NCBI GenBank assembly: GCA_910585195.1
Contig: CAJUCX010000001.1
Coordinates: 233,609-297,608, forward strand
Length of the DNA: 64,000 nt
From: an uncultured Christensenellaceae bacterium
GTDB lineage: Bacteria > Bacillota > Clostridia > Christensenellales > CAG-314
Reading direction: 5' to 3'
Below the pieces are notes generated by a model that searched no databases, had not been told where the DNA came from, and saw nothing but the letters and a program-made list of their open reading frames with translations. The position numbers were made by a program, and so were the translations under genes. This document shows, one piece after another, positions 1 to 64,000 of this stretch (position 1 is its first letter; each line of letters opens with the position of its first letter).

Positions 1-678
1 ACTTTAAGCAACTTCGGCAAATTTCTCACAAGCGGCACGTCATTGTCGACGCTGCTGCTAAGCGTAGGCGTTGCAATACTTACTACACTTTTTTGTCTGC
101 TTATCGCGTACCCAATCGCATACGTATTGGCGCGTAGCAAAATGAAAAAGAAAACCGTTTTGCTTATGCTTTTCGTATTGCCTATGTGGATAAACTTCGT
201 ATTGCGCATAAACGCGCTGCGCGAGTTTTTGGACCTTATCGGCTTGTTGGGCAACGCAAATTTGTTTAATACGGTGTTGGGTATGATATACGACTTTTTG
301 CCGTTTATGATACTGCCTCTTTATACTACTTTAATAAAAATGGACAAAAATCTTTTGGAGGCGTCGTCGGACTTAGGCGGAAACGCATTTACCACCTTTA
401 TAAAAGTTACCTTGCCTATGTCTATGCAAGGCATAATTTCCGGCATAACGATGGTGTTTATGCCTACAATGACAAACTACGTAATAAGCGATACTTTGGG
501 TTTGGGACACGTAACGATAATAGGTAAACTTATAGAAGACTGCTTTGGCGCGAGAGCAGACTGGAATCTCGGCTCTGCCATAGCGCTGATACTTTTGGTA
601 ATAATTTTTGCAACAATGGTGTTTACCGGCGGATTTAAGGACGACGAAGCAGGCGCAAGAGGTGCGGGACTATGGTAA
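1..678 (+). CDS. potB: ABC transporter permease, spermidine/putrescine type (PotB-like); 5' end cut by the window edge
   Basis: The frame is open from base 1 to the stop at 676-678. Polytopic membrane sequence with an ABC-permease EAA-type loop (LLEASSDLGGNAFTTFIKVTLP). Followed by overlapping PotC- and PotD-like genes. Confidence 0.8.
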   Translation, partial: TLSNFGKFLTSGTSLSTLLLSVGVAILTTLFCLLIAYPIAYVLARSKMKKKTVLLMLFVLPMWINFVLRINALREFLDLIGLLGNANLFNTVLGMIYDFLPFMILPLYTTLIKMDKNLLEASSDLGGNAFTTFIKVTLPMSMQGIISGITMVFMPTMTNYVISDTLGLGHVTIIGKLIEDCFGARADWNLGSAIALILLVIIFATMVFTGGFKDDEAGARGAGLW

Positions 679-1460
679 AAAAACTCATAAAAGGCGGTAT
701 ACTCGCAATAGGACTGTTGTTTATATACACCCCTATACTTTTGCTTGTGGTATATTCATTTACCCCTGCGATAACTATGGGCGCGTGGGAAGGTTTTTCT
801 TTCGCGCTGTACTCGCAACTTTTCAATAATGCGGAAATTATGGGCATAGTCGGCGATACGATAGTTCTTGCAGTTGTTGCAAGTTCGATTTCCACTGTAT
901 TAGGTACGCTTGGCGCAATAGGCATATATTACTCCAAACGCAAAGCCGCAACAGCCGTAAACGTTATGTCGCACATACCGATAATAAATGCCGAGATAGT
1001 AACGGCGGTCGCACTTGCATTATTCTTTATGCTGATTGCACCAAACACTTACTTCTCTTTGATTATAGCGCACGTGGTAATTACCGTTCCTTTCGTCGTG
1101 CTATCCATAAAACCGAAACTTCAACAAATGGACGGCAATATTTATGAAGCGGCGCTTGACCTGGGAGCAACCCCTACCAAAGCATTGTTTAAGGTAGTTT
1201 TGCCGGAAATTTTACCGGGCATACTTTCTGGTTTTATGTTGGCAATCACCCTGTCGCTTGACGACTATATTGTAACGGCATTTACAAAGCCCGACAATTT
1301 CGAGACCATAAGCACCTACGTATACAATGCAATTAAGGTACCTCAGCACTCGGCGCTGCCGCAATTACGAGCGCTGTCTGCAATAATATTCGTGCTTATC
1401 ATCGTTGCGGTAATTTTGCTTAACGTCGCAGGAAGAAAGAAAAAGGAAAAGACAAAATGA
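672..1460 (+). CDS. potC: ABC transporter permease, spermidine/putrescine type (PotC-like)
   Basis: 262 aa polytopic permease with EAA loop (IYEAALDLGATPTKALFKVVLPEILPG). Overlaps the upstream permease by 7 nt and the downstream binding protein by 4 nt. Confidence 0.8.
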   Translation: MVKKLIKGGILAIGLLFIYTPILLLVVYSFTPAITMGAWEGFSFALYSQLFNNAEIMGIVGDTIVLAVVASSISTVLGTLGAIGIYYSKRKAATAVNVMSHIPIINAEIVTAVALALFFMLIAPNTYFSLIIAHVVITVPFVVLSIKPKLQQMDGNIYEAALDLGATPTKALFKVVLPEILPGILSGFMLAITLSLDDYIVTAFTKPDNFETISTYVYNAIKVPQHSALPQLRALSAIIFVLIIVAVILLNVAGRKKKEKTK

Positions 1461-2920
1461 AAAAATTTTTTACGTCAATACTAGCAATTATGCTTTTGCT
1501 TTCGGCTTTCTGTCTGTCGGCGTGCGGAGGCAGCGGGCAGGAAGTTTTAAGAATTTACAGCAGTGAAGATTATATCGCACAAAACGAAGATACCGGCGCA
1601 ACTATGGCGGACGACTTTGCAGAGTGGTATAACCAAACTTACGGTAAAAATATCCGCGTAGAATACTCTACCTTCGGTACAAACGAAATTATGTACAACA
1701 GATTGAAGATTGCCCCGGGTTCTTACGACCTTGTCTGCCCGTCAGACTATATGATACAAAAAATGATAAACGAAGATATGGTCGAAGAATATTCATCAGA
1801 GTTTTTGGACGAAAACAACGAAAATTCGCACTACACCAAAAACGTATCGGGCTATGTAAAAGACTTGTTTGCAAGCAAAACGCTTGACAACGGAAAAAGT
1901 TGGAACAACTATGCCGCAGGTTATATGTGGGGAACTATGGGTTATATTTACAACCCCGACGTTGTAGACCACAACGACATAAAACATTGGGCTGCTATTT
2001 GGCAGCAAAAATACAACAACCAAAGCACACTTAAAGACAGCGTACGCGACACTTACTTTTTGGGGCTTGCATACGTTTACAGAGACGAGTTGAATACTTG
2101 GGCAAACAGTCTTGACAGCGGAAACATTTCGTTTGAAACTTACAACGAAAAAATAACCGAAATATTAAACCGCACCGACGACGAAACTTTAAGGAAGGTA
2201 GAAACCGCTTTGAAAGAAGCAAAAAACAATATCTTCGGTTTTGAGGTAGACAGCGGCAAAAGCGATATGATAACGGGCAAAATAAACATCAACTTTGCGT
2301 GGAGCGGCGACGCCGTTTTTGCCATAGACGAGGCGGAAGCGCAAGGCGTAGAGCTTTATTACGCCGTGCCCGAAGAAGCAAGCAACGTCTGGTTTGACGC
2401 GTGGGTAATGCCTAAGGGCGCAAACAAGCAACTTGCGGAAGCCTTTGTAAACTACGTCTCTCAGCCGGAAAAAGCCAATGAAAATATGGACTATATCGGC
2501 TATACTAGCGTAATTGCAGGCGACGAAGTTTTTGACAGAATGATTGATACCTTTGAACTCTCTACCGAGTGGGAAGAGGGATTGCAAGAAGTCGATTTAA
2601 GTTATTTCTTTACCGACTTGTCGGACGGCAGAAGCGCGGTAGTTTATACCGATACGATAGGCAGACAGTTTTCCGCACAGTATCCTGATTTGCCTACCGT
2701 CAGCCGTTGCGTGATAATGAGTTACTTCCCTCGCGACGTAGAGGCAAAAGTCAACGAAATGTGGGAGAACGTCCGCGGCGCGGAATTTCCGTGGTGGGTG
2801 GTAATTTTGATTGTATTGCTTATAGGCGCATTCGCAGCAATAAAATTACTTTCAAAATATCAAGGACGCAAAAAGCCGAAACAATATAACGGCTATAAAG
2901 TTATTTCAAGAGAAAAATAA
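1457..2920 (+). CDS. potD: Polyamine-type substrate-binding lipoprotein (PotD-like) with an extra C-terminal TM helix
   Basis: Lipobox signal (LLLSAFCLSACGG) and PotD/PotF-like body. ATGA overlap with potC. C-terminal hydrophobic helix WWVVILIVLLIGAFAAIKLL followed by a basic tail. Confidence 0.75.
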   Translation: MKKFFTSILAIMLLLSAFCLSACGGSGQEVLRIYSSEDYIAQNEDTGATMADDFAEWYNQTYGKNIRVEYSTFGTNEIMYNRLKIAPGSYDLVCPSDYMIQKMINEDMVEEYSSEFLDENNENSHYTKNVSGYVKDLFASKTLDNGKSWNNYAAGYMWGTMGYIYNPDVVDHNDIKHWAAIWQQKYNNQSTLKDSVRDTYFLGLAYVYRDELNTWANSLDSGNISFETYNEKITEILNRTDDETLRKVETALKEAKNNIFGFEVDSGKSDMITGKININFAWSGDAVFAIDEAEAQGVELYYAVPEEASNVWFDAWVMPKGANKQLAEAFVNYVSQPEKANENMDYIGYTSVIAGDEVFDRMIDTFELSTEWEEGLQEVDLSYFFTDLSDGRSAVVYTDTIGRQFSAQYPDLPTVSRCVIMSYFPRDVEAKVNEMWENVRGAEFPWWVVILIVLLIGAFAAIKLLSKYQGRKKPKQYNGYKVISREK

Positions 2921-2969
2921 TTTCTACAAAAACACTTTTCCCCGTATATTCCATAACGATAAAATAAAA

Positions 2970-3000
2970 ACAGATACCCTTTGCGAGTGTCTGTTTTGTT
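2970..3000 (+). terminator. Intrinsic terminator after potD
   Basis: A 10-bp stem (ACAGATACCC / GAGTGTCTGT, one wobble and one mismatch) with a 5-nt loop, followed by TTTGTT. Confidence 0.6.
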
Positions 3001-3013
3001 ATTTAATTATAGT

Positions 3014-4033
3014 TTAGTTTATCTCAATTATTTCAACTTCAAATAATCTTCCGTCTTTGTTAAGTTGATAACTCGCAATTTCACCTTCTTCCTTACCAAT
3101 TATCGCTTGCATCAACGGCGAATGCTCTTTAATATATCTAACATTATCACTTGAACGATTTATATTTCCGGTAACTTTTACTATCTCTCCTGTTATTAAA
3201 TATTTAATACTAATTATAGAATTTCTATTTACAACATAATTTGTATTTTCAATTATATCATTATAGTCTTCAAATTCCAAATCATCTTTGATTTCAACTT
3301 CTTTGACTTGGTTCATGATTATTAAATCATTAAGTGTAAGAAGTGTTATATTCATTATTGCAGCTTCTATCTTAGCATTTTCGCTATATCCACATAATGA
3401 GACAAAAAAACCTCCATCGAAATTGTTAGCTTTCATAGCCCCATACAGCTCTCTTATTGGTGCAGGTCCTATATTTCTATTTTTATGATGTTTACATTGA
3501 ACCGCATATCTTTCACCACATTTTTTCAGAACAATATCAATGCCACCATCCCCTGAGCCTTTTGTAACATATGATTCATATCCATTTTTTCTAAAAACTC
3601 CTGCAACTTCGCTTTCAAATTTATACGGACTAAGATTTAACCAAAAATCACGAGTTATTCTTTTTTTATATTCTATATATTCTCTTTTACAATGATTGTA
3701 GTTAGCAATTCTATCTTCTAATGACTTATCCACATAAATATTTCTTATAGAATTATTACGGTTATATTCATTTATAAAATAATCAGTAGCAAAAGCATAT
3801 ATAAGAGAACCTGGAAATAGACACCCGCCAAACACTACAAAAAATTCTGTATTAAAAACAATTGCACCTATAAATCCAATAACAATTGCAATAATAATGC
3901 CAACAATAAAAGACACTAAATAAACATGCTTTTCATTGTCCTTTTGCGCTATGTAATATGCTCTTTTTTGTCTTTCAAGTTCCGCAAAATCACTTTCTTT
4001 CAAATTAAAATCTTTAAGTTTTGGTTCTTCCAT
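3014..4033 (-). CDS. Membrane-anchored Mrr-type (PD-(D/E)xK) restriction-endonuclease-domain protein with a GreA/GreB C-terminal-like domain
   Basis: Two N-terminal TM helices. Central GSGDGGIDIVLKK..RYAVQCKHH nuclease signature. C-terminal EHSPLMQAIIGKEEGE..LFEVEIIEIN resembles the GreA/B C-domain motif. The gene is visibly more AT-rich than its neighbours, starts 10 bp after the rho stop and has no obvious SD. Confidence 0.6.
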   Translation of the reverse strand: MEEPKLKDFNLKESDFAELERQKRAYYIAQKDNEKHVYLVSFIVGIIIAIVIGFIGAIVFNTEFFVVFGGCLFPGSLIYAFATDYFINEYNRNNSIRNIYVDKSLEDRIANYNHCKREYIEYKKRITRDFWLNLSPYKFESEVAGVFRKNGYESYVTKGSGDGGIDIVLKKCGERYAVQCKHHKNRNIGPAPIRELYGAMKANNFDGGFFVSLCGYSENAKIEAAIMNITLLTLNDLIIMNQVKEVEIKDDLEFEDYNDIIENTNYVVNRNSIISIKYLITGEIVKVTGNINRSSDNVRYIKEHSPLMQAIIGKEEGEIASYQLNKDGRLFEVEIIEIN

Positions 4034-4043
4034 ATAAAAATTT

Positions 4044-5528
4044 TTATTTACTCTTTTTCATACTAATTTCCAACATAGTCAAAAACTCTTCGTTGGTCTT
4101 TGTTTTTGTAAGCAAATCAAAAATATACTCAATTTTGTCAGGTCCTTCGTTTTTGGACAATATTCTGCGCATTGCCCACATATCGTTGCGTTCCCTGTCG
4201 TCATACAGCAAATCTTCGCGCCTTGTGCCCGATTTTTCCAAATCGATAGCAGGAAAAATACGTCTTTCGCTCAACTTTCTGTCCAAGTGAATTTCCATAT
4301 TTCCCGTACCCTTAAATTCTTCGTAAATGACGTCGTCCATTCTGCTGCCGGTGTTTACCAAAGCCGTTGCGATTATTGTAAGGCTGCCGTTGCCCGACGT
4401 GTTTCTCGCCGCGCCGAAAAAGCGTTTAGGCTCTCTCAACGCCGCCACGTCAAGTCCGCCGGAAAGCGTCCTGCCCGATGCTTCGCCTACTTGGTTGTAT
4501 GCCCTTGCAAGTCTTGTAATGCTGTCCAGAAGTATAACAACGTCTTTGCCCGACTCTACCATACGCTTTGCTCTCGTCAAAGTCTGCTCCGCAACTTTTA
4601 TGTGATGCTCTTGGTCTTGGTCGAAGGTGGAAGAAATTATCTCGCAGCCTTTAACTTCGTTTTCCATATCGGTTACTTCTTCGGGTCTTTCGTCAATAAG
4701 CAACATCATAACGTGCAAATCATCTCTGTAATTGTAGATAAGCGATTGCGCAATCTGTTTAAGCAAGGTAGTTTTGCCTGCCTTAGGCGGAGAAACTATC
4801 AAGCCCCTCTGCCCCCTGCCTATCGGCGCAACAAGGTCGATTGCGCGAAGTGCAAAATTAAGCGAGTTTTTGCCTTCCAGACGCAGTCTTTTGTTAGGGA
4901 AAGTCGCTTTCAAATTTTCAAACAACGGTCTTGCCATTGCCATTTGTACGAATTCTTCAAACGGCACTCCGTTGACGGAAGTGATACTTTGCAGTTTTGC
5001 GGATTTCGCTTTATCTTCCTTCCTTGCAAAACCTTCTATAACGTCGCACTCTCTCAGTGATAAATTGCGTATAAGTTGGCCGTCGACAAAAACGTCCTCT
5101 CTGCCCGTTCTTAAAAAACCGTATTTCTTCTCTAAAATATCCAACCGACCTTTTACTTCGAAAGGTTCATCAAGTACAGGGTCATCATCATTACGCAAAC
5201 TTTCTTTACCGTTGACTCCGCCGTTGTTGTCCGCAGTGATTTTAGCGCTTTTGTAAAGTTTATCAATCCACCTGTTGACTTCCGCGCGGTAACTCGACAG
5301 TATGTCTTCGGTCGCGCTTTTGGAATATTTTGCCTCCGTCTGCCCCGTCAAAATTTCTTGGATAATCTTCCAATTTTCTTCTTTCTTTTTAGACGTCGGG
5401 CTTTGCACGCCAAACGCCTTTGCAAGTTCTCTTATATTATAGATTTTTTTACTTTCATACAATGTTTGAAACTCAGCCATATTGTCAAGTAAAAATTTCT
5501 TTTGTTCTTGCGTAATAACTTCTTTCAT
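4044..5528 (-). CDS. rho: Transcription termination factor Rho (with extended N-terminal region)
   Basis: 494 aa. CSD-like RNA-binding block (GRLDILEKKYGFLR), Walker A (SPPKAGKTTLL) and RecA-type core through the C-terminus (RIFPAIDLEKSGTRRE). Confidence 0.95.
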   Translation of the reverse strand: MKEVITQEQKKFLLDNMAEFQTLYESKKIYNIRELAKAFGVQSPTSKKKEENWKIIQEILTGQTEAKYSKSATEDILSSYRAEVNRWIDKLYKSAKITADNNGGVNGKESLRNDDDPVLDEPFEVKGRLDILEKKYGFLRTGREDVFVDGQLIRNLSLRECDVIEGFARKEDKAKSAKLQSITSVNGVPFEEFVQMAMARPLFENLKATFPNKRLRLEGKNSLNFALRAIDLVAPIGRGQRGLIVSPPKAGKTTLLKQIAQSLIYNYRDDLHVMMLLIDERPEEVTDMENEVKGCEIISSTFDQDQEHHIKVAEQTLTRAKRMVESGKDVVILLDSITRLARAYNQVGEASGRTLSGGLDVAALREPKRFFGAARNTSGNGSLTIIATALVNTGSRMDDVIYEEFKGTGNMEIHLDRKLSERRIFPAIDLEKSGTRREDLLYDDRERNDMWAMRRILSKNEGPDKIEYIFDLLTKTKTNEEFLTMLEISMKKSK

Positions 5529-5530
5529 AA

Positions 5531-5935
5531 CTACTCCTTAAAACTACATTCCAACTCCATCAAGCAAACGCTTGACGGTGCGCCTTGCATAATCATTTCA
5601 TAACCCAAAGAAAGTTTTATGCAATTTTCGTCAAAGTCTGCCGCGAGAGCATAAGTATTTATAGATATATCGATTTCGCCTACCAGCGTTAAAATTTTGC
5701 CTTGCTGTGTCTGACCCTTAGAAAAAAGAAAAGTTGCAGGAAAAGAGCCGAAACGATTGAGAGTAACGACGTCTTTGGAAATGCCGATTTTGCTTGTAGT
5801 TTCCGCATAGTCGTCTTGATTTTCCGCATAAGAAATAACGACCGTTTCGCCCTGTCTTTCAATATCGGCATCTGTTACGTATTCTATACAATCGCTGCCG
5901 TCGAATACGGATTTTAATTTTAATTGTCCATTCAT
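5531..5935 (-). CDS. DUF1934 (YwiB-like) beta-barrel protein
   Basis: 134 aa whose pattern (..VVISYAE..VTLNRFG..FLFSKGQ..L.YEM..) resembles the YwiB/DUF1934 family. Stop lies 2 nt before the rho start. Confidence 0.55.
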   Translation of the reverse strand: MNGQLKLKSVFDGSDCIEYVTDADIERQGETVVISYAENQDDYAETTSKIGISKDVVTLNRFGSFPATFLFSKGQTQQGKILTLVGEIDISINTYALAADFDENCIKLSLGYEMIMQGAPSSVCLMELECSFKE

Positions 5936-6009
5936 ATATTATTGTAAGATATACATATTATAACACAAATTTTATTTTTGTAAATATTTCGGCAGAAATA
6001 TACAAAAAA

Positions 6010-6046
6010 ATAAAAAAATCCGCCGTTTTTTGTACAAACGGCGGAA
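6010..6046 (-). terminator. Intrinsic terminator after the M28 peptidase gene
   Basis: Stem TCCGCCGTTT / AAACGGCGGA (6019-6046), followed on the minus strand by a U-run (plus-strand A-run 6012-6018). Confidence 0.7.
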
Positions 6047-6064
6047 AAAATTTTGTGTTTTTGT

Positions 6065-7780
6065 TTAATTTTTTGCTTCTTTGTCCCTTTTCAGCATAAG
6101 GTCTTTTTGCATAAACACCGAAGGAATAAGTATCGCAAGCGGCATTACAAACAAAAGATTGAGCGCAAGCTGTCCGCCTACGGTAATCGCCAAGAACAGC
6201 GAATACAACAACGGTACATTAAGCAGCAATATAATTATCGCATTCAACGACAGCAATGCGTGATTTGCATAAAAGTTGTCGGTAAAGCAATTTACAAGCA
6301 AAGATATCGTTGCTATAAACGCAGGCCAGAAGAATAAGAACGACGCGCCCGACAATGCAAAAGTAGTAACAAAGCCGAACAGCAAACTTATAAACGCACC
6401 CGCCGTCATATATTCGAATTTAGAAAGCGCGTCTTTGCCGAATTTTTTGACGGCAAACCAAATGATAAGCCCCAATACTATTGCAAAAGACAAAGCAAAC
6501 GGAATGCCCGAGCAAATTACTCTGACGTAAGTCAACTTCCACGGCACGCCTGCAAAAAGCGCCACGAGATACGACATAATAAAGCCAAACACCGCCGAAG
6601 CAATCATCGCGCCGAACACAATGCCCAAAGCAATAAGCAGTTGTTTAACTCTTATTTTGCCTTTTACATAAGCAAAGTAAATCATTACGCCAAATGCAAT
6701 GACGCCCAAAATTGCAATAACTATTGCAAACGTGTCGGAATACACCGCAAGCACCGTCGGCAAAATATTGAAGAATATGCAATCCTCGTTGGCGTCAAAA
6801 TAATTCATAACGCCGTATTTTGCATTTTCCGTATATTCCTTAATGATAGGTATAATCTGACTGCCGTAGTGCTGTATACTGCTTTTATTTATATTGCTGT
6901 AATTATCGTCAGGTGTGTGATAATAATACAAGTTGTCAAGTACCGCAAAATTTATACCTGCTTTGCCTATGTCAAGTATAGAACTGAAATCGGTAAAGTT
7001 AGGCATAACCGTATACACAGCCGTTGCCAAAGAATATGCAAACGGCATATTTGCATTTTGATAAAGTTTAATTACGTTTTTATTTTTCGTGCTTGTTTCA
7101 AACATATAAACAGGACCTTTGACGCCCCTTGCTTCTATGTTCATTACGAAATTTACTTTTTCTTTCAAGACGGAGTTGGTTTTTGCTTCCATCTCAGACC
7201 CGTAAAGTCCCGTTTCTTCGGCATCGGTGAAACACAGATATATGCTGTTTTGCAACTGACCTTGTTTGTCTTTGTAAAGTCTTGCAATTTCCAACAAAAC
7301 CGATACGCCGTAACCGTCGTCAGCAGCGCCGTACGACCCCGGGATTTCGCCCGTCCTCGTAGCGTGCCCGCGCGAATCGTAATGCGCCATAAGCAACATA
7401 CCTACGTCGCTTTTTCCTGCTATCTTTACCCAAAGGTTTTTGAGGTCGTAAGATACCGGTCTATCGTTCTCCAACATACCGTCGGGACTTAAATTATCAC
7501 TAAATTGATGCTCTTCCGGCGTCCAGTTGTGTTCTTCCACTTCATAGCCAAAGCCTTTTAAGGTGTTAAGCAGATAGAGTCTTACCTCTTCATGATTTTC
7601 CGCATCGAAAACAGAGTGCGGTTTTTGACTGATTGTTTTGAGATAGTTTGCCGCGTTTTCTGCAGAAAAACCGTTTAAGTCGTCAGATGAACTCGGCAAG
7701 CACATTATGCAAATGCCCAATATAAACGATACCACCATAACGCACGCAATTACTATCCAGTTGATGTATTTTGTTTTCAT
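6065..7780 (-). CDS. M28-family metallopeptidase with a polytopic C-terminal membrane domain
   Basis: M28 zinc-ligand blocks (MAHYDSRG, AADDGYGVSVLLE, FTDAEETGLYGS). The start is moved to the ATG at 7780, which has a GGAGGG RBS 4-5 nt upstream; the track start at 7837 has none. Many TM helices in the C-terminal half. Confidence 0.8.
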   Translation of the reverse strand: MKTKYINWIVIACVMVVSFILGICIMCLPSSSDDLNGFSAENAANYLKTISQKPHSVFDAENHEEVRLYLLNTLKGFGYEVEEHNWTPEEHQFSDNLSPDGMLENDRPVSYDLKNLWVKIAGKSDVGMLLMAHYDSRGHATRTGEIPGSYGAADDGYGVSVLLEIARLYKDKQGQLQNSIYLCFTDAEETGLYGSEMEAKTNSVLKEKVNFVMNIEARGVKGPVYMFETSTKNKNVIKLYQNANMPFAYSLATAVYTVMPNFTDFSSILDIGKAGINFAVLDNLYYYHTPDDNYSNINKSSIQHYGSQIIPIIKEYTENAKYGVMNYFDANEDCIFFNILPTVLAVYSDTFAIVIAILGVIAFGVMIYFAYVKGKIRVKQLLIALGIVFGAMIASAVFGFIMSYLVALFAGVPWKLTYVRVICSGIPFALSFAIVLGLIIWFAVKKFGKDALSKFEYMTAGAFISLLFGFVTTFALSGASFLFFWPAFIATISLLVNCFTDNFYANHALLSLNAIIILLLNVPLLYSLFLAITVGGQLALNLLFVMPLAILIPSVFMQKDLMLKRDKEAKN

Positions 7781-7889
7781 ATTGCCCTCCGCAAAAATTG
7801 CGTAGTCATTATATAATACATTTTTGAAAAAATCCACAAAAAATGAACATTTTTGAAAAATTTCATTTTTGAATTATTATAAGAACGAA

Positions 7890-7920
7890 AACAAAAAGTC
7901 CGCAACAGCGGACTTTTTGT
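7890..7920 (-). terminator. Intrinsic (bidirectional-looking) terminator after gdhA
   Basis: GTCCGC-AACA-GCGGAC hairpin (7898-7913) flanked by an A-run and a T-run. Confidence 0.7.
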
Positions 7921-7956
7921 TTCTATTCGATTTATTTGCGTTATGCAAAAATTTTA

Positions 7957-9303
7957 TTATACGATACCCTGTGCAATCATCGCTTCCGCAACCTTTTTGA
8001 AGCCAGCGACGTTTGCGCCCGCAACCAAATTGTAACCCATATTAAACTCGTTGCAAGCGTCGAGTATTTGTTTGTGAATGTTTACCATTATAGATTTAAG
8101 TTTTTCGTCAACTTCTTCTGCCGACCAAGTAAGTCTTTCGCTGTTTTGGCTCATTTCGAGACCTGACACCGCAACGCCGCCTGCATTTACCGCTTTGCTA
8201 GGCGCAACCAACACGCCGTGGCTTTGCAGATATGCCAACGCCTCGTTTGTGGTAGGCATATTTGAAACTTCGTTTACAATCTTTACGCCCATTGCGACGA
8301 TTTTTTCAGCGTCTTCCAACTTAATTTCGTTTTGCGTTGCGCAAGGCATATAAATATCCGCCTTGACGTTGCCCCACGGCTTTTTGCCTGCGACAAACTC
8401 TACGCCGAACTTATCGGCATAATCTTTTACTTTGTCGCGGAGAGACGCGCGCATTTCAAGCATATAATCTATCTTTTCGCCTTTTATGCCGTCAGGGTCG
8501 TATACGTAACCGTCGGGACCGGAAATGGAAACGACTTTGCCGCCGAGTTCCGTAATTTTGCTTACCGCGCCCCAAGACACGTTGCCGAAGCCGGAAAGCG
8601 CAAATACTTTGCCTTTTATACTGTCTTTTTGGTGCTTCAAAACTTCGTTTAAGAAATAAGTCGCGCCGTACCCCGTTGCTTCGGGTCTTATCAAACTGCC
8701 TCCGTATGCCAAACCTTTGCCTGTCAAAACACCGTTGTTGAAAGAGCCGACTATGCGTTTATACTGACCGAACAAATAACCTATCTCTTTTGCGCCTACG
8801 CCCATATCGCCCGCAGGCACGTCCATATCGTCGCCTATGTGCCTGTAAAGTTCCGTCATAAAACTTTGGCAAAAACGCATAATTTCGCCGTCGGATTTGC
8901 CTCTCGGGTCAAAGTCGGAGCCGCCCTTTGCGCCGCCCATAGGCAAACTCGTCAAACTGTTTTTGAAAGTTTGCTCGAAAGCCAAAAACTTCATTATGCT
9001 TAAATTTACCGACGGATGAAATCTCAAACCGCCTTTGTAAGGTCCTATTGCATTGTTAAACTGTACTCTGTAACCCGTGTTGACTTGCGGTTTGCCTTTG
9101 TCGTCAACCCAAGACACGCGAAACATTACCTGTCTGTCGGGTTCTACCATTCTTTCGAGAACGGCGTTTTTTCTGTAAACTTCTTCATTGGCATTGATGA
9201 CAGGTTCAAGCGAAGTCAGCACCTCTTTGACCGTCTGCAAAAATTCCGGCTGAGCGGCGTTTTTTGATTCTACCGAAGCAATGACTTCCGATACGTATGA
9301 CAT
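7957..9303 (-). CDS. gdhA: NADP-specific glutamate dehydrogenase
   Basis: 448 aa, full-length Glu/Leu/Phe/Val dehydrogenase with the active-site block LPMGGAKGGSDFDP and a Rossmann block (SGFGNVSWGA). Confidence 0.95.
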   Translation of the reverse strand: MSYVSEVIASVESKNAAQPEFLQTVKEVLTSLEPVINANEEVYRKNAVLERMVEPDRQVMFRVSWVDDKGKPQVNTGYRVQFNNAIGPYKGGLRFHPSVNLSIMKFLAFEQTFKNSLTSLPMGGAKGGSDFDPRGKSDGEIMRFCQSFMTELYRHIGDDMDVPAGDMGVGAKEIGYLFGQYKRIVGSFNNGVLTGKGLAYGGSLIRPEATGYGATYFLNEVLKHQKDSIKGKVFALSGFGNVSWGAVSKITELGGKVVSISGPDGYVYDPDGIKGEKIDYMLEMRASLRDKVKDYADKFGVEFVAGKKPWGNVKADIYMPCATQNEIKLEDAEKIVAMGVKIVNEVSNMPTTNEALAYLQSHGVLVAPSKAVNAGGVAVSGLEMSQNSERLTWSAEEVDEKLKSIMVNIHKQILDACNEFNMGYNLVAGANVAGFKKVAEAMIAQGIV

Positions 9304-9442
9304 AATTTAATCCTCCGTTTGTTTTGGATATAAAGCCGTTCTTACGGGTGCAAAATAACCCAACAGGACGCTTTTATCCTTTTGGAAATTATTTTCCTCA
9401 CAGAAATTTGTTTGCTGGAATTTTATCTATAAGGATAATTTA

Positions 9443-9470
9443 ATTATAAAGCACTGAAATTAAAAGTCAA
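9443..9470 (-). promoter_or_regulatory. Candidate sigma-A promoter for gdhA
   Basis: Minus strand reads TTGACT (9470-9465), 16 nt, TATAAT (9448-9443). This implies a 5' UTR of about 135 nt. Confidence 0.45.
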
Positions 9471-9665
9471 TAGGCATTTGAAAATTTGTGCGTTAATTTA
9501 CAATAGGTTGTGCGATGGAACACGCCCGTTTTGATTTATAAAGATATTCGACATTGACGAACGTGTTTGCTGCAAACAACAAAACATACTTTTATCAAAC
9601 TTCGAAACTTTTCTGCTATGTTTTTTAATATTAGCCTTTTTGTAAATTTAAGCATATAAATAGAT

Positions 9666-10796
9666 ATGAAAATTTCTGTATATGCAATTGCTAAAAATGA
9701 AGAAAAATTTGCAGACGATTGGGTAAACTCTATGAAAGAAGCCGATGAAATAGTCGTGCTGGACACAGGCTCTACCGACGGCACTGCAAAAAAATTGAAA
9801 TCTTTGGGAGTAAAAGTCAAGACGGAAAAAATTTCTCCTTGGCGGTTTGACGTTGCGCGCAATAAGTCGTTGCAAATGGTTTCGCCCGATACCGACGTGT
9901 GCGTATGCACAGACCTAGACGAACGGTTTGAAAAAGGCTGGCGCAAAAAGTTGGAAGATTCTTTTGAAAAAGGCGTAAAACAATACCGCTATCGATATAC
10001 GTGGTCGTTTAATCCGGACGGCAGCGAAGGCGTTGTTTTTTGGAGCGAAAAAATACACTCTTACGGCGATTTTGTATGGACCCACCCCGTACACGAAGTT
10101 TTGCAATATACCAAAAAAGATGGATACAAAAGCAAATTTATAGACGGAATGCAACTAAACCACTATCCCGACGATAAAAAATCGCGCAGCAACTATCTGC
10201 CGCTTTTGGAACTGTCCGTAAAAGAATGTCCCGACGACGACCGAAATATGCATTATTTAGGCAGAGAATATATGTTCCGCCGAGATTTCGACAAAGCAAT
10301 TTCAACACTTGCAAAACATCTTACAATGCCGAAAGCCACGTGGAAAGACGAGCGCTGCGCGTCAATGCGCTATATAGCCAGATGTCTTGCAGCAAAGGCC
10401 TCTGCCGCAAACCAACAAGATGACAAAAATAATTTGCCGGCGTCGAAACAAAACTTGCTTTCGCAAGCAGAAAACTGGCTGCTTGCCGCCGTTGCGGAAG
10501 CACCTTATCTGCGCGAGCCGTTTATCGACCTTGCAACGCTTTATTACAACAATCAAAATTGGTACGGCGTTATTTACGCCTGCCGAAAAGCGCTTGAAAT
10601 CAAATCGCGTTCTCTGTCTTACATCAACGAACCTCAAAGTTGGGGCGCATTGCCGTACGACCTGCTGAGCATTGCTTTTTACAACCTAAAAGATTTTGAC
10701 AATGCAATTTCGGCAGTGAAGCAGGCAATAGCACTTTCCGACGAGCAACGCCTGAAAGATAATCTGAATTTATTTGTAAAAGAAAAAAGTTTGTAA
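9666..10796 (+). CDS. Family-2 glycosyltransferase with C-terminal TPR-like repeats
   Basis: N-terminus ISVYAIAKNEE..DEIVVLDTGSTDGT..ARN..CTDLDE is typical of GT2. The C-terminal half is helical-repeat (TPR-like). Confidence 0.6.
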   Translation: MKISVYAIAKNEEKFADDWVNSMKEADEIVVLDTGSTDGTAKKLKSLGVKVKTEKISPWRFDVARNKSLQMVSPDTDVCVCTDLDERFEKGWRKKLEDSFEKGVKQYRYRYTWSFNPDGSEGVVFWSEKIHSYGDFVWTHPVHEVLQYTKKDGYKSKFIDGMQLNHYPDDKKSRSNYLPLLELSVKECPDDDRNMHYLGREYMFRRDFDKAISTLAKHLTMPKATWKDERCASMRYIARCLAAKASAANQQDDKNNLPASKQNLLSQAENWLLAAVAEAPYLREPFIDLATLYYNNQNWYGVIYACRKALEIKSRSLSYINEPQSWGALPYDLLSIAFYNLKDFDNAISAVKQAIALSDEQRLKDNLNLFVKEKSL

Positions 10797-10829
10797 CTTA
10801 TACGAATTTTTAACGGCATAGAACGAAAT

Positions 10830-10866
10830 AAAAAAGACGACCACTTAAGGTCGTCTTTTTTTCTTT
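10830..10866. terminator. Bidirectional intrinsic terminator between convergent genes
   Basis: AGACGACC-ACTTAA-GGTCGTCT hairpin (10835-10856) flanked by an A-run and a long T-run. Confidence 0.75.
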
Positions 10867-10925
10867 TGTTGCCGTAAAACTGCAGTTTTAACAATCAGAT
10901 AAGGTAAAATTTACAAAAGCAGCAA

Positions 10926-11996
10926 TTAAGTTGCCAAAAATCCTGCGGCACGCAAAGATGCAAGCAATTCATTCAGCGTCGTGCCTACTTCTTCAGACGT
11001 AGGAGTACCTTCTACGTCGGCAACCGCGGCAGCAGGTGTAATAGTAGCGGCAGGGCCTGTCGGACCCGTTGGTCCCGTAGGACCTGTTGCTCCCGTAGCG
11101 CCTACTGCACCCGCGGCACCTGCAGGGCCGGTTGGACCTGTAGGACCTACCGCACCTGCGGGGCCTGCCACACCTTGAATACCTTGAGGTCCTTGTGCGC
11201 CTGTTGCACCGGTAGCCCCTGCGGGACCGGTTGGACCTGTCGGACCGACTTCACCCTGAACACCTTGCGGACCTGCAGGGCCGGTAGCACCCGTAGCACC
11301 TGTTGCGCCGCTAGCGCCTGTCAAACCTTGCGGTCCTGTCGGACCTGTTGCACCCATGGCGCCTACAGCACCCACTAAGCCTTGCGGACCTGTAGGACCT
11401 GTCGGACCTACCGCACCTGCGGGGCCTGCCACGCCTTGTATGCCTTGAGGTCCTTGTGCGCCTGTTGCACCGGTAGCACCTGTTGGACCTGTAGGACCTT
11501 GTATACCCTGAGGACCGGTCGGGCCTGTCGCACCGGTTGCGCCGGTAGCACCTGTCAAACCTTGCGGTCCCATAGGTCCTGTTGCGCCCATTGCACCGCT
11601 AGCACCGGTTAAACCTTGCGGACCGACAGGACCTGTCGGACCTACCGCGCCTGCGGGACCTGCCACGCCTTGAATACCTTGAGGACCTTGCGCGCCTGTT
11701 GCGCCCGTGGCACCGGTCGGACCTGTAGGACCTTGCAAACCTTGTGGTCCGGTCGGGCCTGTCGGACCGCCGGCAGGGCCCTGCGGACCCGTCGGGCCCT
11801 GAATACCTTGCGGTCCGGTTGGGCCAACCAACCCCATAGGACCATTTCTGCCTTGAGGACCTCTCGGTCCCATTGGACCCATTGGACCGGTAGGACCTAC
11901 TATGACGTTAGGTCTGCATCTATTATTGCAAATACACGGGTTGTGATGGCAAACATTGCAGCAGTTGCTACCGCACCCGAATAAAAAATCAAACAT
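10926..11996 (-). CDS. Collagen-like (GXY-repeat) protein, BclA/exosporium-type, with a Cys-rich N-terminus
   Basis: About 290 aa of uninterrupted G-X-Y triplets, rich in GPT, GAT and GPQ. N-terminus is [20 protein letters not shown]. Short non-collagen C-terminus (..[17 protein letters not shown]). AGAGGT RBS. Markedly GC-rich relative to its surroundings. Confidence 0.85.
11146..11711 (-). repeat. Three near-identical ~71-nt DNA repeats inside the collagen-like gene
   Basis: Copies at 11146-11216, 11407-11477 and 11641-11711 (spacing 261 and 234 nt). Each encodes [29 protein letters not shown]. Confidence 0.9.
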
Positions 11997-12214
11997 CGTT
12001 ACCTCTTTGGGCAGCGTCCGTAGTTTTATAAAACACTGCCTAAATTATATTATGTTTTTTAATCCGCACTAAGTTACTTAAAAGACTATTGTGTTTTTTT
12101 ATTACTTATTTTCACGACCGTTTGGCTTTTTAGCGGACAAAGCAACGGCGTTTGATATTCGATTTGAAACGGTTTTTCAAAACTATTTTCTAAACACATA
12201 ATAGATGAAATCTA

Positions 12215-12243
12215 TTGTTTTATAAATTGCCTGACAGTATAAT
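12215..12243 (+). promoter_or_regulatory. Candidate sigma-A promoter for the epimerase gene
   Basis: TTGTTT (12215-12220), 17 nt, TATAAT (12238-12243). A GGGGG RBS lies before the ATG at 12282. Confidence 0.4.
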
Positions 12244-12281
12244 AATTATAGAAACAAAAACTTTTACAAGGGGGTACGCAT

Positions 12282-13331
12282 ATGAAAGAACTTTATATAG
12301 TAACTGGCTCCAACGGACATTTAGGCAACACGATTGTAAAAAAACTTGCCGATATGCACAAGAGCGTACGCTGCCTTGTGCTGCCAAACGACAAACTTAA
12401 CTCTTTACAGAACGTAAACTGCCAAATCGTTTACGGCGACGTAACCTGCAAAACGTCTTTGCAGCAACTTTTTGACGTGCCAGCCAATGTGGACATAACG
12501 GTTATACATTGCGCGGCAATAGTATCGATATCTTCTAAGTACAACAAAAAAGTATACGAAGTAAACGTAAACGGCACTAAAAACGTAGTAGACATAAGTT
12601 TGGAGCGAAACGTCAAAAAATTTGTACACGTAAGCAGTGTCCACGCCATTCCCGAAGGCGAAAAAGGCTCTGTAATAAAAGAAATTGACAGTTTTGATAA
12701 AGACAGCGTTGTAGGCCTGTATGCAAAAACCAAAGCGGAAGCGTCTCAATACGTGCTTGACAAAACGAAAGAAGGCTTAAACGCCTGCATAGTGCACCCG
12801 TCGGGAATTATCGGACCAAACGACTACGGCAACGGACACCTGACGCAGATGATAATGGATTATCTGAACGGCAGACTAACTTCCTGCGTAAAAGGCGGCT
12901 ACGATTTTGTAGACGTCCGCGACGTAGCCGACGCAGTAATAAATGCCGTAACACTCGGTAAAAAAAGCGAATGCTACGTGCTGTCGGGACACTATATGAC
13001 GGTAAGAAACGTGCTCGATATTTTGAGCGACGTCAGCGGCAAAAAGAAGATAAAGTCGGTTTTGCCTATATGGTTTGTAAAAACCGTCGCCCCTTTGTGC
13101 GAACTTTATTACAAACTGCGCAAACAATCGCCGTTGTTTACAAAGTACTCTCTCTATACCCTTTGCACAAACAGCAACTTTGAAAACGAAAAGGCAAAAA
13201 TGCAATTAGGCTTTAACCCAAGACCGCTTGAAACTACGCTTAAAGATACGGCGGAATGGCTGACGCAGCACGGCAGAATAAAACCGTCGCGCAAAAAGAA
13301 AATCAAACAAAAAGCCGCAAACAAAATTTAA
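12282..13331 (+). CDS. NAD-dependent epimerase/dehydratase-family (SDR) protein
   Basis: N-terminal Rossmann motif VTGSNGHLGNTIV and catalytic YAKTK (YxxxK). 349 aa. Confidence 0.8.
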   Translation: MKELYIVTGSNGHLGNTIVKKLADMHKSVRCLVLPNDKLNSLQNVNCQIVYGDVTCKTSLQQLFDVPANVDITVIHCAAIVSISSKYNKKVYEVNVNGTKNVVDISLERNVKKFVHVSSVHAIPEGEKGSVIKEIDSFDKDSVVGLYAKTKAEASQYVLDKTKEGLNACIVHPSGIIGPNDYGNGHLTQMIMDYLNGRLTSCVKGGYDFVDVRDVADAVINAVTLGKKSECYVLSGHYMTVRNVLDILSDVSGKKKIKSVLPIWFVKTVAPLCELYYKLRKQSPLFTKYSLYTLCTNSNFENEKAKMQLGFNPRPLETTLKDTAEWLTQHGRIKPSRKKKIKQKAANKI

Positions 13332-13336
13332 CTAAC

Positions 13337-13370
13337 AACGCGGAGCGAATAAGTTCGCTCCGCGTTTTAT
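13337..13370 (+). terminator. Intrinsic terminator after the epimerase gene
   Basis: 13-bp perfect stem AACGCGGAGCGAA / TTCGCTCCGCGTT with a TAAG loop, followed by TTTT. Confidence 0.65.
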
Positions 13371-13391
13371 AACTGTTATTAAACAATAGTA

Positions 13392-13994
13392 TTATTTTAT
13401 TCTTTTTTTGCAAAAACTCTTTTTGCCGCATTTTGGACACTTCAACTTTCTTTTGGTAAAAGTATGCGTACCGGATACAAAGTCTTTAATGGAAGGCACA
13501 AACTTTTCGCCGCAAACGGGACATTCGTATACGCCTGCGTCGACAGTCAAAACACAGCAAACGCTTATGCCCAAAACTATAATTACGGCAGACAATGCTA
13601 TGCAGACTATTTTAAGCCAGACAGGCGCGTAAATGGTACTCAGCAAAATTATTGCAGTGCCTGCAAGAATCGTGATGACTGCAACCAAAAAAGAAAGCAC
13701 TATCCGTTTTTTTGCTTCTTTGCCCTTTTTCATTAAATCGACGACTATATATTCTTCTGCATTTTCTTTGTAATTTTCCGCGCTTAAACGCTCGCCCGAC
13801 AGCAGTTCGTTTATGCTTACCCGATACAGTTTGCTTAGCATTTGCAAAATTTCTACGGGAGGTAAATAATTTCCGTTTTCCCAACGGGACACGGTTTTGT
13901 TGGTAACGCCTATTTGCTCGCCCAACTCGTCCTGCGTCAATTTATTTTCTTTTCGCAATTCTGCCAAAAAACTTCCTACCTTTTGCATATCCAT
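13392..13994 (-). CDS. Membrane-tethered XRE-family HTH regulator with a C-terminal zinc ribbon
   Basis: HTH_3 block (LRKENKLTQDELGEQIGVTNKTVSRWENG), two TM helices, and C-terminal CPVCG..CPKCG. The start is placed at MDMQK (13994) rather than the track start at 14030. Confidence 0.75.
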   Translation of the reverse strand: MDMQKVGSFLAELRKENKLTQDELGEQIGVTNKTVSRWENGNYLPPVEILQMLSKLYRVSINELLSGERLSAENYKENAEEYIVVDLMKKGKEAKKRIVLSFLVAVITILAGTAIILLSTIYAPVWLKIVCIALSAVIIVLGISVCCVLTVDAGVYECPVCGEKFVPSIKDFVSGTHTFTKRKLKCPKCGKKSFCKKRIK

Positions 13995-14127
13995 ATATAA
14001 CGCCTCCTTTTGACAAATATAATATAGCATACAGACGCTAAAAATTATTTACCATAAACAGCGAATTTACAACTTAATTTATAAATAACGATTTTACATT
14101 ATACAATTTTGCAAAAAATCTTATAAC

Positions 14128-14163
14128 AACAAAAACCGTACCTTTCGGTACGGTTTTTTTGTT
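14128..14163 (-). terminator. Intrinsic terminator after tuf
   Basis: AACCGTACC-TTTC-GGTACGGTT hairpin (14134-14155) flanked by an A-run and a T-run. Confidence 0.8.
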
Positions 14164-14194
14164 TGACTTAATAAGTCTTAATTGTTTTTTAAGA

Positions 14195-15403
14195 TTATTT
14201 CAAAATCTTGGAAACAACGCCTGAACCTACTGTTCTGCCACCTTCACGGATAGCGAAACGAAGACCTTCTTCGATAGCGATTGGAGTGATAAGTCTTACG
14301 GTAAGTTTAGTGTTGTCGCCAGGCATAACCATTTCTACACCCTTGTCAAGTTCGATTGAACCGGTAACGTCAGTAGTTCTGAAATAGAACTGCGGACGGT
14401 AACCGTTGAAGAACGGGCTATGGCGGCCGCCTTCGTCTTTGGTCAATACGTATACTTGAGATTCAAACTCAGTGTGAGGGTGGATAGTACCCGGTTTAGA
14501 AAGTACTTGACCTCTTTGGATTTGGCTTCTTTCAATACCGCGGAGCAATGCGCCGATGTTGTCGCCTGCATATGCTTCGTCAAGAAGTTTACGGAACATT
14601 TCAACACCCGTAACAACGCTGGTCTTAGGTTTGTCTTGGAGACCTACGATTTCTACAGGGTCTTGAACTTTAACAGTACCTCTTTCTACACGACCGGTAG
14701 CAACAGTACCGCGGCCTGTGATGGTAAATACGTCTTCGACTGGCATCAAGAAAGGTTTGTCGGTTGCGCGTTCCGGAGTAGGAATGTAAGCGTCAACTGC
14801 TGCCATAAGTTCTTTAATGCAATCGAATTCAGGGCTGTCGATTGATTTACCTGCAGTAGCGGCATCCAAAGCAACTTTTGCGCTGCCTTTGATAATCGGG
14901 ATGTCGTCGCCAGGGAATTCATATTTAGAGAGCAAGTCTCTGACTTCCATTTCAACGAGGTCGATAAGTTCAGGGTCGTCAACGAGGTCAACCTTATTCA
15001 TAAATACTACGATGTAAGGAACGCCAACCTGACGAGCGAGCAAGATGTGCTCACGAGTTTGAGGCATAGGACCGTCTGCTGCGGAAACAACGAGGATTGC
15101 GCCGTCCATTTGTGCAGCGCCGGTAATCATGTTTTTAACGTAGTCCGCGTGGCCCGGGCAGTCAACGTGCGCATAGTGTCTTGTATCTGTTTGATATTCA
15201 ACGTGTGCGGTATTGATAGTAATACCTCTTTCTCTTTCTTCCGGTGCTTTATCTATTTGGTCGTAGCGCATTGCTTCGGCTTTGCCTTGCATTGCCATCG
15301 TCATAGTGATAGCAGCCGTAAGAGTAGTTTTACCGTGGTCAACGTGACCGATGGTTCCGATATTGACGTGCGGTTTGCTTCTGTCAAATTTCGCTTTTGC
15401 CAT
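14195..15403 (-). CDS. tuf: Translation elongation factor Tu
   Basis: 402 aa with [15 protein letters not shown] and NKVD GTPase motifs. Full-length EF-Tu. Confidence 0.98.
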
Positions 15404-15480
15404 TTTTAATCCCTCCTTAGATTAATTACTAAATTAGATATTTTGATTATACAATAAAATTATTTTTTTGGCTATAAAAT

Positions 15481-17586
15481 TTATTTGTTTTCTTTGTTTC
15501 TTTCGCCCGAAACTTTTTCCATAATGCTCTTAGGCACTTCTGCATAGTGGCTGAACTGCATAGAGAAGTTTCCGCGGCCTTGTGTTCTGCTTCTGAGGTC
15601 TGTTGCGTAACCGAACATTTCCGCAAGCGGGATAAACGCGTTTACCACCTGCACGCCGTTGCGCAACTCTATACCGTTGATGTTGCCGCGACGGGAACTT
15701 ACGTTGCCCATTATGTCGCCGAGATATTCTTCCGGCATAGTTACTTCAACTTTCATCATAGGTTCTAGCAAAACAGGATTTGCTTTTCTTACCGCTTCTT
15801 TGAACGCCAAAGAGCCTGCAATCTTAAACGCCATTTCAGACGAGTCGACTTCGTGGTAACTTCCGTCGTATACGGTAACTTTGAAGTCCACTACTTCGTA
15901 ACCTGCGATAGGTCCGTTGAGCGACGCTTCTTTAATACCGTTGTTGATAGGCTGAATATATTCCTTAGGAATGCTTCCGCCGACGGTTTCGTCAACAAAC
16001 TCGTAGCCTTTGCCTGCTTCCTGCGGTTCCATACGGATTTTACAATGACCGTATTGACCTTTACCGCCCGATTGACGCGCATATTTGCCTTCCGCTTCAA
16101 CTGCCTTGCGGATAGTTTCGCGGTAAGAAACTTGCGGTCTGCCGACGTTTGCCTCTACCTTAAACTCGCGAAGAAGTCTGTCTACGATAATTTCAAGGTG
16201 AAGTTCGCCCATACCTGCGATGATGGTTTGTCCCGTTTCCGCATCGGTGTAAGTTTTGAAAGTCGGGTCTTCTTCTGCAAGTTTAACGAGAGCCATCGTC
16301 ATTTTTTCCTGACCTTGTTTTGTTTTAGGCTCGATTGCAACCTTAATAACAGGCTCAGGGAAGACCATGTTTTCCAAACATACAGGATGGTCGAGGTCGC
16401 AAAGCGTGTCGCCCGTGGTTGTGTCTTTAAGTCCTACCAACGCAACGATTTCGCCTGCGTAAGTCTCAGGGATTTCTTCTCTTTGGTTAGAGTGCATTTG
16501 AAGTATACGGGTTATTCTTTCCTTTTTGTTTTTGGTAGAATTCAATACGTAACTTCCAGCCTGCATCGTACCGCTGTATACACGGTAATATGCAAGTTTG
16601 CCTACAAACGGGTCTGCAACGATTTTGAATGCAAGACCGCACAGCGGCGCGTTGTCGTTTGTTTGTCTTTCAATCTTCTTGTCTTCGTCCTTAGGGTCAA
16701 AACCAACTACGTGGTTTACGTCCACAGGTGAAGGCAAAAAGTCGGTAATGGCGTCAAGCAATTTTTGTACGCCCTTGTTTTTGTAAGACGAACCGCAAAG
16801 CACAGGGTTGAGTTCCATAGCCAAAACTGCCGAGCGAATGCCCGCTTTTATTTCTTCTTCGGTAAATTCTTCTCCGTTGAAGAATTTTTCCATAAGAACT
16901 TCGTCTCTGCCTGCGATAAATTCGATGAGTTCTGCTCTGCATTGCTGTGCGTATTCCAACATATCCGCAGGAATTTCGCCCTCGTCTATCTTGCTGCCTG
17001 TCGGGTCGTTGTAGAAATACGCCTTCATTTTTACAAGGTCTACGAGACCTTTGAAAGTTTCTTCCTTGCCGATAGGCAACTGAATAGGCATAGCGTTTGT
17101 TTTGAGCCTTTCTCTCATCATTTGTATAACGTTTTCAAAATTGGCGCCGTTAATGTCCATTTTGTTGACGTATGCGATACGCGGAACACCGTACTTTGTT
17201 GCTTGGTGCCAAACGGTTTCGCTTTGCGGCTCTACGCCGCCTTTCGCGCAAAATACAGCAACTGCGCCGTCGAGAACGCGAAGCGACCTTTCTACTTCAA
17301 CGGTAAAGTCAACGTGTCCCGGGGTGTCAATCAAATTGATGCGGTAGTCTTTGCCTGTGCCGTTGTTGTGCCAGTTGACCGTGGTTGCAGCGGAAGCAAT
17401 GGTTATACCCCTTTCCTGCTCTTGAACCATCGAGTCCATCGTAGCGTTTCCTTCGTGAACTTCACCGATTTTTCTTGTCTTACCGGAGAAGAACAAAATA
17501 CGTTCGCTTGTAGTTGTTTTTCCTGCGTCGATGTGCGCCATAATACCGATATTACGGACGTCTTCGAGTTTATATTTTCTTGGCAT
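15481..17586 (-). CDS. fusA: Translation elongation factor G
   Basis: 701 aa with [17 protein letters not shown] and NKMD motifs. Canonical position between rpsG and tuf. Confidence 0.98.
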
Positions 17587-17601
17587 ATCTTTCTCCCGTA
17601 A

Positions 17602-18096
<495 letters not shown>

Positions 18097-18335
18097 TTAA
18101 ACTTTTGACGGCTAACTCAACCGACAATTAATAATTGTCAAACAAGTATCGATATTAAACGGCAAACGCTAAAATGCGACTTTCCGTCTTTTGCATTTGT
18201 CAACCGCAAAATAACTTTCGGTTTGCAAATTTTTGATACTCCTGTGCAAATTTAATCGGCGGGAGAACCTTCTGCTTTTAAGCATACTGCAATCAATCGG
18301 TTTATAACATCCGACTAAATTGAAATATAAACTTA

Positions 18336-18707
18336 TTATTTACCGCGTTTTGCACCGTATTTGCTTCTCGACTGTTTTCTGTTGGCAACGCCTGCCGCGT
18401 CGAGAGTGCCTCTTACGATGTGGTAACGCACACCAGGCAGGTCTTTAACCCTGCCGCCTCTGATAAGAACAACGCTGTGTTCCTGCAAATTGTGGCCTTC
18501 GCCGGGAATGTAGCAAGTACCTTCCATACCGTTGGTACGGCGAACTCTGGCAATTTTTCTGAGAGCCGAATTAGGTTTTTTAGGCGATGTGGTAGTAACG
18601 TTCAAGCAAACGCCTCTTCTTTGCGGACAGTTGTCCAAAAGCGGAGTTTTGCTTTTGAAAGTTTCCTGTTCTCTGCCTTGCCTAATAAGTTGGTTAATCG
18701 TTGGCAT
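18336..18707 (-). CDS. rpsL: 30S ribosomal protein S12
   Basis: The start is placed at MPTINQLIR (ATG at 18707 with an AGGAGG RBS); the track start at 18725 is upstream of the [13 protein letters not shown] motif present. Confidence 0.97.
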
Positions 18708-18787
18708 TTCTTTACCTCCTTTCAATATTGTCGGATGCCTTTTTAAGTAGGCATTTTATATTGAACCGTTTCCGATACAATAACAAA

Positions 18788-19042
18788 TTATTTTTTAAGT
18801 ATGCCTATCACCGCGCAAGGAACTTCTATTTCGCAAAGTTTTGCAAACTCTGCCCTTGTGCCGCATACTTCTGCCTTAACGCCGTAAGTTTTTGCTTCCG
18901 CCAAAACTTTTTTGTTAAAGTCCGCTTCGCAGTCGGTCGCAAGATAAATTATTTTTACGTTGCCTTCTATCAAATGTCGGTTTACCTGTCTTACGCCCGC
19001 CACATACTTGTTTGCCTGCAAGTCGGCAATCAAATTTTTCAT
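18788..19042 (-). CDS. ybxF: L7Ae-family ribosome-associated protein (YbxF/RplGB-like)
   Basis: 84 aa with L7Ae-like sequence. Conserved Firmicute position between rpoC and rpsL. Confidence 0.8.
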   Translation of the reverse strand: MKNLIADLQANKYVAGVRQVNRHLIEGNVKIIYLATDCEADFNKKVLAEAKTYGVKAEVCGTRAEFAKLCEIEVPCAVIGILKK

Positions 19043-19050
19043 AGCGATTT

Positions 19051-19079
19051 ATTGTACCAATATAAGCCGAAACTGTCAA
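19051..19079 (-). promoter_or_regulatory. Near-consensus sigma-A promoter immediately upstream of ybxF
   Basis: Minus strand reads TTGACA (19079-19074), 17 nt, TACAAT (19056-19051). Only 8 nt separate the -10 element from the ybxF ATG, and there is no SD. Confidence 0.5.
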
Positions 19080-19182
19080 TCGTTTTAATGTTCTGAGCCG
19101 TACAAGTTGCGCACATTTGACTTTGCGCTAAAAAATTATTGTTGTTAATTTTGTCCCATAAACTTTACTTTTAATCATTTAT

Positions 19183-19207
19183 AAAAAACGGCCGAGCGAA
19201 ACGACCG
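19183..19207 (-). terminator. Candidate intrinsic terminator after the 409-aa membrane protein gene
   Basis: Minus-strand RNA reads CGGUCG-UUUCGCU-CGGCCG followed by U6. The stem contains a G-U pair, so it only forms on the minus strand. Confidence 0.5.
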
Positions 19208-19228
19208 ACCGTATGCAATTTAAGCTGC

Positions 19229-20458
19229 TTATCTCCGTTTTTTATATTGAAGATATTTAACGACTCTTACAAACGAATATATAAGAGTCATAATGCCTAT
19301 CGCCGTCAACATAAACACAACGCAGGTAATAGGACTGAATATAGATATAAACTGCCATAAACCCATGACGTCTCCGACTTGTACGGAATAAATTAAAAGG
19401 CATATTCCGACCGGCATTAGCGTAAACATTATTCCGAACATAAACGGAAGAATAAATATAGACACGATGGGAAATACGTCGAAAACCGAAAACTCCGCCA
19501 ACATACCGCCCAGTATGAAGAACGCCCCCAAAAACCACGGTATATCGGGAGTAAGGTAAACGTGCATACAAATTATGCCTATGCCTGCCGCTATTGCAAT
19601 AAAGCCCATAACCAAACCGCCTATGCGGTTGGTATCGAAGTAACCGAATTTGCTTGAAACTATATTATCAAAATAACTGTCGTCGTATTTGCTTGCTCTT
19701 TTGACTTTTGTTTTCTTCGCTTTATTGCTTGCGTCTGCATTTTTAATTTTTGCTTTCTTTTGTTTTCTGTCCTTGTCTACTTCCACTATTTTAACAATAT
19801 CGCCAAGCAAATCAGGCAAAACGTACGCATCGGCAATAGGTATAGTTGCTTTTACCGATATGCTTTCGTTGCTTTTCAACTCGATAATCATATTGTAAAA
19901 GTTTTGGTACTTGTCTTTGAACACTAAAATCGATTCCAACAAATAACGCCTTATATATCTGCTTTTACCGTTATTTTTTACTACGACATAATTTTCGTAA
20001 ATTGTAAATGCATTTTCTCTGCCGATGTTGCCCGCGGCATACTTCACCTGCTCAATAATACGCCGTTCATCTGCGTCTTTACCTTTGACGGCCCCTTTGC
20101 GCACTGCAAAAGCCATAAACTTATCCCAAAGCCCGAAGATGGAAAACACAAGAATAAGTTCGCACACAAACAAAGCAAACGTAGCCGACGGCAGCCATGC
20201 AAGCAATAAAGACGGCTCTCCCGCTCTTATCGTCAGTACGAGAGTACGCAAATACCATACAGGCAATAAAACAGCCACTATTGTCAAAAAAAGGCCTATG
20301 GGCGACAGCACATTTTTTTTCAGTTTGTCCAACTTGCTTTCGGCCTTAGGACCTTCCGGCATAATCTGACTGTTATCAACGCCGTAAAGCCACTTGCCCA
20401 GGTCATACCTGTCGTCTTGATTGAAACTTGTATATTCATTTTTTTGATTATCGTCCAT
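19229..20458 (-). CDS. Hypothetical polytopic membrane protein (2 N-terminal TMs, soluble middle domain, Lys-rich linker, 4-5 C-terminal TMs)
   Basis: 409-aa ORF with clear hydrophobic segments. Flanked by its own terminator-like hairpins at 20491-20528 and 19183-19207. No family recognised by eye. Confidence 0.6.
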   Translation of the reverse strand: MDDNQKNEYTSFNQDDRYDLGKWLYGVDNSQIMPEGPKAESKLDKLKKNVLSPIGLFLTIVAVLLPVWYLRTLVLTIRAGEPSLLLAWLPSATFALFVCELILVFSIFGLWDKFMAFAVRKGAVKGKDADERRIIEQVKYAAGNIGRENAFTIYENYVVVKNNGKSRYIRRYLLESILVFKDKYQNFYNMIIELKSNESISVKATIPIADAYVLPDLLGDIVKIVEVDKDRKQKKAKIKNADASNKAKKTKVKRASKYDDSYFDNIVSSKFGYFDTNRIGGLVMGFIAIAAGIGIICMHVYLTPDIPWFLGAFFILGGMLAEFSVFDVFPIVSIFILPFMFGIMFTLMPVGICLLIYSVQVGDVMGLWQFISIFSPITCVVFMLTAIGIMTLIYSFVRVVKYLQYKKRR

Positions 20459-20490
20459 AAAACATACCTTTTTTTCAAAAAAATCAACTT

Positions 20491-20528
20491 ATGCAAATAA
20501 ACCGCCTACCGCATAAAACGGCAGGCGG
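20491..20528 (-). terminator. Intrinsic terminator after rpoC
   Basis: Minus-strand RNA reads CCGCCUGCCG-UUUUAUG-CGGUAGGCGG (one G-U pair), followed by UUUAUUU. Confidence 0.7.
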
Positions 20529-20657
20529 CAATAAATTTTATTTAATAAAACACAGAATATTACTGTTCATTTAGTAAACAAATTTTTTTATTGTTTTTTA
20601 TTAGCAACATTTGCTGCAATTAAAATCGTTTGCCGCCGTTTTAAGCATAATGCTTAA

Positions 20658-23600
20658 TCATTCTTCTTCAACGATTTTTTCCGCAGTGTCGTCCGCAGAG
20701 TAATCTACGTTGGATTGAACTTCTATATTGCGGTATTCTTTCAGACCGGTGCCGGCAGGTATAAGTTTACCTATAATTACGTTTTCTTTAAGTCCGTGCA
20801 ACGCGTCTACTTTGTTGCGGATTGCCGCTTCCGTCAAAACTCTCGAAGTTTCTTGGAAGGCTGCGGCAGCAAGGAAACTGTCTGTTGCCAACGACGCCTT
20901 TGTAATACCCAGCAAAGTTCTCTTTGCTGCGGCAGGGCGTCCGCCTTTTTCCAAAGCAGCCATATTTTCGTCGTCAAACTTGAAGATATCTACAAGTTCG
21001 CCCGGGAGCAAATCCGTATCGCCGGAGTCCTCTACCTTAACCTTGCGCAACATTTGTCTGACGATTACTTCAACGTGCTTGTCGTTGATTTCAACGCCTT
21101 GCATACGGTAAACCGACTGAACTTCTTTAACGAGATATTCCTGTACGGCTTTTATGCCCTTAGTCCTAAGCAAGTCTTGCGGATAAACACTGCCCTCGGT
21201 AAGAATGGTTCCTGCCTCGACAACGTCGCCGTCGTTTACTTTAAGACGCGAACTTTTTGCAATTTGATAAGTTTTGCCTTCTCCGTTAGGGTTGCTTACG
21301 ACGATTTCGCGTTTGTTGTCGCTGTCTACAATGGAAACAGTACCGTTTACTTCGCAAACGAGAGCAACGCCCTTAGGCTTTCTTGCTTCAAACAATTCTT
21401 CGATACGCGGCAAACCACGCGTGATATCCGCACCGGTTGCGACACCGCCCGTGTGGAAGGTACGCATTGTCAACTGTGTACCAGGCTCGCCGATACTTTG
21501 AGCGGCAATTACGCCGACTGCTTCGCCGAGGTTGACAGGTTTGCCGTTTGCCATATTTTTGCCGTAGCACTTAGCGCATATGCCTTGTTTTGATTTACAG
21601 GTAAGAATAGACCTTACGAAAACCTTTTCTATACCCGCTTTTGTAATTGCCTTTGCTTGGTCATCGTTAATCATAGTATCAGCAGGTACGATAACTTCGC
21701 CCGTTGCAGGGTTTACTACGTCGTCGATAGTCCATCTGCCGGCAATTCTGTCTTCCAACTTCTCAATGACTTCTTCTTTTTTGTCGCCGGTTATTGCAGA
21801 AACCCAAACGCCTTGTGCGTGTGAACCTGCACAGCAGTCTTCTTCGCGTACTATTACGTCTTGGCTGACGTCTACCAGACGGCGGGTCAAATAACCCGAG
21901 TCTGCCGTTTTAAGCGCCGTATCGGCGAGACCTTTACGACCGCCGTGCGACGAAATAAAGTATTCCAAAACAGACAAGCCTTCGCGGAAGCAAGCCTTGA
22001 CAGGCAGCTCTATCGTCTTACCGCTAGGGTCGGACATAAGTCCGCGCATACCGGACAACTGTCTTATCTGGTTCATATTACCGCGGGCACCGGAGTTTGC
22101 CATCATCCAAATAGGGTTAAACTTAGACAGCGTGCCTTTCATTTTGCCGGTAACTTCGTTGGTTGCGTTTTCCCAAACGGAAACGACTTGTTTATATCTT
22201 TCTTCGTCGGTTATGAAGCCTTGTTCGTACATATCTTCGATTTCGACGACTTTCTTTTCCGCATTGTTGATAATTTCAGGTTTTTCCTTAGGAATGTGCA
22301 TATCGAACACGCTTGTGGTGATTGCGCCGATAGTGCTGTATTTATATCCCAAAGCCTTAATTTTATCAAGCAGTTCTGCCGTAGGAGTAGTGCCTTTGAG
22401 TTTGAAGCATTTTGCAACGATGTCTTTCAACTGATTTTTGCCGACCAAAAAGTCTATTTCATACTTCAAGGCGTCTTCTTTGGTTTTTCTCTCTACGTAA
22501 CCGAGGTCTTGCGGAATTGCCTCGTTAAAGATAATTCTGCCGACGGTGGTTTTTACTATACCGGTAATCTTTTCGCCGTTGAACTCTTTTGTAACTCTTA
22601 CGTTGATAAGCGCCTGCAACTCGACTTCGCCCACCTGATAAGCCATAATTGCCTCGTCGGGGTCGGAGAAGAATTTGCCTTCGCCCTTTGCGCCTTCCTT
22701 GTCGATGGTAAGGTAATAACTACCCATAACCATATCCTGCGAAGGAAGCACGACAGGCTGACCGTCGGACAACTTCAAGATATTGTTGCTTGCAAGCATA
22801 AGATATCTTGCCTCTGCCTGTGCCGCAACCGAAAGCGGAACGTGCACTGCCATTTGGTCGCCGTCGAAGTCGGCGTTGAACGCCGTACAAGCGAGCGGAT
22901 GAAGTTTAAGCGCGCGGCCTTCTATCAAAACAGGTTCGAACGCCTGAATTGAAAGTCTGTGCAGCGTAGGCGCACGGTTTAAGAGAACAGGATGGTCTTT
23001 GATGACTTCTTCCAAAACGTCCCAAACTTTGCTATCTGCTCTTTCTACCCTGCGTTTTGCGCTCTTTATGTTGTTGCATTGGTTTGTTTCCACCAACTTT
23101 TTCATAACGAACGGCTTAAACAATTCCAACGCCATTTCCTTAGGTAAACCGCATTGGTGAAGTTTAAGTTCCGGACCTACGACGATAACACTACGACCCG
23201 AGTAGTCTACGCGCTTACCGAGCAAGTTTTGACGGAAACGGCCTTGTTTGCCGCGGAGCAAACCGGAAAGAGATTTAAGTTCTCTGTTGCCTGCACCGGA
23301 AACGGCTTTGCCGCGTCTGCCGTTGTCTATAAGACCGTCAACCGCCTCCTGCAACATACGCTTTTCGTTGCGAATGATGATGTCAGGCGCGTTTATTTCT
23401 TTAAGTTTTTTAAGACGGTTGTTTCTGTTTATAACTCTGCGATAAAGGTCGTTGAGGTCGCTGGTTGCAAATCTGCCGCCGTCCAGCTGTACCATAGGAC
23501 GAAGTTCCGGCGGAATTACAGGCAGCACGTCCAAAATCATCCACTCCGGTTTGTTGCCGGATTTGCGGAAAGACTCGACGATTTCTATACGCTTTACTGC

Positions 23601-24218
23601 GCGGAGTTTCTTTTGACCGCTTGATTTTTCTATAATTTCTTTAAGTTGTTTTGCTTCCGCATCGAGGTCTACTTCTTGCAGCAATTCTTTAATTGCTTCC
23701 GCACCCATACCTACGCGGAAAGACTTTGCGCCGTACATTTCCTTAGCGTCGCTGTACTCTTTGTCGGTAAGCACTTGCTTTTTGGAAAGCCCCGTATCGC
23801 CCGGGTCAAGTACGATAAAACTTGCAAAGTACAAAACCTGTTCCAAAATTTTAGGCGATATATCAAGCAATAAACCCATACGCGAAGGCACGCCGCGGAA
23901 GTACCAAATATGAGATACAGGTGCGGCAAGTTCTATATGCCCCATTCTTTCACGACGGACTTTTGCCTTTGTTACTTCGACGCCGCACTTGTCGCAGACA
24001 ACGCCCTTGTAACGTATTCTCTTATATTTACCGCAATGACATTCCCAGTCCTTGGTAGGTCCGAAAATTCTTTCGCAGAACAGACCGTCTTTTTCGGGTT
24101 TCAAAGTACGGTAGTTGATGGTTTCCGGTTTGGTAACTTCACCGTGAGACCATTCTCTGATTTTTTCAGGAGATGCGATACCGATTTGTATAGAATCGAA
24201 ATTGTAAAGTTCAAACAT
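20658..24218 (-). CDS. rpoC: DNA-directed RNA polymerase subunit beta'
   Basis: 1186 aa with the catalytic NADFDGD motif and zinc-binding [14 protein letters not shown]. Confidence 0.99.
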
Positions 24219-24229
24219 AATCTTTCTCC

Positions 24230-27200
24230 TTATTCTTCGTCGTCATCACTGTCAAACAGTGAGTCTATTTCGAAACTGTCGCCGAATCCGTCGTCGCTGT
24301 CGCCGAAACTGAAATCGTCTTCCACAACGCCCGCGCCGATTTCTTCGTCAAAGGTGAGTTCCACTTCTTTTCTGTCGTCGGTTGATTTGATTGCCGCTTC
24401 GAGCATATCTTGCTCGTCCTCAATCATCTCGCCGATTGCGACTTCTTCTTTGTCTTCGCTCAAAACTTTTACGTCAAGCGCCAAAGACTGCAACTCTTTA
24501 ATAAGTACCTTAAATGCTTCCGGTATGCCCGGGTCTGCAATATTTTCGCCTTTGACTATGCTTTCGTAAGTCTTGACACGGCCTACGATATCGTCGGATT
24601 TGACAGTCAAAATTTCCTGCAAAATGTTGGTTGCGCCGTATGCTTCCAATGCCCAAACTTCCATTTCGCCGAAACGCTGTCCGCCGAATTGCGCTTTACC
24701 GCCCAAAGGCTGCTGCGTAACAAGGCTGTAAGGTCCTATGCTTCTTGCGTGAATCTTATCGTCAACCAAGTGGATAAGTTTAAGCATATACATATAACCT
24801 ACGGTTACGCGGTTTTCAAACGGCTGACCTGTTCTTCCGTCGTACAAAATAACTTTGCCGTCTACTTTGCCCGTATCAGGGTTAGTCATACAATTTTGCT
24901 CGAACAATTCTTTAATATCGGCTTCCGTCGCACCGTCGAATACAGGTGTGGAAACCTTCCAGTCAAGCATTTTTGCAACCAAGCCCAAGTGAACTTCCAA
25001 AACCTGACCGATATTCATACGGCTAGGTACGCCCAACGGGTTAAGCACGATTTGCAGCGGCGTGCCGTCTTCCATAAACGGCATATCCGCCTCCGGCAAG
25101 ATACGCGAAATAACGCCCTTGTTTCCGTGGCGTCCCGCCATTTTGTCGCCGACGGTAATCTTTCTCTTTTGCGCAATGTAAACTCTAACCAATTTGTTTA
25201 TACCAGGGTCGAGTTCGTCCTTGTTTTCTCTCGTAAAGATTTTTACGTCTACTACGATACCGCCTTCGCCGTTAGGAACGCGCAAAGAAGTATCTCTTAC
25301 TTCCCTCGCCTTTTCGTTGAAGATTGCACGCAAAAGTCTTTCTTCGCTGGTAAGCTCCGTCTCGCCCTTAGGAGTAACTTTACCTACCAAAATATCGCCC
25401 GGTCTTACTTCCGCGCCTATGCGGACGATGCCGTCTTCGTCAAGGTCTTTAAGCGCGTCTTCGCCCACGTTAGGAATATCTCTCGTGATTTCTTCCGCGC
25501 CGAGTTTTGTATCTCTCGTTTCGATTTCGTGTTCTTCTATATGAATGGAAGTAAACACGTCTTCTTTAACGAGTTTTTCGCTTATAAGTATTGCGTCCTC
25601 GTAGTTATAGCCTTCCCACGACATAAAGCCTATCAGGATATTTTTGCCGAGTGCAAGCTCTCCGCCTTCGGTAGAGTGTCCGTCGGCAAGGGTGTCGCCT
25701 TTAAGCACTACGTCGCCTACGCTGACGATAGGTTTTTGATTTATGCAAGTGCCTTGGTTGCTTCTTACAAACTTTTTGAGTTGGTAAGAATGAACTTCGC
25801 CTTTTGCGTCCTTAACGCAAATTTCGTCTGCGGTGCTGCGCGTTACCACGCCGTCGGTTTTGGAAAGCACCATTACGCCGCTGTCGCGCGCAATGCGGTA
25901 CTCGGTGCCTGTGGCAACTATAGGCGCCTCAGTTTTGAGAAGCGGCACTGCCTGTCTTTGCATGTTGGAGCCCATAAGCGCACGGTTTGTATCGTCGTTT
26001 TCCAAAAACGGAATAAGGCTTGTCGCAACGGAAATAAGCTGTTTAGGGCTTACGTCCATATAGTCGACGACTTCCGCAGGGAACTCCGCAATGTCTTCTC
26101 TATGACGGCAGTTTACGCGCTCTTTTAGGAAAAAGCCTTTTTCGTCCAACGGCTCGTTGGCTTGCGCTACTATGTAATTATCTTCTTCGTCTGCCGTAAG
26201 ATAATCTATATTGTTTGTTACCATATGTTTGACTTTATCTACCTTTCTGTAAGGCGACTCGATAAAGCCGTATTCGTTTATTCTTGCATAAGTTGCAAGA
26301 GAAGTGATAAGACCGATGTTTTGACCTTCAGGCGTTTCTATCGGGCACATACGGCCGTAATGCGAGTGGTGAACGTCGCGGACGTCGGAAGTAGCCCTGT
26401 CTCTGTTGAGACCGCCAGGTCCCAATGCAGACAGCTTTCTCTTGTGGGTAAGCTCAGCAATAGGGTTTGACTGGTCCATAAACTGCGACAACTGCGAAGA
26501 ACCGAAAAATTCTTTAATAGCGCTGGTAACAGGTCTTACGTTGATGAGCGATTGCGGAGTGGCTTTGTCGATTTCCTGAATTGCCATTCTCTCTTTAATG
26601 ACTCTTTCCAAACGGCTGATACCCACGCGGAATTGATTTTGAAGCAATTCGCCAACGCTTCTTACGCGGCGGTTGCCCAAGTGGTCGATATTGTCCACAC
26701 AGCCCAAACCGTTTTTGAGGTTGAGGTTGTAACTTACCGTTGCGATAATGTCTTCTCTTGTTATGTGTTTAGGCGTAAGTACGTCTACGCTGTCTTTAAT
26801 TGCTTGGTAAACCGATTGTTTGTCCGTGTTGCTCTCCAAAATTTTGTTGAGTTCCGCAAGATTTGCAAATTCCAAAATACCGAGTTCCTTAGGATTTACG
26901 TCGGCAAAATCTTTATTGTATTTATTGAGATAATACTTCAAATCTACAACGCCGTTGCCTATTACTTTAACCTTTTGTCCGTTGGACTCTACGTAAACGA
27001 CGTTTACGCCGCTGTGCTGTATTTCATACGCCTTGTCTGCGTCAAGTTTTTCGCCTGCTTTTGCGACAACTTCGCCCAACGGTGAAACAGCGTCTTCGGC
27101 AAGCACAAAGCCTTTGGTTCTGTTTGCCAAAGAAAGTTTTTTGTTGAATTTATATCTGCCCACGCGTGCCAAGTCGTAACGCTTAGGGTCAAACAGCAAA

Positions 27201-27976
27201 TCGTTAAGCTGTTTTTTGACCGATTCGTCGGTAGGCACTTCGCCCGGGCGAACTCTCTTATAAAGTTCTACCAAACCTTCTCTTTCGCTCTTAGTTATAT
27301 CTTTTTCTATAGTCTTTTCAAGATTTTCGTCGGTGCCGAAAACTTCCAAAATCTGTTCGTCGGTGCCCAAACCGATTGCGCGCAGCAAGACGGTTGACGG
27401 CAACTTTCTGTTTCTGTCAACGTGCACCCACAATACGCCGTTGGAATCGGTTACAAACTCCAACCAAGCGCCGCGGTTAGGGATAACCGTGGTGTCGAAC
27501 ATTTCTTTGCTTTCGAATTTATCTTTATTTTTTGCGGCGTACACGCCCGGCGACCTTACAAGCTGACTTACGACTACGCGCTCTGCGCCGTTGATGATAA
27601 AGGAACCGTTGTCCGTCATTAAAGGGAAGTCCCCCATAAAGACTTCTTGGTCTTGAATCTCGCCTGTGTCTTTACGCAAAAGCCTTACTTTGATTTTCAA
27701 AGGGCTGGCGTAAGTTGCGTCCCTTTCTCTGCACTCCGCTTCGGAATACTTAGATTTTTCGTCGAGAGTATGCTCCATAAAATACAACTCGAAATGTCCG
27801 CTGTAATCCTGAATCGGAGAAAAATCCTTAAAGACTTCCGCAATGCCTTCGCGCATAAACGTTTCGTAAGAATTTTTTTGCACTTCGATTAAGTTAGGAA
27901 TATCCAAAACGTCCTTAATCCGTGAAAAAGTCATTCTTTCGCGTTTGCCGAATTTTACTGGATGAATGTTTGCCAT
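24230..27976 (-). CDS. rpoB: DNA-directed RNA polymerase subunit beta (with an acidic C-terminal tail)
   Basis: 1248 aa with conserved beta-subunit blocks ([22 protein letters not shown]). The last ~75 aa are strongly acidic. Confidence 0.99.
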
Positions 27977-28119
27977 TTACACTCCTTCTCCTTCTAAAAA
28001 AGATAAAACTACACAACGAATGTGAGGCATTTTTACATATAACAACAGGTTCTTTCAAAATAATTGCCCGTAAAAAAGGACAAAAGGACACTTTACTACA
28101 CGATAATAATGCATTTCAT

Positions 28120-28148
28120 ATCATAGCATAAGGCAAGTCAATAGTCAA
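28120..28148 (-). promoter_or_regulatory. Candidate sigma-A promoter for rpoB
   Basis: Minus strand reads TTGACT (28148-28143), 17 nt, TGc-TATGAT (28125-28120). This implies a 5' UTR of about 140 nt. Confidence 0.4.
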
Positions 28149-28526
28149 ACATAATTTTTCAAAAAAATAAACTTTTTTTGTCAAAAAAGAATATACGGCA
28201 AAAATAATTAATATCTTTTTTATTTTAATATAAAACCAAACCGCAACGCACTTCCCCTATCACTATTTACCTGACAATCCGTCCTTAATTTTTCGCTTTT
28301 GACTAACAACCTTAATTCTCATCTAAAAAGTACAGTTTGCAAGCAATTTATTTTTTGCAAACAAAATCGAGCGCGGCGCTTCTCCGACACCAAAAAAACT
28401 TCGCACCGTTTGCTTATATTGCCTGCTGTGCAAATGAAAACTTATATAACCCTCAAACTCGGAAGTTTTTTTGAAAGCCTTGAATATGCTTTTGATTTGT
28501 GCTAAATTATAACTAAGGAAAAATTT

Positions 28527-28772
28527 ATGAGACTTGACAAATTTTTGAAAGTATCGCGCATACTCAAAAGGCGCACCGTGGCAAACGAGGCCTGCACCAA
28601 CGGCAGAGTAACGGTAAACGGCAGAACGGCAAAACCATCGGTAAAATTAAAAAGCGGCGACGTTGTGGAAATTGCATTCGGCAACGGCAATTTGAAGTTT
28701 GAAGTTTTGGAACTGTTTGAAACTTCCAAAAAAGCCGACGCCGACAGAATGTTCAGAATTATAGAAGAATAA
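28527..28772 (+). CDS. rqcP: S4-domain RNA-binding protein RqcP/YabO (Hsp15-like)
   Basis: 81 aa. MRLDKFLKVSRILKRRTVANE.. is close to B. subtilis YabO along its whole length. Confidence 0.85.
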   Translation: MRLDKFLKVSRILKRRTVANEACTNGRVTVNGRTAKPSVKLKSGDVVEIAFGNGNLKFEVLELFETSKKADADRMFRIIEE

Positions 28773-28929
28773 TTTTTTTAACGGAAACGTAAAAATTCCC
28801 CTATTCATATTAAAGATAATTTATTTATAAATAAGGGCGTAGCAAAAATTTAAGTATCGTTATATAAGCAAAAAATTACTTCCATTACTTTAACAATCTA
28901 TAAAACCAACGGAGGCGAACGGAAGAAAA

Positions 28930-30021
28930 ATGAGAAGCGCAGTTATAGTTGCAGGCGGGCAGAGCAGCCGTTTTGAAAAGAACAAACTTTTTGCGTCGTT
29001 GTACGGCAAAACTCTTGTAGAAGTTGCGGTCGGCAACTTTTTAGGCATTGCCGACGAAATCGTGCTTGTTGTAAACGAAAAAGATATGAGCCGTATGATT
29101 TTGCTTTTTTCCAACACAAAAGTAAAACTGACGGTCGGCGGACATACGCGTACGCAATCGGTATTAAATGGGTTAAATGCCCTTTCAAAAGACAGTACGG
29201 TTGTAGCAATTCACGACGGCGCAAGACCTTATGCGTCGCAAAAACTAATTAAAAATTGTTTTGAAACTGCGGAAAAATGCGGCTCGGCAATTCCCGTAAT
29301 AAACGCAGTAGACACCGTATATATAAACGACCCCGACGGCGTGAAGTTTGCCGACAAAAGTAAGGTCTGCAAAGTGCAAACTCCGCAGACTTTTAATACT
29401 CAAAAAATAAAAGAAGCATATCAAAAACGCGATTTGGTAAAAAGTTATTCCGACGACTCGCAGGTATATCTCGATTGTTTCGGCAAAATAGAATTTGTGC
29501 AAGGCGAAACGCAAAACATAAAAATAACCTATCCGTCGGATTTATACAGCACTTCGATAGGCAACGGCTTTGACGTTCACCCGTTAAAAGCAGGCAGAAA
29601 GTTGATTTTGTGCGGAGTTGAAATCCCTTTTGATTTGGGTCTTGACGGACACAGCGACGCCGACGTTGCCGTGCACTCAATTATGGACGCAGTGCTTATG
29701 AGCATAGGAGAGCGCGACATAGGCGTACAGTTTCCCGACGGCGACAGCAGATATAAAGATATTTGCAGTATGACGTTGCTTGAAAAAGTCGCAAAAACGG
29801 CAACGGAAAAAAACGCAAGCGTACAAAGCATAAGTTGCGTCATTATGGCGGAAGAACCTAAACTTGCAAGTTACATTCCGCAAATGTGCAAAAACGTCGC
29901 GCAAGTTTTGCGTCTGCCCGAAAGCCGAGTAAACATAAGCGCCACCACAACGGAAAAACTCGGCATAATAGGAAACAAGCAAGGCATCGCCGCGCAGGCA
30001 GTTTGCTTAACGCAGTTATAA
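28930..30021 (+). CDS. ispDF: Bifunctional 2-C-methyl-D-erythritol 4-phosphate cytidylyltransferase / MEcPP synthase (IspD-IspF fusion)
   Basis: N-terminal IspD pattern (AVIVAGGQSSRF..) and C-terminal IspF pattern (GNGFDVHPL..GHSDADVAVHSIMDA). Confidence 0.9.
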   Translation: MRSAVIVAGGQSSRFEKNKLFASLYGKTLVEVAVGNFLGIADEIVLVVNEKDMSRMILLFSNTKVKLTVGGHTRTQSVLNGLNALSKDSTVVAIHDGARPYASQKLIKNCFETAEKCGSAIPVINAVDTVYINDPDGVKFADKSKVCKVQTPQTFNTQKIKEAYQKRDLVKSYSDDSQVYLDCFGKIEFVQGETQNIKITYPSDLYSTSIGNGFDVHPLKAGRKLILCGVEIPFDLGLDGHSDADVAVHSIMDAVLMSIGERDIGVQFPDGDSRYKDICSMTLLEKVAKTATEKNASVQSISCVIMAEEPKLASYIPQMCKNVAQVLRLPESRVNISATTTEKLGIIGNKQGIAAQAVCLTQL

Positions 30022-30082
30022 ATAAAAAAGTTTAACAAACTCAAAAAAATTATTTTAACAAAACAAAGCATATAACGCTAAC

Positions 30083-30112
30083 CAAAAAGCCGCCCGCACG
30101 GGCGGCTTTTTG
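30083..30112 (+). terminator. Intrinsic terminator after ispDF
   Basis: GCCGCCC-GCAC-GGGCGGC hairpin (30088-30105), followed by TTTTT. Confidence 0.8.
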
Positions 30113-30156
30113 GTTAGTTAAAAATAATCTGTCTTATGGTAATTGTAATACTTAAT

Positions 30157-30186
30157 AAAAAGTCCGCGGTTTTGCGGACTTTTTTT
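30157..30186. terminator. Bidirectional intrinsic terminator (serves the recR-side operon on the minus strand)
   Basis: AGTCCGC-GGTTTT-GCGGACT hairpin (30161-30180) flanked by A4 and T6. Confidence 0.7.
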
Positions 30187-30212
30187 ACTAAAAATTTATA
30201 TCGTTAAAAATA

Positions 30213-30380
30213 CTATTTTTTATCTCTGTCTATAACAAGTATGGCAACGATTGCAACGATAAGCACTATCGTGTCGGCAATGACAAGCGGCTGCGGAAAT
30301 TGCCAAAAGAAACTTACCACCATAAACACAGCGCACACTATAACTATTGCAAGCAATATAGAAGAAATCGTCTTTTTCAT
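30213..30380 (-). CDS. Small two-TM membrane protein (55 aa), too short to be listed in the ORF track
   Basis: My translation is MKKTISSILLAIVIVCAVFMVVSFFWQFPQPLVIADTIVLIVAIVAILVIDRDKK, ending at TAG 30215-30213. It has a purine-rich upstream region, lies downstream of recR and is followed by the terminator at 30161-30180. Confidence 0.45.
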   Translation of the reverse strand: MKKTISSILLAIVIVCAVFMVVSFFWQFPQPLVIADTIVLIVAIVAILVIDRDKK

Positions 30381-30496
30381 TTTTTCCCTTTTTTCCGCCG
30401 TATTTAACAGCCGTTTGCAAACGCAACTTGCACTTGCCTATATTTGGCGGTTGACTTAATTTCGTTTTTTCCCGCTCTTTATCAAAACGGGAAAAA

Positions 30497-31090
30497 TTAC
30501 AGTTCCTTTCTGTCTTCCAAAGCGCGACCCAAAGTAACTTCGTCGGCGTACTCCAAATCGCTGCCGATTGAAATACCCTGCGCAATGCGCGTAACCTTTA
30601 CTCCCAACGGTTTCAACAACTTTGCTATATACATTGCCGTTGCTTCGCCTTCCACGTCGGGATTGGTTGCAACGATAACTTCCTTTACCTCGTCTTGAGA
30701 AACGCGCTGCACCAACTCTTTAATGCGTATATCGTTTGGTCCCACGCCTTCCATCGGGTTTAATACACCGTGCAAAACGTGATATACCCCTTTGTAATCT
30801 CTTACGCGCTCTATAGACAAAACGTCCTTTGCGTCTTTAACCACGCAAATAATACTCCTGTCGCGCGTTTTGCAAATTTCGCAAGGGTCTTGGTCGGTAA
30901 AATTTCCGCATACGCTGCAATACTTTACCTGCCGTTTTACGTCAAGCAGTCTTTGCGCAAAGTCCTGCACGTCGGAGTCTGACATGTTGACGACTTTTAA
31001 GGCATAACGCTGTGCGGTTTTTTGTCCGACGCCCGGCAATTTTTGAAACGCCCCTATAAGCCGTGCGATAGGTTCTATATGACTGCGCAT
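30497..31090 (-). CDS. recR: Recombination protein RecR
   Basis: 197 aa with a zinc finger ([16 protein letters not shown]) and a Toprim domain. Confidence 0.95.
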
Positions 31091-31431
31091 TAAAACATAC
31101 CGCCCATTCCGCCGGCGAGAGGTCCCATTTTTTCTTTGGTTTCTTCATCCGCTTGCGAACTTGCGTCGTTAAATGCGGCAACAATCAAGTCTTCCAACAT
31201 TTCCAAATCGTCAAGGTCGACTGCTTCCGGCTTAATGCTGACCGCAGTTATTTCTTTTTTGCAGGTCATAGTAACTTCCACAAGTCCGTTGCCTGCGCTG
31301 CCGGTAACTTCCGTCTCGGCAAGTTCTTCCTGCGCCTTTTGCATTTGCTGCTGCATTTGCTGCGCTTGTTTGATAAGGTTTTGCATATTGCCCATTCCGC
31401 CGCCGAAATTGCCGCCACCGAATTTTGCCAT
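31090..31431 (-). CDS. ybaB: Nucleoid-associated protein YbaB/EbfC
   Basis: 113 aa (..[22 protein letters not shown]..) in the canonical dnaX-ybaB-recR order. Confidence 0.9.
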
Positions 31432-31471
31432 AATAATCTTCTCCTTTAATTTCGTGATTTACGCTTTTATG

Positions 31472-32989
31472 TTATCGTATTTGCAGTTTGTCGTTTCCTA
31501 TAATATGTTGCAACTGTTTTATATCGTCGTCAACCGATGTAACTTTTTCCGCAGTTTTTGCAAGTTTGAGCCGCAGGTTGCCTTCTTCGTCGATAATTTT
31601 GCTTAAAGTTTTTAAGTGTTCCGTCTGGCTTAACAGAGAATATTGCGTTTCGTTTACTTCCAACACAAAGTCAACGCCGTCGACGTACATCTTATCTATT
31701 TCCGCACAGGCTGCCGACAAAATCATACTGTCGGCATTACGCACTTTTTTAAGCGCTCTTGCCCAAATCATTCTGCCTTGCGCAAAGTCTTTAACTTCAT
31801 TCAATTTGTTTTTTTTTTGATTGTCTTCCGTCGGTCTTGCCGCTACACCGTTTTTTTCAAGATATGCAATGCGTTTTTCCAACTGAATTATTTTTTCTTC
31901 GCTGTCGTCGTTTGCCGTCTTTAAGCACACGACCTCGAAACTTACGCGCGGGTCTATTGCATAACGCAACTCGGCCTCAACTTTATTGAAGTTGTCCAAA
32001 GCGGCGAGCAGTCTTTTGCTGTCGTATTTATCAGACTGTGCTTTAAGTCTGTCATATATATCTTGCGGCAAATTTAATATCTTTTGCGGTTCTTTACAGC
32101 GTTGGCATATAAGCAAATCTCTTATATGCACCGCCACGTCTTTTGCAAGCACCGACATACTTTTGCCCGATTTGGAAATTTCGTCCACAAGCTGCAATAC
32201 GCCTGCGACGTCTCCGTCGAATATGCTATCCGCCAATGCAAAAATTTTGTTTTTGTCCGTAGCACCCAAAATTTGCAAAACGTCGTTGTACTCCAACGTG
32301 CCTTCCGCAAAAGCGACGCAACGGTCAAGTACCGACAGCGCGTCTCTGACGCTGCCTTCTCCCGCAACGGCAACGGCGTTTACCGCTTCTTTGGTGTACT
32401 TTATTTTAAGTTCGTCAAGTATTGAACTCATCAATTTGTTTAAGTCGTCTACGCTTACCAATTTGAAATCGAAACGCAAACATCTGGAAAGTATCGTTGC
32501 CGGCACCTTTTGCACTTCCGTAGTGCAAAGTATAAACACAACGTGCGCAGGAGGTTCTTCCAAAGTTTTAAGCAAAGCGTTGTATGCGCTTTCCGTAAGC
32601 ATATGAACTTCGTCTATGATATAAACTTTGTATTTGCCCATAGACGGCAGATAGCCGACTTTTTCGCGCAGTTCTCTGATTTCGTCAACCTTGTTGTTGC
32701 TGGCGCCGTCGATTTCCACAATGTCCATATTGTTGGCTTTTAACAGCTCTTTGCACACGGCGCACTCGTTGCAAGGATTGCCGTCTTTTGGGTTAAGGCA
32801 GTTTATCGCGCGCGCAAAAATCCTCGCGGCGCTTGTCTTGCCCGTGCCGCGAGTGCCGGTAAACAAATATGCGTGGCTTACCTTATCGTTTTTTATCTGG
32901 TTGGTAAGCGTGCGCACAATATGCTGCTGCCCGATAAGTTTGTCAAACGTCGCCGGACGGTATTTTCTGTAAATTGCCAAATATGCCAT
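31472..32989 (-). CDS. dnaX: DNA polymerase III subunit gamma/tau
   Basis: 505 aa with an AAA+ clamp-loader N-terminus (GTRGTGKTS, zinc module CNECAVC, DEVHML, SRC). Confidence 0.95.
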   Translation of the reverse strand: MAYLAIYRKYRPATFDKLIGQQHIVRTLTNQIKNDKVSHAYLFTGTRGTGKTSAARIFARAINCLNPKDGNPCNECAVCKELLKANNMDIVEIDGASNNKVDEIRELREKVGYLPSMGKYKVYIIDEVHMLTESAYNALLKTLEEPPAHVVFILCTTEVQKVPATILSRCLRFDFKLVSVDDLNKLMSSILDELKIKYTKEAVNAVAVAGEGSVRDALSVLDRCVAFAEGTLEYNDVLQILGATDKNKIFALADSIFDGDVAGVLQLVDEISKSGKSMSVLAKDVAVHIRDLLICQRCKEPQKILNLPQDIYDRLKAQSDKYDSKRLLAALDNFNKVEAELRYAIDPRVSFEVVCLKTANDDSEEKIIQLEKRIAYLEKNGVAARPTEDNQKKNKLNEVKDFAQGRMIWARALKKVRNADSMILSAACAEIDKMYVDGVDFVLEVNETQYSLLSQTEHLKTLSKIIDEEGNLRLKLAKTAEKVTSVDDDIKQLQHIIGNDKLQIR

Positions 32990-32994
32990 TTATT

Positions 32995-33546
32995 TTACCC
33001 CTGTAAAAAACCTGCCAATTTTGTCCTTGCCCTTTGCAAAGCGTTGTCCACCGCTTTTGCGGTAACGCCGTTTTGCTCTGCAATTTCACTGTAACTGAAT
33101 CCTTCTATATACGACAGCACCGCCTTTTTTTCGAAAGCAGAAAGCTGCTCGTCAATGGCTTTTAGTAACAAGCCGTTTTCTTCGCGGTCTAAAACAATGC
33201 TCTCGGGAGAAATGTTTGCAAGATAATTTTGAGCAATGCCGTCAAGCGACACGGTATAGTTTAAGGTTTTGTTTTTGTCGCTGTTGTTTTTTTTGATGCA
33301 ATTTATAATTTCTCTGTTGACGCACATCAAGGCAAAAGCGTTAAAGTCGTCGGACTTGTTTTTGTCAAAAGATTTTATTGCCTTAAACAAGCCAATCATC
33401 CCCTCCTGCACGAGGTCGTCAAGGTCGCCGCCTATCAAAAAATAACCTCTTGCGATTGCTTTGACTTTTGTCTTAAAATTTTTGAATATTTCGTCCACTG
33501 CGTTTTCATCACCGTTTTGCGCAGAAAAAATAAGACTGTTTTCCAT
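32995..33546 (-). CDS. sigH: Sporulation-initiation sigma factor SigH
   Basis: 183 aa. ARGYFLIGGDLDDLVQEGMIGLFKAIKSFD and the C-terminal DNALQRARTKL closely parallel B. subtilis SigH. Lies next to rlmB, as in Bacillus. Confidence 0.85.
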   Translation of the reverse strand: MENSLIFSAQNGDENAVDEIFKNFKTKVKAIARGYFLIGGDLDDLVQEGMIGLFKAIKSFDKNKSDDFNAFALMCVNREIINCIKKNNSDKNKTLNYTVSLDGIAQNYLANISPESIVLDREENGLLLKAIDEQLSAFEKKAVLSYIEGFSYSEIAEQNGVTAKAVDNALQRARTKLAGFLQG

Positions 33547-33551
33547 CGAAG

Positions 33552-34265
33552 TTAATTCAACCTTTGCCGCAACGCTTCATAAACGACTATTCCGCATGCG
33601 ACGGAAGCGTTAAGCGAATTGACCTGCCCAAAAATAGGCAAGGCAATCGTCTTGTCGCAAAGTTGTTTGGTCAGTTTTTTGACGCCCGACCCTTCGCCGC
33701 CTATTACCAATGCGATTTTGCCTTTAAGGTCCGTTTTGTAAATATCTTCGCCGTTCATATCCGCGGCATAAACCCAAACGCCGTTTTGCTGCAACTCTTC
33801 TATTGCGGAGTTGATATTTGTTACTCTTGCTATTTTGACGTGTTCCGCCGCGCCTGCGGAAACTTTAACCACCGTTTCGTTTACCGATGCGGAGCGGTGC
33901 TTAGGTATAACTATGCCGTGCACGCCCGCGCACTCGCAAACCCTTATGATACTGCCCAGATTGTGCGGGTCTTCCACACCGTCAAGCACGACTACAAAAG
34001 CTTCCTGATTTTTTTCTTTGGCATAATCTAAAATATCGGATACGTCGCAGTATTCGAATTCGCTCGTCTTTGCGATAAACCCCTGATGTCTTTTGGTAAC
34101 GCTGTTTCTGTCCATTACCGCTTTGTCAAGAAACTGCAACTTAACGCCCTTTTCTCTCGCAATGGCAATTATAGGGTGATTTTGCCCCTTTTCTACCATT
34201 ATTATATCTATTGTTGCGTTGCTCTTCAACGCTTCCATTACAGCATTTTTGCCTTCTACGTTCAT
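33552..34265 (-). CDS. rlmB: 23S rRNA (guanosine-2'-O)-methyltransferase RlmB (SpoU/TrmH family)
   Basis: 237 aa with SpoU motifs (LDGVEDPHNLGSIIR, ALVIGGEGSG, SLNASVA). Confidence 0.9.
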   Translation of the reverse strand: MNVEGKNAVMEALKSNATIDIIMVEKGQNHPIIAIAREKGVKLQFLDKAVMDRNSVTKRHQGFIAKTSEFEYCDVSDILDYAKEKNQEAFVVVLDGVEDPHNLGSIIRVCECAGVHGIVIPKHRSASVNETVVKVSAGAAEHVKIARVTNINSAIEELQQNGVWVYAADMNGEDIYKTDLKGKIALVIGGEGSGVKKLTKQLCDKTIALPIFGQVNSLNASVACGIVVYEALRQRLN

Positions 34266-34990
34266 TTATTCAACCCGTTTCTTATTTGTTTGACTTCCGC
34301 CTGTCTGCCGCAACTCTTTACGCCTTCGGTGCAACCGCCGCAGTAACAATTAGGACCTGCGCTTGCAAAGAGATTCGGTGCGACTTGCGACACCAGTTTA
34401 AGCATTTGCCAAGCCACTTCTCTTATCTCCCACTGCGCACGGAAGCAGCAACGCAAACTGAAAAAGTGAAACAACTCTCTCGCATTCATAGTAACAACCA
34501 TTTTGGTTTCGCTTGCGTTTGGCAAAACAAAGCGCGCGTCCTCGTTTATCTTCTCGCCCTTGCCGCCGAGTTTTTCCTGCCAATCCGCATACCACTGCTG
34601 CATTTGCGCCATCTGCGCCTCATATTCTTTAACGGCGTCTTCGCCCAAACTTTCTATAGCCGGCGGAATAATATAATTAAAGTTTTCTTTGGCGGAGACG
34701 TATCTTTGGCTCTTTACAGAAAAACTTGCAATGCGGTGTCTGGTAATCTGCGCCAACAATGCACGCGACACGCCCTCTATGCCGAAAGTGAAACTTGCGT
34801 GCTCGATAGGCGATTGATGTCCCATACCCATAAGTTTGCTTAAAAACTTTGCCGCCGCTTCTTCCGTTACGCCGTCGGCAAGTTTTTCTATCGTGGCGTC
34901 GGAATAGCAAAGTTTTGCAGCCAAAGCAACAGTCTGCTCGGGATTGCCGGTATATTGCAATAATTTTACGTTTGGTTTTACTCTTGGCAT
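34262..34990 (-). CDS. thyX: FAD-dependent thymidylate synthase ThyX
   Basis: 242 aa with the ThyX signature RHRIASFSVKSQRY. Confidence 0.92.
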   Translation of the reverse strand: MPRVKPNVKLLQYTGNPEQTVALAAKLCYSDATIEKLADGVTEEAAAKFLSKLMGMGHQSPIEHASFTFGIEGVSRALLAQITRHRIASFSVKSQRYVSAKENFNYIIPPAIESLGEDAVKEYEAQMAQMQQWYADWQEKLGGKGEKINEDARFVLPNASETKMVVTMNARELFHFFSLRCCFRAQWEIREVAWQMLKLVSQVAPNLFASAGPNCYCGGCTEGVKSCGRQAEVKQIRNGLNK

Positions 34991-35364
34991 AAACGCTCCC
35001 TCTCGTTAAGTAAAAATTTAAGTCGGCTGTCTTGACCGGTAAGATACAAAAAGCCGATTAACGCTTCAAACGCGGTGGCTTTTTTGTAATCGTCAATGGT
35101 GGCGTGTTTTGCGACGGAATGCACTTTGCTGTTTTTCGCCCGACGGAAAACCCCTGCTTCTTCTTCGGTAAGCAAACCCACAAGCGCGTCCGCGCTTTTT
35201 GCCTGCCCCGACGCTTTAACTATCTTTGTCGCTTCACCGTGCAGAACGCCGTTTTTTGCGTCGCTGTGCTGAATAACTTTTTCACGCGCATAAAGAGTGT
35301 AAACCGCATCGCCGACAAACGCCAACGACAACGAACTCAACATTTTTGCCTGCTCCACAGTCAT
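34978..35364 (-). CDS. mrnC: Mini-ribonuclease III
   Basis: LSLAFVGDAVY motif near the N-terminus, as in B. subtilis MrnC. The start is placed at MTVEQ (35364), though the track start at 35433 is possible. 13-nt overlap with thyX. Confidence 0.8.
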   Translation of the reverse strand: MTVEQAKMLSSLSLAFVGDAVYTLYAREKVIQHSDAKNGVLHGEATKIVKASGQAKSADALVGLLTEEEAGVFRRAKNSKVHSVAKHATIDDYKKATAFEALIGFLYLTGQDSRLKFLLNERERLCQE

Positions 35365-35504
35365 ATCGCAAAAAAACTTCAACCGCCACCTCTTAAACTT
35401 TTTATAAGTATAACAAGTATAACACAAACCCAAAACTCTTTCAACCTAATTTGATTGTTGCTTTTTTGTTTCTTGTATGCAATACAAAAGTTTATAAATG
35501 ACAA

Positions 35505-35532
35505 AAAAATAAAAAGGGCAAGCGCCCTTTTT
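35505..35532 (-). terminator. Intrinsic terminator after cwlD
   Basis: AAAAAGGGC-AAGC-GCCCTTTTT hairpin; on the minus strand it is followed by a long U-run. Confidence 0.6.
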
Positions 35533-35600
35533 AACGTAAAAATATTTACACTGTTCATAACTCTTCATTTCAAAAATATCTACATATTCAATGATGCCGT

Positions 35601-36497
35601 TTAAGAAATTCTGTTTGCGCCGCTCATTCCCGAGCCGGAAATGTAAAGCAACGCGCCTTGAAAGATTTTTTCCGCCAACTGCCGTTGATAGTCTTTGTCG
35701 ATAAGTTTGCGCTCGTCTTCCGCATTGGATAAAAATCCGCACTCTACAATTATGCTTGGGCTCTCGGTGCATTTAAGCATAAAATAGTCCCCTGCAAGCG
35801 CGCTGTGCTTGTTGCCTGTAAAGTCGTTTAGCACCGCCTGCATTTTTTGAGCAAACAACTTGCCTGCCTCGCTTGACTCTTCAAAAAATACCTGCGGACC
35901 GCTTCTTGACGGAGAAGAAAATTTATTCATATGGACGGAAATAACCATATTGGCTTTGGCTTGCAAAATAATTTCCTTTCGCTTTTGCATATCCCTGCGC
36001 TTAAAGCCGTCGGTCGCGTCGCCGTAAAGTCCGTTGTCGTCGGTTCTTGTCAGCACCACGGGGAAGCCTGCCATTGTAAACAACTCTTTAAGAATGTACG
36101 TCATTTGCAAATTCAGCGTGCTTTCTTTAACCTTTGTGTTTACTCCGACAACTCCGCCGTCTATGCCGCCGTGCCCTGCGTCAAGCACCACCACGAAGTT
36201 GTAACTTGCCTGAGTGTCCGCCTTATTATAATTTGCAAACATAAGCAAAAACACCGACGCGCAAACAAGCATAATACACAAACAGCCACCTGCCTTGACA
36301 AAGAAACTTGCTTTATCCTGTTTTGAATATTTTGCAAACCGTTTCTCTTCTTTGCCGAAACTTTTGCCGTCACCGTTTGACGCATTGCAACCGTTTTTAT
36401 TTTTTTTGTTTGCAGCAGCAAAATCGCTAAACTTCTTGTGAAAAAAGTTTTTAAGATTTCCGCCAAAACTGCCGTTTTTCCTGTTTTTTCGCATCAT
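35601..36497 (-). CDS. cwlD: N-acetylmuramoyl-L-alanine amidase (Amidase_3), CwlD-like
   Basis: VVLDAGHGGIDGG, ISVHMN and ECGFLSN blocks parallel B. subtilis CwlD. Lys-rich N-terminus followed by a TM anchor. Confidence 0.65.
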   Translation of the reverse strand: MMRKNRKNGSFGGNLKNFFHKKFSDFAAANKKNKNGCNASNGDGKSFGKEEKRFAKYSKQDKASFFVKAGGCLCIMLVCASVFLLMFANYNKADTQASYNFVVVLDAGHGGIDGGVVGVNTKVKESTLNLQMTYILKELFTMAGFPVVLTRTDDNGLYGDATDGFKRRDMQKRKEIILQAKANMVISVHMNKFSSPSRSGPQVFFEESSEAGKLFAQKMQAVLNDFTGNKHSALAGDYFMLKCTESPSIIVECGFLSNAEDERKLIDKDYQRQLAEKIFQGALLYISGSGMSGANRIS

Positions 36498-36525
36498 TTT
36501 TTATAAAATACAAAAAGTAATCCAC

Positions 36526-36569
36526 TTATCCACAAAGTTATCCACATAAACATATGTTCGTGTGGACAA
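36526..36569. promoter_or_regulatory. Cluster of DnaA boxes
   Basis: Perfect TTATCCACA at 36526-36534 and at 36538-36546. TGTGGACAA at 36561-36569 is TTGTCCACA on the other strand (one mismatch). Confidence 0.6.
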
Positions 36570-36699
36570 GTTGTTTCACGCTTTTTGTGAAATAAAATTA
36601 CTGCTTGTCTACAAATTTTATGAAAGTTTTTTTTGCAATATACCTCAAAATCTAAAATGTCTATTGACAAATTTGACGCTTTGAATTAAATTTATCTCG

Positions 36700-37227
36700 A
36701 TGAATAACAACACCAAAGAATTGATAAAAGCAGGACTTCTTGCGGCAATAACCGCAGTGCTTGCACAGATAGTTTTGCCGATAGGTCCGATACCCTTCAA
36801 CCTTGCGGTAATGGGCGCATTTTTGGCAGGTATGCTGCTGACTCCTCGGTGGGCGTGCTTTTCTATGTTTGCCTATATGCTTTTGGGTATAATAGGCGTG
36901 CCTGTCTTTGCAGGCTTTAAGGGCGGCGCGGGTGTATTGTTCGGCAACACAGGCGGCTATATATTCGGCTACATTGCCATTGCATTGCTTACTTCCTTAG
37001 GCAGAAATAAAAAATGGTATTTTGCGTCATTGCTTATGGCGGCGGGCGTGTTGATATGCTATACTTTGGGTACGGTGTGGTTTATGATACTTACCAAAAA
37101 CAATCTTGCGGTAAGTCTTGCCTACTGCGTAACGCCGTTTATAATTCCCGACGTTGCAAAAGGCATTTGCGCATATGCAATCGGCAAAGCGTTAAATACA
37201 CGGCTTAAATTTTCTTCCGCAGGTTGA
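36700..37227 (+). CDS. bioY: Biotin ECF-transporter S component BioY
   Basis: 175 aa polytopic protein with a BioY-like pattern (..PIPFNLAVMGAFLAG..GGYIFGY..). Confidence 0.8.
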   Translation: MNNNTKELIKAGLLAAITAVLAQIVLPIGPIPFNLAVMGAFLAGMLLTPRWACFSMFAYMLLGIIGVPVFAGFKGGAGVLFGNTGGYIFGYIAIALLTSLGRNKKWYFASLLMAAGVLICYTLGTVWFMILTKNNLAVSLAYCVTPFIIPDVAKGICAYAIGKALNTRLKFSSAG

Positions 37228-37264
37228 CGCTTGAAAATTTATAAAATAATAATTTCGTAAAAAT

Positions 37265-37291
37265 AAAAGGCAGTGAAAACTGCCTTTTTTG
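37265..37291 (+). terminator. Intrinsic terminator after bioY
   Basis: GGCAG-TGAAAA-CTGCC hairpin followed by T6, with an A-run on the other side. Confidence 0.65.
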
Positions 37292-37367
37292 TTCTTTATA
37301 AATTATTTTATTTTTTGCTTAAACCTTTTACTTATATTTTATAATAGGTAAATCTAACGACTTCTAT

Positions 37368-38375
37368 TTATTTTGTTTTCAGCGAAAGCGTCGGGCAAGC
37401 GTTCAGTCTAAAATCCGCAAGGTCTTTGCCTGCCTGACTTAAAAAATAACCTTGCGACGCAATCATAGCCGCATTGTCGCCGCAGTATTTTAATTGCGGC
37501 AAATAAAGTTGTATGCCATATTTTTCGCACTGCTTTTGGGCATACTCGCGCAAATAGCTGTTTGCGCCTACCCCGCCTGCCACGCAAAGTTTTTTGTGAG
37601 ATTTTGCAATATTTACCGCTTCGTCTACAACGCCGCATACTGCGGCAACGGTAAAACTTTTTGCGACGTCGCATTTGTTGGCAGCTTCGCCCTTTTGGTC
37701 GAGATTGTGCAAATAATTTATAACCCCTGTTTTAAGTCCGCTGTAACTAAAATTCCCGTCTTTCATAACAACCGACTTAAACTCTATATTTTCTTTTCCG
37801 CTTTGCGCAAGTTTATCTATCTGCACACCGCCGGGGTAACATAAACCCAGAGTCCTTGCCACTTTGTCAAATGCTTCTCCGCAGGCGTCGTCTATTGTAG
37901 TTTTAAGCACGGTATAGTCGGTATAACTTTCCACGTCGACGATTGCGGTATGTCCGCCGCTTGCCAAAAGACACGTAAAAGGCGGCCGCAAATCTTTGTG
38001 CGTAATGTAGTTTGCGCAGATATGCCCCTCTATATGGTTTACTTTAATAAGCGGTATATCGTTGGCTTGACAAAATGCCTTTGCAAAAGATACTCCCACA
38101 AGCAACGCGCCCACGAGCCCTGCGCCGTAAGTTACGGCGACAAAATCCAAATCTTTTGCGGTTACGTTTGCCTGTTGCAATGCCTCCGCAACAACTTTGT
38201 CTATATTGTGCACGTGGTTTCTGCTTGCAATTTCAGGCACTACGCCGCCGTATTGTTTATGTATTTCTATTTGGGAGTTGACGACGGACGACAAAACTTC
38301 ACGGCCGTTTTTTACCACCGCCGCAGCGGTTTCGTCGCAAGACGACTCTATACCCAAAATTACGATATCTTTCAT
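37368..38375 (-). CDS. tsaD: tRNA N6-adenosine threonylcarbamoyltransferase TsaD
   Basis: 335 aa (ILGIESSCDETAAAVV.., HIEGHI). The start shares one nt with the prfB stop (TAATG). Confidence 0.93.
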   Translation of the reverse strand: MKDIVILGIESSCDETAAAVVKNGREVLSSVVNSQIEIHKQYGGVVPEIASRNHVHNIDKVVAEALQQANVTAKDLDFVAVTYGAGLVGALLVGVSFAKAFCQANDIPLIKVNHIEGHICANYITHKDLRPPFTCLLASGGHTAIVDVESYTDYTVLKTTIDDACGEAFDKVARTLGLCYPGGVQIDKLAQSGKENIEFKSVVMKDGNFSYSGLKTGVINYLHNLDQKGEAANKCDVAKSFTVAAVCGVVDEAVNIAKSHKKLCVAGGVGANSYLREYAQKQCEKYGIQLYLPQLKYCGDNAAMIASQGYFLSQAGKDLADFRLNACPTLSLKTK

Positions 38376-39469
38376 TACAACGCCTTTTGCAAATAGTCTT
38401 CTATAAACGGCTGAATATTTCCGTCCATAACCTCCGTTATGTTGGAGTTTTCAAAACCCGTTCTGTGGTCTTTTACTAGGGTATACGGACAAAAGACGTA
38501 CGAGCGTATCTGACTGCCCCACTCTATCTTTTTAATTTCGCCTTTAATGGACATTGCCTCTTCCATCTGCTCGCGCTCTTTAAGCTCGATAAGTTTGCTT
38601 TTTAACATCTTCATTGCCTGCTCGCGGTTTTGTATCTGACTGCGTTCGTTTTGACAAGCAACGATAATACCCGTAGGCAAATGCGTAATGCGGATTGCGC
38701 TTTCCGTCTTGTTGACGTGCTGACCGCCTGCACCGCTGCTGCGGTAAGTGTCGACTTTCAAGTCTTTTTCTTCTATAACTATGTCTATATCGTTGTCGAT
38801 TTCCGGCATAACTTCCAAAGAGGCAAAGGAAGTGTGCCGTCTTTTATTTGCATCGAAAGGAGAAATCCTTACCAACCTATGCACGCCTTTTTCCGCTTTA
38901 AGATAGCCGTATGCGTTAATGCCGTTTACCTGAAAGGTTACGCTTTTTATGCCGGCTTCATCGCCGGGCAGCATATCGAGTTCCGCAACTTTATAGCCCC
39001 TGCGCTCGCAGTAACGGGTATACATTCTGTAAAGCATACTAGCCCAGTCCTGCGCTTCCGTTCCGCCGGCGCCTGCGTGCAAAGTAAGTATAGCGTTGTT
39101 GCCGTCGTATTTACCGCGAAGCAAAGTGGAAATATACAACTCGCCAATCTGCTTTTTAAGACTTTCGCACTCGGTTGCCGTTTCTTCAAGCATTGCCTCG
39201 TCATCGTCGCACATATCCAAAAGTTCGTCGCAGTTGGACAAAGCAACGGACAGATTTTCCAACTCTTCCAACTTATATTCTATGTTTTTTGCGCGCTGTG
39301 CAACGCCCTGCGCTTTTTGCACGTCGTTCCAAAATCCGTCGGCGTGCATTTGCTCGTTAAGCCTTGACAGCTCTTTTTTTAATGCGTCAAGGTCAAGCGA
39401 CTCGCCTATGCCGTTAAGTTGCGCAATGAGCGCTTTTATATCTCTTTTAAGTTCGTCCTTTTGAATCAA
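38375..39469 (-). CDS. prfB: Peptide chain release factor 2 (single frame, TTG start)
   Basis: SPF and GGQ motifs (RISPFDANKRRHTSFA, SGAGGQHVNK). The start is moved to the TTG at 39469, preceded by an AAAGGAG RBS; the track extension to 39571 runs through the secA-prfB spacer. Confidence 0.93.
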   Translation of the reverse strand: MIQKDELKRDIKALIAQLNGIGESLDLDALKKELSRLNEQMHADGFWNDVQKAQGVAQRAKNIEYKLEELENLSVALSNCDELLDMCDDDEAMLEETATECESLKKQIGELYISTLLRGKYDGNNAILTLHAGAGGTEAQDWASMLYRMYTRYCERRGYKVAELDMLPGDEAGIKSVTFQVNGINAYGYLKAEKGVHRLVRISPFDANKRRHTSFASLEVMPEIDNDIDIVIEEKDLKVDTYRSSGAGGQHVNKTESAIRITHLPTGIIVACQNERSQIQNREQAMKMLKSKLIELKEREQMEEAMSIKGEIKKIEWGSQIRSYVFCPYTLVKDHRTGFENSNITEVMDGNIQPFIEDYLQKAL

Positions 39470-39587
39470 AATTTTTTCTCCTTTTACGGTAAAATTTAAC
39501 TGCAAATAACCGCTTAAACTCCGTCTGTCGACGGAGTTTTTAATTTTATAAAAATATTTAATTCCGCACACTGTGCGAAATTTTTTG

Positions 39588-42245
39588 CTATTTAACGTCT
39601 TTTCCGCAGCAATGTTTGAATTTTTTTCCGCTGCCGCACGGGCAAGGACCGTTGCGGTTTAAGTTAGGGTTTATGTCAGGGTCTAAGGTTTTAGGTTTTC
39701 CCGGCTGCTCGACAAGCACGCGTTTTACGTTTACGCGCAAGCAATATTTTACCGCGTCGTATTGAATTTCGCTTATCATTTTGTCAAACATATCGAAGCC
39801 TTCGCGCTTATATGCCTGCACAGGGTCGTGATTGCCGTACGCCATAAGACCTATGCCGCGTTTAAGCTCGTCCATAGCGTCTATGTGATCCATCCACTTT
39901 TCGTCGACGACTTTAAGCATAATAAACCTTTCTACTTCCTTAAAGTCTATGTCTTTGGCGGCGTTTTCTTCTACCTTGGCGTCAAGTACTGAAATAAGGT
40001 CGTTTTGCAGCTGCTCCAAAAACTCCTGACCGGTAATCTTGTCTATTTCGCTTTTTACTATATAATCTTCGTTGGTGTTGAAGAAGTCTTCGCACAAAAT
40101 GCGGTTAAGCTCTTCCGTATCCCAATCCTGAGTACTGCGGTTTATATCCACGCATTGATTTACGACGTTGCTGCAAACGGTTTTTATCATTTCCTTCAAG
40201 TCGTTGTGAATATCTTCCCCGTTTAATACCTTATTGCGCTCTTGATAGATAAGCGTTCTTTGCTCGTTCATTACGTCGTCGTACTGCAAGACGTGTTTTC
40301 TTGATGAGAAGTTGCGGTCTTCTATACGCTCTTGCGCGCGCTCTATCTGACGGGTAATCACCTTAGCCTCGATAGGCATATCTTCTTCCACGTTTAAGAA
40401 AGTAAATATTTTTTGCATTTTTTCGCCACCGAAGATACGCGCCAAATCGTCTTCCAAAGAAATGAAGAATACAGACGAACCCGGGTCGCCCTGACGGCCG
40501 GAACGGCCGCGCAACTGGTTGTCGATACGACGGCTTTCGTGTCTTTCCGTACCGATAATGTGCAAACCGCCTACCTTCAAGACTCTTTCTCTTTCTTCGT
40601 CGGTCTGCTGTTTGAATTTTTCATACAGACTTCTGTATTGCTCGGTTGCCTTTATTTCTTCTTCGGTTTTGTCGCTTCTGAAACTCGTTGCGCTTTCAAT
40701 CAACTCGTTGTCGACGCCCTGTTTTGCCATTTCTCTCTTTGCCAAAAACTCGGGGTTGCCGCCCAGCAAAATATCGGTGCCGCGGCCCGCCATATTAGTA
40801 GCAATGGTAACCGCGCCGAAGCGCCCTGCCTGAGCGACGATTTCCGCCTCGCGCTCGTGGTTTTTGGCATTCAAAACGTTGTGTTTTATGCCCCTTGCGT
40901 TAAACAACTTGCTCAACTGCTCGGACTTTTCTACCGTGAGCGTACCTATAAGCATAGGCTGACCGGAGTTGTGCCTCTCTGCCACGTCTTCGACAATGGC
41001 TTTAAGTTTGCCGTTTTCCGTCTTGAAGATAACGTCGTTGTAGTCCAACCTTGCGATAGGTTTGTTGGTAGGGATTTCCACAACGTCAAGTTTGTATATG
41101 GAATTGAATTCTCCTTCTTCTGTCTTTGCGGTACCGGTCATACCGCTGAGTTTTTTATACAGGCGGAACAGGTTTTGGAAGGTGATAGTCGCAAGAGTCT
41201 TGTTTTCTTCTCTGATGCGCACGCCTTCTTTTGCTTCTATTGCCTGATGCAAGCCGGCACTGTAACGGCGGCCCTCCATCTTACGGCCTGTAAACTCGTC
41301 GACGATAACTACTTCGCCTTTTTCGACGATATAGTCGTTTTCGTTTTTCATTATATAATTTGCCTTCAACGCCTGCAAAATATAATGGTTGAGTTCAGAG
41401 TTTTCTATATCGGACAAGTTGTCTACCTTAAAGAATTTTTCCGCCTTCATAACGCCGTTGTCGTTAAGACGCACGGCTTTGTCCTTTTCGTCGATTTCAT
41501 AATCCGACGGATTGAGCGAAGTCGCAAACTTGTTTGCTGTAACGTACATCTCGCTGGAACGGTTGCCTTTGCCTGAAATGATAAGCGGCGTCCTCGCTTC
41601 GTCAATCAAAATGCTGTCAACTTCGTCGATAATTACAAACGACAAATCGCGCATAACAAGGTCGTTTTTGCTTGTAGCCATATTGTCGCGCAGATAGTCG
41701 AAACCTATCTCGTTGTTGGTGCCGTAAGTAATGTCGCAGTCGTAGGCGGCTTTCTTTTGCGCTCTGGTTTGGTTGTGAACTATTACGCCGACGCTCAAAC
41801 CCAAAAATTTGTAAATCTTGCCCATCCACTCGGCGTCGCGCTGCGCAAGATAATCGTTTACGGTAACTATATGCACGCCTTTGCCCGTCAAAGCGTTTAA
41901 GTATGCAGGCAACGTCGCAACAAGTGTTTTACCTTCGCCTGTCGCCATTTGCGCGATACGGCCTTGATGCAACACAATGCCGCCCAAGAGTTGCACGTAA
42001 AAATGACGCATATGCAAAACGCGGTCGCCTGCTTCTCTCACTACGGCAAAAGCGTCCGGCAAAATGTCGTCGGCGGTTTCTCCGTCGGCAAGGCGTTTTT
42101 TAAGTACGTTTGTGGTTTCTTTAAGTTCTTCGTCGCTCATTGCCTTGTATTTGTCGGCAAGGGCTTCCACCTCGTCCGCAATCTTTTGCAACGCTATGAC
42201 TTCTTTGTCGTTTTGACTTTTGAATAGTTTACCGAACAGTCCCAT
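39588..42245 (-). CDS. secA: Preprotein translocase ATPase SecA
   Basis: 885 aa with DEAD-like motor motifs and a C-terminal zinc finger (CPCGSGKKFKHCCG). Confidence 0.98.
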   Translation of the reverse strand: MGLFGKLFKSQNDKEVIALQKIADEVEALADKYKAMSDEELKETTNVLKKRLADGETADDILPDAFAVVREAGDRVLHMRHFYVQLLGGIVLHQGRIAQMATGEGKTLVATLPAYLNALTGKGVHIVTVNDYLAQRDAEWMGKIYKFLGLSVGVIVHNQTRAQKKAAYDCDITYGTNNEIGFDYLRDNMATSKNDLVMRDLSFVIIDEVDSILIDEARTPLIISGKGNRSSEMYVTANKFATSLNPSDYEIDEKDKAVRLNDNGVMKAEKFFKVDNLSDIENSELNHYILQALKANYIMKNENDYIVEKGEVVIVDEFTGRKMEGRRYSAGLHQAIEAKEGVRIREENKTLATITFQNLFRLYKKLSGMTGTAKTEEGEFNSIYKLDVVEIPTNKPIARLDYNDVIFKTENGKLKAIVEDVAERHNSGQPMLIGTLTVEKSEQLSKLFNARGIKHNVLNAKNHEREAEIVAQAGRFGAVTIATNMAGRGTDILLGGNPEFLAKREMAKQGVDNELIESATSFRSDKTEEEIKATEQYRSLYEKFKQQTDEERERVLKVGGLHIIGTERHESRRIDNQLRGRSGRQGDPGSSVFFISLEDDLARIFGGEKMQKIFTFLNVEEDMPIEAKVITRQIERAQERIEDRNFSSRKHVLQYDDVMNEQRTLIYQERNKVLNGEDIHNDLKEMIKTVCSNVVNQCVDINRSTQDWDTEELNRILCEDFFNTNEDYIVKSEIDKITGQEFLEQLQNDLISVLDAKVEENAAKDIDFKEVERFIMLKVVDEKWMDHIDAMDELKRGIGLMAYGNHDPVQAYKREGFDMFDKMISEIQYDAVKYCLRVNVKRVLVEQPGKPKTLDPDINPNLNRNGPCPCGSGKKFKHCCGKDVK

Positions 42246-42374
42246 AATAGTTGTAACTCCGTATCTTTAATTGATTTATTTTGCTTTGTTTTTATAAATT
42301 CATAAACGATAATTAACGTTTACGCTTATTTTAATTGAATAATTTGCCGTTGTCTGTAAAATCTTGTTGACTTT

Positions 42375-43112
42375 TTACAAATCCGCAAGCGGAACGGTCT
42401 TTATTCTTGAAGAAAAGGTAATGCAATATACCTTTTTGCAACCGTGTTTCTTCAAGAGTTTTGCCATTTCGGACAGCGTCGCGCCGGTGGTTTTTACGTC
42501 GTCGGCAATAAGCACGCTTTCCGGCGGGGGTTGTTTAATCGCAAATATACCGCGCATACTCTCGAAACGCTCGTCGTAAGTCTTTTTTTCCTGCGGCGGA
42601 ATGTCTTTTGATTTTTCCGCCAAGTCAACCAACGGTTTACTTATTATATCACAAATATCCTGCGCTATCAACTGCGATTGATTATATCCGCGTTTTTTGA
42701 AAGTTTCTTTACTTGACGGCACGAATGTAACGGCGTCAAACTGCCAGTTCTGCCTCCGCAAAATCTCGACCATAAGATGAGCCATCGGTTTTGACAGATA
42801 TTTTTGTCCGCCGAATTTTAAGCGGTACACCAGTTTTTGCGCCAAACCCTCGTATCTGCAAACAGAACGCGCCATGTCAAACGCAAGGTCGCGCTTTGCG
42901 CACTCGTCGCAAAACGTATCCATAGTACGCAAATCTATACCGCACTTTTGACACACGCGCCCGTTTAACGGCAAGTCTTTTTTGCACCCGTCGCAAAAAC
43001 CGTGTTTGTCTTTTGCAACGTCTCTGCCGCATACGACGCATTTTATACCTTGCGGATTTATTATATCCAAAAATTTGCCAAACAACATTTTTCTTTTTCC
43101 CGAATGCGCCAC
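42375..43112 (-). CDS. comFC: ComF-family protein (ComFC; phosphoribosyltransferase fold with N-terminal zinc fingers)
   Basis: CVVCG..CDGC..CQKCG..CDEC cysteine pairs and a PRTase motif (VLIADDVKTTGAT). Confidence 0.8.
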   Translation of the reverse strand: MAHSGKRKMLFGKFLDIINPQGIKCVVCGRDVAKDKHGFCDGCKKDLPLNGRVCQKCGIDLRTMDTFCDECAKRDLAFDMARSVCRYEGLAQKLVYRLKFGGQKYLSKPMAHLMVEILRRQNWQFDAVTFVPSSKETFKKRGYNQSQLIAQDICDIISKPLVDLAEKSKDIPPQEKKTYDERFESMRGIFAIKQPPPESVLIADDVKTTGATLSEMAKLLKKHGCKKVYCITFSSRIKTVPLADL

Positions 43113-43262
43113 ACTGCACTTTCTTTATATAATCTTTTGCGCTGCTTATTTTCCCTTACGTCATTTCTTCAAGACACCGCTACGTTGTGCGGTCTTTACA
43201 AAATTTTACTGCCGTTTACTTTCGGGTTTTTTTAACAATCTTATATTTATATATTTTTGCCG

Positions 43263-45536
43263 TCAGGTTTTATTTTGCATTTCTGCGCCCGACAAATCGT
43301 CATAGTTAAACAGCGTTTGGTATTTTGCGTTTTCTTCTTCCAAAAAGTGTTTCAGCAAAGTATTGCGCAATACTATGTAGTTGTTTTTTACCATCATAGC
43401 GATATATTTTTTGCTGCCTACCAGCACCACCATTTTTTTTGCGCGCGTAACGGCGGTATAAAGCAAATTTTTATTTAGTATGGTAGGCGTGCCGCCGTAA
43501 ACCGGTATGACGACCACGTCAAACTCGCTGCCTTGGCTTTTGTGCACGGTTATTGCATACGCCAAAAGCAGACTTACCATATCACCTTGTTTATACTGCA
43601 CTATTCTGCCGTCCTCGAAGGTAACTTCCGCAAAATTTTCCAACGCGTTTACCGCAGTTACGTAACCCATATCGCCGTTTAATATGCCTTGACCTTCTTC
43701 CACAGTGCCGTCCGTATACCGCTTTAACCACTCCAACTCATAGTCGTTTTGCGTCTGCATAACCTTGTCGCCAAGCCTGAACGTAACGTTGGCAACGGTA
43801 AACTCGCCCTTGTTTTTGGCAGGCGGGTTTATCTCTTTTTGCAGCAGGCGGTTTAAGTTTTCCACACCGGCGGAGCCTTGCTTCATAGGAGAAAGCACCT
43901 GAATGTCGCGCATATCGGTTTTGGCATACGACGGCAGTCTTTTGGTAACAAGCGAAACAACCTGTCTTGCGGTTTCGTCGTTGTCTGCCGTGTCCAGATA
44001 AAAAAAGTCGCTGCTCTTGTTGTTGAATACAGGCATTTTGCCTTGATTTATCAAATGCGCGTTTGAAACTATAAGACTGTCGTTTGCCTGACGGTAAATA
44101 TACGTAAGATAGTTTATTTCAAACAAACCGCTTGCGATGACGTCTCCCAAGACGTTGCCTGCGCCCACCGACGGCAACTGGTCTTTGTCGCCCACCAGCA
44201 CCAGACGGCACCCGCGTTTTAACGCTTTCAACAGAGAGTTGAATACAATGCAGTCTACCATAGAAGTTTCGTCTACAATCAAAACGTCTGTGTCAAGCGG
44301 GTTGTACTCGTTGTATCTGAAAGTAAGTTTGCCGGCTGAAAAATCCACGCCCAGCATACGGTGTATGGTTTTTGCATCCTGTCCCGTCGCTTCGGCAAGC
44401 CTTTTGCTTGCCCTTCCAGTAGGCGCGCAAAGCTCAACCTTCAACCCGTGCGCGCGGAACAGACGGCATATGCATTTGATAATGGTTGTTTTACCGGTCC
44501 CCGGCCCGCCGGTAATTACCGTTACTCCGCTTTTAGAAGCGTTTATAATTGCGTTTTTTTGGTCGGAATGGAATTTAAGTTTATTTATTCTTTCAAACTC
44601 GGTAATGAGAGTATCGAAGTCTTCTTCTATGCCGTAAACTTCGTTTTTAAGTTTAATCAGTCTTGCGGCGACGGCCTTTTCTATATTGAGATATCTTGCA
44701 AGCGCAACGGCGGTTTTGCCGTCGACTTGTATAACGCTAACCATTAAATCGAGTTGCAACTGCGAGATAACTTCTTCCAAGGCGTTTTCCAAGGTGATTA
44801 AATCTATATTAAGCAAAGCGAGAGTTTTTTCTTTAAGTTCGTCCATAAACAAAAAGGTGTTTCCGCTTTTTTCTCCGCTTTCTTTTAATGTATATACAAC
44901 CCCCGCTCTTATGCGAAACACGCTTTTGCCGTCAATACCTACGCTGGCGGCAACTCTGTCGGCAGTGGCAAAACCAACGCCGTCGACATCGTCTATAAGT
45001 CGGTAAGGATTGTTTGACACCACCTCTTCGGTAGCGTCTTTATATACGTTGTAAATCTTTAACGCCAGGTTTATGGAAATGCCGTAGCTTTGCAAAAACA
45101 TAATTTGCTTTTGCATTTTTTTAAGGTCGCAGTAACTGTTGTAAATATTCATCGCCTTGTTTTTGGAAATGCCCTTTATCTGCGACAGTTTGTCGGGGTC
45201 GGTTTCTATAACGTTTAAGGTGTCTTTACCGAATTCTTTTACAATCGCTTCCGCAGTAACGACGCCTATGCCCTTTATAAGTCCGCTGGAAAGATATTTG
45301 ACTATGCCCTCCAAAGAGTCGGGCGTGTCAAATTTGTAGGAAGAAAAGGCAAACTGCGGACCGAACTTAGGGTGAATGATAAACTTGCCTTCAAGCGTCA
45401 AAACTTCTCCGCACGCCAAAGTCGGCAAAGTGCCGACGGCGGTAATTTCTTCGCCGTTGACTTCTACGTTTAACACCGTATAACCGTTTTCCGCATTGCA
45501 GAAAACTATATTTACAACCGTACCCTTTATCTGCAT
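43263..45536 (-). CDS. recD2: ATP-dependent RecD2-like DNA helicase
   Basis: 757 aa with SF1B motifs (ITGGPGTGKTT, LIVDETSM, YAITVHKSQGSE) and HhH-containing N-terminal domains. Confidence 0.88.
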   Translation of the reverse strand: MQIKGTVVNIVFCNAENGYTVLNVEVNGEEITAVGTLPTLACGEVLTLEGKFIIHPKFGPQFAFSSYKFDTPDSLEGIVKYLSSGLIKGIGVVTAEAIVKEFGKDTLNVIETDPDKLSQIKGISKNKAMNIYNSYCDLKKMQKQIMFLQSYGISINLALKIYNVYKDATEEVVSNNPYRLIDDVDGVGFATADRVAASVGIDGKSVFRIRAGVVYTLKESGEKSGNTFLFMDELKEKTLALLNIDLITLENALEEVISQLQLDLMVSVIQVDGKTAVALARYLNIEKAVAARLIKLKNEVYGIEEDFDTLITEFERINKLKFHSDQKNAIINASKSGVTVITGGPGTGKTTIIKCICRLFRAHGLKVELCAPTGRASKRLAEATGQDAKTIHRMLGVDFSAGKLTFRYNEYNPLDTDVLIVDETSMVDCIVFNSLLKALKRGCRLVLVGDKDQLPSVGAGNVLGDVIASGLFEINYLTYIYRQANDSLIVSNAHLINQGKMPVFNNKSSDFFYLDTADNDETARQVVSLVTKRLPSYAKTDMRDIQVLSPMKQGSAGVENLNRLLQKEINPPAKNKGEFTVANVTFRLGDKVMQTQNDYELEWLKRYTDGTVEEGQGILNGDMGYVTAVNALENFAEVTFEDGRIVQYKQGDMVSLLLAYAITVHKSQGSEFDVVVIPVYGGTPTILNKNLLYTAVTRAKKMVVLVGSKKYIAMMVKNNYIVLRNTLLKHFLEEENAKYQTLFNYDDLSGAEMQNKT

Positions 45537-45691
45537 TATTTTTTTGACGCCGCCTTATAATCTACCCTTTACTTATTTCAATCAGCCGTTTTCCCATGAC
45601 GTGCTTTTCCAAAACGCAGCCTTATTGCACGCTCTTTGACTGATTTTACTTGCCGTTTATTTCCCCGATTACTTGACCTTCTATATAAAAA

Positions 45692-46891
45692 TCAACGTGA
45701 AAAATATTTTTTTGCGTTTTGCTTTAACATTTCAGCCATATCGGTTTTTTCCCACGCAAAGCCGTCTCTGCCGAAATGCCCGTATGCGGAAGTCTGTCTG
45801 TAAACGGGTTGACGAAGATTCAGTTTGTCTATAATTGCCTTAGGGCGCATATCGAAAGTTTCCGCTATAAGGTTTTGCATATCGTTGTCGTCGAGTTTGC
45901 CTGTGCCGAAAGTATTTACGCATATGGAAACTGGTTTTGCCACGCCTATCGCATAAGAAACTTCCATTTCGATTTTATCGGCAAGCCCTGCCGCAACTAT
46001 ATTTTTGCATATATATCTTGACATATAAGCGGCACTTCTGTCGACTTTTGTCGGGTCTTTTCCGCTGAACGCTCCGCCGCCGTGCGCGCAATAACCGCCG
46101 TAAGTGTCGACAATTATTTTTCTCCCTGTAAGTCCGCTGTCGCCATGCGGTCCGCCTATCTCGAATCGCCCCGTCGGGTTGATTAAAAACTTTGTGTTTT
46201 TGTCTATAAGCTCTTTTGGTATAACAGGCAAAATAACTTGATTTTTTATGTCTTCTCTCAACTTTTCCATAGACACGTCGGAAGTGTGCTGGCTGGAAAT
46301 AACAACCGTATCCACTCTTACCGCTTTGTCGCCGCGATACTCTACCGTAACCTGACTTTTGCCGTCGGGCAAAATGTAATTGAGTTGACCGCTCTTTCTT
46401 ACTTCGGACAGTTTTTTGGTAAGTTTGTGCGCCAACGTGATAGGCAGCGGCATAAGTTCTTTTGTTTCGTTGCAGGCAAAGCCGAACATCATGCCCTGGT
46501 CGCCTGCGCCTATTTTGTCTGCATCGTCGCGGGAGTTTGTTTTATATTCGCTGCTGTTGTCCACACCCAAAGCAATATCTGCCGACTGCTCGTTTATAGA
46601 AGTGATTACGGCGCAGGTATCTGCATCGAAACCGTATTTCGCACGGGTATAACCTATTTCTTTGACGGTTCTTCTAACGATAGACGGAATGTCTACATAA
46701 CAGTTTGTCGAAATTTCACCCATAACCATAACCATACCGGTGCAAACCGTAGTTTCGCAAGCGACGCGGGCGTTAGGGTCTTTGCTTATTATTTCGTCAA
46801 GTATAGCGTCGGAAATCGCATCGCAAATTTTGTCGGGATGACCTTCCGTAACGCTTTCCGAAGTAAACATCCTTATTTTTTCTTTTGACAT
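45692..46891 (-). CDS. metK: S-adenosylmethionine synthase
   Basis: 399 aa with GHPDK, GAGDQG and GGGAFSGKD motifs. Confidence 0.98.
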
Positions 46892-46911
46892 AAAGCCTCC
46901 GTAAAATAATT

Positions 46912-47070
46912 AAAAAAATTTGTCCCGTTGCAAAATAAAACAACGGGACAACACAAATTTCTTTATCAGTTATTCCGTCTGTCAAGCATTACTTGCGGAA
47001 ATTAGCACCGTTTCTCAAAGAAGGGTTGCTGTGTCGTCTACGGGTCCGTCCCTCAGACACTCTTGACGGT
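46912..47070 (-). promoter_or_regulatory. SAM-I (S-box) riboswitch with terminator expression platform, controlling metK
   Basis: Minus-strand RNA reads CCGUCAAGAG..GAGGGAC.GACCC..CAGCAACC..GGUGCUAAUUUCCGCA..GACGG, matching the SAM-I core; P1 is 47069-47065 with 46979-46975. It is followed by the terminator GUCCCGUUG-loop-CAACGGGAC (46950-46922) and a U-run. Confidence 0.9.
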
Positions 47071-47082
47071 TTTATTGAAAAA

Positions 47083-47111
47083 ATTATATAGTTTTTTAAC
47101 GCTTGTGTCAA
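47083..47111 (-). promoter_or_regulatory. Consensus sigma-A promoter for the S-box/metK transcript
   Basis: Minus strand reads TTGACA (47111-47106), 17 nt, TATAAT (47088-47083). Confidence 0.7.
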
Positions 47112-47167
47112 CGGTTTAAGACGCATTGCACCGCCCCGCAACATATTAAACATAAAAACGCCAAACA

Positions 47168-47193
47168 CAAAAAAGCGGTCGTATTTGACCGCT
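47168..47193 (-). terminator. Intrinsic terminator after the lipoprotein gene
   Basis: AGCGGTC-GTATTT-GACCGCT hairpin (47174-47193). The plus-strand A-run gives a minus-strand U-run. Confidence 0.7.
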
Positions 47194-47284
47194 TCTTCTT
47201 GACAAATGACCGCAACAAAACACATTGCGTTTTGTTGCGTGTTTAAGAAAGTCGGGAAAACTCTCAATAAAAAATAACTGTAAT

Positions 47285-48058
47285 CTAAAACAGTTTTTTC
47301 ACTTCCGTCGGCACTTCTACCGTAGTAGTTCCATAGTCGCAAAAATAAGTCGCATACGTTGTGCCGTTATCAAGTTTTTGTTCCATATACACGATTTTAC
47401 CGTCTTCAAACTTTACACGAAAAGTTGCCAAAATTTCACCGTTTGTGTTGACGGTTTCTGCAACATAACATTTTTTTACGTCGTCATAATTAAACCATGT
47501 ATTTAGATAAGACGAAGGGCGTTGCAATATTTTTACTGTTGAAAACATATTGATATTTAGCGTCTTCTCCTCCGATTTGAGCCAACCGGTTGTACTTCCG
47601 TCAGCAATGATTTTTGTTCGCTGATACGAAAAATACTTGTCATCTTCGTAAACTTCAAAACATATTTCTGATTTTTGCCCGTCTATTCGTTGCACTGACG
47701 CATGCTGCTTTCCATTTACAAGTGCATACTTAAACGTTTGGTTAGTTATTTGGTCGTTTCTTTTTAATATTTCGTTTATCGAAACGTTTTTAGCACCATT
47801 ATAAGTACTTATTGCATCTTGCCACCCTTGTGCGTCAACTTTTTGTGAGGCAAGGTTGTCTATATGTGCGAGTTTTTCGGCTGAAATTTGCAAAATTTGT
47901 TCATCGATTTGCACATCTTTTATGGGCTGCTGCGGTTCCGCCGGTGTTTGGTTTGTCCCACCGTTACCGCCGCTGCCCGCGGGGTCTTGGCAGGCACAAA
48001 GCGCAAAAATAAACACAAAGCATAAAATGGCGACAACTAGGGTTTTTAGTTTTTTCAT
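47285..48058 (-). CDS. Hypothetical lipoprotein
   Basis: Lipobox signal (VFIFALCACQD) and an AAGGAGG RBS 7 nt upstream. Low-complexity linker followed by a beta-rich body. No family recognised. Confidence 0.7.
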   Translation of the reverse strand: MKKLKTLVVAILCFVFIFALCACQDPAGSGGNGGTNQTPAEPQQPIKDVQIDEQILQISAEKLAHIDNLASQKVDAQGWQDAISTYNGAKNVSINEILKRNDQITNQTFKYALVNGKQHASVQRIDGQKSEICFEVYEDDKYFSYQRTKIIADGSTTGWLKSEEKTLNINMFSTVKILQRPSSYLNTWFNYDDVKKCYVAETVNTNGEILATFRVKFEDGKIVYMEQKLDNGTTYATYFCDYGTTTVEVPTEVKKLF

Positions 48059-48070
48059 AAGTGTTCCTCC

Positions 48071-48111
48071 TTAAAATAAAAAAGTGTCATTTCAACTAAG
48101 AAATGACACTT
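48071..48111 (-). terminator. Intrinsic terminator / attenuator abutting the lipoprotein RBS
   Basis: 12-bp perfect stem AAGTGTCATTTC / GAAATGACACTT (48082-48111) with a 6-nt loop. On the minus strand it is followed by UUUUUUAUUUU and then directly by the AAGGAGG RBS. Confidence 0.75.
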
Positions 48112-48290
48112 CCCACAGCCATCTCCTAGTTGTCGCCAAACAATACAAGGAACACTTCACTATATAGGGCATAAACGCCTACAATACTGATAATGGTATG
48201 GCCGAATGGGCATAACTATTTTGGTATTGTTTGCGTTTTAGTACTTCCCTATACTAGTGAAATTTTATAAGTGTATTTGTATTGTTTGGC
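48112..48290 (-). ncRNA. Candidate structured leader or ncRNA: 156-nt imperfect rod-like hairpin (48135-48290) plus linker
   Basis: Nested complementary segments: 48135-48148 with 48277-48290 (14 bp, perfect); 48152-48157 with 48269-48274; 48158-48169 with 48247-48259; 48173-48187 with 48224-48238; and an apical hairpin near 48196-48216. No class recognised. Confidence 0.4.
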
Positions 48291-48296
48291 ATAAAT

Positions 48297-48325
48297 AAAT
48301 TAACATTTTTTATCAATTTTGGCAA
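48297..48325 (-). promoter_or_regulatory. Candidate promoter for the structured leader
   Basis: Minus strand reads TTGCCA (48325-48320), 17 nt ending in TGT, then TAATTT (48302-48297). The predicted start falls at the 5' end of the outer stem. Confidence 0.35.
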
Positions 48326-48378
48326 CACAAAAAAAGATTTGCAAAAAGCGCCGATTTTATTGGCTTATTTATTAACGG

Positions 48379-48421
48379 AAATTCCCCGTTACTGCGCCTA
48401 TTCCGCAGTAACGGGGAATTT
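48379..48421. repeat. Perfect 18-bp inverted repeat (hairpin) with a 7-nt loop
   Basis: AAATTCCCCGTTACTGCG (48379-48396) and CGCAGTAACGGGGAATTT (48404-48421). No clear U-run on either strand. Confidence 0.9.
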
Positions 48422-48460
48422 ATAATTTTCTGTCATTTTTCAAATAAAATTTATCAAATT

Positions 48461-48497
48461 AAAACAAAAAAAAAGCGGTCGAACACGACCGCTTTTT
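48461..48497 (-). terminator. Intrinsic terminator after rpsR
   Basis: AAGCGGTCG-AACA-CGACCGCTT hairpin (48473-48494). The long plus-strand A-run gives a minus-strand U-run. Confidence 0.85.
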
Positions 48498-48520
48498 GAT
48501 TTACAAATTATTGCAAATAA

Positions 48521-48769
48521 TTATTCTCCTACGTAAGGGAGAAGCGCCATATATCTTGCGCGTTTTATAGCAACGGCAAGTTCTCTTTGGTGTTTAGCGC
48601 ATACGCCGCTCATACGCCGAGGAATAATCTTACCTTTTTCCGTAATATATTTTTTAAGTTTATTTACGTCTTTGTAATCTATTTCCGTAACTTTATCTAC
48701 GCAGAAATTGCAAACCTTTTTGCGTGAAGGTCTTTTAATAATGCGTTTTACAACTTTTTCTTCACTCAT
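48521..48769 (-). CDS. rpsR: 30S ribosomal protein S18
   Basis: 82 aa (..[33 protein letters not shown]..). Confidence 0.97.
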
Positions 48770-48819
48770 AGTGTTAACTCCTTATAATTTTTGTGCCGCA
48801 AGGCATATCTCATACCGCA

Positions 48820-49257
48820 TTAAAACGGCAAATCGTCTTCTTCAATCGGCTCCAAGGTGTCGATTGCGGGTTTTTTGGTTGCGGGTTTTGCCGGACGCTG
48901 TTGAGGTGCCGGTTCGCCGAAATCATCTCCATCCGACGCGTTTGCTTTACCCAAAAACTCTACGTTGTCTGCAACAATCTCGGTAACGTATCTTCTGTTG
49001 CCGTCATTGCCTTCGTAACTTCTGGTTTCTATCCTGCCGACAACTGCGCATTGATTGCCCTTACGCAAAAATCTGTGGCAGTTTGCCGCCGCCGCACGCC
49101 AAACAACGATATTCAAAAAATCTGCCTGAGTTTCGCCGTTTTGGTTTTTGAAGGGTCTGTTTATTGCAAGAGTAAATCTGCAAACGTCAACGCCCGAGTT
49201 TGTGGTGGAAAGTTCAGGGTCGGCTGTAAGTCTGCCTATCAAAATGGCTTTGTTCAT
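48820..49257 (-). CDS. ssb: Single-stranded DNA-binding protein
   Basis: 145 aa with an OB-fold N-terminus (MNKAILIGRLTADPEL) and an acidic tip (EEDDLPF). Confidence 0.97.
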   Translation of the reverse strand: MNKAILIGRLTADPELSTTNSGVDVCRFTLAINRPFKNQNGETQADFLNIVVWRAAAANCHRFLRKGNQCAVVGRIETRSYEGNDGNRRYVTEIVADNVEFLGKANASDGDDFGEPAPQQRPAKPATKKPAIDTLEPIEEDDLPF

Positions 49258-49269
49258 AATAACCGCTCC

Positions 49270-49551
49270 TTACTTTTTAACTACCATATGACGCAAGATT
49301 TGGTCATTGATACGAATTTGTCTTTCAACTTCCGCAACCAATTCAGGTTTGCATTCGAAGTTCATCAATACGTAAAAGCCGTCGTTTTTGTAGTTGATTG
49401 GATAAGCAAGTTTTTTTGCGCCCCATTTGTCAACCTTTTCGATTTGGCCTCCGTCGTCCGTAACTATTTGCGAAAGTTTAGATACGATTGCCTCTTTGCC
49501 TTCGTCGCTTACGGCGTTGTCGATGATGAACAACATTTCGTACTTGTTCAT
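49270..49551 (-). CDS. rpsF: 30S ribosomal protein S6
   Basis: 93 aa (MNKYEMLFII..) in the canonical rpsF-ssb-rpsR order. Confidence 0.97.
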   Translation of the reverse strand: MNKYEMLFIIDNAVSDEGKEAIVSKLSQIVTDDGGQIEKVDKWGAKKLAYPINYKNDGFYVLMNFECKPELVAEVERQIRINDQILRHMVVKK

Positions 49552-49709
49552 ATTTTTACCTCCTTTTGGTCTGTCCGTCCCGCAAAAGCGGGCAAGGATG
49601 TTTTTTATAAAACAATAATTTGCCGAATTTTTTATTTACTTAAAAATAAACAAAAAATAACTTGACAAAATTGCTTAAAGATTATAACAGACAAAATTGT
49701 TTTTCGCAA
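49552..49709 (-). promoter_or_regulatory. Candidate rpsF promoter plus a structured 5' leader (possible S6:S18 autoregulatory element)
   Basis: Minus strand reads TTGCGA (49709-49704), 17 nt, TATAAT (49686-49681). The leader contains hairpin CCCGC-UUUU-GCGGG (49592-49579), flanked by CCUU and AAGG, which can pair across the SD. Confidence 0.35.
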
Positions 49710-49805
49710 GCAATTATTTCAAAAACGCATACAAAAATGTACAAATTTTCCGATGCTTACCGGTTTGGACAAAAAATTCAACTTCTTTTGAAAAAGTTGA
49801 AAACT

Positions 49806-49837
49806 ATACAAAAACCGTCGGATTTTCAATCGACGGT
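49806..49837 (-). terminator. Intrinsic terminator after trkH
   Basis: ACCGTCG / CGACGGT stem (49814-49837); on the minus strand it is followed by UUUUUG. Confidence 0.6.
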
Positions 49838-49913
49838 TATGAATGTTAAAAAATTATAACTATTATGGCAATTTATTAAATATGCCTGCACGTTTGTTTC
49901 GGCAAAAGTCAAA

Positions 49914-51356
49914 TCAGCCTCTGCGCCACGTTCTCGGGGCAAACAAAACCACCATAGGGAAGATTTCCAGTCTGCCGACCAGCATTACCAAAGACAGCAA
50001 AACCTTAGAGTACGGCGAATATAACGCATAGTTGCAACTAGGTCCTACGAAATTAAGACCGGGGCCCATATTGCCTATGCACGAAAGCGACGCCGTAAAA
50101 TTAGTGAGAAAGTCGTTTACGTCCAGGCACAGCAGCACCGTGCAGGTTATTACAATCATTATCCACAAAATAAAGTAGGTATGCACGCCGCGCTCTGTCT
50201 CCGAGGTTACCGGTTCTCCCTCCAACTTAATGGTAACGACCGACCCCGGGTGAATCAACCTTTTTATATTTGCCGCAACAGACTTAAACAAAATCATTAC
50301 ACGCGATACTTTCATACCGCCGCCCGTCGAGCCTCCGCAGGCGCCGATAATCATAAGCACCAAAATTACCGACTTTGAAAATGACGGCCACAAATCGAAG
50401 TCCGCGGTAGAAAAACCCGTTGAGGAACCGATGCTTGTAACTTGAAAGAAAGAATAACGCAGTGCTTCACCGAAATTTTCGCTTAGCGAAAAAATATTTA
50501 TTGCGATTGCTAAAGTAGAAACAACCGTCAAGACGACGTAAGTGCGGAATTCTTCACTCTTTAACGCTTTGCCGACGTTGCCCACAAGCACGAGGTAAAA
50601 CAGGTTGAAGTTTATGCCGAACAAAAACATAAAGACGGCTATAACGATTTCTATATATACGCTGTCGAAAGCGGCAATACTTGCATTTTTTGTACTGAAA
50701 CCGCCGGTACCCGCGGTTGCAAATGCGTGCGTAACGCTGTCGAATAGCGACATTCCGCCGCAAAGCAAAAACACCATTTCTACAATGGTCATCAAAATAT
50801 ATATGCCGTAAAGTATCCTTGCGGTGCGTGTCAGTTTGCTTACTAGTTTGCCTACGGAAGGCCCCGGAGACTCTGCGCGGAATATATGTATGACGCCCGA
50901 GTTGTAACCCGGCAATATGGCAAGAACAAACACCAAAACGCCCATACCGCCTATCCAATGAGTAAACGACCGCCAAAACAGCAGACTTTGCGGCAATGCC
51001 TCTATGTCCGAAAGAATCGACGCGCCCGTTGTGGAAAAGCCCGAAACAGTCTCGAACAACGCGTCAATATAATTTGGTATAGCGCCGGAAATTACAAAAG
51101 GCAATGCGCCGGCAAGGGACATAAGCACCCAAACAAACGCAACTATTACAAAACCTTCTTTTGCATAGATAGACCTGTCTTTTATATGCAAAAGCGTAAG
51201 CGGCAAGCCTATCGCGCACAGTACACCGATAGGTATAAGATATGCGGCGTAGGTACTTTCACCGTATGCAATTCCCACCAGCATCGGGCAAATAAGCAAC
51301 GCGGCCTCTATCAAAAGCGTTCTGCCCAATATACTGAAAATCATTTTTATATTCAT
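49914..51356 (-). CDS. trkH: Trk/Ktr-family potassium uptake membrane subunit (TrkH)
   Basis: 480 aa polytopic protein with repeated pore-loop-like segments (SGFSTTGAS, GTGGFST, GSSTGFSTA, GGSTGGGMKV). Confidence 0.9.
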   Translation of the reverse strand: MNIKMIFSILGRTLLIEAALLICPMLVGIAYGESTYAAYLIPIGVLCAIGLPLTLLHIKDRSIYAKEGFVIVAFVWVLMSLAGALPFVISGAIPNYIDALFETVSGFSTTGASILSDIEALPQSLLFWRSFTHWIGGMGVLVFVLAILPGYNSGVIHIFRAESPGPSVGKLVSKLTRTARILYGIYILMTIVEMVFLLCGGMSLFDSVTHAFATAGTGGFSTKNASIAAFDSVYIEIVIAVFMFLFGINFNLFYLVLVGNVGKALKSEEFRTYVVLTVVSTLAIAINIFSLSENFGEALRYSFFQVTSIGSSTGFSTADFDLWPSFSKSVILVLMIIGACGGSTGGGMKVSRVMILFKSVAANIKRLIHPGSVVTIKLEGEPVTSETERGVHTYFILWIMIVITCTVLLCLDVNDFLTNFTASLSCIGNMGPGLNFVGPSCNYALYSPYSKVLLSLVMLVGRLEIFPMVVLFAPRTWRRG

Positions 51357-51359
51357 AAA

Positions 51360-52712
51360 CTATTTAAGTATTTGCGAAAGCTGCGTAATGTGTTTTGCTT
51401 CGGAAATGACAATAACTCTGTCTCCTACGCTCAGTTGGCTTTCGCCTTGCGGCAAAATAAACTGTCCGTTGCGCACGATTCCGCCGATAAGTATATTCTT
51501 TTTTAATTCAAGATTTTTCAGCGGAATGTCCGCCCCCTCGAAACCTTCGAGCACGGCAAACTCCTGCGCTTCCGCCTTGTCGCCTATTCTGTAAAGCGTC
51601 TTTACACCCTCGCCCGCTTTTGCCATATATGCGCGCACAAATCTGACTATGTGGTTTGCAATTACGTAACGAGGCGTTACAACGGTGTCAAGCCCCAAAA
51701 TATTTACCATTTTAAGTATGGACATGCGGTCGATTTTGGTAATTATTTTGTCCACGTTGCTTTGTTTTGCATACAGAGAAATCATTACGTTTTCTTCGTC
51801 TTTGCCTGTAAGCGTAATGCAGGCATCGTTGCCTTTAAGATTCTCCTCGTCAAGCACCGCTTGGTCTGTACCGTCGCCTATAAGTATCGTAGCCCCAGGC
51901 AGCAGAGCGCTCAACTCCGTAGCGCGTTCTTCATCTCTTTCCACTATCTTGACGCTGACGCTTGACTTCAACAATTCCTGCGCGAGATAATAGCCTATTC
52001 TTCCGCCGCCGACTATAAATACTGATTTTGCGCGCGGCTTAAAAATGTTGAGTTTTTTGCAAAACAGTATAAGTTCTTTTTCATCGGCGATGATGTGTAT
52101 GCGGTCTTCATTTTCCAACTTAAAATCGCCGTGAGGTATAATTACCTTATCACCGCGTATTACTACGGCTATAAGGATTTTGTTTTTGTATTCCTGCGCA
52201 ATTTGTTTAAGCGTTTTGCCCATAAGCGGGTTTGTACCGACGATTTCCAGCTCTGCCATTCTGGCTTTGCCGCCGGCAAAATTTTCCACACTGCGCGCCA
52301 AAGGCATTTTAAGCACGCTTGCAATTTCGTGCGCTGTGGCAAGCTCCGGATTGAAAGCATAGTCCAAACCGAGGTCGGCCCTCATATTTTCCATTTCGCG
52401 GAAATATGCAGGGTCGCGTACGCGCGCTATCGTACAGTTTACGCCTATCTTTTTGGCAAGAACGCAACACAAAATATTCATTTCGTCGTGCGAAGTGCAG
52501 GCAATAAGCAAATCCGCCTTTTCCGCACCGGCATCGATAAGCACTTTACGCTCCAAACCGCCGCCGACTATTCCTTTGACGTCGTGATGATTTACGACTT
52601 TGTCGACTGTTGCAAAATCGGCGTCGACGACAACTATGTCGTGCTTTTCCAACGTAAAATTATTAATCAAAGTTTGGCCGACTTTACCGGCGCCGACTAT
52701 GATAATATGCAT
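51360..52712 (-). CDS. trkA: Trk system NAD-binding regulatory subunit TrkA
   Basis: 450 aa with two RCK N-domains (IIIVGAGKVG; VFIVGGGRIG), each followed by a TrkA_C domain. AGGAGG RBS. Confidence 0.92.
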   Translation of the reverse strand: MHIIIVGAGKVGQTLINNFTLEKHDIVVVDADFATVDKVVNHHDVKGIVGGGLERKVLIDAGAEKADLLIACTSHDEMNILCCVLAKKIGVNCTIARVRDPAYFREMENMRADLGLDYAFNPELATAHEIASVLKMPLARSVENFAGGKARMAELEIVGTNPLMGKTLKQIAQEYKNKILIAVVIRGDKVIIPHGDFKLENEDRIHIIADEKELILFCKKLNIFKPRAKSVFIVGGGRIGYYLAQELLKSSVSVKIVERDEERATELSALLPGATILIGDGTDQAVLDEENLKGNDACITLTGKDEENVMISLYAKQSNVDKIITKIDRMSILKMVNILGLDTVVTPRYVIANHIVRFVRAYMAKAGEGVKTLYRIGDKAEAQEFAVLEGFEGADIPLKNLELKKNILIGGIVRNGQFILPQGESQLSVGDRVIVISEAKHITQLSQILK

Positions 52713-52757
52713 TGCGGCCTCCTGTCCGAAAATTTGTTTTTAATCAAAGTATGTTTT

Positions 52758-52786
52758 ATATTAACACTGTTCGGTATTTTTTGCAA
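52758..52786 (-). promoter_or_regulatory. Candidate sigma-A promoter for trkA-trkH
   Basis: Minus strand reads TTGCAA (52786-52781), 17 nt ending in TGT, then TAATAT (52763-52758). Confidence 0.4.
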
Positions 52787-52846
52787 GTACTTACCGAATA
52801 CGACAAACCGAATAATTAAGTCTTGCAAAATTTTGCAAAAATGCCA

Positions 52847-52890
52847 AATTGCCTGTCTCGACCCGTTTTGCGGAACGACGGCAGGCAATT
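52847..52890 (-). terminator. Candidate terminator after the gerAC-like gene
   Basis: AATTGCCTG / CAGGCAATT outer stem with an inner CCGC-AAAA-CGGG hairpin; on the minus strand it is followed by a U-rich tract. Confidence 0.5.
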
Positions 52891-52901
52891 TTCAAACATT
52901 G

Positions 52902-54101
52902 TCAATCTATAATTTTTATTTCCACGCTGAATTGCGTTTTTTGCAGATAGTCGGGATTTTCTTTTTGATAGTCTTTCCATTTATTGCCGTAAGTCTTAAA
53001 CATCTTGTTTGCTATCTCGAAGTAATCGCAGTCGATTTCAACGCATTTTTCTATTGCGGCGTTTACCAGTTCTTTCACCTGTTTTTTGACGTTGTCCTTG
53101 ATATAACCGCTTACTTCGTCAGGCGTCTTAGGCAAATAGTCCATGACGTTGCCGCTGACGTCGGTCTTCATTTTGCGAAGTTTTATCTGTGTGGAAAACT
53201 TTACCGTAGGTTTGCCGTCTTGCATTTTTACGTCCATACCCGCGTCTTTTGAAGCAATACCTATGGAAATTTTGCCTTTAATGTTCAAATCGCCTTCGGC
53301 GTCTTCCACCACGAAATTGTCGTAAGACATATTTTCATCCATCATAATAAAGCCGCGCGTTTCGTCTTTGCTTAAAGTGCCGGTATATTTGCCGTTTTTG
53401 AAGATATTTATCTGTGCGCAATCGTAAACGCCCAAAGTTTTGGTATCGCTTTCGCCCTTATCGCTCTCGGGCACCAATTCTTTTACAAAACGCACTTCGC
53501 TTAAAAACGACGTTTCGGAAGGCATCATTTGCTTTTCTATAAAGTTCTGCAAAAAGTTGCTTATGCTGTTTGTCTTTTGCCCCGACTGCTGTATGATTGA
53601 CTGTAACGCATAGGAAATCATATTGTCAAGCGGCGAAGTAGTTTCGAAAATTTTACGCGCAGTCCCATCGCACATTGCCACCGTTACGCCGTCCTTGAAT
53701 GCGTCGGAAAATACGAAATAACTTAAAACCTGCCGTAAATCCTGCTGTTTCATTCCCTCGCCGAGCAGTATAAAGCCCGTTTGCCCCAGCGACGGGTTTT
53801 TGCCGGACGTTTGGTAAATATCCTGTATGGCAAGCGGTACGGTTTCTCCGCGGCCTACCAAAAGTTTGCTTTGCACCTGCGAGCCGCCTTCTGTGCTTTG
53901 ACCTGGCGATATGACTTCCGCCGTAACTTCAAACACCTCTTCCTGATAATCTATACCTATACCCAGCACTACCGCGCGGTCGGCAAGTTCGCTTTTGACG
54001 TAGCCGCTTACAATCCAAAAGGCAACCGCCACAAGCAAAAAGATAAACGCGTATTTAAGATATTTTTTTGTTACGCTTTTTTTGCCGTTATTTTTTTCCA
54101 T
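52902..54101 (-). CDS. Spore germination protein, Ger(x)C family (GerAC-like)
   Basis: 399 aa with a RAVVLGIGIDY start typical of Ger(x)C. The N-terminal hydrophobic anchor lacks a lipobox Cys. Confidence 0.8.
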   Translation of the reverse strand: MEKNNGKKSVTKKYLKYAFIFLLVAVAFWIVSGYVKSELADRAVVLGIGIDYQEEVFEVTAEVISPGQSTEGGSQVQSKLLVGRGETVPLAIQDIYQTSGKNPSLGQTGFILLGEGMKQQDLRQVLSYFVFSDAFKDGVTVAMCDGTARKIFETTSPLDNMISYALQSIIQQSGQKTNSISNFLQNFIEKQMMPSETSFLSEVRFVKELVPESDKGESDTKTLGVYDCAQINIFKNGKYTGTLSKDETRGFIMMDENMSYDNFVVEDAEGDLNIKGKISIGIASKDAGMDVKMQDGKPTVKFSTQIKLRKMKTDVSGNVMDYLPKTPDEVSGYIKDNVKKQVKELVNAAIEKCVEIDCDYFEIANKMFKTYGNKWKDYQKENPDYLQKTQFSVEIKIID

Positions 54102-55396
54102 AGTCTTTTTACCCTGTTAAATAAACCTTTTTTATCGTCTTGTTTGCCGTTGCTTTCGCAAAGTCGCGCATCCGACGGCGCACCGTCTTTGCACAAACAA
54201 TTTCCGCTGCCTTCTATTTGACCGTTGCCGCGCGTTGCAGCACCTTCCATACGTTGCATACAATCTGCATTTTGATTGCAATCGCAGTCTTCTTGCAAAG
54301 ATTGAGGCTTGCTCTTTTTGTTGGAAAGGTAAGTCAGCAGCGGCAGCAGCAGCGGTATGAGATACTGCACCGAAAAGAAGAAATATTTGCCCACGCCCTG
54401 ACATATGAAGTCGTCGATAAACGTTTCGAGCGGAAGTATCAACGGCATAACAATAAACGCCAGACATATTACGCCGTATATTATCGCATAGCCCTTTTTG
54501 CTTTTTACGTTGAAGATATAACTTATCGACATTGTCGCCGCCCACAAAAACAAAATGCTTTTTATTACTATTGAGCTCAGCCAAATAACGACGAATATCC
54601 AATCCAGTCTGCCGTATGAAGAACTCGTAAGGTTAAAGCCCGATACTTTTGCAAGCGCGCTCGTGCTGTATTGCGCCAGCATACCGAACAGCGACAAAAA
54701 GACGATATCCAGCATAACGGTAAGAATCGCGCCGAACACAAACGCACCCGAGATTTTTATGCCGAACAGTTTGTTTGTGGTAACGCTGCCCATAAGGAAC
54801 ACCAAAAATACACAGTCGCTAAACCAAAAACTTGCGTTGAGCGCGCCCTTTGCCACTACGCCGAAGCCGTCTGCAACGTAAGGTTGCAAATTGCTGAAAT
54901 CGGCGTGTTTGTAAGACAAAAAGAGTATCAGCAAGACAGAGATAAAAATAAAGAAGAAAAATATTTGCGCAAGTCTGCCGACGTTTCGCGCGCCTTTAAG
55001 CACGTTAAAACCTATCACTATAAGCATCGGCACTATAAACGCAATCCAGTTGGTAACTACGCTCAAAGAAGAAAGAACGAGGTCCATAGTGTCGATAAGT
55101 CCGCCCATTATACGCAATATAAAAAACACGGCGTATATGGCAAAGATAATTTTTGCACCTACGGGCGACAGAGTATCCGTCAAAATTTCGTTAAGTTGCT
55201 TGCCTTTGTTTAGCTTTATCGCCCAAAGCACGAAGCACAGACACACGAGGTCTATGACAAACAAAAGCGTCATACTTATCCAACTGTCGCGCCCCGCAAA
55301 CTGTGCCATAAGCCCGGGCAGGGACAAAAACTTACCGCCGGCAATAACCAGCACCATAAGCAAAATTAACTGTGTTTGTTTTATGGAATTGTTCAT
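54071..55396 (-). CDS. Spore germination protein, GerAB-like permease (APC superfamily) with a Cys-rich C-terminal extension
   Basis: 441 aa with about 10 TM helices. C-terminal ~80 aa tail (EDCDCNQNADCMQ..GNCLCKDG..LCES). 31-nt overlap with the GerAC-like gene. Confidence 0.8.
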   Translation of the reverse strand: MNNSIKQTQLILLMVLVIAGGKFLSLPGLMAQFAGRDSWISMTLLFVIDLVCLCFVLWAIKLNKGKQLNEILTDTLSPVGAKIIFAIYAVFFILRIMGGLIDTMDLVLSSLSVVTNWIAFIVPMLIVIGFNVLKGARNVGRLAQIFFFFIFISVLLILFLSYKHADFSNLQPYVADGFGVVAKGALNASFWFSDCVFLVFLMGSVTTNKLFGIKISGAFVFGAILTVMLDIVFLSLFGMLAQYSTSALAKVSGFNLTSSSYGRLDWIFVVIWLSSIVIKSILFLWAATMSISYIFNVKSKKGYAIIYGVICLAFIVMPLILPLETFIDDFICQGVGKYFFFSVQYLIPLLLPLLTYLSNKKSKPQSLQEDCDCNQNADCMQRMEGAATRGNGQIEGSGNCLCKDGAPSDARLCESNGKQDDKKGLFNRVKRLWKKITAKKA

Positions 55397-55405
55397 AATG
55401 CCCCC

Positions 55406-56827
55406 TTAATCTTCTTCCTTACCCCTGACGCTTAATGCAGAGTGTTCTCTAGCCTGTTGCAACTCTTCTATAGGTTTTTTGACGATAGCGTCCATCTTGT
55501 CGCTGGAAATCGACGGCGCGATAGGCGCAAGATACGGCGTGCCGAAGTCTTCCAGAGACACTACGTAGCTTACAACCATCATAGTGCCCAGCAATACGCC
55601 GATAATACCTATTGTGCCGCCGAGTATAGTAAAGGCAAGCCGCAGCAAAGTAAACAACATCGTGTTGTCAGGCATTGCATAAAGCCCTATGCCGGACAAA
55701 GCGCCTATCATAACCGCCGGGGCGGAAAGAAGTCCCGCCTGTACTGCGGCGTCGCCCAAAATAATGGCGCCGACTATACTTAAAGAAAGTCCGGCAATCT
55801 GCGGCATTCTTGCGTTTGCTTCGCGCAAAATGTCAAACAGCAAAATTACCACAAGCATTTCCAAAAGCGGCGGAAACGGTATGCCCTGCACCGACGAAAT
55901 TATCGTTAGCAAAAACTTGCTCGGCAGCATTTGATAGTGAAACAACTGCAACGCCACGTAAATTGCGGGAAGCATTACCGCAAAGACCATCGCTATAAGC
56001 CGCAATATGCGCGCAATGGTAGCCGTTTGCGGCGTGTTGTAATAATAGTCGTCCGGGCTTTGCATATCTTCTATAAAGGTATACGGCAAAGTCAAAACTA
56101 TCGGGCTGCCGTCCACTACGACTGCAACTCTGCCTTCCAAAAGTTTGGACGCCACAACGTCGGGTTTTTCTATACTGCCGACCAACTTAAACAACTTTGT
56201 CCTGTCGGGGTCGAGATATGCAGCGATATAACTGCTGTCAAGCACGCCGTCCATCTTTATTTGTTTTATCTTGCCCACTATTTTTTTGACGGTTTTTTTG
56301 TCCGCCAAATCTTTTATATAGCAAACGGACACAAGCGTGTTGGTTTTGTCGCCTACCGTTACGTTTTGCACCTTAAAATCTGCCGTTTTAAGCCGTTTGC
56401 GCAACAACATTACGTTGGTCTTTACGTTTTCGTTAAAACCTTCGCGCGGGCCCTTGGTAACTCTCGATGTAGGCGGCTCGGCTACGGCGCGGTACTCTAT
56501 ACCTTTTGTATCTACCGCAACCGCTCTTTCGTCGTCCTGAAAAAATATAAGTGTTTTGCCGTCCAAAAACTCTTTTGACGCGTCCTGCAAATTATCTACG
56601 ATAAGACAGTCCGCGCCGAACAGAATTTTCTCCATACAGTTTTCCACCGTAGGCTTTCTGTCAAGACTCAAAATAGGCTTTGCGACAAAGTCGGTAATCT
56701 TGTCGCTTGCGCACATCGTATCCAAGTAAATTACGTCAAGTTGAGAGCCGTAAACTTTGAGAGTACGGTGTTTTAAGTCTGAAAATTCACTGAAATTTTG
56801 TAAAAACTGTTGCTTATTCATACGCAT
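55406..56827 (-). CDS. Spore germination protein, GerAA-like subunit
   Basis: 473 aa with a GerA-family pattern (soluble N-terminal domain and C-terminal TM bundle, ..PQTATIARILRLIA..). The start may instead be the second ATG at 56821. Confidence 0.82.
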   Translation of the reverse strand: MRMNKQQFLQNFSEFSDLKHRTLKVYGSQLDVIYLDTMCASDKITDFVAKPILSLDRKPTVENCMEKILFGADCLIVDNLQDASKEFLDGKTLIFFQDDERAVAVDTKGIEYRAVAEPPTSRVTKGPREGFNENVKTNVMLLRKRLKTADFKVQNVTVGDKTNTLVSVCYIKDLADKKTVKKIVGKIKQIKMDGVLDSSYIAAYLDPDRTKLFKLVGSIEKPDVVASKLLEGRVAVVVDGSPIVLTLPYTFIEDMQSPDDYYYNTPQTATIARILRLIAMVFAVMLPAIYVALQLFHYQMLPSKFLLTIISSVQGIPFPPLLEMLVVILLFDILREANARMPQIAGLSLSIVGAIILGDAAVQAGLLSAPAVMIGALSGIGLYAMPDNTMLFTLLRLAFTILGGTIGIIGVLLGTMMVVSYVVSLEDFGTPYLAPIAPSISSDKMDAIVKKPIEELQQAREHSALSVRGKEED

Positions 56828-57162
56828 AGTGTGTGGAATTGCAAAAAAATAATTCTTTCGTTTTCAGTGCGTTTTTTAATTCTTGACAAAACAAGTTTTG
56901 GCGCGATATTTATTTACCGCTTTCTTGCGGTATTTTCCCATCCGCTTTTTAATTTGTCTTAAAAAATTTACATAGTTTTTATGTCTTTTACTTTTATATA
57001 ACCGTTCTCCCTTTCGACTGTTTTCCGTTATCTCGCATACTTTTATATTTAATCCGTTGTTTTGTCCGTTTTTATATACGGTTTTTGCTTAAAACGCCCT
57101 TTTGCTTGCCCAAAACCGCCTGAATAATGTATAATTTATTCAATACATTTACGGAGTAAACA

Positions 57163-58884
57163 ATGACTGGTTTTATTTCAAAAGAAAAACAACTTCAACT
57201 TAAAAACACTGCTGAAGCGCTTAAACAAAATTATATGGACGACATTACAATCGCCCAGCGTTTCGCGTGCGAGCCGATAGAGCAAATCGCCGACAAACTC
57301 GGCATTGACAGAAAAGACGTAGAGCCTTACGGCAAAAACAAAGCCAAAATTGCCGCAAACGGCTATAAAGACTCAAAGTTGGTGCTTGTTACGGCAATAA
57401 ACCCAACCCCTGCAGGCGAAGGCAAGACCACGACTTCCATAGGTCTTGCGGATGCGCTTGCGCTTAAAGGCACGAAAGTTTGCGCTGCATTGCGCGAACC
57501 GTCGTTGGGACCGGTGTTCGGCTTAAAAGGCGGCGCTACTGGCGGCGGCTTGTCGCAGATAATCCCTATGGAAGACATAAATTTGCACTTTACCGGCGAT
57601 ATGCACGCCATAACGGCAGCAACCAATTTGCTTTCAGCACTTATCGACAACCATATATATCAAGGCAACAAACTAAATTTAGACAAAGACCGCATACTCT
57701 GGCGCCGCGCAATGGATACCAACGACCGAGCGTTGCGCAGTATAGAAGTTGCCTGCGGCGAAGGCAACGGAACAAGGCGCACAGACGGTTTTAACATAAC
57801 CGCCGCAAGCGAAATTATGGCGATGCTGTGTTTGGCAAAAGACTTAAACGGGCTTAAAGAACGCTTCGGCAACATTGCCGTAGGGTTTGACAAATCGGGC
57901 AGATTGGTGTATGCAAGAGAACTCGAAGCGCAGGACGCAATGGCAATACTTATGCAAGAGGCTATAAAACCAAATCTCGTGCAAACTTTGGCAGGCACCC
58001 CCGTCATCGTGCACGGCGGACCTTTTGCAAACATTGCGCACGGCTGCAACAGCATAATAGCCACAAAAACGGCAATGAGATACGCCGACGTGGTAGTTAC
58101 CGAGGCGGGCTTCGGCGCGGATTTAGGCGCGGAAAAATTCATCGACGTAAAATGCCGCATAGGCGGACTTAACCCCGACGCAGTGGTAATAGTCGCCACC
58201 GCAAGAGCGTTAAAAATGCATGGCGGAGCGTTAAAGCAGGATTTGGCAAAAGAAGATTTAACGTCATTGCAAGCAGGTTTGCCTAATTTGGAAAAACATA
58301 TAGAAAACGTACTTAACAAATTTAATTTGCCGTGCGTGGTGGCAATAAACAAATTTACCACCGACACTGCAAAAGAAATCGAACTGATAAAACAAGCCTG
58401 CAAAAAATATAACGTCAAAGCGACGGAAACGGAAGTCTGGGCAAAAGGCGGTTTCGGCGCGGAAGAACTTGCCGACGACGTGCTAAACTTGATAAACCAA
58501 CCGCGCAGAAAAGTTAAATTTATTTATCGAGACGACGACTCTATCGCAGTCAAGACGGAAAAAATCTGCAAAGAAATTTACGGCGGAAAGGGTGTGGAAT
58601 TCTCTCCGCAAGCGCAAGAACAAATAAAAGACATAGAAAGTTTGGGGTACGGAAAGTTGCCGGTAGTCATCGCAAAGACGCAATATTCTTTAAGCGACGA
58701 CGCCACCAAGTTGGCGCGCCCTACCGATTTTACGGTAAAAATAAGAGAAGTGCAGTTACGCAGCGGAAGCGGCTTTATAGTTGCCGTCGCAGGCAACATT
58801 ATGCTTATGCCGGGGCTGCCGCAAGTGCCTGCCGCAAACAATATGAAAATTTCCGAAGAAGGCGTAATAAGCGGTTTGTTTTAA
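57163..58884 (+). CDS. fhs: Formate--tetrahydrofolate ligase
   Basis: 573 aa with PTPAGEGKTTT and full-length FTHFS similarity. ACGGAG RBS before the ATG at 57163. Confidence 0.97.
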   Translation: MTGFISKEKQLQLKNTAEALKQNYMDDITIAQRFACEPIEQIADKLGIDRKDVEPYGKNKAKIAANGYKDSKLVLVTAINPTPAGEGKTTTSIGLADALALKGTKVCAALREPSLGPVFGLKGGATGGGLSQIIPMEDINLHFTGDMHAITAATNLLSALIDNHIYQGNKLNLDKDRILWRRAMDTNDRALRSIEVACGEGNGTRRTDGFNITAASEIMAMLCLAKDLNGLKERFGNIAVGFDKSGRLVYARELEAQDAMAILMQEAIKPNLVQTLAGTPVIVHGGPFANIAHGCNSIIATKTAMRYADVVVTEAGFGADLGAEKFIDVKCRIGGLNPDAVVIVATARALKMHGGALKQDLAKEDLTSLQAGLPNLEKHIENVLNKFNLPCVVAINKFTTDTAKEIELIKQACKKYNVKATETEVWAKGGFGAEELADDVLNLINQPRRKVKFIYRDDDSIAVKTEKICKEIYGGKGVEFSPQAQEQIKDIESLGYGKLPVVIAKTQYSLSDDATKLARPTDFTVKIREVQLRSGSGFIVAVAGNIMLMPGLPQVPAANNMKISEEGVISGLF

Positions 58885-59076
58885 TTTTCGGTCAATAATG
58901 CGAAACTCTGCCGAACAACGGTTGCATATGCAAATATGAATGATTTACAGTACATAAGTATCCAACAACAAGACAATATATAAAAAGCCGTCTTGACATA
59001 TGCCGTTATTTGCTCTAAACTTATATCGTAAGAATATTATAATAATATATAAATTTCATATAAACGGAGATGTTTT

Positions 59077-59523
59077 ATGGAAGCATTTATCAATATTGCG
59101 GATTTTGCAAAAGACAATTTAATTTGGATTATTATCGGCGCGGCGGTAATTTTAATTGCGCTTATACTTCTTGTGGTCGCGCTTAAAAAAGCAAAAAAGA
59201 AAGACAAGCAAAATATCACGCAGGTAGAAGAAACAAAAGACGCAAGATACTCTCTCAACGCGCAAACGCAAAAATACGACGGCACGCCAAACGCGTCGTA
59301 TATTAAAGACGACATAATAGTAAGCCGCGGGCAAACTATAATCGCAGGCAAAGGCTATGACGTAGTTGCGGGCAAATATACGGTGCTGACATCCGTAGAG
59401 GGCGTAGATTCTTTCAACGTGCGTATAAACGGCTTTGTGAGAGAAATTCAACATAAATCCATAGTAATTTTAGGCGAAGGCGATTCTTTCTGCCCCGTTT
59501 CGCACAGCGTAATTCTGCGCTGA
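59077..59523 (+). CDS. Hypothetical single-pass membrane protein
   Basis: 148 aa with N-terminal TM helix LIWIIIGAAVILIALILLVVAL and a beta-rich C-terminal domain. ACGGAG RBS. Confidence 0.55.
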   Translation: MEAFINIADFAKDNLIWIIIGAAVILIALILLVVALKKAKKKDKQNITQVEETKDARYSLNAQTQKYDGTPNASYIKDDIIVSRGQTIIAGKGYDVVAGKYTVLTSVEGVDSFNVRINGFVREIQHKSIVILGEGDSFCPVSHSVILR

Positions 59524-59571
59524 TTTTTGTAATTTATTTATTAAAATATAAAATCAAAAGACAAATAAACT

Positions 59572-60243
59572 ATGTATCTACTTAAAAACAAATGGGACGA
59601 AGTTATAGGCGAAGAATTTGCCAAACCTTATTTTTTGGAACTGTGCGAATTTTTGAAGCAAGAATATGACAAATACACTGTCTATCCGCCTAAACAAAGA
59701 GTTTTTTCCGCATTAAAAACCACCGACTATGACCAAGTAAAAGCGGTTATTTTGGGACAAGACCCTTATCACGGCGAAGGTCAGGCGCACGGTCTTGCGT
59801 TTTCCGTGCAACCGGGTGTGCAACCCCCTCCAAGCCTTATAAACATATTTAAGGAAATCAACAGCGAATACGGCTGCAATTTGGGTCAAAACGGTTGTTT
59901 GCTCAACTGGGCAAAACAAGGCGTATTACTGCTTAACACGGCGCTTACCGTAAGACAAGGGCAGGCAAACAGCCACAAAGGCAAAGGGTGGGAAGTTTTT
60001 ACCGACAGAGTAATAAAAGCCTTAAACGATAAAGAAACGCCCGTCGTATTTATGCTTTGGGGCAGCAACGCGCGCAGTAAAAAAGCGCTTATAACCAACA
60101 AAAATCATTTGGTGTTGGAAACGGTACACCCAAGCCCGCTGTCTGCTTACAACGGATTTTTCGGTTGCAACCACTTCAAAAAAGCCAACGACTTTTTGTC
60201 GCAGTTTACGACACCTGTCGACTGGACTGCCATTGACGATTGA
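59572..60243 (+). CDS. ung: Uracil-DNA glycosylase (family 1)
   Basis: 223 aa with GQDPYHG, LLLNTALTV and HPSPLS motifs. Confidence 0.95.
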   Translation: MYLLKNKWDEVIGEEFAKPYFLELCEFLKQEYDKYTVYPPKQRVFSALKTTDYDQVKAVILGQDPYHGEGQAHGLAFSVQPGVQPPPSLINIFKEINSEYGCNLGQNGCLLNWAKQGVLLLNTALTVRQGQANSHKGKGWEVFTDRVIKALNDKETPVVFMLWGSNARSKKALITNKNHLVLETVHPSPLSAYNGFFGCNHFKKANDFLSQFTTPVDWTAIDD

Positions 60244-60284
60244 AAGTTGCATAACTTTCAACAAAACAGTTTCTAAACACTCAA

Positions 60285-60319
60285 TAAAAAATTAAGCCCC
60301 GTCTTTTGACGGGGCTTAA
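60285..60319 (-). terminator. Intrinsic terminator after the transketolase genes
   Basis: 12-bp stem TTAAGCCCCGTC / GACGGGGCTTAA (60292-60319) with a TTTT loop; on the minus strand it is followed by U6. Confidence 0.8.
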
Positions 60320-60340
60320 TAATATAATTTAAGTTTTTGT

Positions 60341-61279
60341 TTATTTGTTTTTGACGAGCGCTCTCGCTTTGTCCGCTATGTCGGAAACGGTCATATTGTA
60401 TCTTGCTTTAAGCTGCGGAATTTTGCCTACTTCGCCGAACTCGTCGTTTATGCCTATGCAGTCGCATTTTACAGGGCATTCTTTTGCAAGTACTTCCGTT
60501 ACGGCGGAGTAAAGTCCGCCTATTACGTTGTGATTTTCCACCGTCAAAACGGCTTTGGTCTTTTTAGCGGAAGAAATTATTGCGTCTTTGTCTATCGGTT
60601 TGATTGTGTGTATGTTTATAACTTCTGCGGAAATTCCGTCTTGTTTCAAAATCTTTTGCGCGTCCAAAACGTCTGCGGTAGAAAGTCCCGAAACAAAAAT
60701 ACTTACGTCTTTGCCGTCGCAAATTTTGTCCGCCTTAAAAAGATTGAACTTGTATTTAGGGCTTGTAAACACGTCGGGAGTTTCTTTGCGGAACATTCTT
60801 ATATAACAAGGCTTGTCGCACTTTACTATTTGCGGCAACGCTTGTTTGAGTTGCGCGTTGTCGACAGGCTCGAATATAACCATTTCCGGAATACTGCGCA
60901 ATACGGCAATATCTTCGAAACTCATATGCGTGCCGCCGTTAAGTTCCGCAGCGATGCCGGGGTCTGTGCCTACAATCTTTACGTTTTGCATACCGTAAGC
61001 GATTGAAACGGCAATCTGGTCGCAAATTCTGCGTGTGGCAAAAGGCGTAAAGGTCGTTATAAACGGAATATATCCATATGCGGAAAGTCCCGCCGCAACG
61101 CTCGCCATATTTTGCTCCGCAATGCCCACGTCAAACGCACGCGTAGGAAATACTTCTCTCAATTTAATTGTTCCGCTTGCTTTTGCAAGGTCGGCGTCAA
61201 GCAAACAAATTTTTTTGTTTTTTTGCATAAGGTTTTCAAGTTCCGTCGCAAAAACTTTTCTCATTTCCATATCAGCCAC
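60341..61279 (-). CDS. Transketolase, C-terminal (pyrimidine-binding) subunit
   Basis: 312 aa (FDVGIAEQNMASVAAGL..) in a split-tkt arrangement. Confidence 0.9.
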   Translation of the reverse strand: MADMEMRKVFATELENLMQKNKKICLLDADLAKASGTIKLREVFPTRAFDVGIAEQNMASVAAGLSAYGYIPFITTFTPFATRRICDQIAVSIAYGMQNVKIVGTDPGIAAELNGGTHMSFEDIAVLRSIPEMVIFEPVDNAQLKQALPQIVKCDKPCYIRMFRKETPDVFTSPKYKFNLFKADKICDGKDVSIFVSGLSTADVLDAQKILKQDGISAEVINIHTIKPIDKDAIISSAKKTKAVLTVENHNVIGGLYSAVTEVLAKECPVKCDCIGINDEFGEVGKIPQLKARYNMTVSDIADKARALVKNK

Positions 61280-61280
61280 C

Positions 61281-62084
61281 TCACATCAACTCTTTGAGAG
61301 CGTTTTCCAACTGCTCTGCGCTAAACGGCATACTGTGATTGCCCACGCCTGTTTCTTCTATAAATTTAACGCCCTTGCCCTTTACCGTGTCAAGAATAAT
61401 GGCGGTAGGTTTGCCTTTGCATTTTTTAGCCTTGTCAATGGCGCCGTCTATTTCTTCGAGATTGTGTCCGTCTACTCTTATTGCGTTAAAGCCGAACGCC
61501 TTAAACTTCTTTTCGTAGTCTTCCATGTTGACTACGTTTTCCGTAAGGTCGTCAATCTGCATTTTGTTGTTGTCCACAAACAGCGTAAAGTTGTTTAATT
61601 TCATTTGCGTCGCAAGCATAACCGCTTCCCACACCTGACCTTCCTGACTTTCGCCGTCGCCTATTACGCAATAAATTCTTGCCTTGTCTTTTGCTATTTT
61701 AGAGCCGATTGCAAGCCCCACCGCGCAGGAAATGCCTTGTCCCAAAGAGCCGGTAGTCATATCTACGCCCGTAGTCAAATTCATATTGCAATGGCTAGGC
61801 AGTTTTGTACCTATTTTGTTTAAGGTTTTAAGTTCTTCCTTAGGGAAATAACCGAAACTTGCAAGCGTAGCATACAATGCGGGACCTGCGTGCCCCTTTG
61901 ACATAACCAACCTGTCGCGCCCTTTCATTTTAGGGTTGCTCGGGTCGACGCGCATATGCTTTGTATAAAGCACCGCAAGCGTATCGACAATAGACAGCGA
62001 GCCGCCGATATGCCCAACACCGATAGACGCAATGCACTCTAATGTGAGGCGTCTTATCTCTTTTGCTCTTTCAACACAATCCAT
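61281..62084 (-). CDS. Transketolase, N-terminal (TPP-binding) subunit
   Basis: GHIGGSLS and GDGESQEG motifs. The start is moved to MDCVERAKE (62084), which has a GAGGAG RBS. Confidence 0.9.
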   Translation of the reverse strand: MDCVERAKEIRRLTLECIASIGVGHIGGSLSIVDTLAVLYTKHMRVDPSNPKMKGRDRLVMSKGHAGPALYATLASFGYFPKEELKTLNKIGTKLPSHCNMNLTTGVDMTTGSLGQGISCAVGLAIGSKIAKDKARIYCVIGDGESQEGQVWEAVMLATQMKLNNFTLFVDNNKMQIDDLTENVVNMEDYEKKFKAFGFNAIRVDGHNLEEIDGAIDKAKKCKGKPTAIILDTVKGKGVKFIEETGVGNHSMPFSAEQLENALKELM

Positions 62085-62377
62085 AAACTCTCCTCGTAAA
62101 AATAACCGTCTGCAACTGCAAGATGTTTTGTTTAAGTGCAAAAACAACAAAAATAACTTGCGCCTGCAAACCGTTGCGCCGCCTGTAATTTTTCATAAAA
62201 CCGACGCAAAAACAGTAAAATTTTAACCGCAATAAGTATAGCATAAAACAGCTTGCAAAACAACTTAAAACAACGCGTATAAAACAATTTGTTAAAATAA
62301 AACTTAACCAAAAAACCGTGTTATTTTGCAATAAATGCCATGCCGCTCGGCATAAAATCACTGTGCCGCATTTGCTT

Positions 62378-62417
62378 ACAAAAAACAACCTTTTTGCAAT
62401 TTCGTGCAAAAAGGTTG
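62378..62417 (-). terminator. Intrinsic terminator after the ferritin-like gene
   Basis: 13-bp perfect stem CAACCTTTTTGCA / TGCAAAAAGGTTG (62386-62417); on the minus strand it is followed by UUUUUUG. Confidence 0.75.
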
Positions 62418-62446
62418 AAAGCAATATATATTTATTTGCATACAAT

Positions 62447-62959
62447 TTAGTTTTGCGGTTTGTCTTCCTGCAAATCTTCCAGCAGGTTTCTCATAATGTC
62501 TGCGTGAAGTTCTTCGTCCAGGGCAATGCGCGCAAGCAGTTTTTGCAGGCTTTTGTTTGAAACCATTTGCGACGCGGTTTTGTAAGCGTACATAGCGTCG
62601 ATTTCGTCCTGCAAGTTGGTTTGCAGCATTTGCGCTATATTTTTGCAGTAGTTTACCCATCTGCCCGACCAATAAGCGCCGAAGTCGCAATATACCGGGT
62701 CGCCGCCGAATTGCACTATTGCGTCGGCCAATAAATCCATATGATACATTTCTATTTTGCCGATGTCCGCAAAAATTTTGGCGATTTCCCGTGCAGTGCG
62801 GCCCGCAACAAAATGCTGATACATATACTGCAACACGGCAGTGGTTTCGCTTCTGCGCGAGCAATAAAGTTTTTTAAGCACCGCAACCGCTTGCGGGTTG
62901 TTTGCCGCGTTTTCTATTTGCGGATAAGGCAACGGATTTTTGACTTTTGGACTTTCCAT
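62447..62959 (-). CDS. Ferritin-like four-helix-bundle protein (Mn-catalase/CotJC- or bacterioferritin-like)
   Basis: Paired E..H-type helices (EMYHMDLL; DEELHADIM). The start is moved to MESPKV (62959), which has an AAGGAG RBS. Confidence 0.55.
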   Translation of the reverse strand: MESPKVKNPLPYPQIENAANNPQAVAVLKKLYCSRRSETTAVLQYMYQHFVAGRTAREIAKIFADIGKIEMYHMDLLADAIVQFGGDPVYCDFGAYWSGRWVNYCKNIAQMLQTNLQDEIDAMYAYKTASQMVSNKSLQKLLARIALDEELHADIMRNLLEDLQEDKPQN

Positions 62960-63260
62960 AAAAAACAACTCCTTGCATTTTTTGTGTATAGTATGTAAAA
63001 AAAATGATTTTTGTGAGAAAGTCCTTGAAACAAAGAAACTAAATTGCAATAAGTCTTGTAACGCAGTTCAAAAAAATTCCCTGTTGCAAAAACAAATGAC
63101 TTACATTGTAAATGCAAATAAATAAATTTCTCTATGCGGAAATTTTTTGCAAAATGTTTTGCTTTCAAATAAGACGCTTATTTGAAAGCATAATTGCGCG
63201 GAGCGCTCCTAAATTCAAAAAGAATTGCGAAGCATAAGCAAGCAATTTTTTTGCTCCCCC

Positions 63261-63289
63261 TTGACAACGATTTTGCACAAGGTTATAAT
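63261..63289 (+). promoter_or_regulatory. Consensus sigma-A promoter for cysK
   Basis: TTGACA (63261-63266), 17 nt, TATAAT (63284-63289). Confidence 0.7.
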
Positions 63290-63360
63290 TATTAAATAAG
63301 AAAGTGATTTCCCTGTAATATAAGGGGTTCGCAAAATTTTTGATAAGGAGTAATATACTT

Positions 63361-64000
63361 ATGGACAAGGTAGCACAACAAAAACTCGACGCTTTGAAAA
63401 GCGTTGTAGGCAACACACCGCTTGCTAAAATCAATTTGAAGTATAAAGGCAAAGAAACTTGCGTTTATGCTAAACTCGAATACTTCAACTTTTCCGGCAG
63501 CATTAAAGACAGAATGGCATATCATATTCTCAAAACCGCTTATGAAAAGGGCGACATCAAACCGGGCGACGAAATAAGCGAAGCAACGAGCGGCAACACA
63601 GGCATTGCATTTTCTGCGCAAGGCGCATTCTTGGGTCATAAGGTCAATATATTTATGCCTAACTGGATGAGTATAGAAAGAGTAAATCTTATGAAATCCT
63701 TGGGCGCAAACGTAATTTCCGTATCTCACGAACAAGGCGGCTTCAAAGGCTCTGTAGAAATGTCTAAAGACTACGCTGAAAAGAACGGCGCTTTCCGTCC
63801 GGGGCAGTTTGAAAACGAAGCAAACGTAATGGCTCACTATACCACCACCGGTCCTGAAATTTTGAGACAGATGAAAGAATTCGGCGTAACTCCGGACGCG
63901 TTTACCGCGGGCGTAGGTACGGGCGGCACGGTAATGGGCACGGGCACTTATCTCCAAAGCCAAGTACCGGGACTTAAAATTTACCCTATGGAACCTGCAA
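63361..64000 (+). CDS. cysK: Cysteine synthase (O-acetylserine sulfhydrylase), 3' end cut by the window edge
   Basis: Not in the ORF track because it has no stop within the window. ATG at 63361 follows an AAGGAG RBS. My translation is MDKVAQQKLDALKSVVGNTPL..FNFSGSIKDRMA..TSGNTGIA.., with the PLP-lysine motif SIKDR. Confidence 0.9.
   Translation, partial: MDKVAQQKLDALKSVVGNTPLAKINLKYKGKETCVYAKLEYFNFSGSIKDRMAYHILKTAYEKGDIKPGDEISEATSGNTGIAFSAQGAFLGHKVNIFMPNWMSIERVNLMKSLGANVISVSHEQGGFKGSVEMSKDYAEKNGAFRPGQFENEANVMAHYTTTGPEILRQMKEFGVTPDAFTAGVGTGGTVMGTGTYLQSQVPGLKIYPMEPA

Follow-up and report, generated by a model that had tools for sequence, protein, structure and literature searches.

Terminator/antiterminator leaders of Firmicutes, among them the trp/TRAP, pyr/PyrR, bgl-sac/RAT and T-box systems, depend on a protein, a tRNA or the ribosome. 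In T-box leaders, the Stem I specifier loop is located on the 3' side and the antiterminator carries the T-box sequence in a UGGN bulge. Pairings between a leader and its coding sequence (CDS) gate translation in the fold-back inhibition of the IS10 transposase and in the hok mRNA. Firmicute mRNAs can also be stabilised by 5'-terminal stem-loops, as exemplified by the aprE leader (Hambraeus et al. 2002, as cited in the review PMC3997798). A DNA-level switch has been described for cwpV of C. difficile, where a 195-bp segment inverts between 21-bp inverted repeats, with the promoter and the ORF located outside (PMC2784873).

Analysis of a 64-kb stretch of DNA (the window) from an uncultured gut Clostridia species revealed a strongly folded RNA leader of ~216 nt on the minus strand, upstream of an orphan surface-lipoprotein gene. 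A promoter-like site, a long hairpin (the rod), a 23-nt linker, an intrinsic terminator, the RBS and the ATG follow each other in this order. All elements listed in a preliminary description of the locus were recovered, their positions agreeing exactly or within 1-2 nt. With the Firmicute attenuators the locus shares the succession of promoter, structured leader and intrinsic terminator right before the RBS, as well as a near-isoenergetic alternative hairpin that uses the 5' arm of the terminator. In contrast to them, it contains no RAT, TRAP triplet array, PyrR loop or T-box sequence, and a single rod of 137-156 nt stands upstream where they have a compact binding hairpin. The best reading is a lineage-restricted attenuator leader with a 5'-terminal protective rod; that it works as an autonomously transcribed, cis-acting transcription attenuator of the accessory surface-lipoprotein gene is a proposal to which we give an about even chance. 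What is described below on structures, their departure from chance and their conservation was established computationally. The individual features are:

48297..48325, minus strand: promoter-like site (sequence reading), -35 TTGCCA at 48325-48320, spacer of 17 nt
48305-48297, minus strand: extended -10 TGtTAATTT, with the hexamer TAATTT at 48302-48297
48135..48290, minus strand: rod hairpin of 156 nt (folding, inverted repeats, variant comparison)
48290-48277 with 48148-48135, minus strand: perfect 14-bp basal stem of the rod (inverted-repeat search)
48274-48269 with 48157-48152, minus strand: rod helix of ACACUU paired with AAGUGU
48274-48262, minus strand: ACACUUAUAAAAU, containing the conserved 5'-side bulge of the rod
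48197..48215, minus strand: apical hairpin UUAUGCCCAUUCGGCCAUA, with 4 bp and 2 bp separated by a C-C mismatch and capped by an AUUY tetraloop
48148..48157, minus strand: AAGUGUUCCU in the 3' arm of the rod, complementary at 10/10 positions to AGGAACACUU at 48068-48059
48125..48138, minus strand: UGGCGACAACUAGG, leader arm of a long-range helix and inverted repeat (inverted-repeat search)
48112..48134, minus strand: 23-nt linker GACAACUAGGAGAUGGCUGUGGG, the hub for alternative pairings
48093..48132, minus strand: candidate antiterminator, CAACUAGGAGAUGGC at 48132-48118 with GUCAUUUCUUAGUUG at 48107-48093
48096..48116, minus strand: possible 6-codon mini-ORF GUG GGA AGU GUC AUU UCU UAG (sequence reading)
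48073..48114, minus strand: intrinsic terminator, perfect 12-bp stem 48111-48100 with 48093-48082 and a 6-nt loop
48056..48072, minus strand: translation initiation region, SD AAGGAGG at 48072-48066, spacer AACACUU, AUG at 48058-48056
48028..48041, minus strand: CDS arm CCUAGUUGUCGCCA of the long-range helix, running from the last base of codon 6 through codons 7-10 to the first base of codon 11
47285..48058, minus strand: orphan lipoprotein gene of 257 aa, with a signal peptide and a lipobox Cys
47169..48468, minus strand: strain-variable islet of 1.3 kb, delimited against empty-site contigs of the same species

The promoter TTGCCA-17-TAATTT given in the preliminary description is present at 48325-48297 and has an extended -10 TG in addition. 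Its -10 hexamer is weak, with 3 of 6 positions matching the consensus, which is why the site is absent from the list of a consensus scan. The stem of the rod starts 7 nt past this hexamer, at the predicted +1, which from the sequence we infer to be G48290, the first base of the rod.

Folding and the search for inverted repeats confirmed the 156-nt rod of nested stems and the linker that follows it. The region 48300-48060 folds at -79.6 kcal/mol compared with -46.6 +/- 4.2 for shuffled sequences (n=200; z = -7.95), and none of the 200 shuffles folded as well; the rod by itself reaches -56.1 kcal/mol. Its lowest-energy and centroid structures both show only small internal loops plus one one-sided bulge of 9 nt, which is the only large bulge of the rod and lies on its 5' side. 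The inner stems and the variable mid-stem occupy the middle of the rod, with the apical hairpin at its top. In the whole window, there are only two perfect inverted repeats of at least 14 bp that are spaced beyond a terminator loop, and both are located in the leader.

Three sequence variants of the leader are known, all from one narrow lineage: that of the window and two others, L003 and L004. Conservation of the stems in relatives, a test set in advance, held in these variants, with changes that preserve pairing. Conservation or full identity across the three extends to the promoter, the basal stem, the apical hairpin and the 105 nt at the 3' end. The hexamers of the promoter are kept throughout, the only two changes in L003 being TT to CC in the spacer (48316-48315); the apical hairpin is identical except for one C to U in the loop; and from 48157 up to the start codon, a stretch of 105 nt that includes the linker (100% identity), there is no difference at all. 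The rods are 137, 142 and 156 nt long (window: 156 nt), and in the mid-stem the sequence changes between variants with pairing retained. A comparison of the L003 and L004 rods revealed 17 differing columns, 13 among the 54 unpaired and 4 among the 88 paired ones (Fisher p = 0.0009). All four changes in paired columns keep the pair; one is a double compensatory change from C-G to U-A, and the one-sided ones yield G-U wobbles on the sense strand. As consensus structure, RNAalifold returned the rod together with the long-range helix and the terminator. Since terminator, antiterminator and linker are invariant, they provide no covariation, and their identity could in part stem from recombination between alleles instead of selection. 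Relative to the other two, the window rod has paired insertions in its two arms and an internal duplication of its basal stem (48233-48212 versus 48288-48267, 82% identical). An origin of its interior by inversion of the L004 interior was rejected (direct alignment 82, inverted 4), and searches for a source of the rod interior elsewhere in the window or in the CDS gave no match beyond chance.

The insertions and the duplication could alternatively have arisen by quasipalindrome correction at the DNA level. This leads to a reading which we regard as quite improbable, namely that the whole element is a DNA palindrome without RNA function, located by chance between a promoter and a gene, and either produced and maintained as a quasipalindrome by template switching or hairpin repair, or left as a scar or hot spot of islet recombination. 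Besides these traces in both arms of the window rod, the position of the leader at a hot spot of recombination, where four or more alleles occur, is in keeping with it, as is the strand comparison: the opposite strand of the window rod folds at -66.4 kcal/mol, compared with -56.1 kcal/mol for the sense strand. With folding of this rod no worse on the opposite strand, the comparison does not demonstrate strand-specific selection on the RNA. The L003 and L004 rods, however, fold better on the sense strand, to which their G-U wobbles also belong. The rod is moreover a single-copy sequence which starts exactly at the predicted +1, the boundaries of the islet coincide with the rpsR terminator and not with the rod, and sequence conservation far above neutral expectation is seen in the apical hairpin, in the 5' bulge and in the whole of the 3' part. 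The lipoprotein alleles of window and L003 differ at 59% of their synonymous sites (dS about 1.2, near saturation), and their rpsR genes differ by 5.6%.

Downstream of the linker, the perfect 12-bp terminator described before was found again, and its stem can be extended to 14-15 bp (48114-48079). Its U-run UUUUUUAUUUU runs to 48073 and thereby adjoins the SD at 48072; a scan also picked it up as a terminator-like site. The preliminary description had seen no room for a promoter between terminator and RBS, in agreement with a scan of the minus strand from 48135 to 48060, which detected no sigma-70-like site. The lipoprotein gene must therefore be expressed by read-through.

A mutually exclusive antiterminator had been proposed as well, based on an exchange between hexamers (ACACUU and AAGUGU) that were thought to occur twice each. 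Such an antiterminator exists and is non-random; however, it is not a hexamer swap but a helix between the linker and the 5' arm of the terminator, and ACACUU is present in three copies, the third one (48064-48059) between SD and AUG. The helix comprises 15 uninterrupted base pairs, including 4 G-U pairs, and closes a 10-nt loop. It takes up 8 of the 12 bases of the terminator 5' arm, so that only one of the two folds can form. Their predicted energies are nearly isoenergetic (antiterminator -19.5, terminator -18.0 kcal/mol), and an equally stable antiterminator arose in 1 of 5000 shuffles of the linker. In prefix folding the antiterminator appears before the terminator, and in the terminated leader the predicted populations are 0.85 for the terminator and 0.15 for the antiterminator. 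The T-box antiterminator differs from this uninterrupted 15-bp helix, and the large bulge lies on the 5' side of the rod here. The possible mini-ORF starts 6 nt past an AGGAG (48127-48123), has its stop codon inside the terminator loop and lies in a stretch that is invariant across the three variants.

Of the riboswitch-or-attenuator layout suggested earlier, the attenuator half is supported: an intrinsic terminator lies between promoter and RBS, and a mutually exclusive helix of comparable stability exists. No known binding motif that would select between the folds was found in the leader. A small-molecule riboswitch with the rod as aptamer would use the same terminator/antiterminator pair as its expression platform, and conserved unpaired elements are present both in the 5' bulge and in the apical hairpin, which contains a C-C mismatch. 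The rod is nearly continuous, though, without a multi-helix junction or a pocket-like architecture, and both its length (137-156 nt) and its mid-stem sequence vary. It has no Rfam match and a distribution limited to one species group; the gene downstream is a strain-variable orphan lipoprotein gene, neither a metabolic gene nor a transporter. Altogether, a riboswitch appears very unlikely.

The second of the two long inverted repeats connects the leader with the CDS. Its arms (48138-48125 and 48041-48028) are complementary at 14/14 positions with a duplex energy of -25.2 kcal/mol, and none of 5000 shuffles yielded a 14-mer complement between leader and CDS. In L003, the 13 core bases of the CDS arm are unchanged and the last A is replaced by G, giving a U-G wobble; the codons flanking the arm carry substitutions on both sides. 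The conserved block stops at this final base of the helix (A to G, with the U-G pair kept). A second complementarity links AAGUGUUCCU with AGGAACACUU, the stretch between SD and AUG (-13.1 kcal/mol); perfect complements of at least 10 nt were obtained in 12 of 5000 shuffles of 48157-48112 against 48071-47990. In the lowest-energy structure, the leader-CDS pairing frames the initiation region and leaves it uncovered. The 14-bp leader-CDS complementarity and the strain-variable islet setting are observations beyond those of the preliminary description. Like IS10 and hok, the leader is complementary to its own initiation region (10 nt) and early CDS (14 nt), the difference being that the predicted pairing frames the initiation region here instead of covering it.

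The same repeats could be read as recombinase sites of a DNA inversion switch around an 83-bp segment with terminator, RBS and start codon, whose flipping would disconnect the gene from its start. We consider both the recombinase sites and the disconnecting flip to be extremely doubtful. The repeats are perfect over 14 bp and conserved in L003, the gene encodes a variable surface protein, and cwpV provides the precedent of a leader-located invertible switch acting via an intrinsic terminator (PMC2784873). With cwpV, the locus has in common a variable cell-surface protein of a member of the Clostridia, inverted repeats, and control between promoter and ORF through an intrinsic terminator in the leader (PMC2784873). 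In contrast to cwpV, its repeats enclose the RBS and the start codon, and the alternative state is reachable through RNA refolding alone. A single orientation was found in about nine independent assemblies, which show the majority state only, there are no N-terminally truncated protein variants on record, and at the loci read the gene calls, which cover a few kb to each side, include no recombinase. As the observed orientation already contains terminator and RBS, the flipped state would also be off, which is functionally odd.

Complementarity to the CDS is likewise central to the idea of an independent sRNA gene, which we think rather unlikely. It would produce a stable sRNA of ~216 nt, and the lipoprotein gene would be expressed solely by leak-through. 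Pairing in trans of the single-stranded linker with codons 6-10 and, if the rod is processed, of the rod 3' arm with the SD-AUG spacer is an unlikely component of it, too. The unit is a complete cassette from promoter to terminator, the strong terminator is the equilibrium state (probability 0.85), and linker and rod 3' arm offer their 14/14 and 10/10 matches to CDS and initiation region. However, RNA and targets belong to one transcript, on which pairing in cis would win over pairing in trans. Furthermore, the lipoprotein gene has no other promoter and yet evolves under purifying selection (dN/dS about 0.22 in comparison with the allele of L003), and the non-random antiterminator points to regulated read-through, as in the attenuator that we favour.

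Leader and lipoprotein gene together make up the islet, which is inserted directly after the rpsR terminator and ends in a second copy of the rpsR-terminator stem (47192-47169). In other strains of the species, the site is empty or occupied by a glycosyltransferase cluster. The locus has at least four alleles, with polymorphism boundaries at the rpsR terminator and within the CDS, away from the rod; the rpsR-metK locus with the islet site is a recombination hot spot. Look-ups with exact S18, SSB, S6 and MetK proteins returned only the same three leader variants together with the empty-site and glycosyltransferase alleles. The lipoprotein has only 4 related clusters among 5.8 billion. It showed no family match in Pfam, NCBIfam or PHROG, its 45-aa N-terminus used as a query gave no candidate, and a profile search revealed no further family member traceable to a locus.

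Searches for relatives of the leader place it in one species group. In 80 related species, with S18 identities of up to 82%, blastn (word 7), nhmmer --max and a scan of the sequence downstream of rpsR for hairpins resembling the rod revealed no homologue or analogue at the rpsR locus. Exact-pattern scans of metagenomes with a 20-mer of the linker and a 21-mer of the apical hairpin gave 0 matches each. A viral-contig scan also gave 0 matches, and phage and plasmid collections had no match to the 1.3-kb islet; these last results argue against a known mobile element. A multi-copy MITE or dispersed palindrome, one of the alternatives raised earlier, was rejected with the rod being single-copy in the window and having no other copy in the loci compared. 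An integron attC site was also rejected: the rod ends GCCAAAC / GTTTGGC are off at the fourth position of RYYYAAC / GTTRRRY, an integrase or cassette array is absent, and the polymorphism boundaries are not at the rod.

That the leader could not be matched to a familiar RNA class, as stated earlier, is confirmed by Rfam, and on the basis of the following two scans we reject 6S, T-box and the known riboswitch classes. A scan of the whole window with Rfam 15 at gathering thresholds detected only a SAM riboswitch (RF00162, 47072-46972). In a permissive scan of 48550-47900, only MIR1435 matched the rod, with 33.8 bits compared with a gathering score of 94, which is a spurious hit of a plant miRNA precursor to a generic long hairpin; 6S (RF00013) and T-box (RF00230) gave no match at E <= 10. 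A 6S-like RNA had been considered, and the leader resembles 6S RNA in being a rod-like RNA of ~200 nt with its own promoter. It lacks the central bubble and therefore is not 6S-like, and it differs further in the terminator fused to the RBS that follows.

For the favoured attenuator, the following course of events can be proposed. With a start at about G48290, the RNA would open directly with the rod hairpin, which would block 5'-end-dependent decay and may act as a platform for some factor. As with the stabiliser stem-loops of Bacillus mRNAs (aprE, ermC), a stable hairpin would begin at or next to the predicted +1, and a strong SD lies downstream. In contrast to them, the rod is 5-10 times longer, has a conserved apical hairpin and bulge, and is coupled to a terminator switch. 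We infer the folding order in vivo, and with it a sensor and a physiological signal. The linker and the first-made half of the terminator would combine to the 15-bp antiterminator, and because this forms before the terminator 3' arm exists, read-through would be the kinetic default. Occupation of the linker by a protein, an RNA or the ribosome would allow the equally stable terminator to form instead and yield the RNA of ~216 nt. After read-through, the linker could re-pair with codons 6-10 in the 14-bp helix (-25 kcal/mol), stacked on the base of the rod. Between them, terminator hairpin and long-range helix would then leave a single-stranded window of ~40 nt (-23 to +16) that contains SD and AUG.

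A further-reaching interpretation, which we put forward as speculative and unlikely, is that the leader represents a new type of self-contained cassette for variable surface lipoproteins, in which rod, bistable terminator and leader-CDS clamp are read by a factor that sets expression and the invariant leader serves as a homology handle. The apical hairpin of the rod would be sequence-specific and the bulge would mimic the start region of the gene (ACACUUAUAAAAU versus ACACUUAUGAAAA), a likeness on which we place little weight. That highly diverged lipoprotein alleles are swapped via leader homology at the rpsR-metK hot spot is also a tentative thought with a low probability.

As the element belongs to a single species group and its target gene is an ORFan, it opens no general question. 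To our knowledge, almost no RNA regulation has been characterised in Christensenellales-like gut Clostridia. If confirmed, the leader would represent an orphan attenuator from uncultured members of this group with an unusual architecture, in which a 5'-terminal rod of ~150 nt is combined with a bistable terminator and a leader-CDS helix. In addition, it would illustrate how a regulatory module can stay invariant next to rapidly evolving alleles of a surface protein at a hot spot of recombination.

The leader and its surroundings at the rpsR-metK locus are laid out as follows.

Features of the locus
49551-48521, minus strand: rpsF, ssb and rpsR, read from the sequence
48497-48470, minus strand: rpsR terminator
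48421-48379: perfect 18-bp hairpin AAATTCCCCGTTACTGCG / CGCAGTAACGGGGAATTT, between the rpsR terminator and the leader promoter
48325-48297, minus strand: promoter-like site (TTGCCA, 17 nt, TGtTAATTT)
48290-48135, minus strand: rod hairpin, 156 nt
Directly 3' of the rod, minus strand: linker, 23 nt
48111-48100 with 48093-48082, minus strand: terminator stem, perfect 12 bp, extendable to 14-15 bp, with tail UUUUUUAUUUU
48072-48066, minus strand: SD AAGGAGG, directly after the terminator tail
47285-48058, minus strand: lipoprotein gene (257 aa), ATG at 48058
Downstream of the lipoprotein gene: two terminators, SAM riboswitch, metK and a RecD2-type helicase

The preliminary description of a structured leader with a terminator abutting the lipoprotein SD was accurate overall, because its listed features were located and the region 48300-48060 folded at -79.6 kcal/mol, far from the mean of -46.6 +/- 4.2 kcal/mol of 200 dinucleotide shuffles (z = -7.95). 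Corrections are minor: the proposed promoter site is present with a weak -10 hexamer (3/6), yet with an extended -10 TG; ACACUU recurs, in three copies instead of two; and the AAGGAGG SD starts at 48072. The leader matched no known RNA family in Rfam, and the SAM riboswitch was the sole gathering-level match in the window. This SAM-I riboswitch upstream of metK is canonical and ordinary (RF00162, 72.6 bits, 47072-46972, minus strand), and its promoter matches the consensus (12/12, 47111-47083). The 18-bp hairpin at 48379-48421 is terminator-like on the plus strand only, occurs in the window and L004 types, is missing in L003 and has no second copy elsewhere in the window.

Computed folding of the leader revealed a candidate antiterminator between CAACUAGGAGAUGGC in the linker (48132-48118) and GUCAUUUCUUAGUUG (48107-48093), the latter taking in the terminator loop and most of the terminator 5' arm. 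The 15-bp antiterminator helix (-19.5 kcal/mol; terminator: -18.0 kcal/mol) was equalled in stability by only 1 of 5000 linker shuffles. In the terminated leader the terminator carried a Boltzmann weight of 0.85 and the antiterminator one of 0.15, and folding prefix by prefix showed the antiterminator complete before the 3' arm of the terminator is made. A second pairing joins the leader to the coding sequence: UGGCGACAACUAGG (48138-48125) is complementary at 14/14 positions to CCUAGUUGUCGCCA (48041-48028, codons 6-11), with a duplex energy of -25.2 kcal/mol, and none of 5000 shuffles contained such a 14-mer complement. In a rival reading, the element would be an independent sRNA with its own mRNA as target. 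With the coding sequence included, the lowest-energy structure stacks the leader-CDS helix on the rod base, so that it encloses the initiation region along with the terminator hairpin and leaves positions from about -23 to +16 relative to the AUG unpaired. The rod 3' arm AAGUGUUCCU (48157-48148) is also complementary (10/10) to AGGAACACUU between SD and AUG; this pairing and the leader-CDS pairing cross each other and therefore do not derive from one inverted duplication. The 5' bulge region of the rod, ACACUUAUAAAAU (48262-48274), mimics the gene start region ACACUUAUGAAAA (48052-48064), and the 3' arm forms 10 bp with the real start region, better than the 6 bp with its own partner. Apart from simple terminator hairpins, perfect inverted repeats of at least 14 bp occur only twice in the 64-kb window, as the base of the rod and as the leader-CDS pair. 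Inversion between the 14-bp repeats of the leader-CDS pair, for which C. difficile cwpV provides a precedent (PMC2784873), has a low probability because all of about nine assemblies carry a single orientation and the flipped state would be without a start codon.

Three leader variants were found on contigs encoding related lipoproteins: the window type, the L004-L007 type, which is therefore the same species as the window given its 99% identical housekeeping genes, and L003, whose rpsR is 94.4% identical to that of the window. Conserved or identical in all three are the promoter hexamers (both L003 substitutions lie within the spacer), the 14-bp basal stem, ACACUUAUAAAAU, the apical hairpin UUAUGCCCAUUYGGCCAUA and the whole 105 nt from AAGUGUUCC to ATGAAAA. 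The identity block between window and L003 stops at the final base of the leader-CDS helix, where A to G retains a U-G pair; signal-peptide codons directly past it show many synonymous changes. A stretch invariant across the variants (48127-48096) holds a candidate mini-ORF with a GUG start 6 nt after AGGAG, six codons (MGSVIS) and a UAG stop in the terminator loop; a ribosome on it would mask the terminator.

Aligned with each other, the L003 and L004 rods show 17 columns with differences, comprising 13 of the 54 unpaired and 4 of the 88 paired ones (Fisher p = 0.0009; p = 0.006 with indels counted as events). None of the four changes in paired columns breaks pairing; one is a double compensatory C-G to U-A change, and two are one-sided and produce sense-strand G-U wobbles. 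The window rod departs more radically by an extra helix in both arms, an internal duplicate of the basal stem, and still folds as a rod. The duplicated segments (48212-48233 and 48267-48288, 22 nt) are 82% identical, and there are three copies of TTATGCC, one preceding the rod, one at its apex and one in its 3' arm, which suggests that the palindrome grew by nested duplications. A DNA-level palindrome is a rival: paired indels would also be an expected product of quasipalindrome correction, and the antisense strand of the window rod is at least as stable (-66.4 vs -56.1 kcal/mol sense), whereas the L003 and L004 rods are about 5.5-6 kcal/mol more stable on the sense strand. Pairing is clearly maintained in the rod; selection at the RNA level has support, though not proof.

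Of 5.8 billion protein clusters, only four are related to the lipoprotein, an ORFan. When 1.8 billion representatives were searched by profile with its mature domain, an uncharacterised surface domain, 81 distant relatives were detected, often with tandem repeats of the domain in proteins 400-1350 aa long. BspA-type LRRs are present in at least two of these proteins, and several of the relatives occur as repeats inside large BspA-LRR surface proteins. A structure model of low confidence (pLDDT 59) showed weak likeness to LolA/LprG/RseB half-barrels. The window and L003 alleles (pS = 0.59, dS ~1.2, dN/dS ~0.22) diverged anciently; by these values the gene is functional, and conservation of the leader far exceeds that of neutral sites. 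In L004 (2665-3999) the gene is split into ORFs of 158 and 211 aa with additional inserted sequence downstream of an intact leader, which may reflect pseudogenisation or a two-gene variant.

Exact-protein look-ups of the window's S18, SSB and S6 revealed within-species polymorphism at the site between rpsR terminator and metK promoter, where at least four alleles occur: an empty site in which rpsR is directly followed by SAM riboswitch and metK (e.g. L090), a glycosyltransferase / ATP-grasp cluster (commonest; e.g. L089), the window's leader with the 257-aa lipoprotein, and the L004-type leader with the split gene. This intergenic site is a hot spot of hypervariability within the species. All insertions begin directly after GACCGCTTTTTT of the rpsR terminator (window, L090, L089, L004 and L112 compared). 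Relative to the empty site, the islet spans 48468-47169, and at its end the rpsR terminator stem recurs (GCGGTC...GACCGCTTTTTT, 47192-47169; other copy 48469-48492), with AAATAC instead of GTGTTC in the loop, which resembles a duplicated target or recombination handle. At their rpsR loci, 80 related species (Christensenellales-like MAGs, best S18 identity 82%) lacked the leader, and two metagenome pattern scans, viral contigs, and phage and plasmid collections contained no such element. A small-molecule riboswitch is unlikely because of this tiny distribution, a structure without a junction, the variable length and interior of the rod, and its cargo, an ORFan surface protein.

From three variants of one species group, compared by sequence and computed folding, a cis-acting attenuator leader is the best-supported interpretation. 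The gene is under purifying selection and has no promoter of its own, and therefore must be expressed by read-through. Transcription would start at the predicted +1, the first base of the rod, a geometry in common with Firmicute 5' stabiliser hairpins, of which the aprE leader is reportedly one (Hambraeus et al. 2002, cited in PMC3997798). Since the antiterminator is non-random, nearly isoenergetic and first to form, read-through would be the kinetic default, and termination would be favoured by any factor occupying the linker. Once read-through has occurred, the antiterminator should give way to the stronger leader-CDS helix, which would frame the initiation region; the conserved apical hairpin and bulge of the rod suggest an additional binding role. 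The element is real, non-random and conserved, a terminator/antiterminator leader of known kind with partly unusual anatomy.
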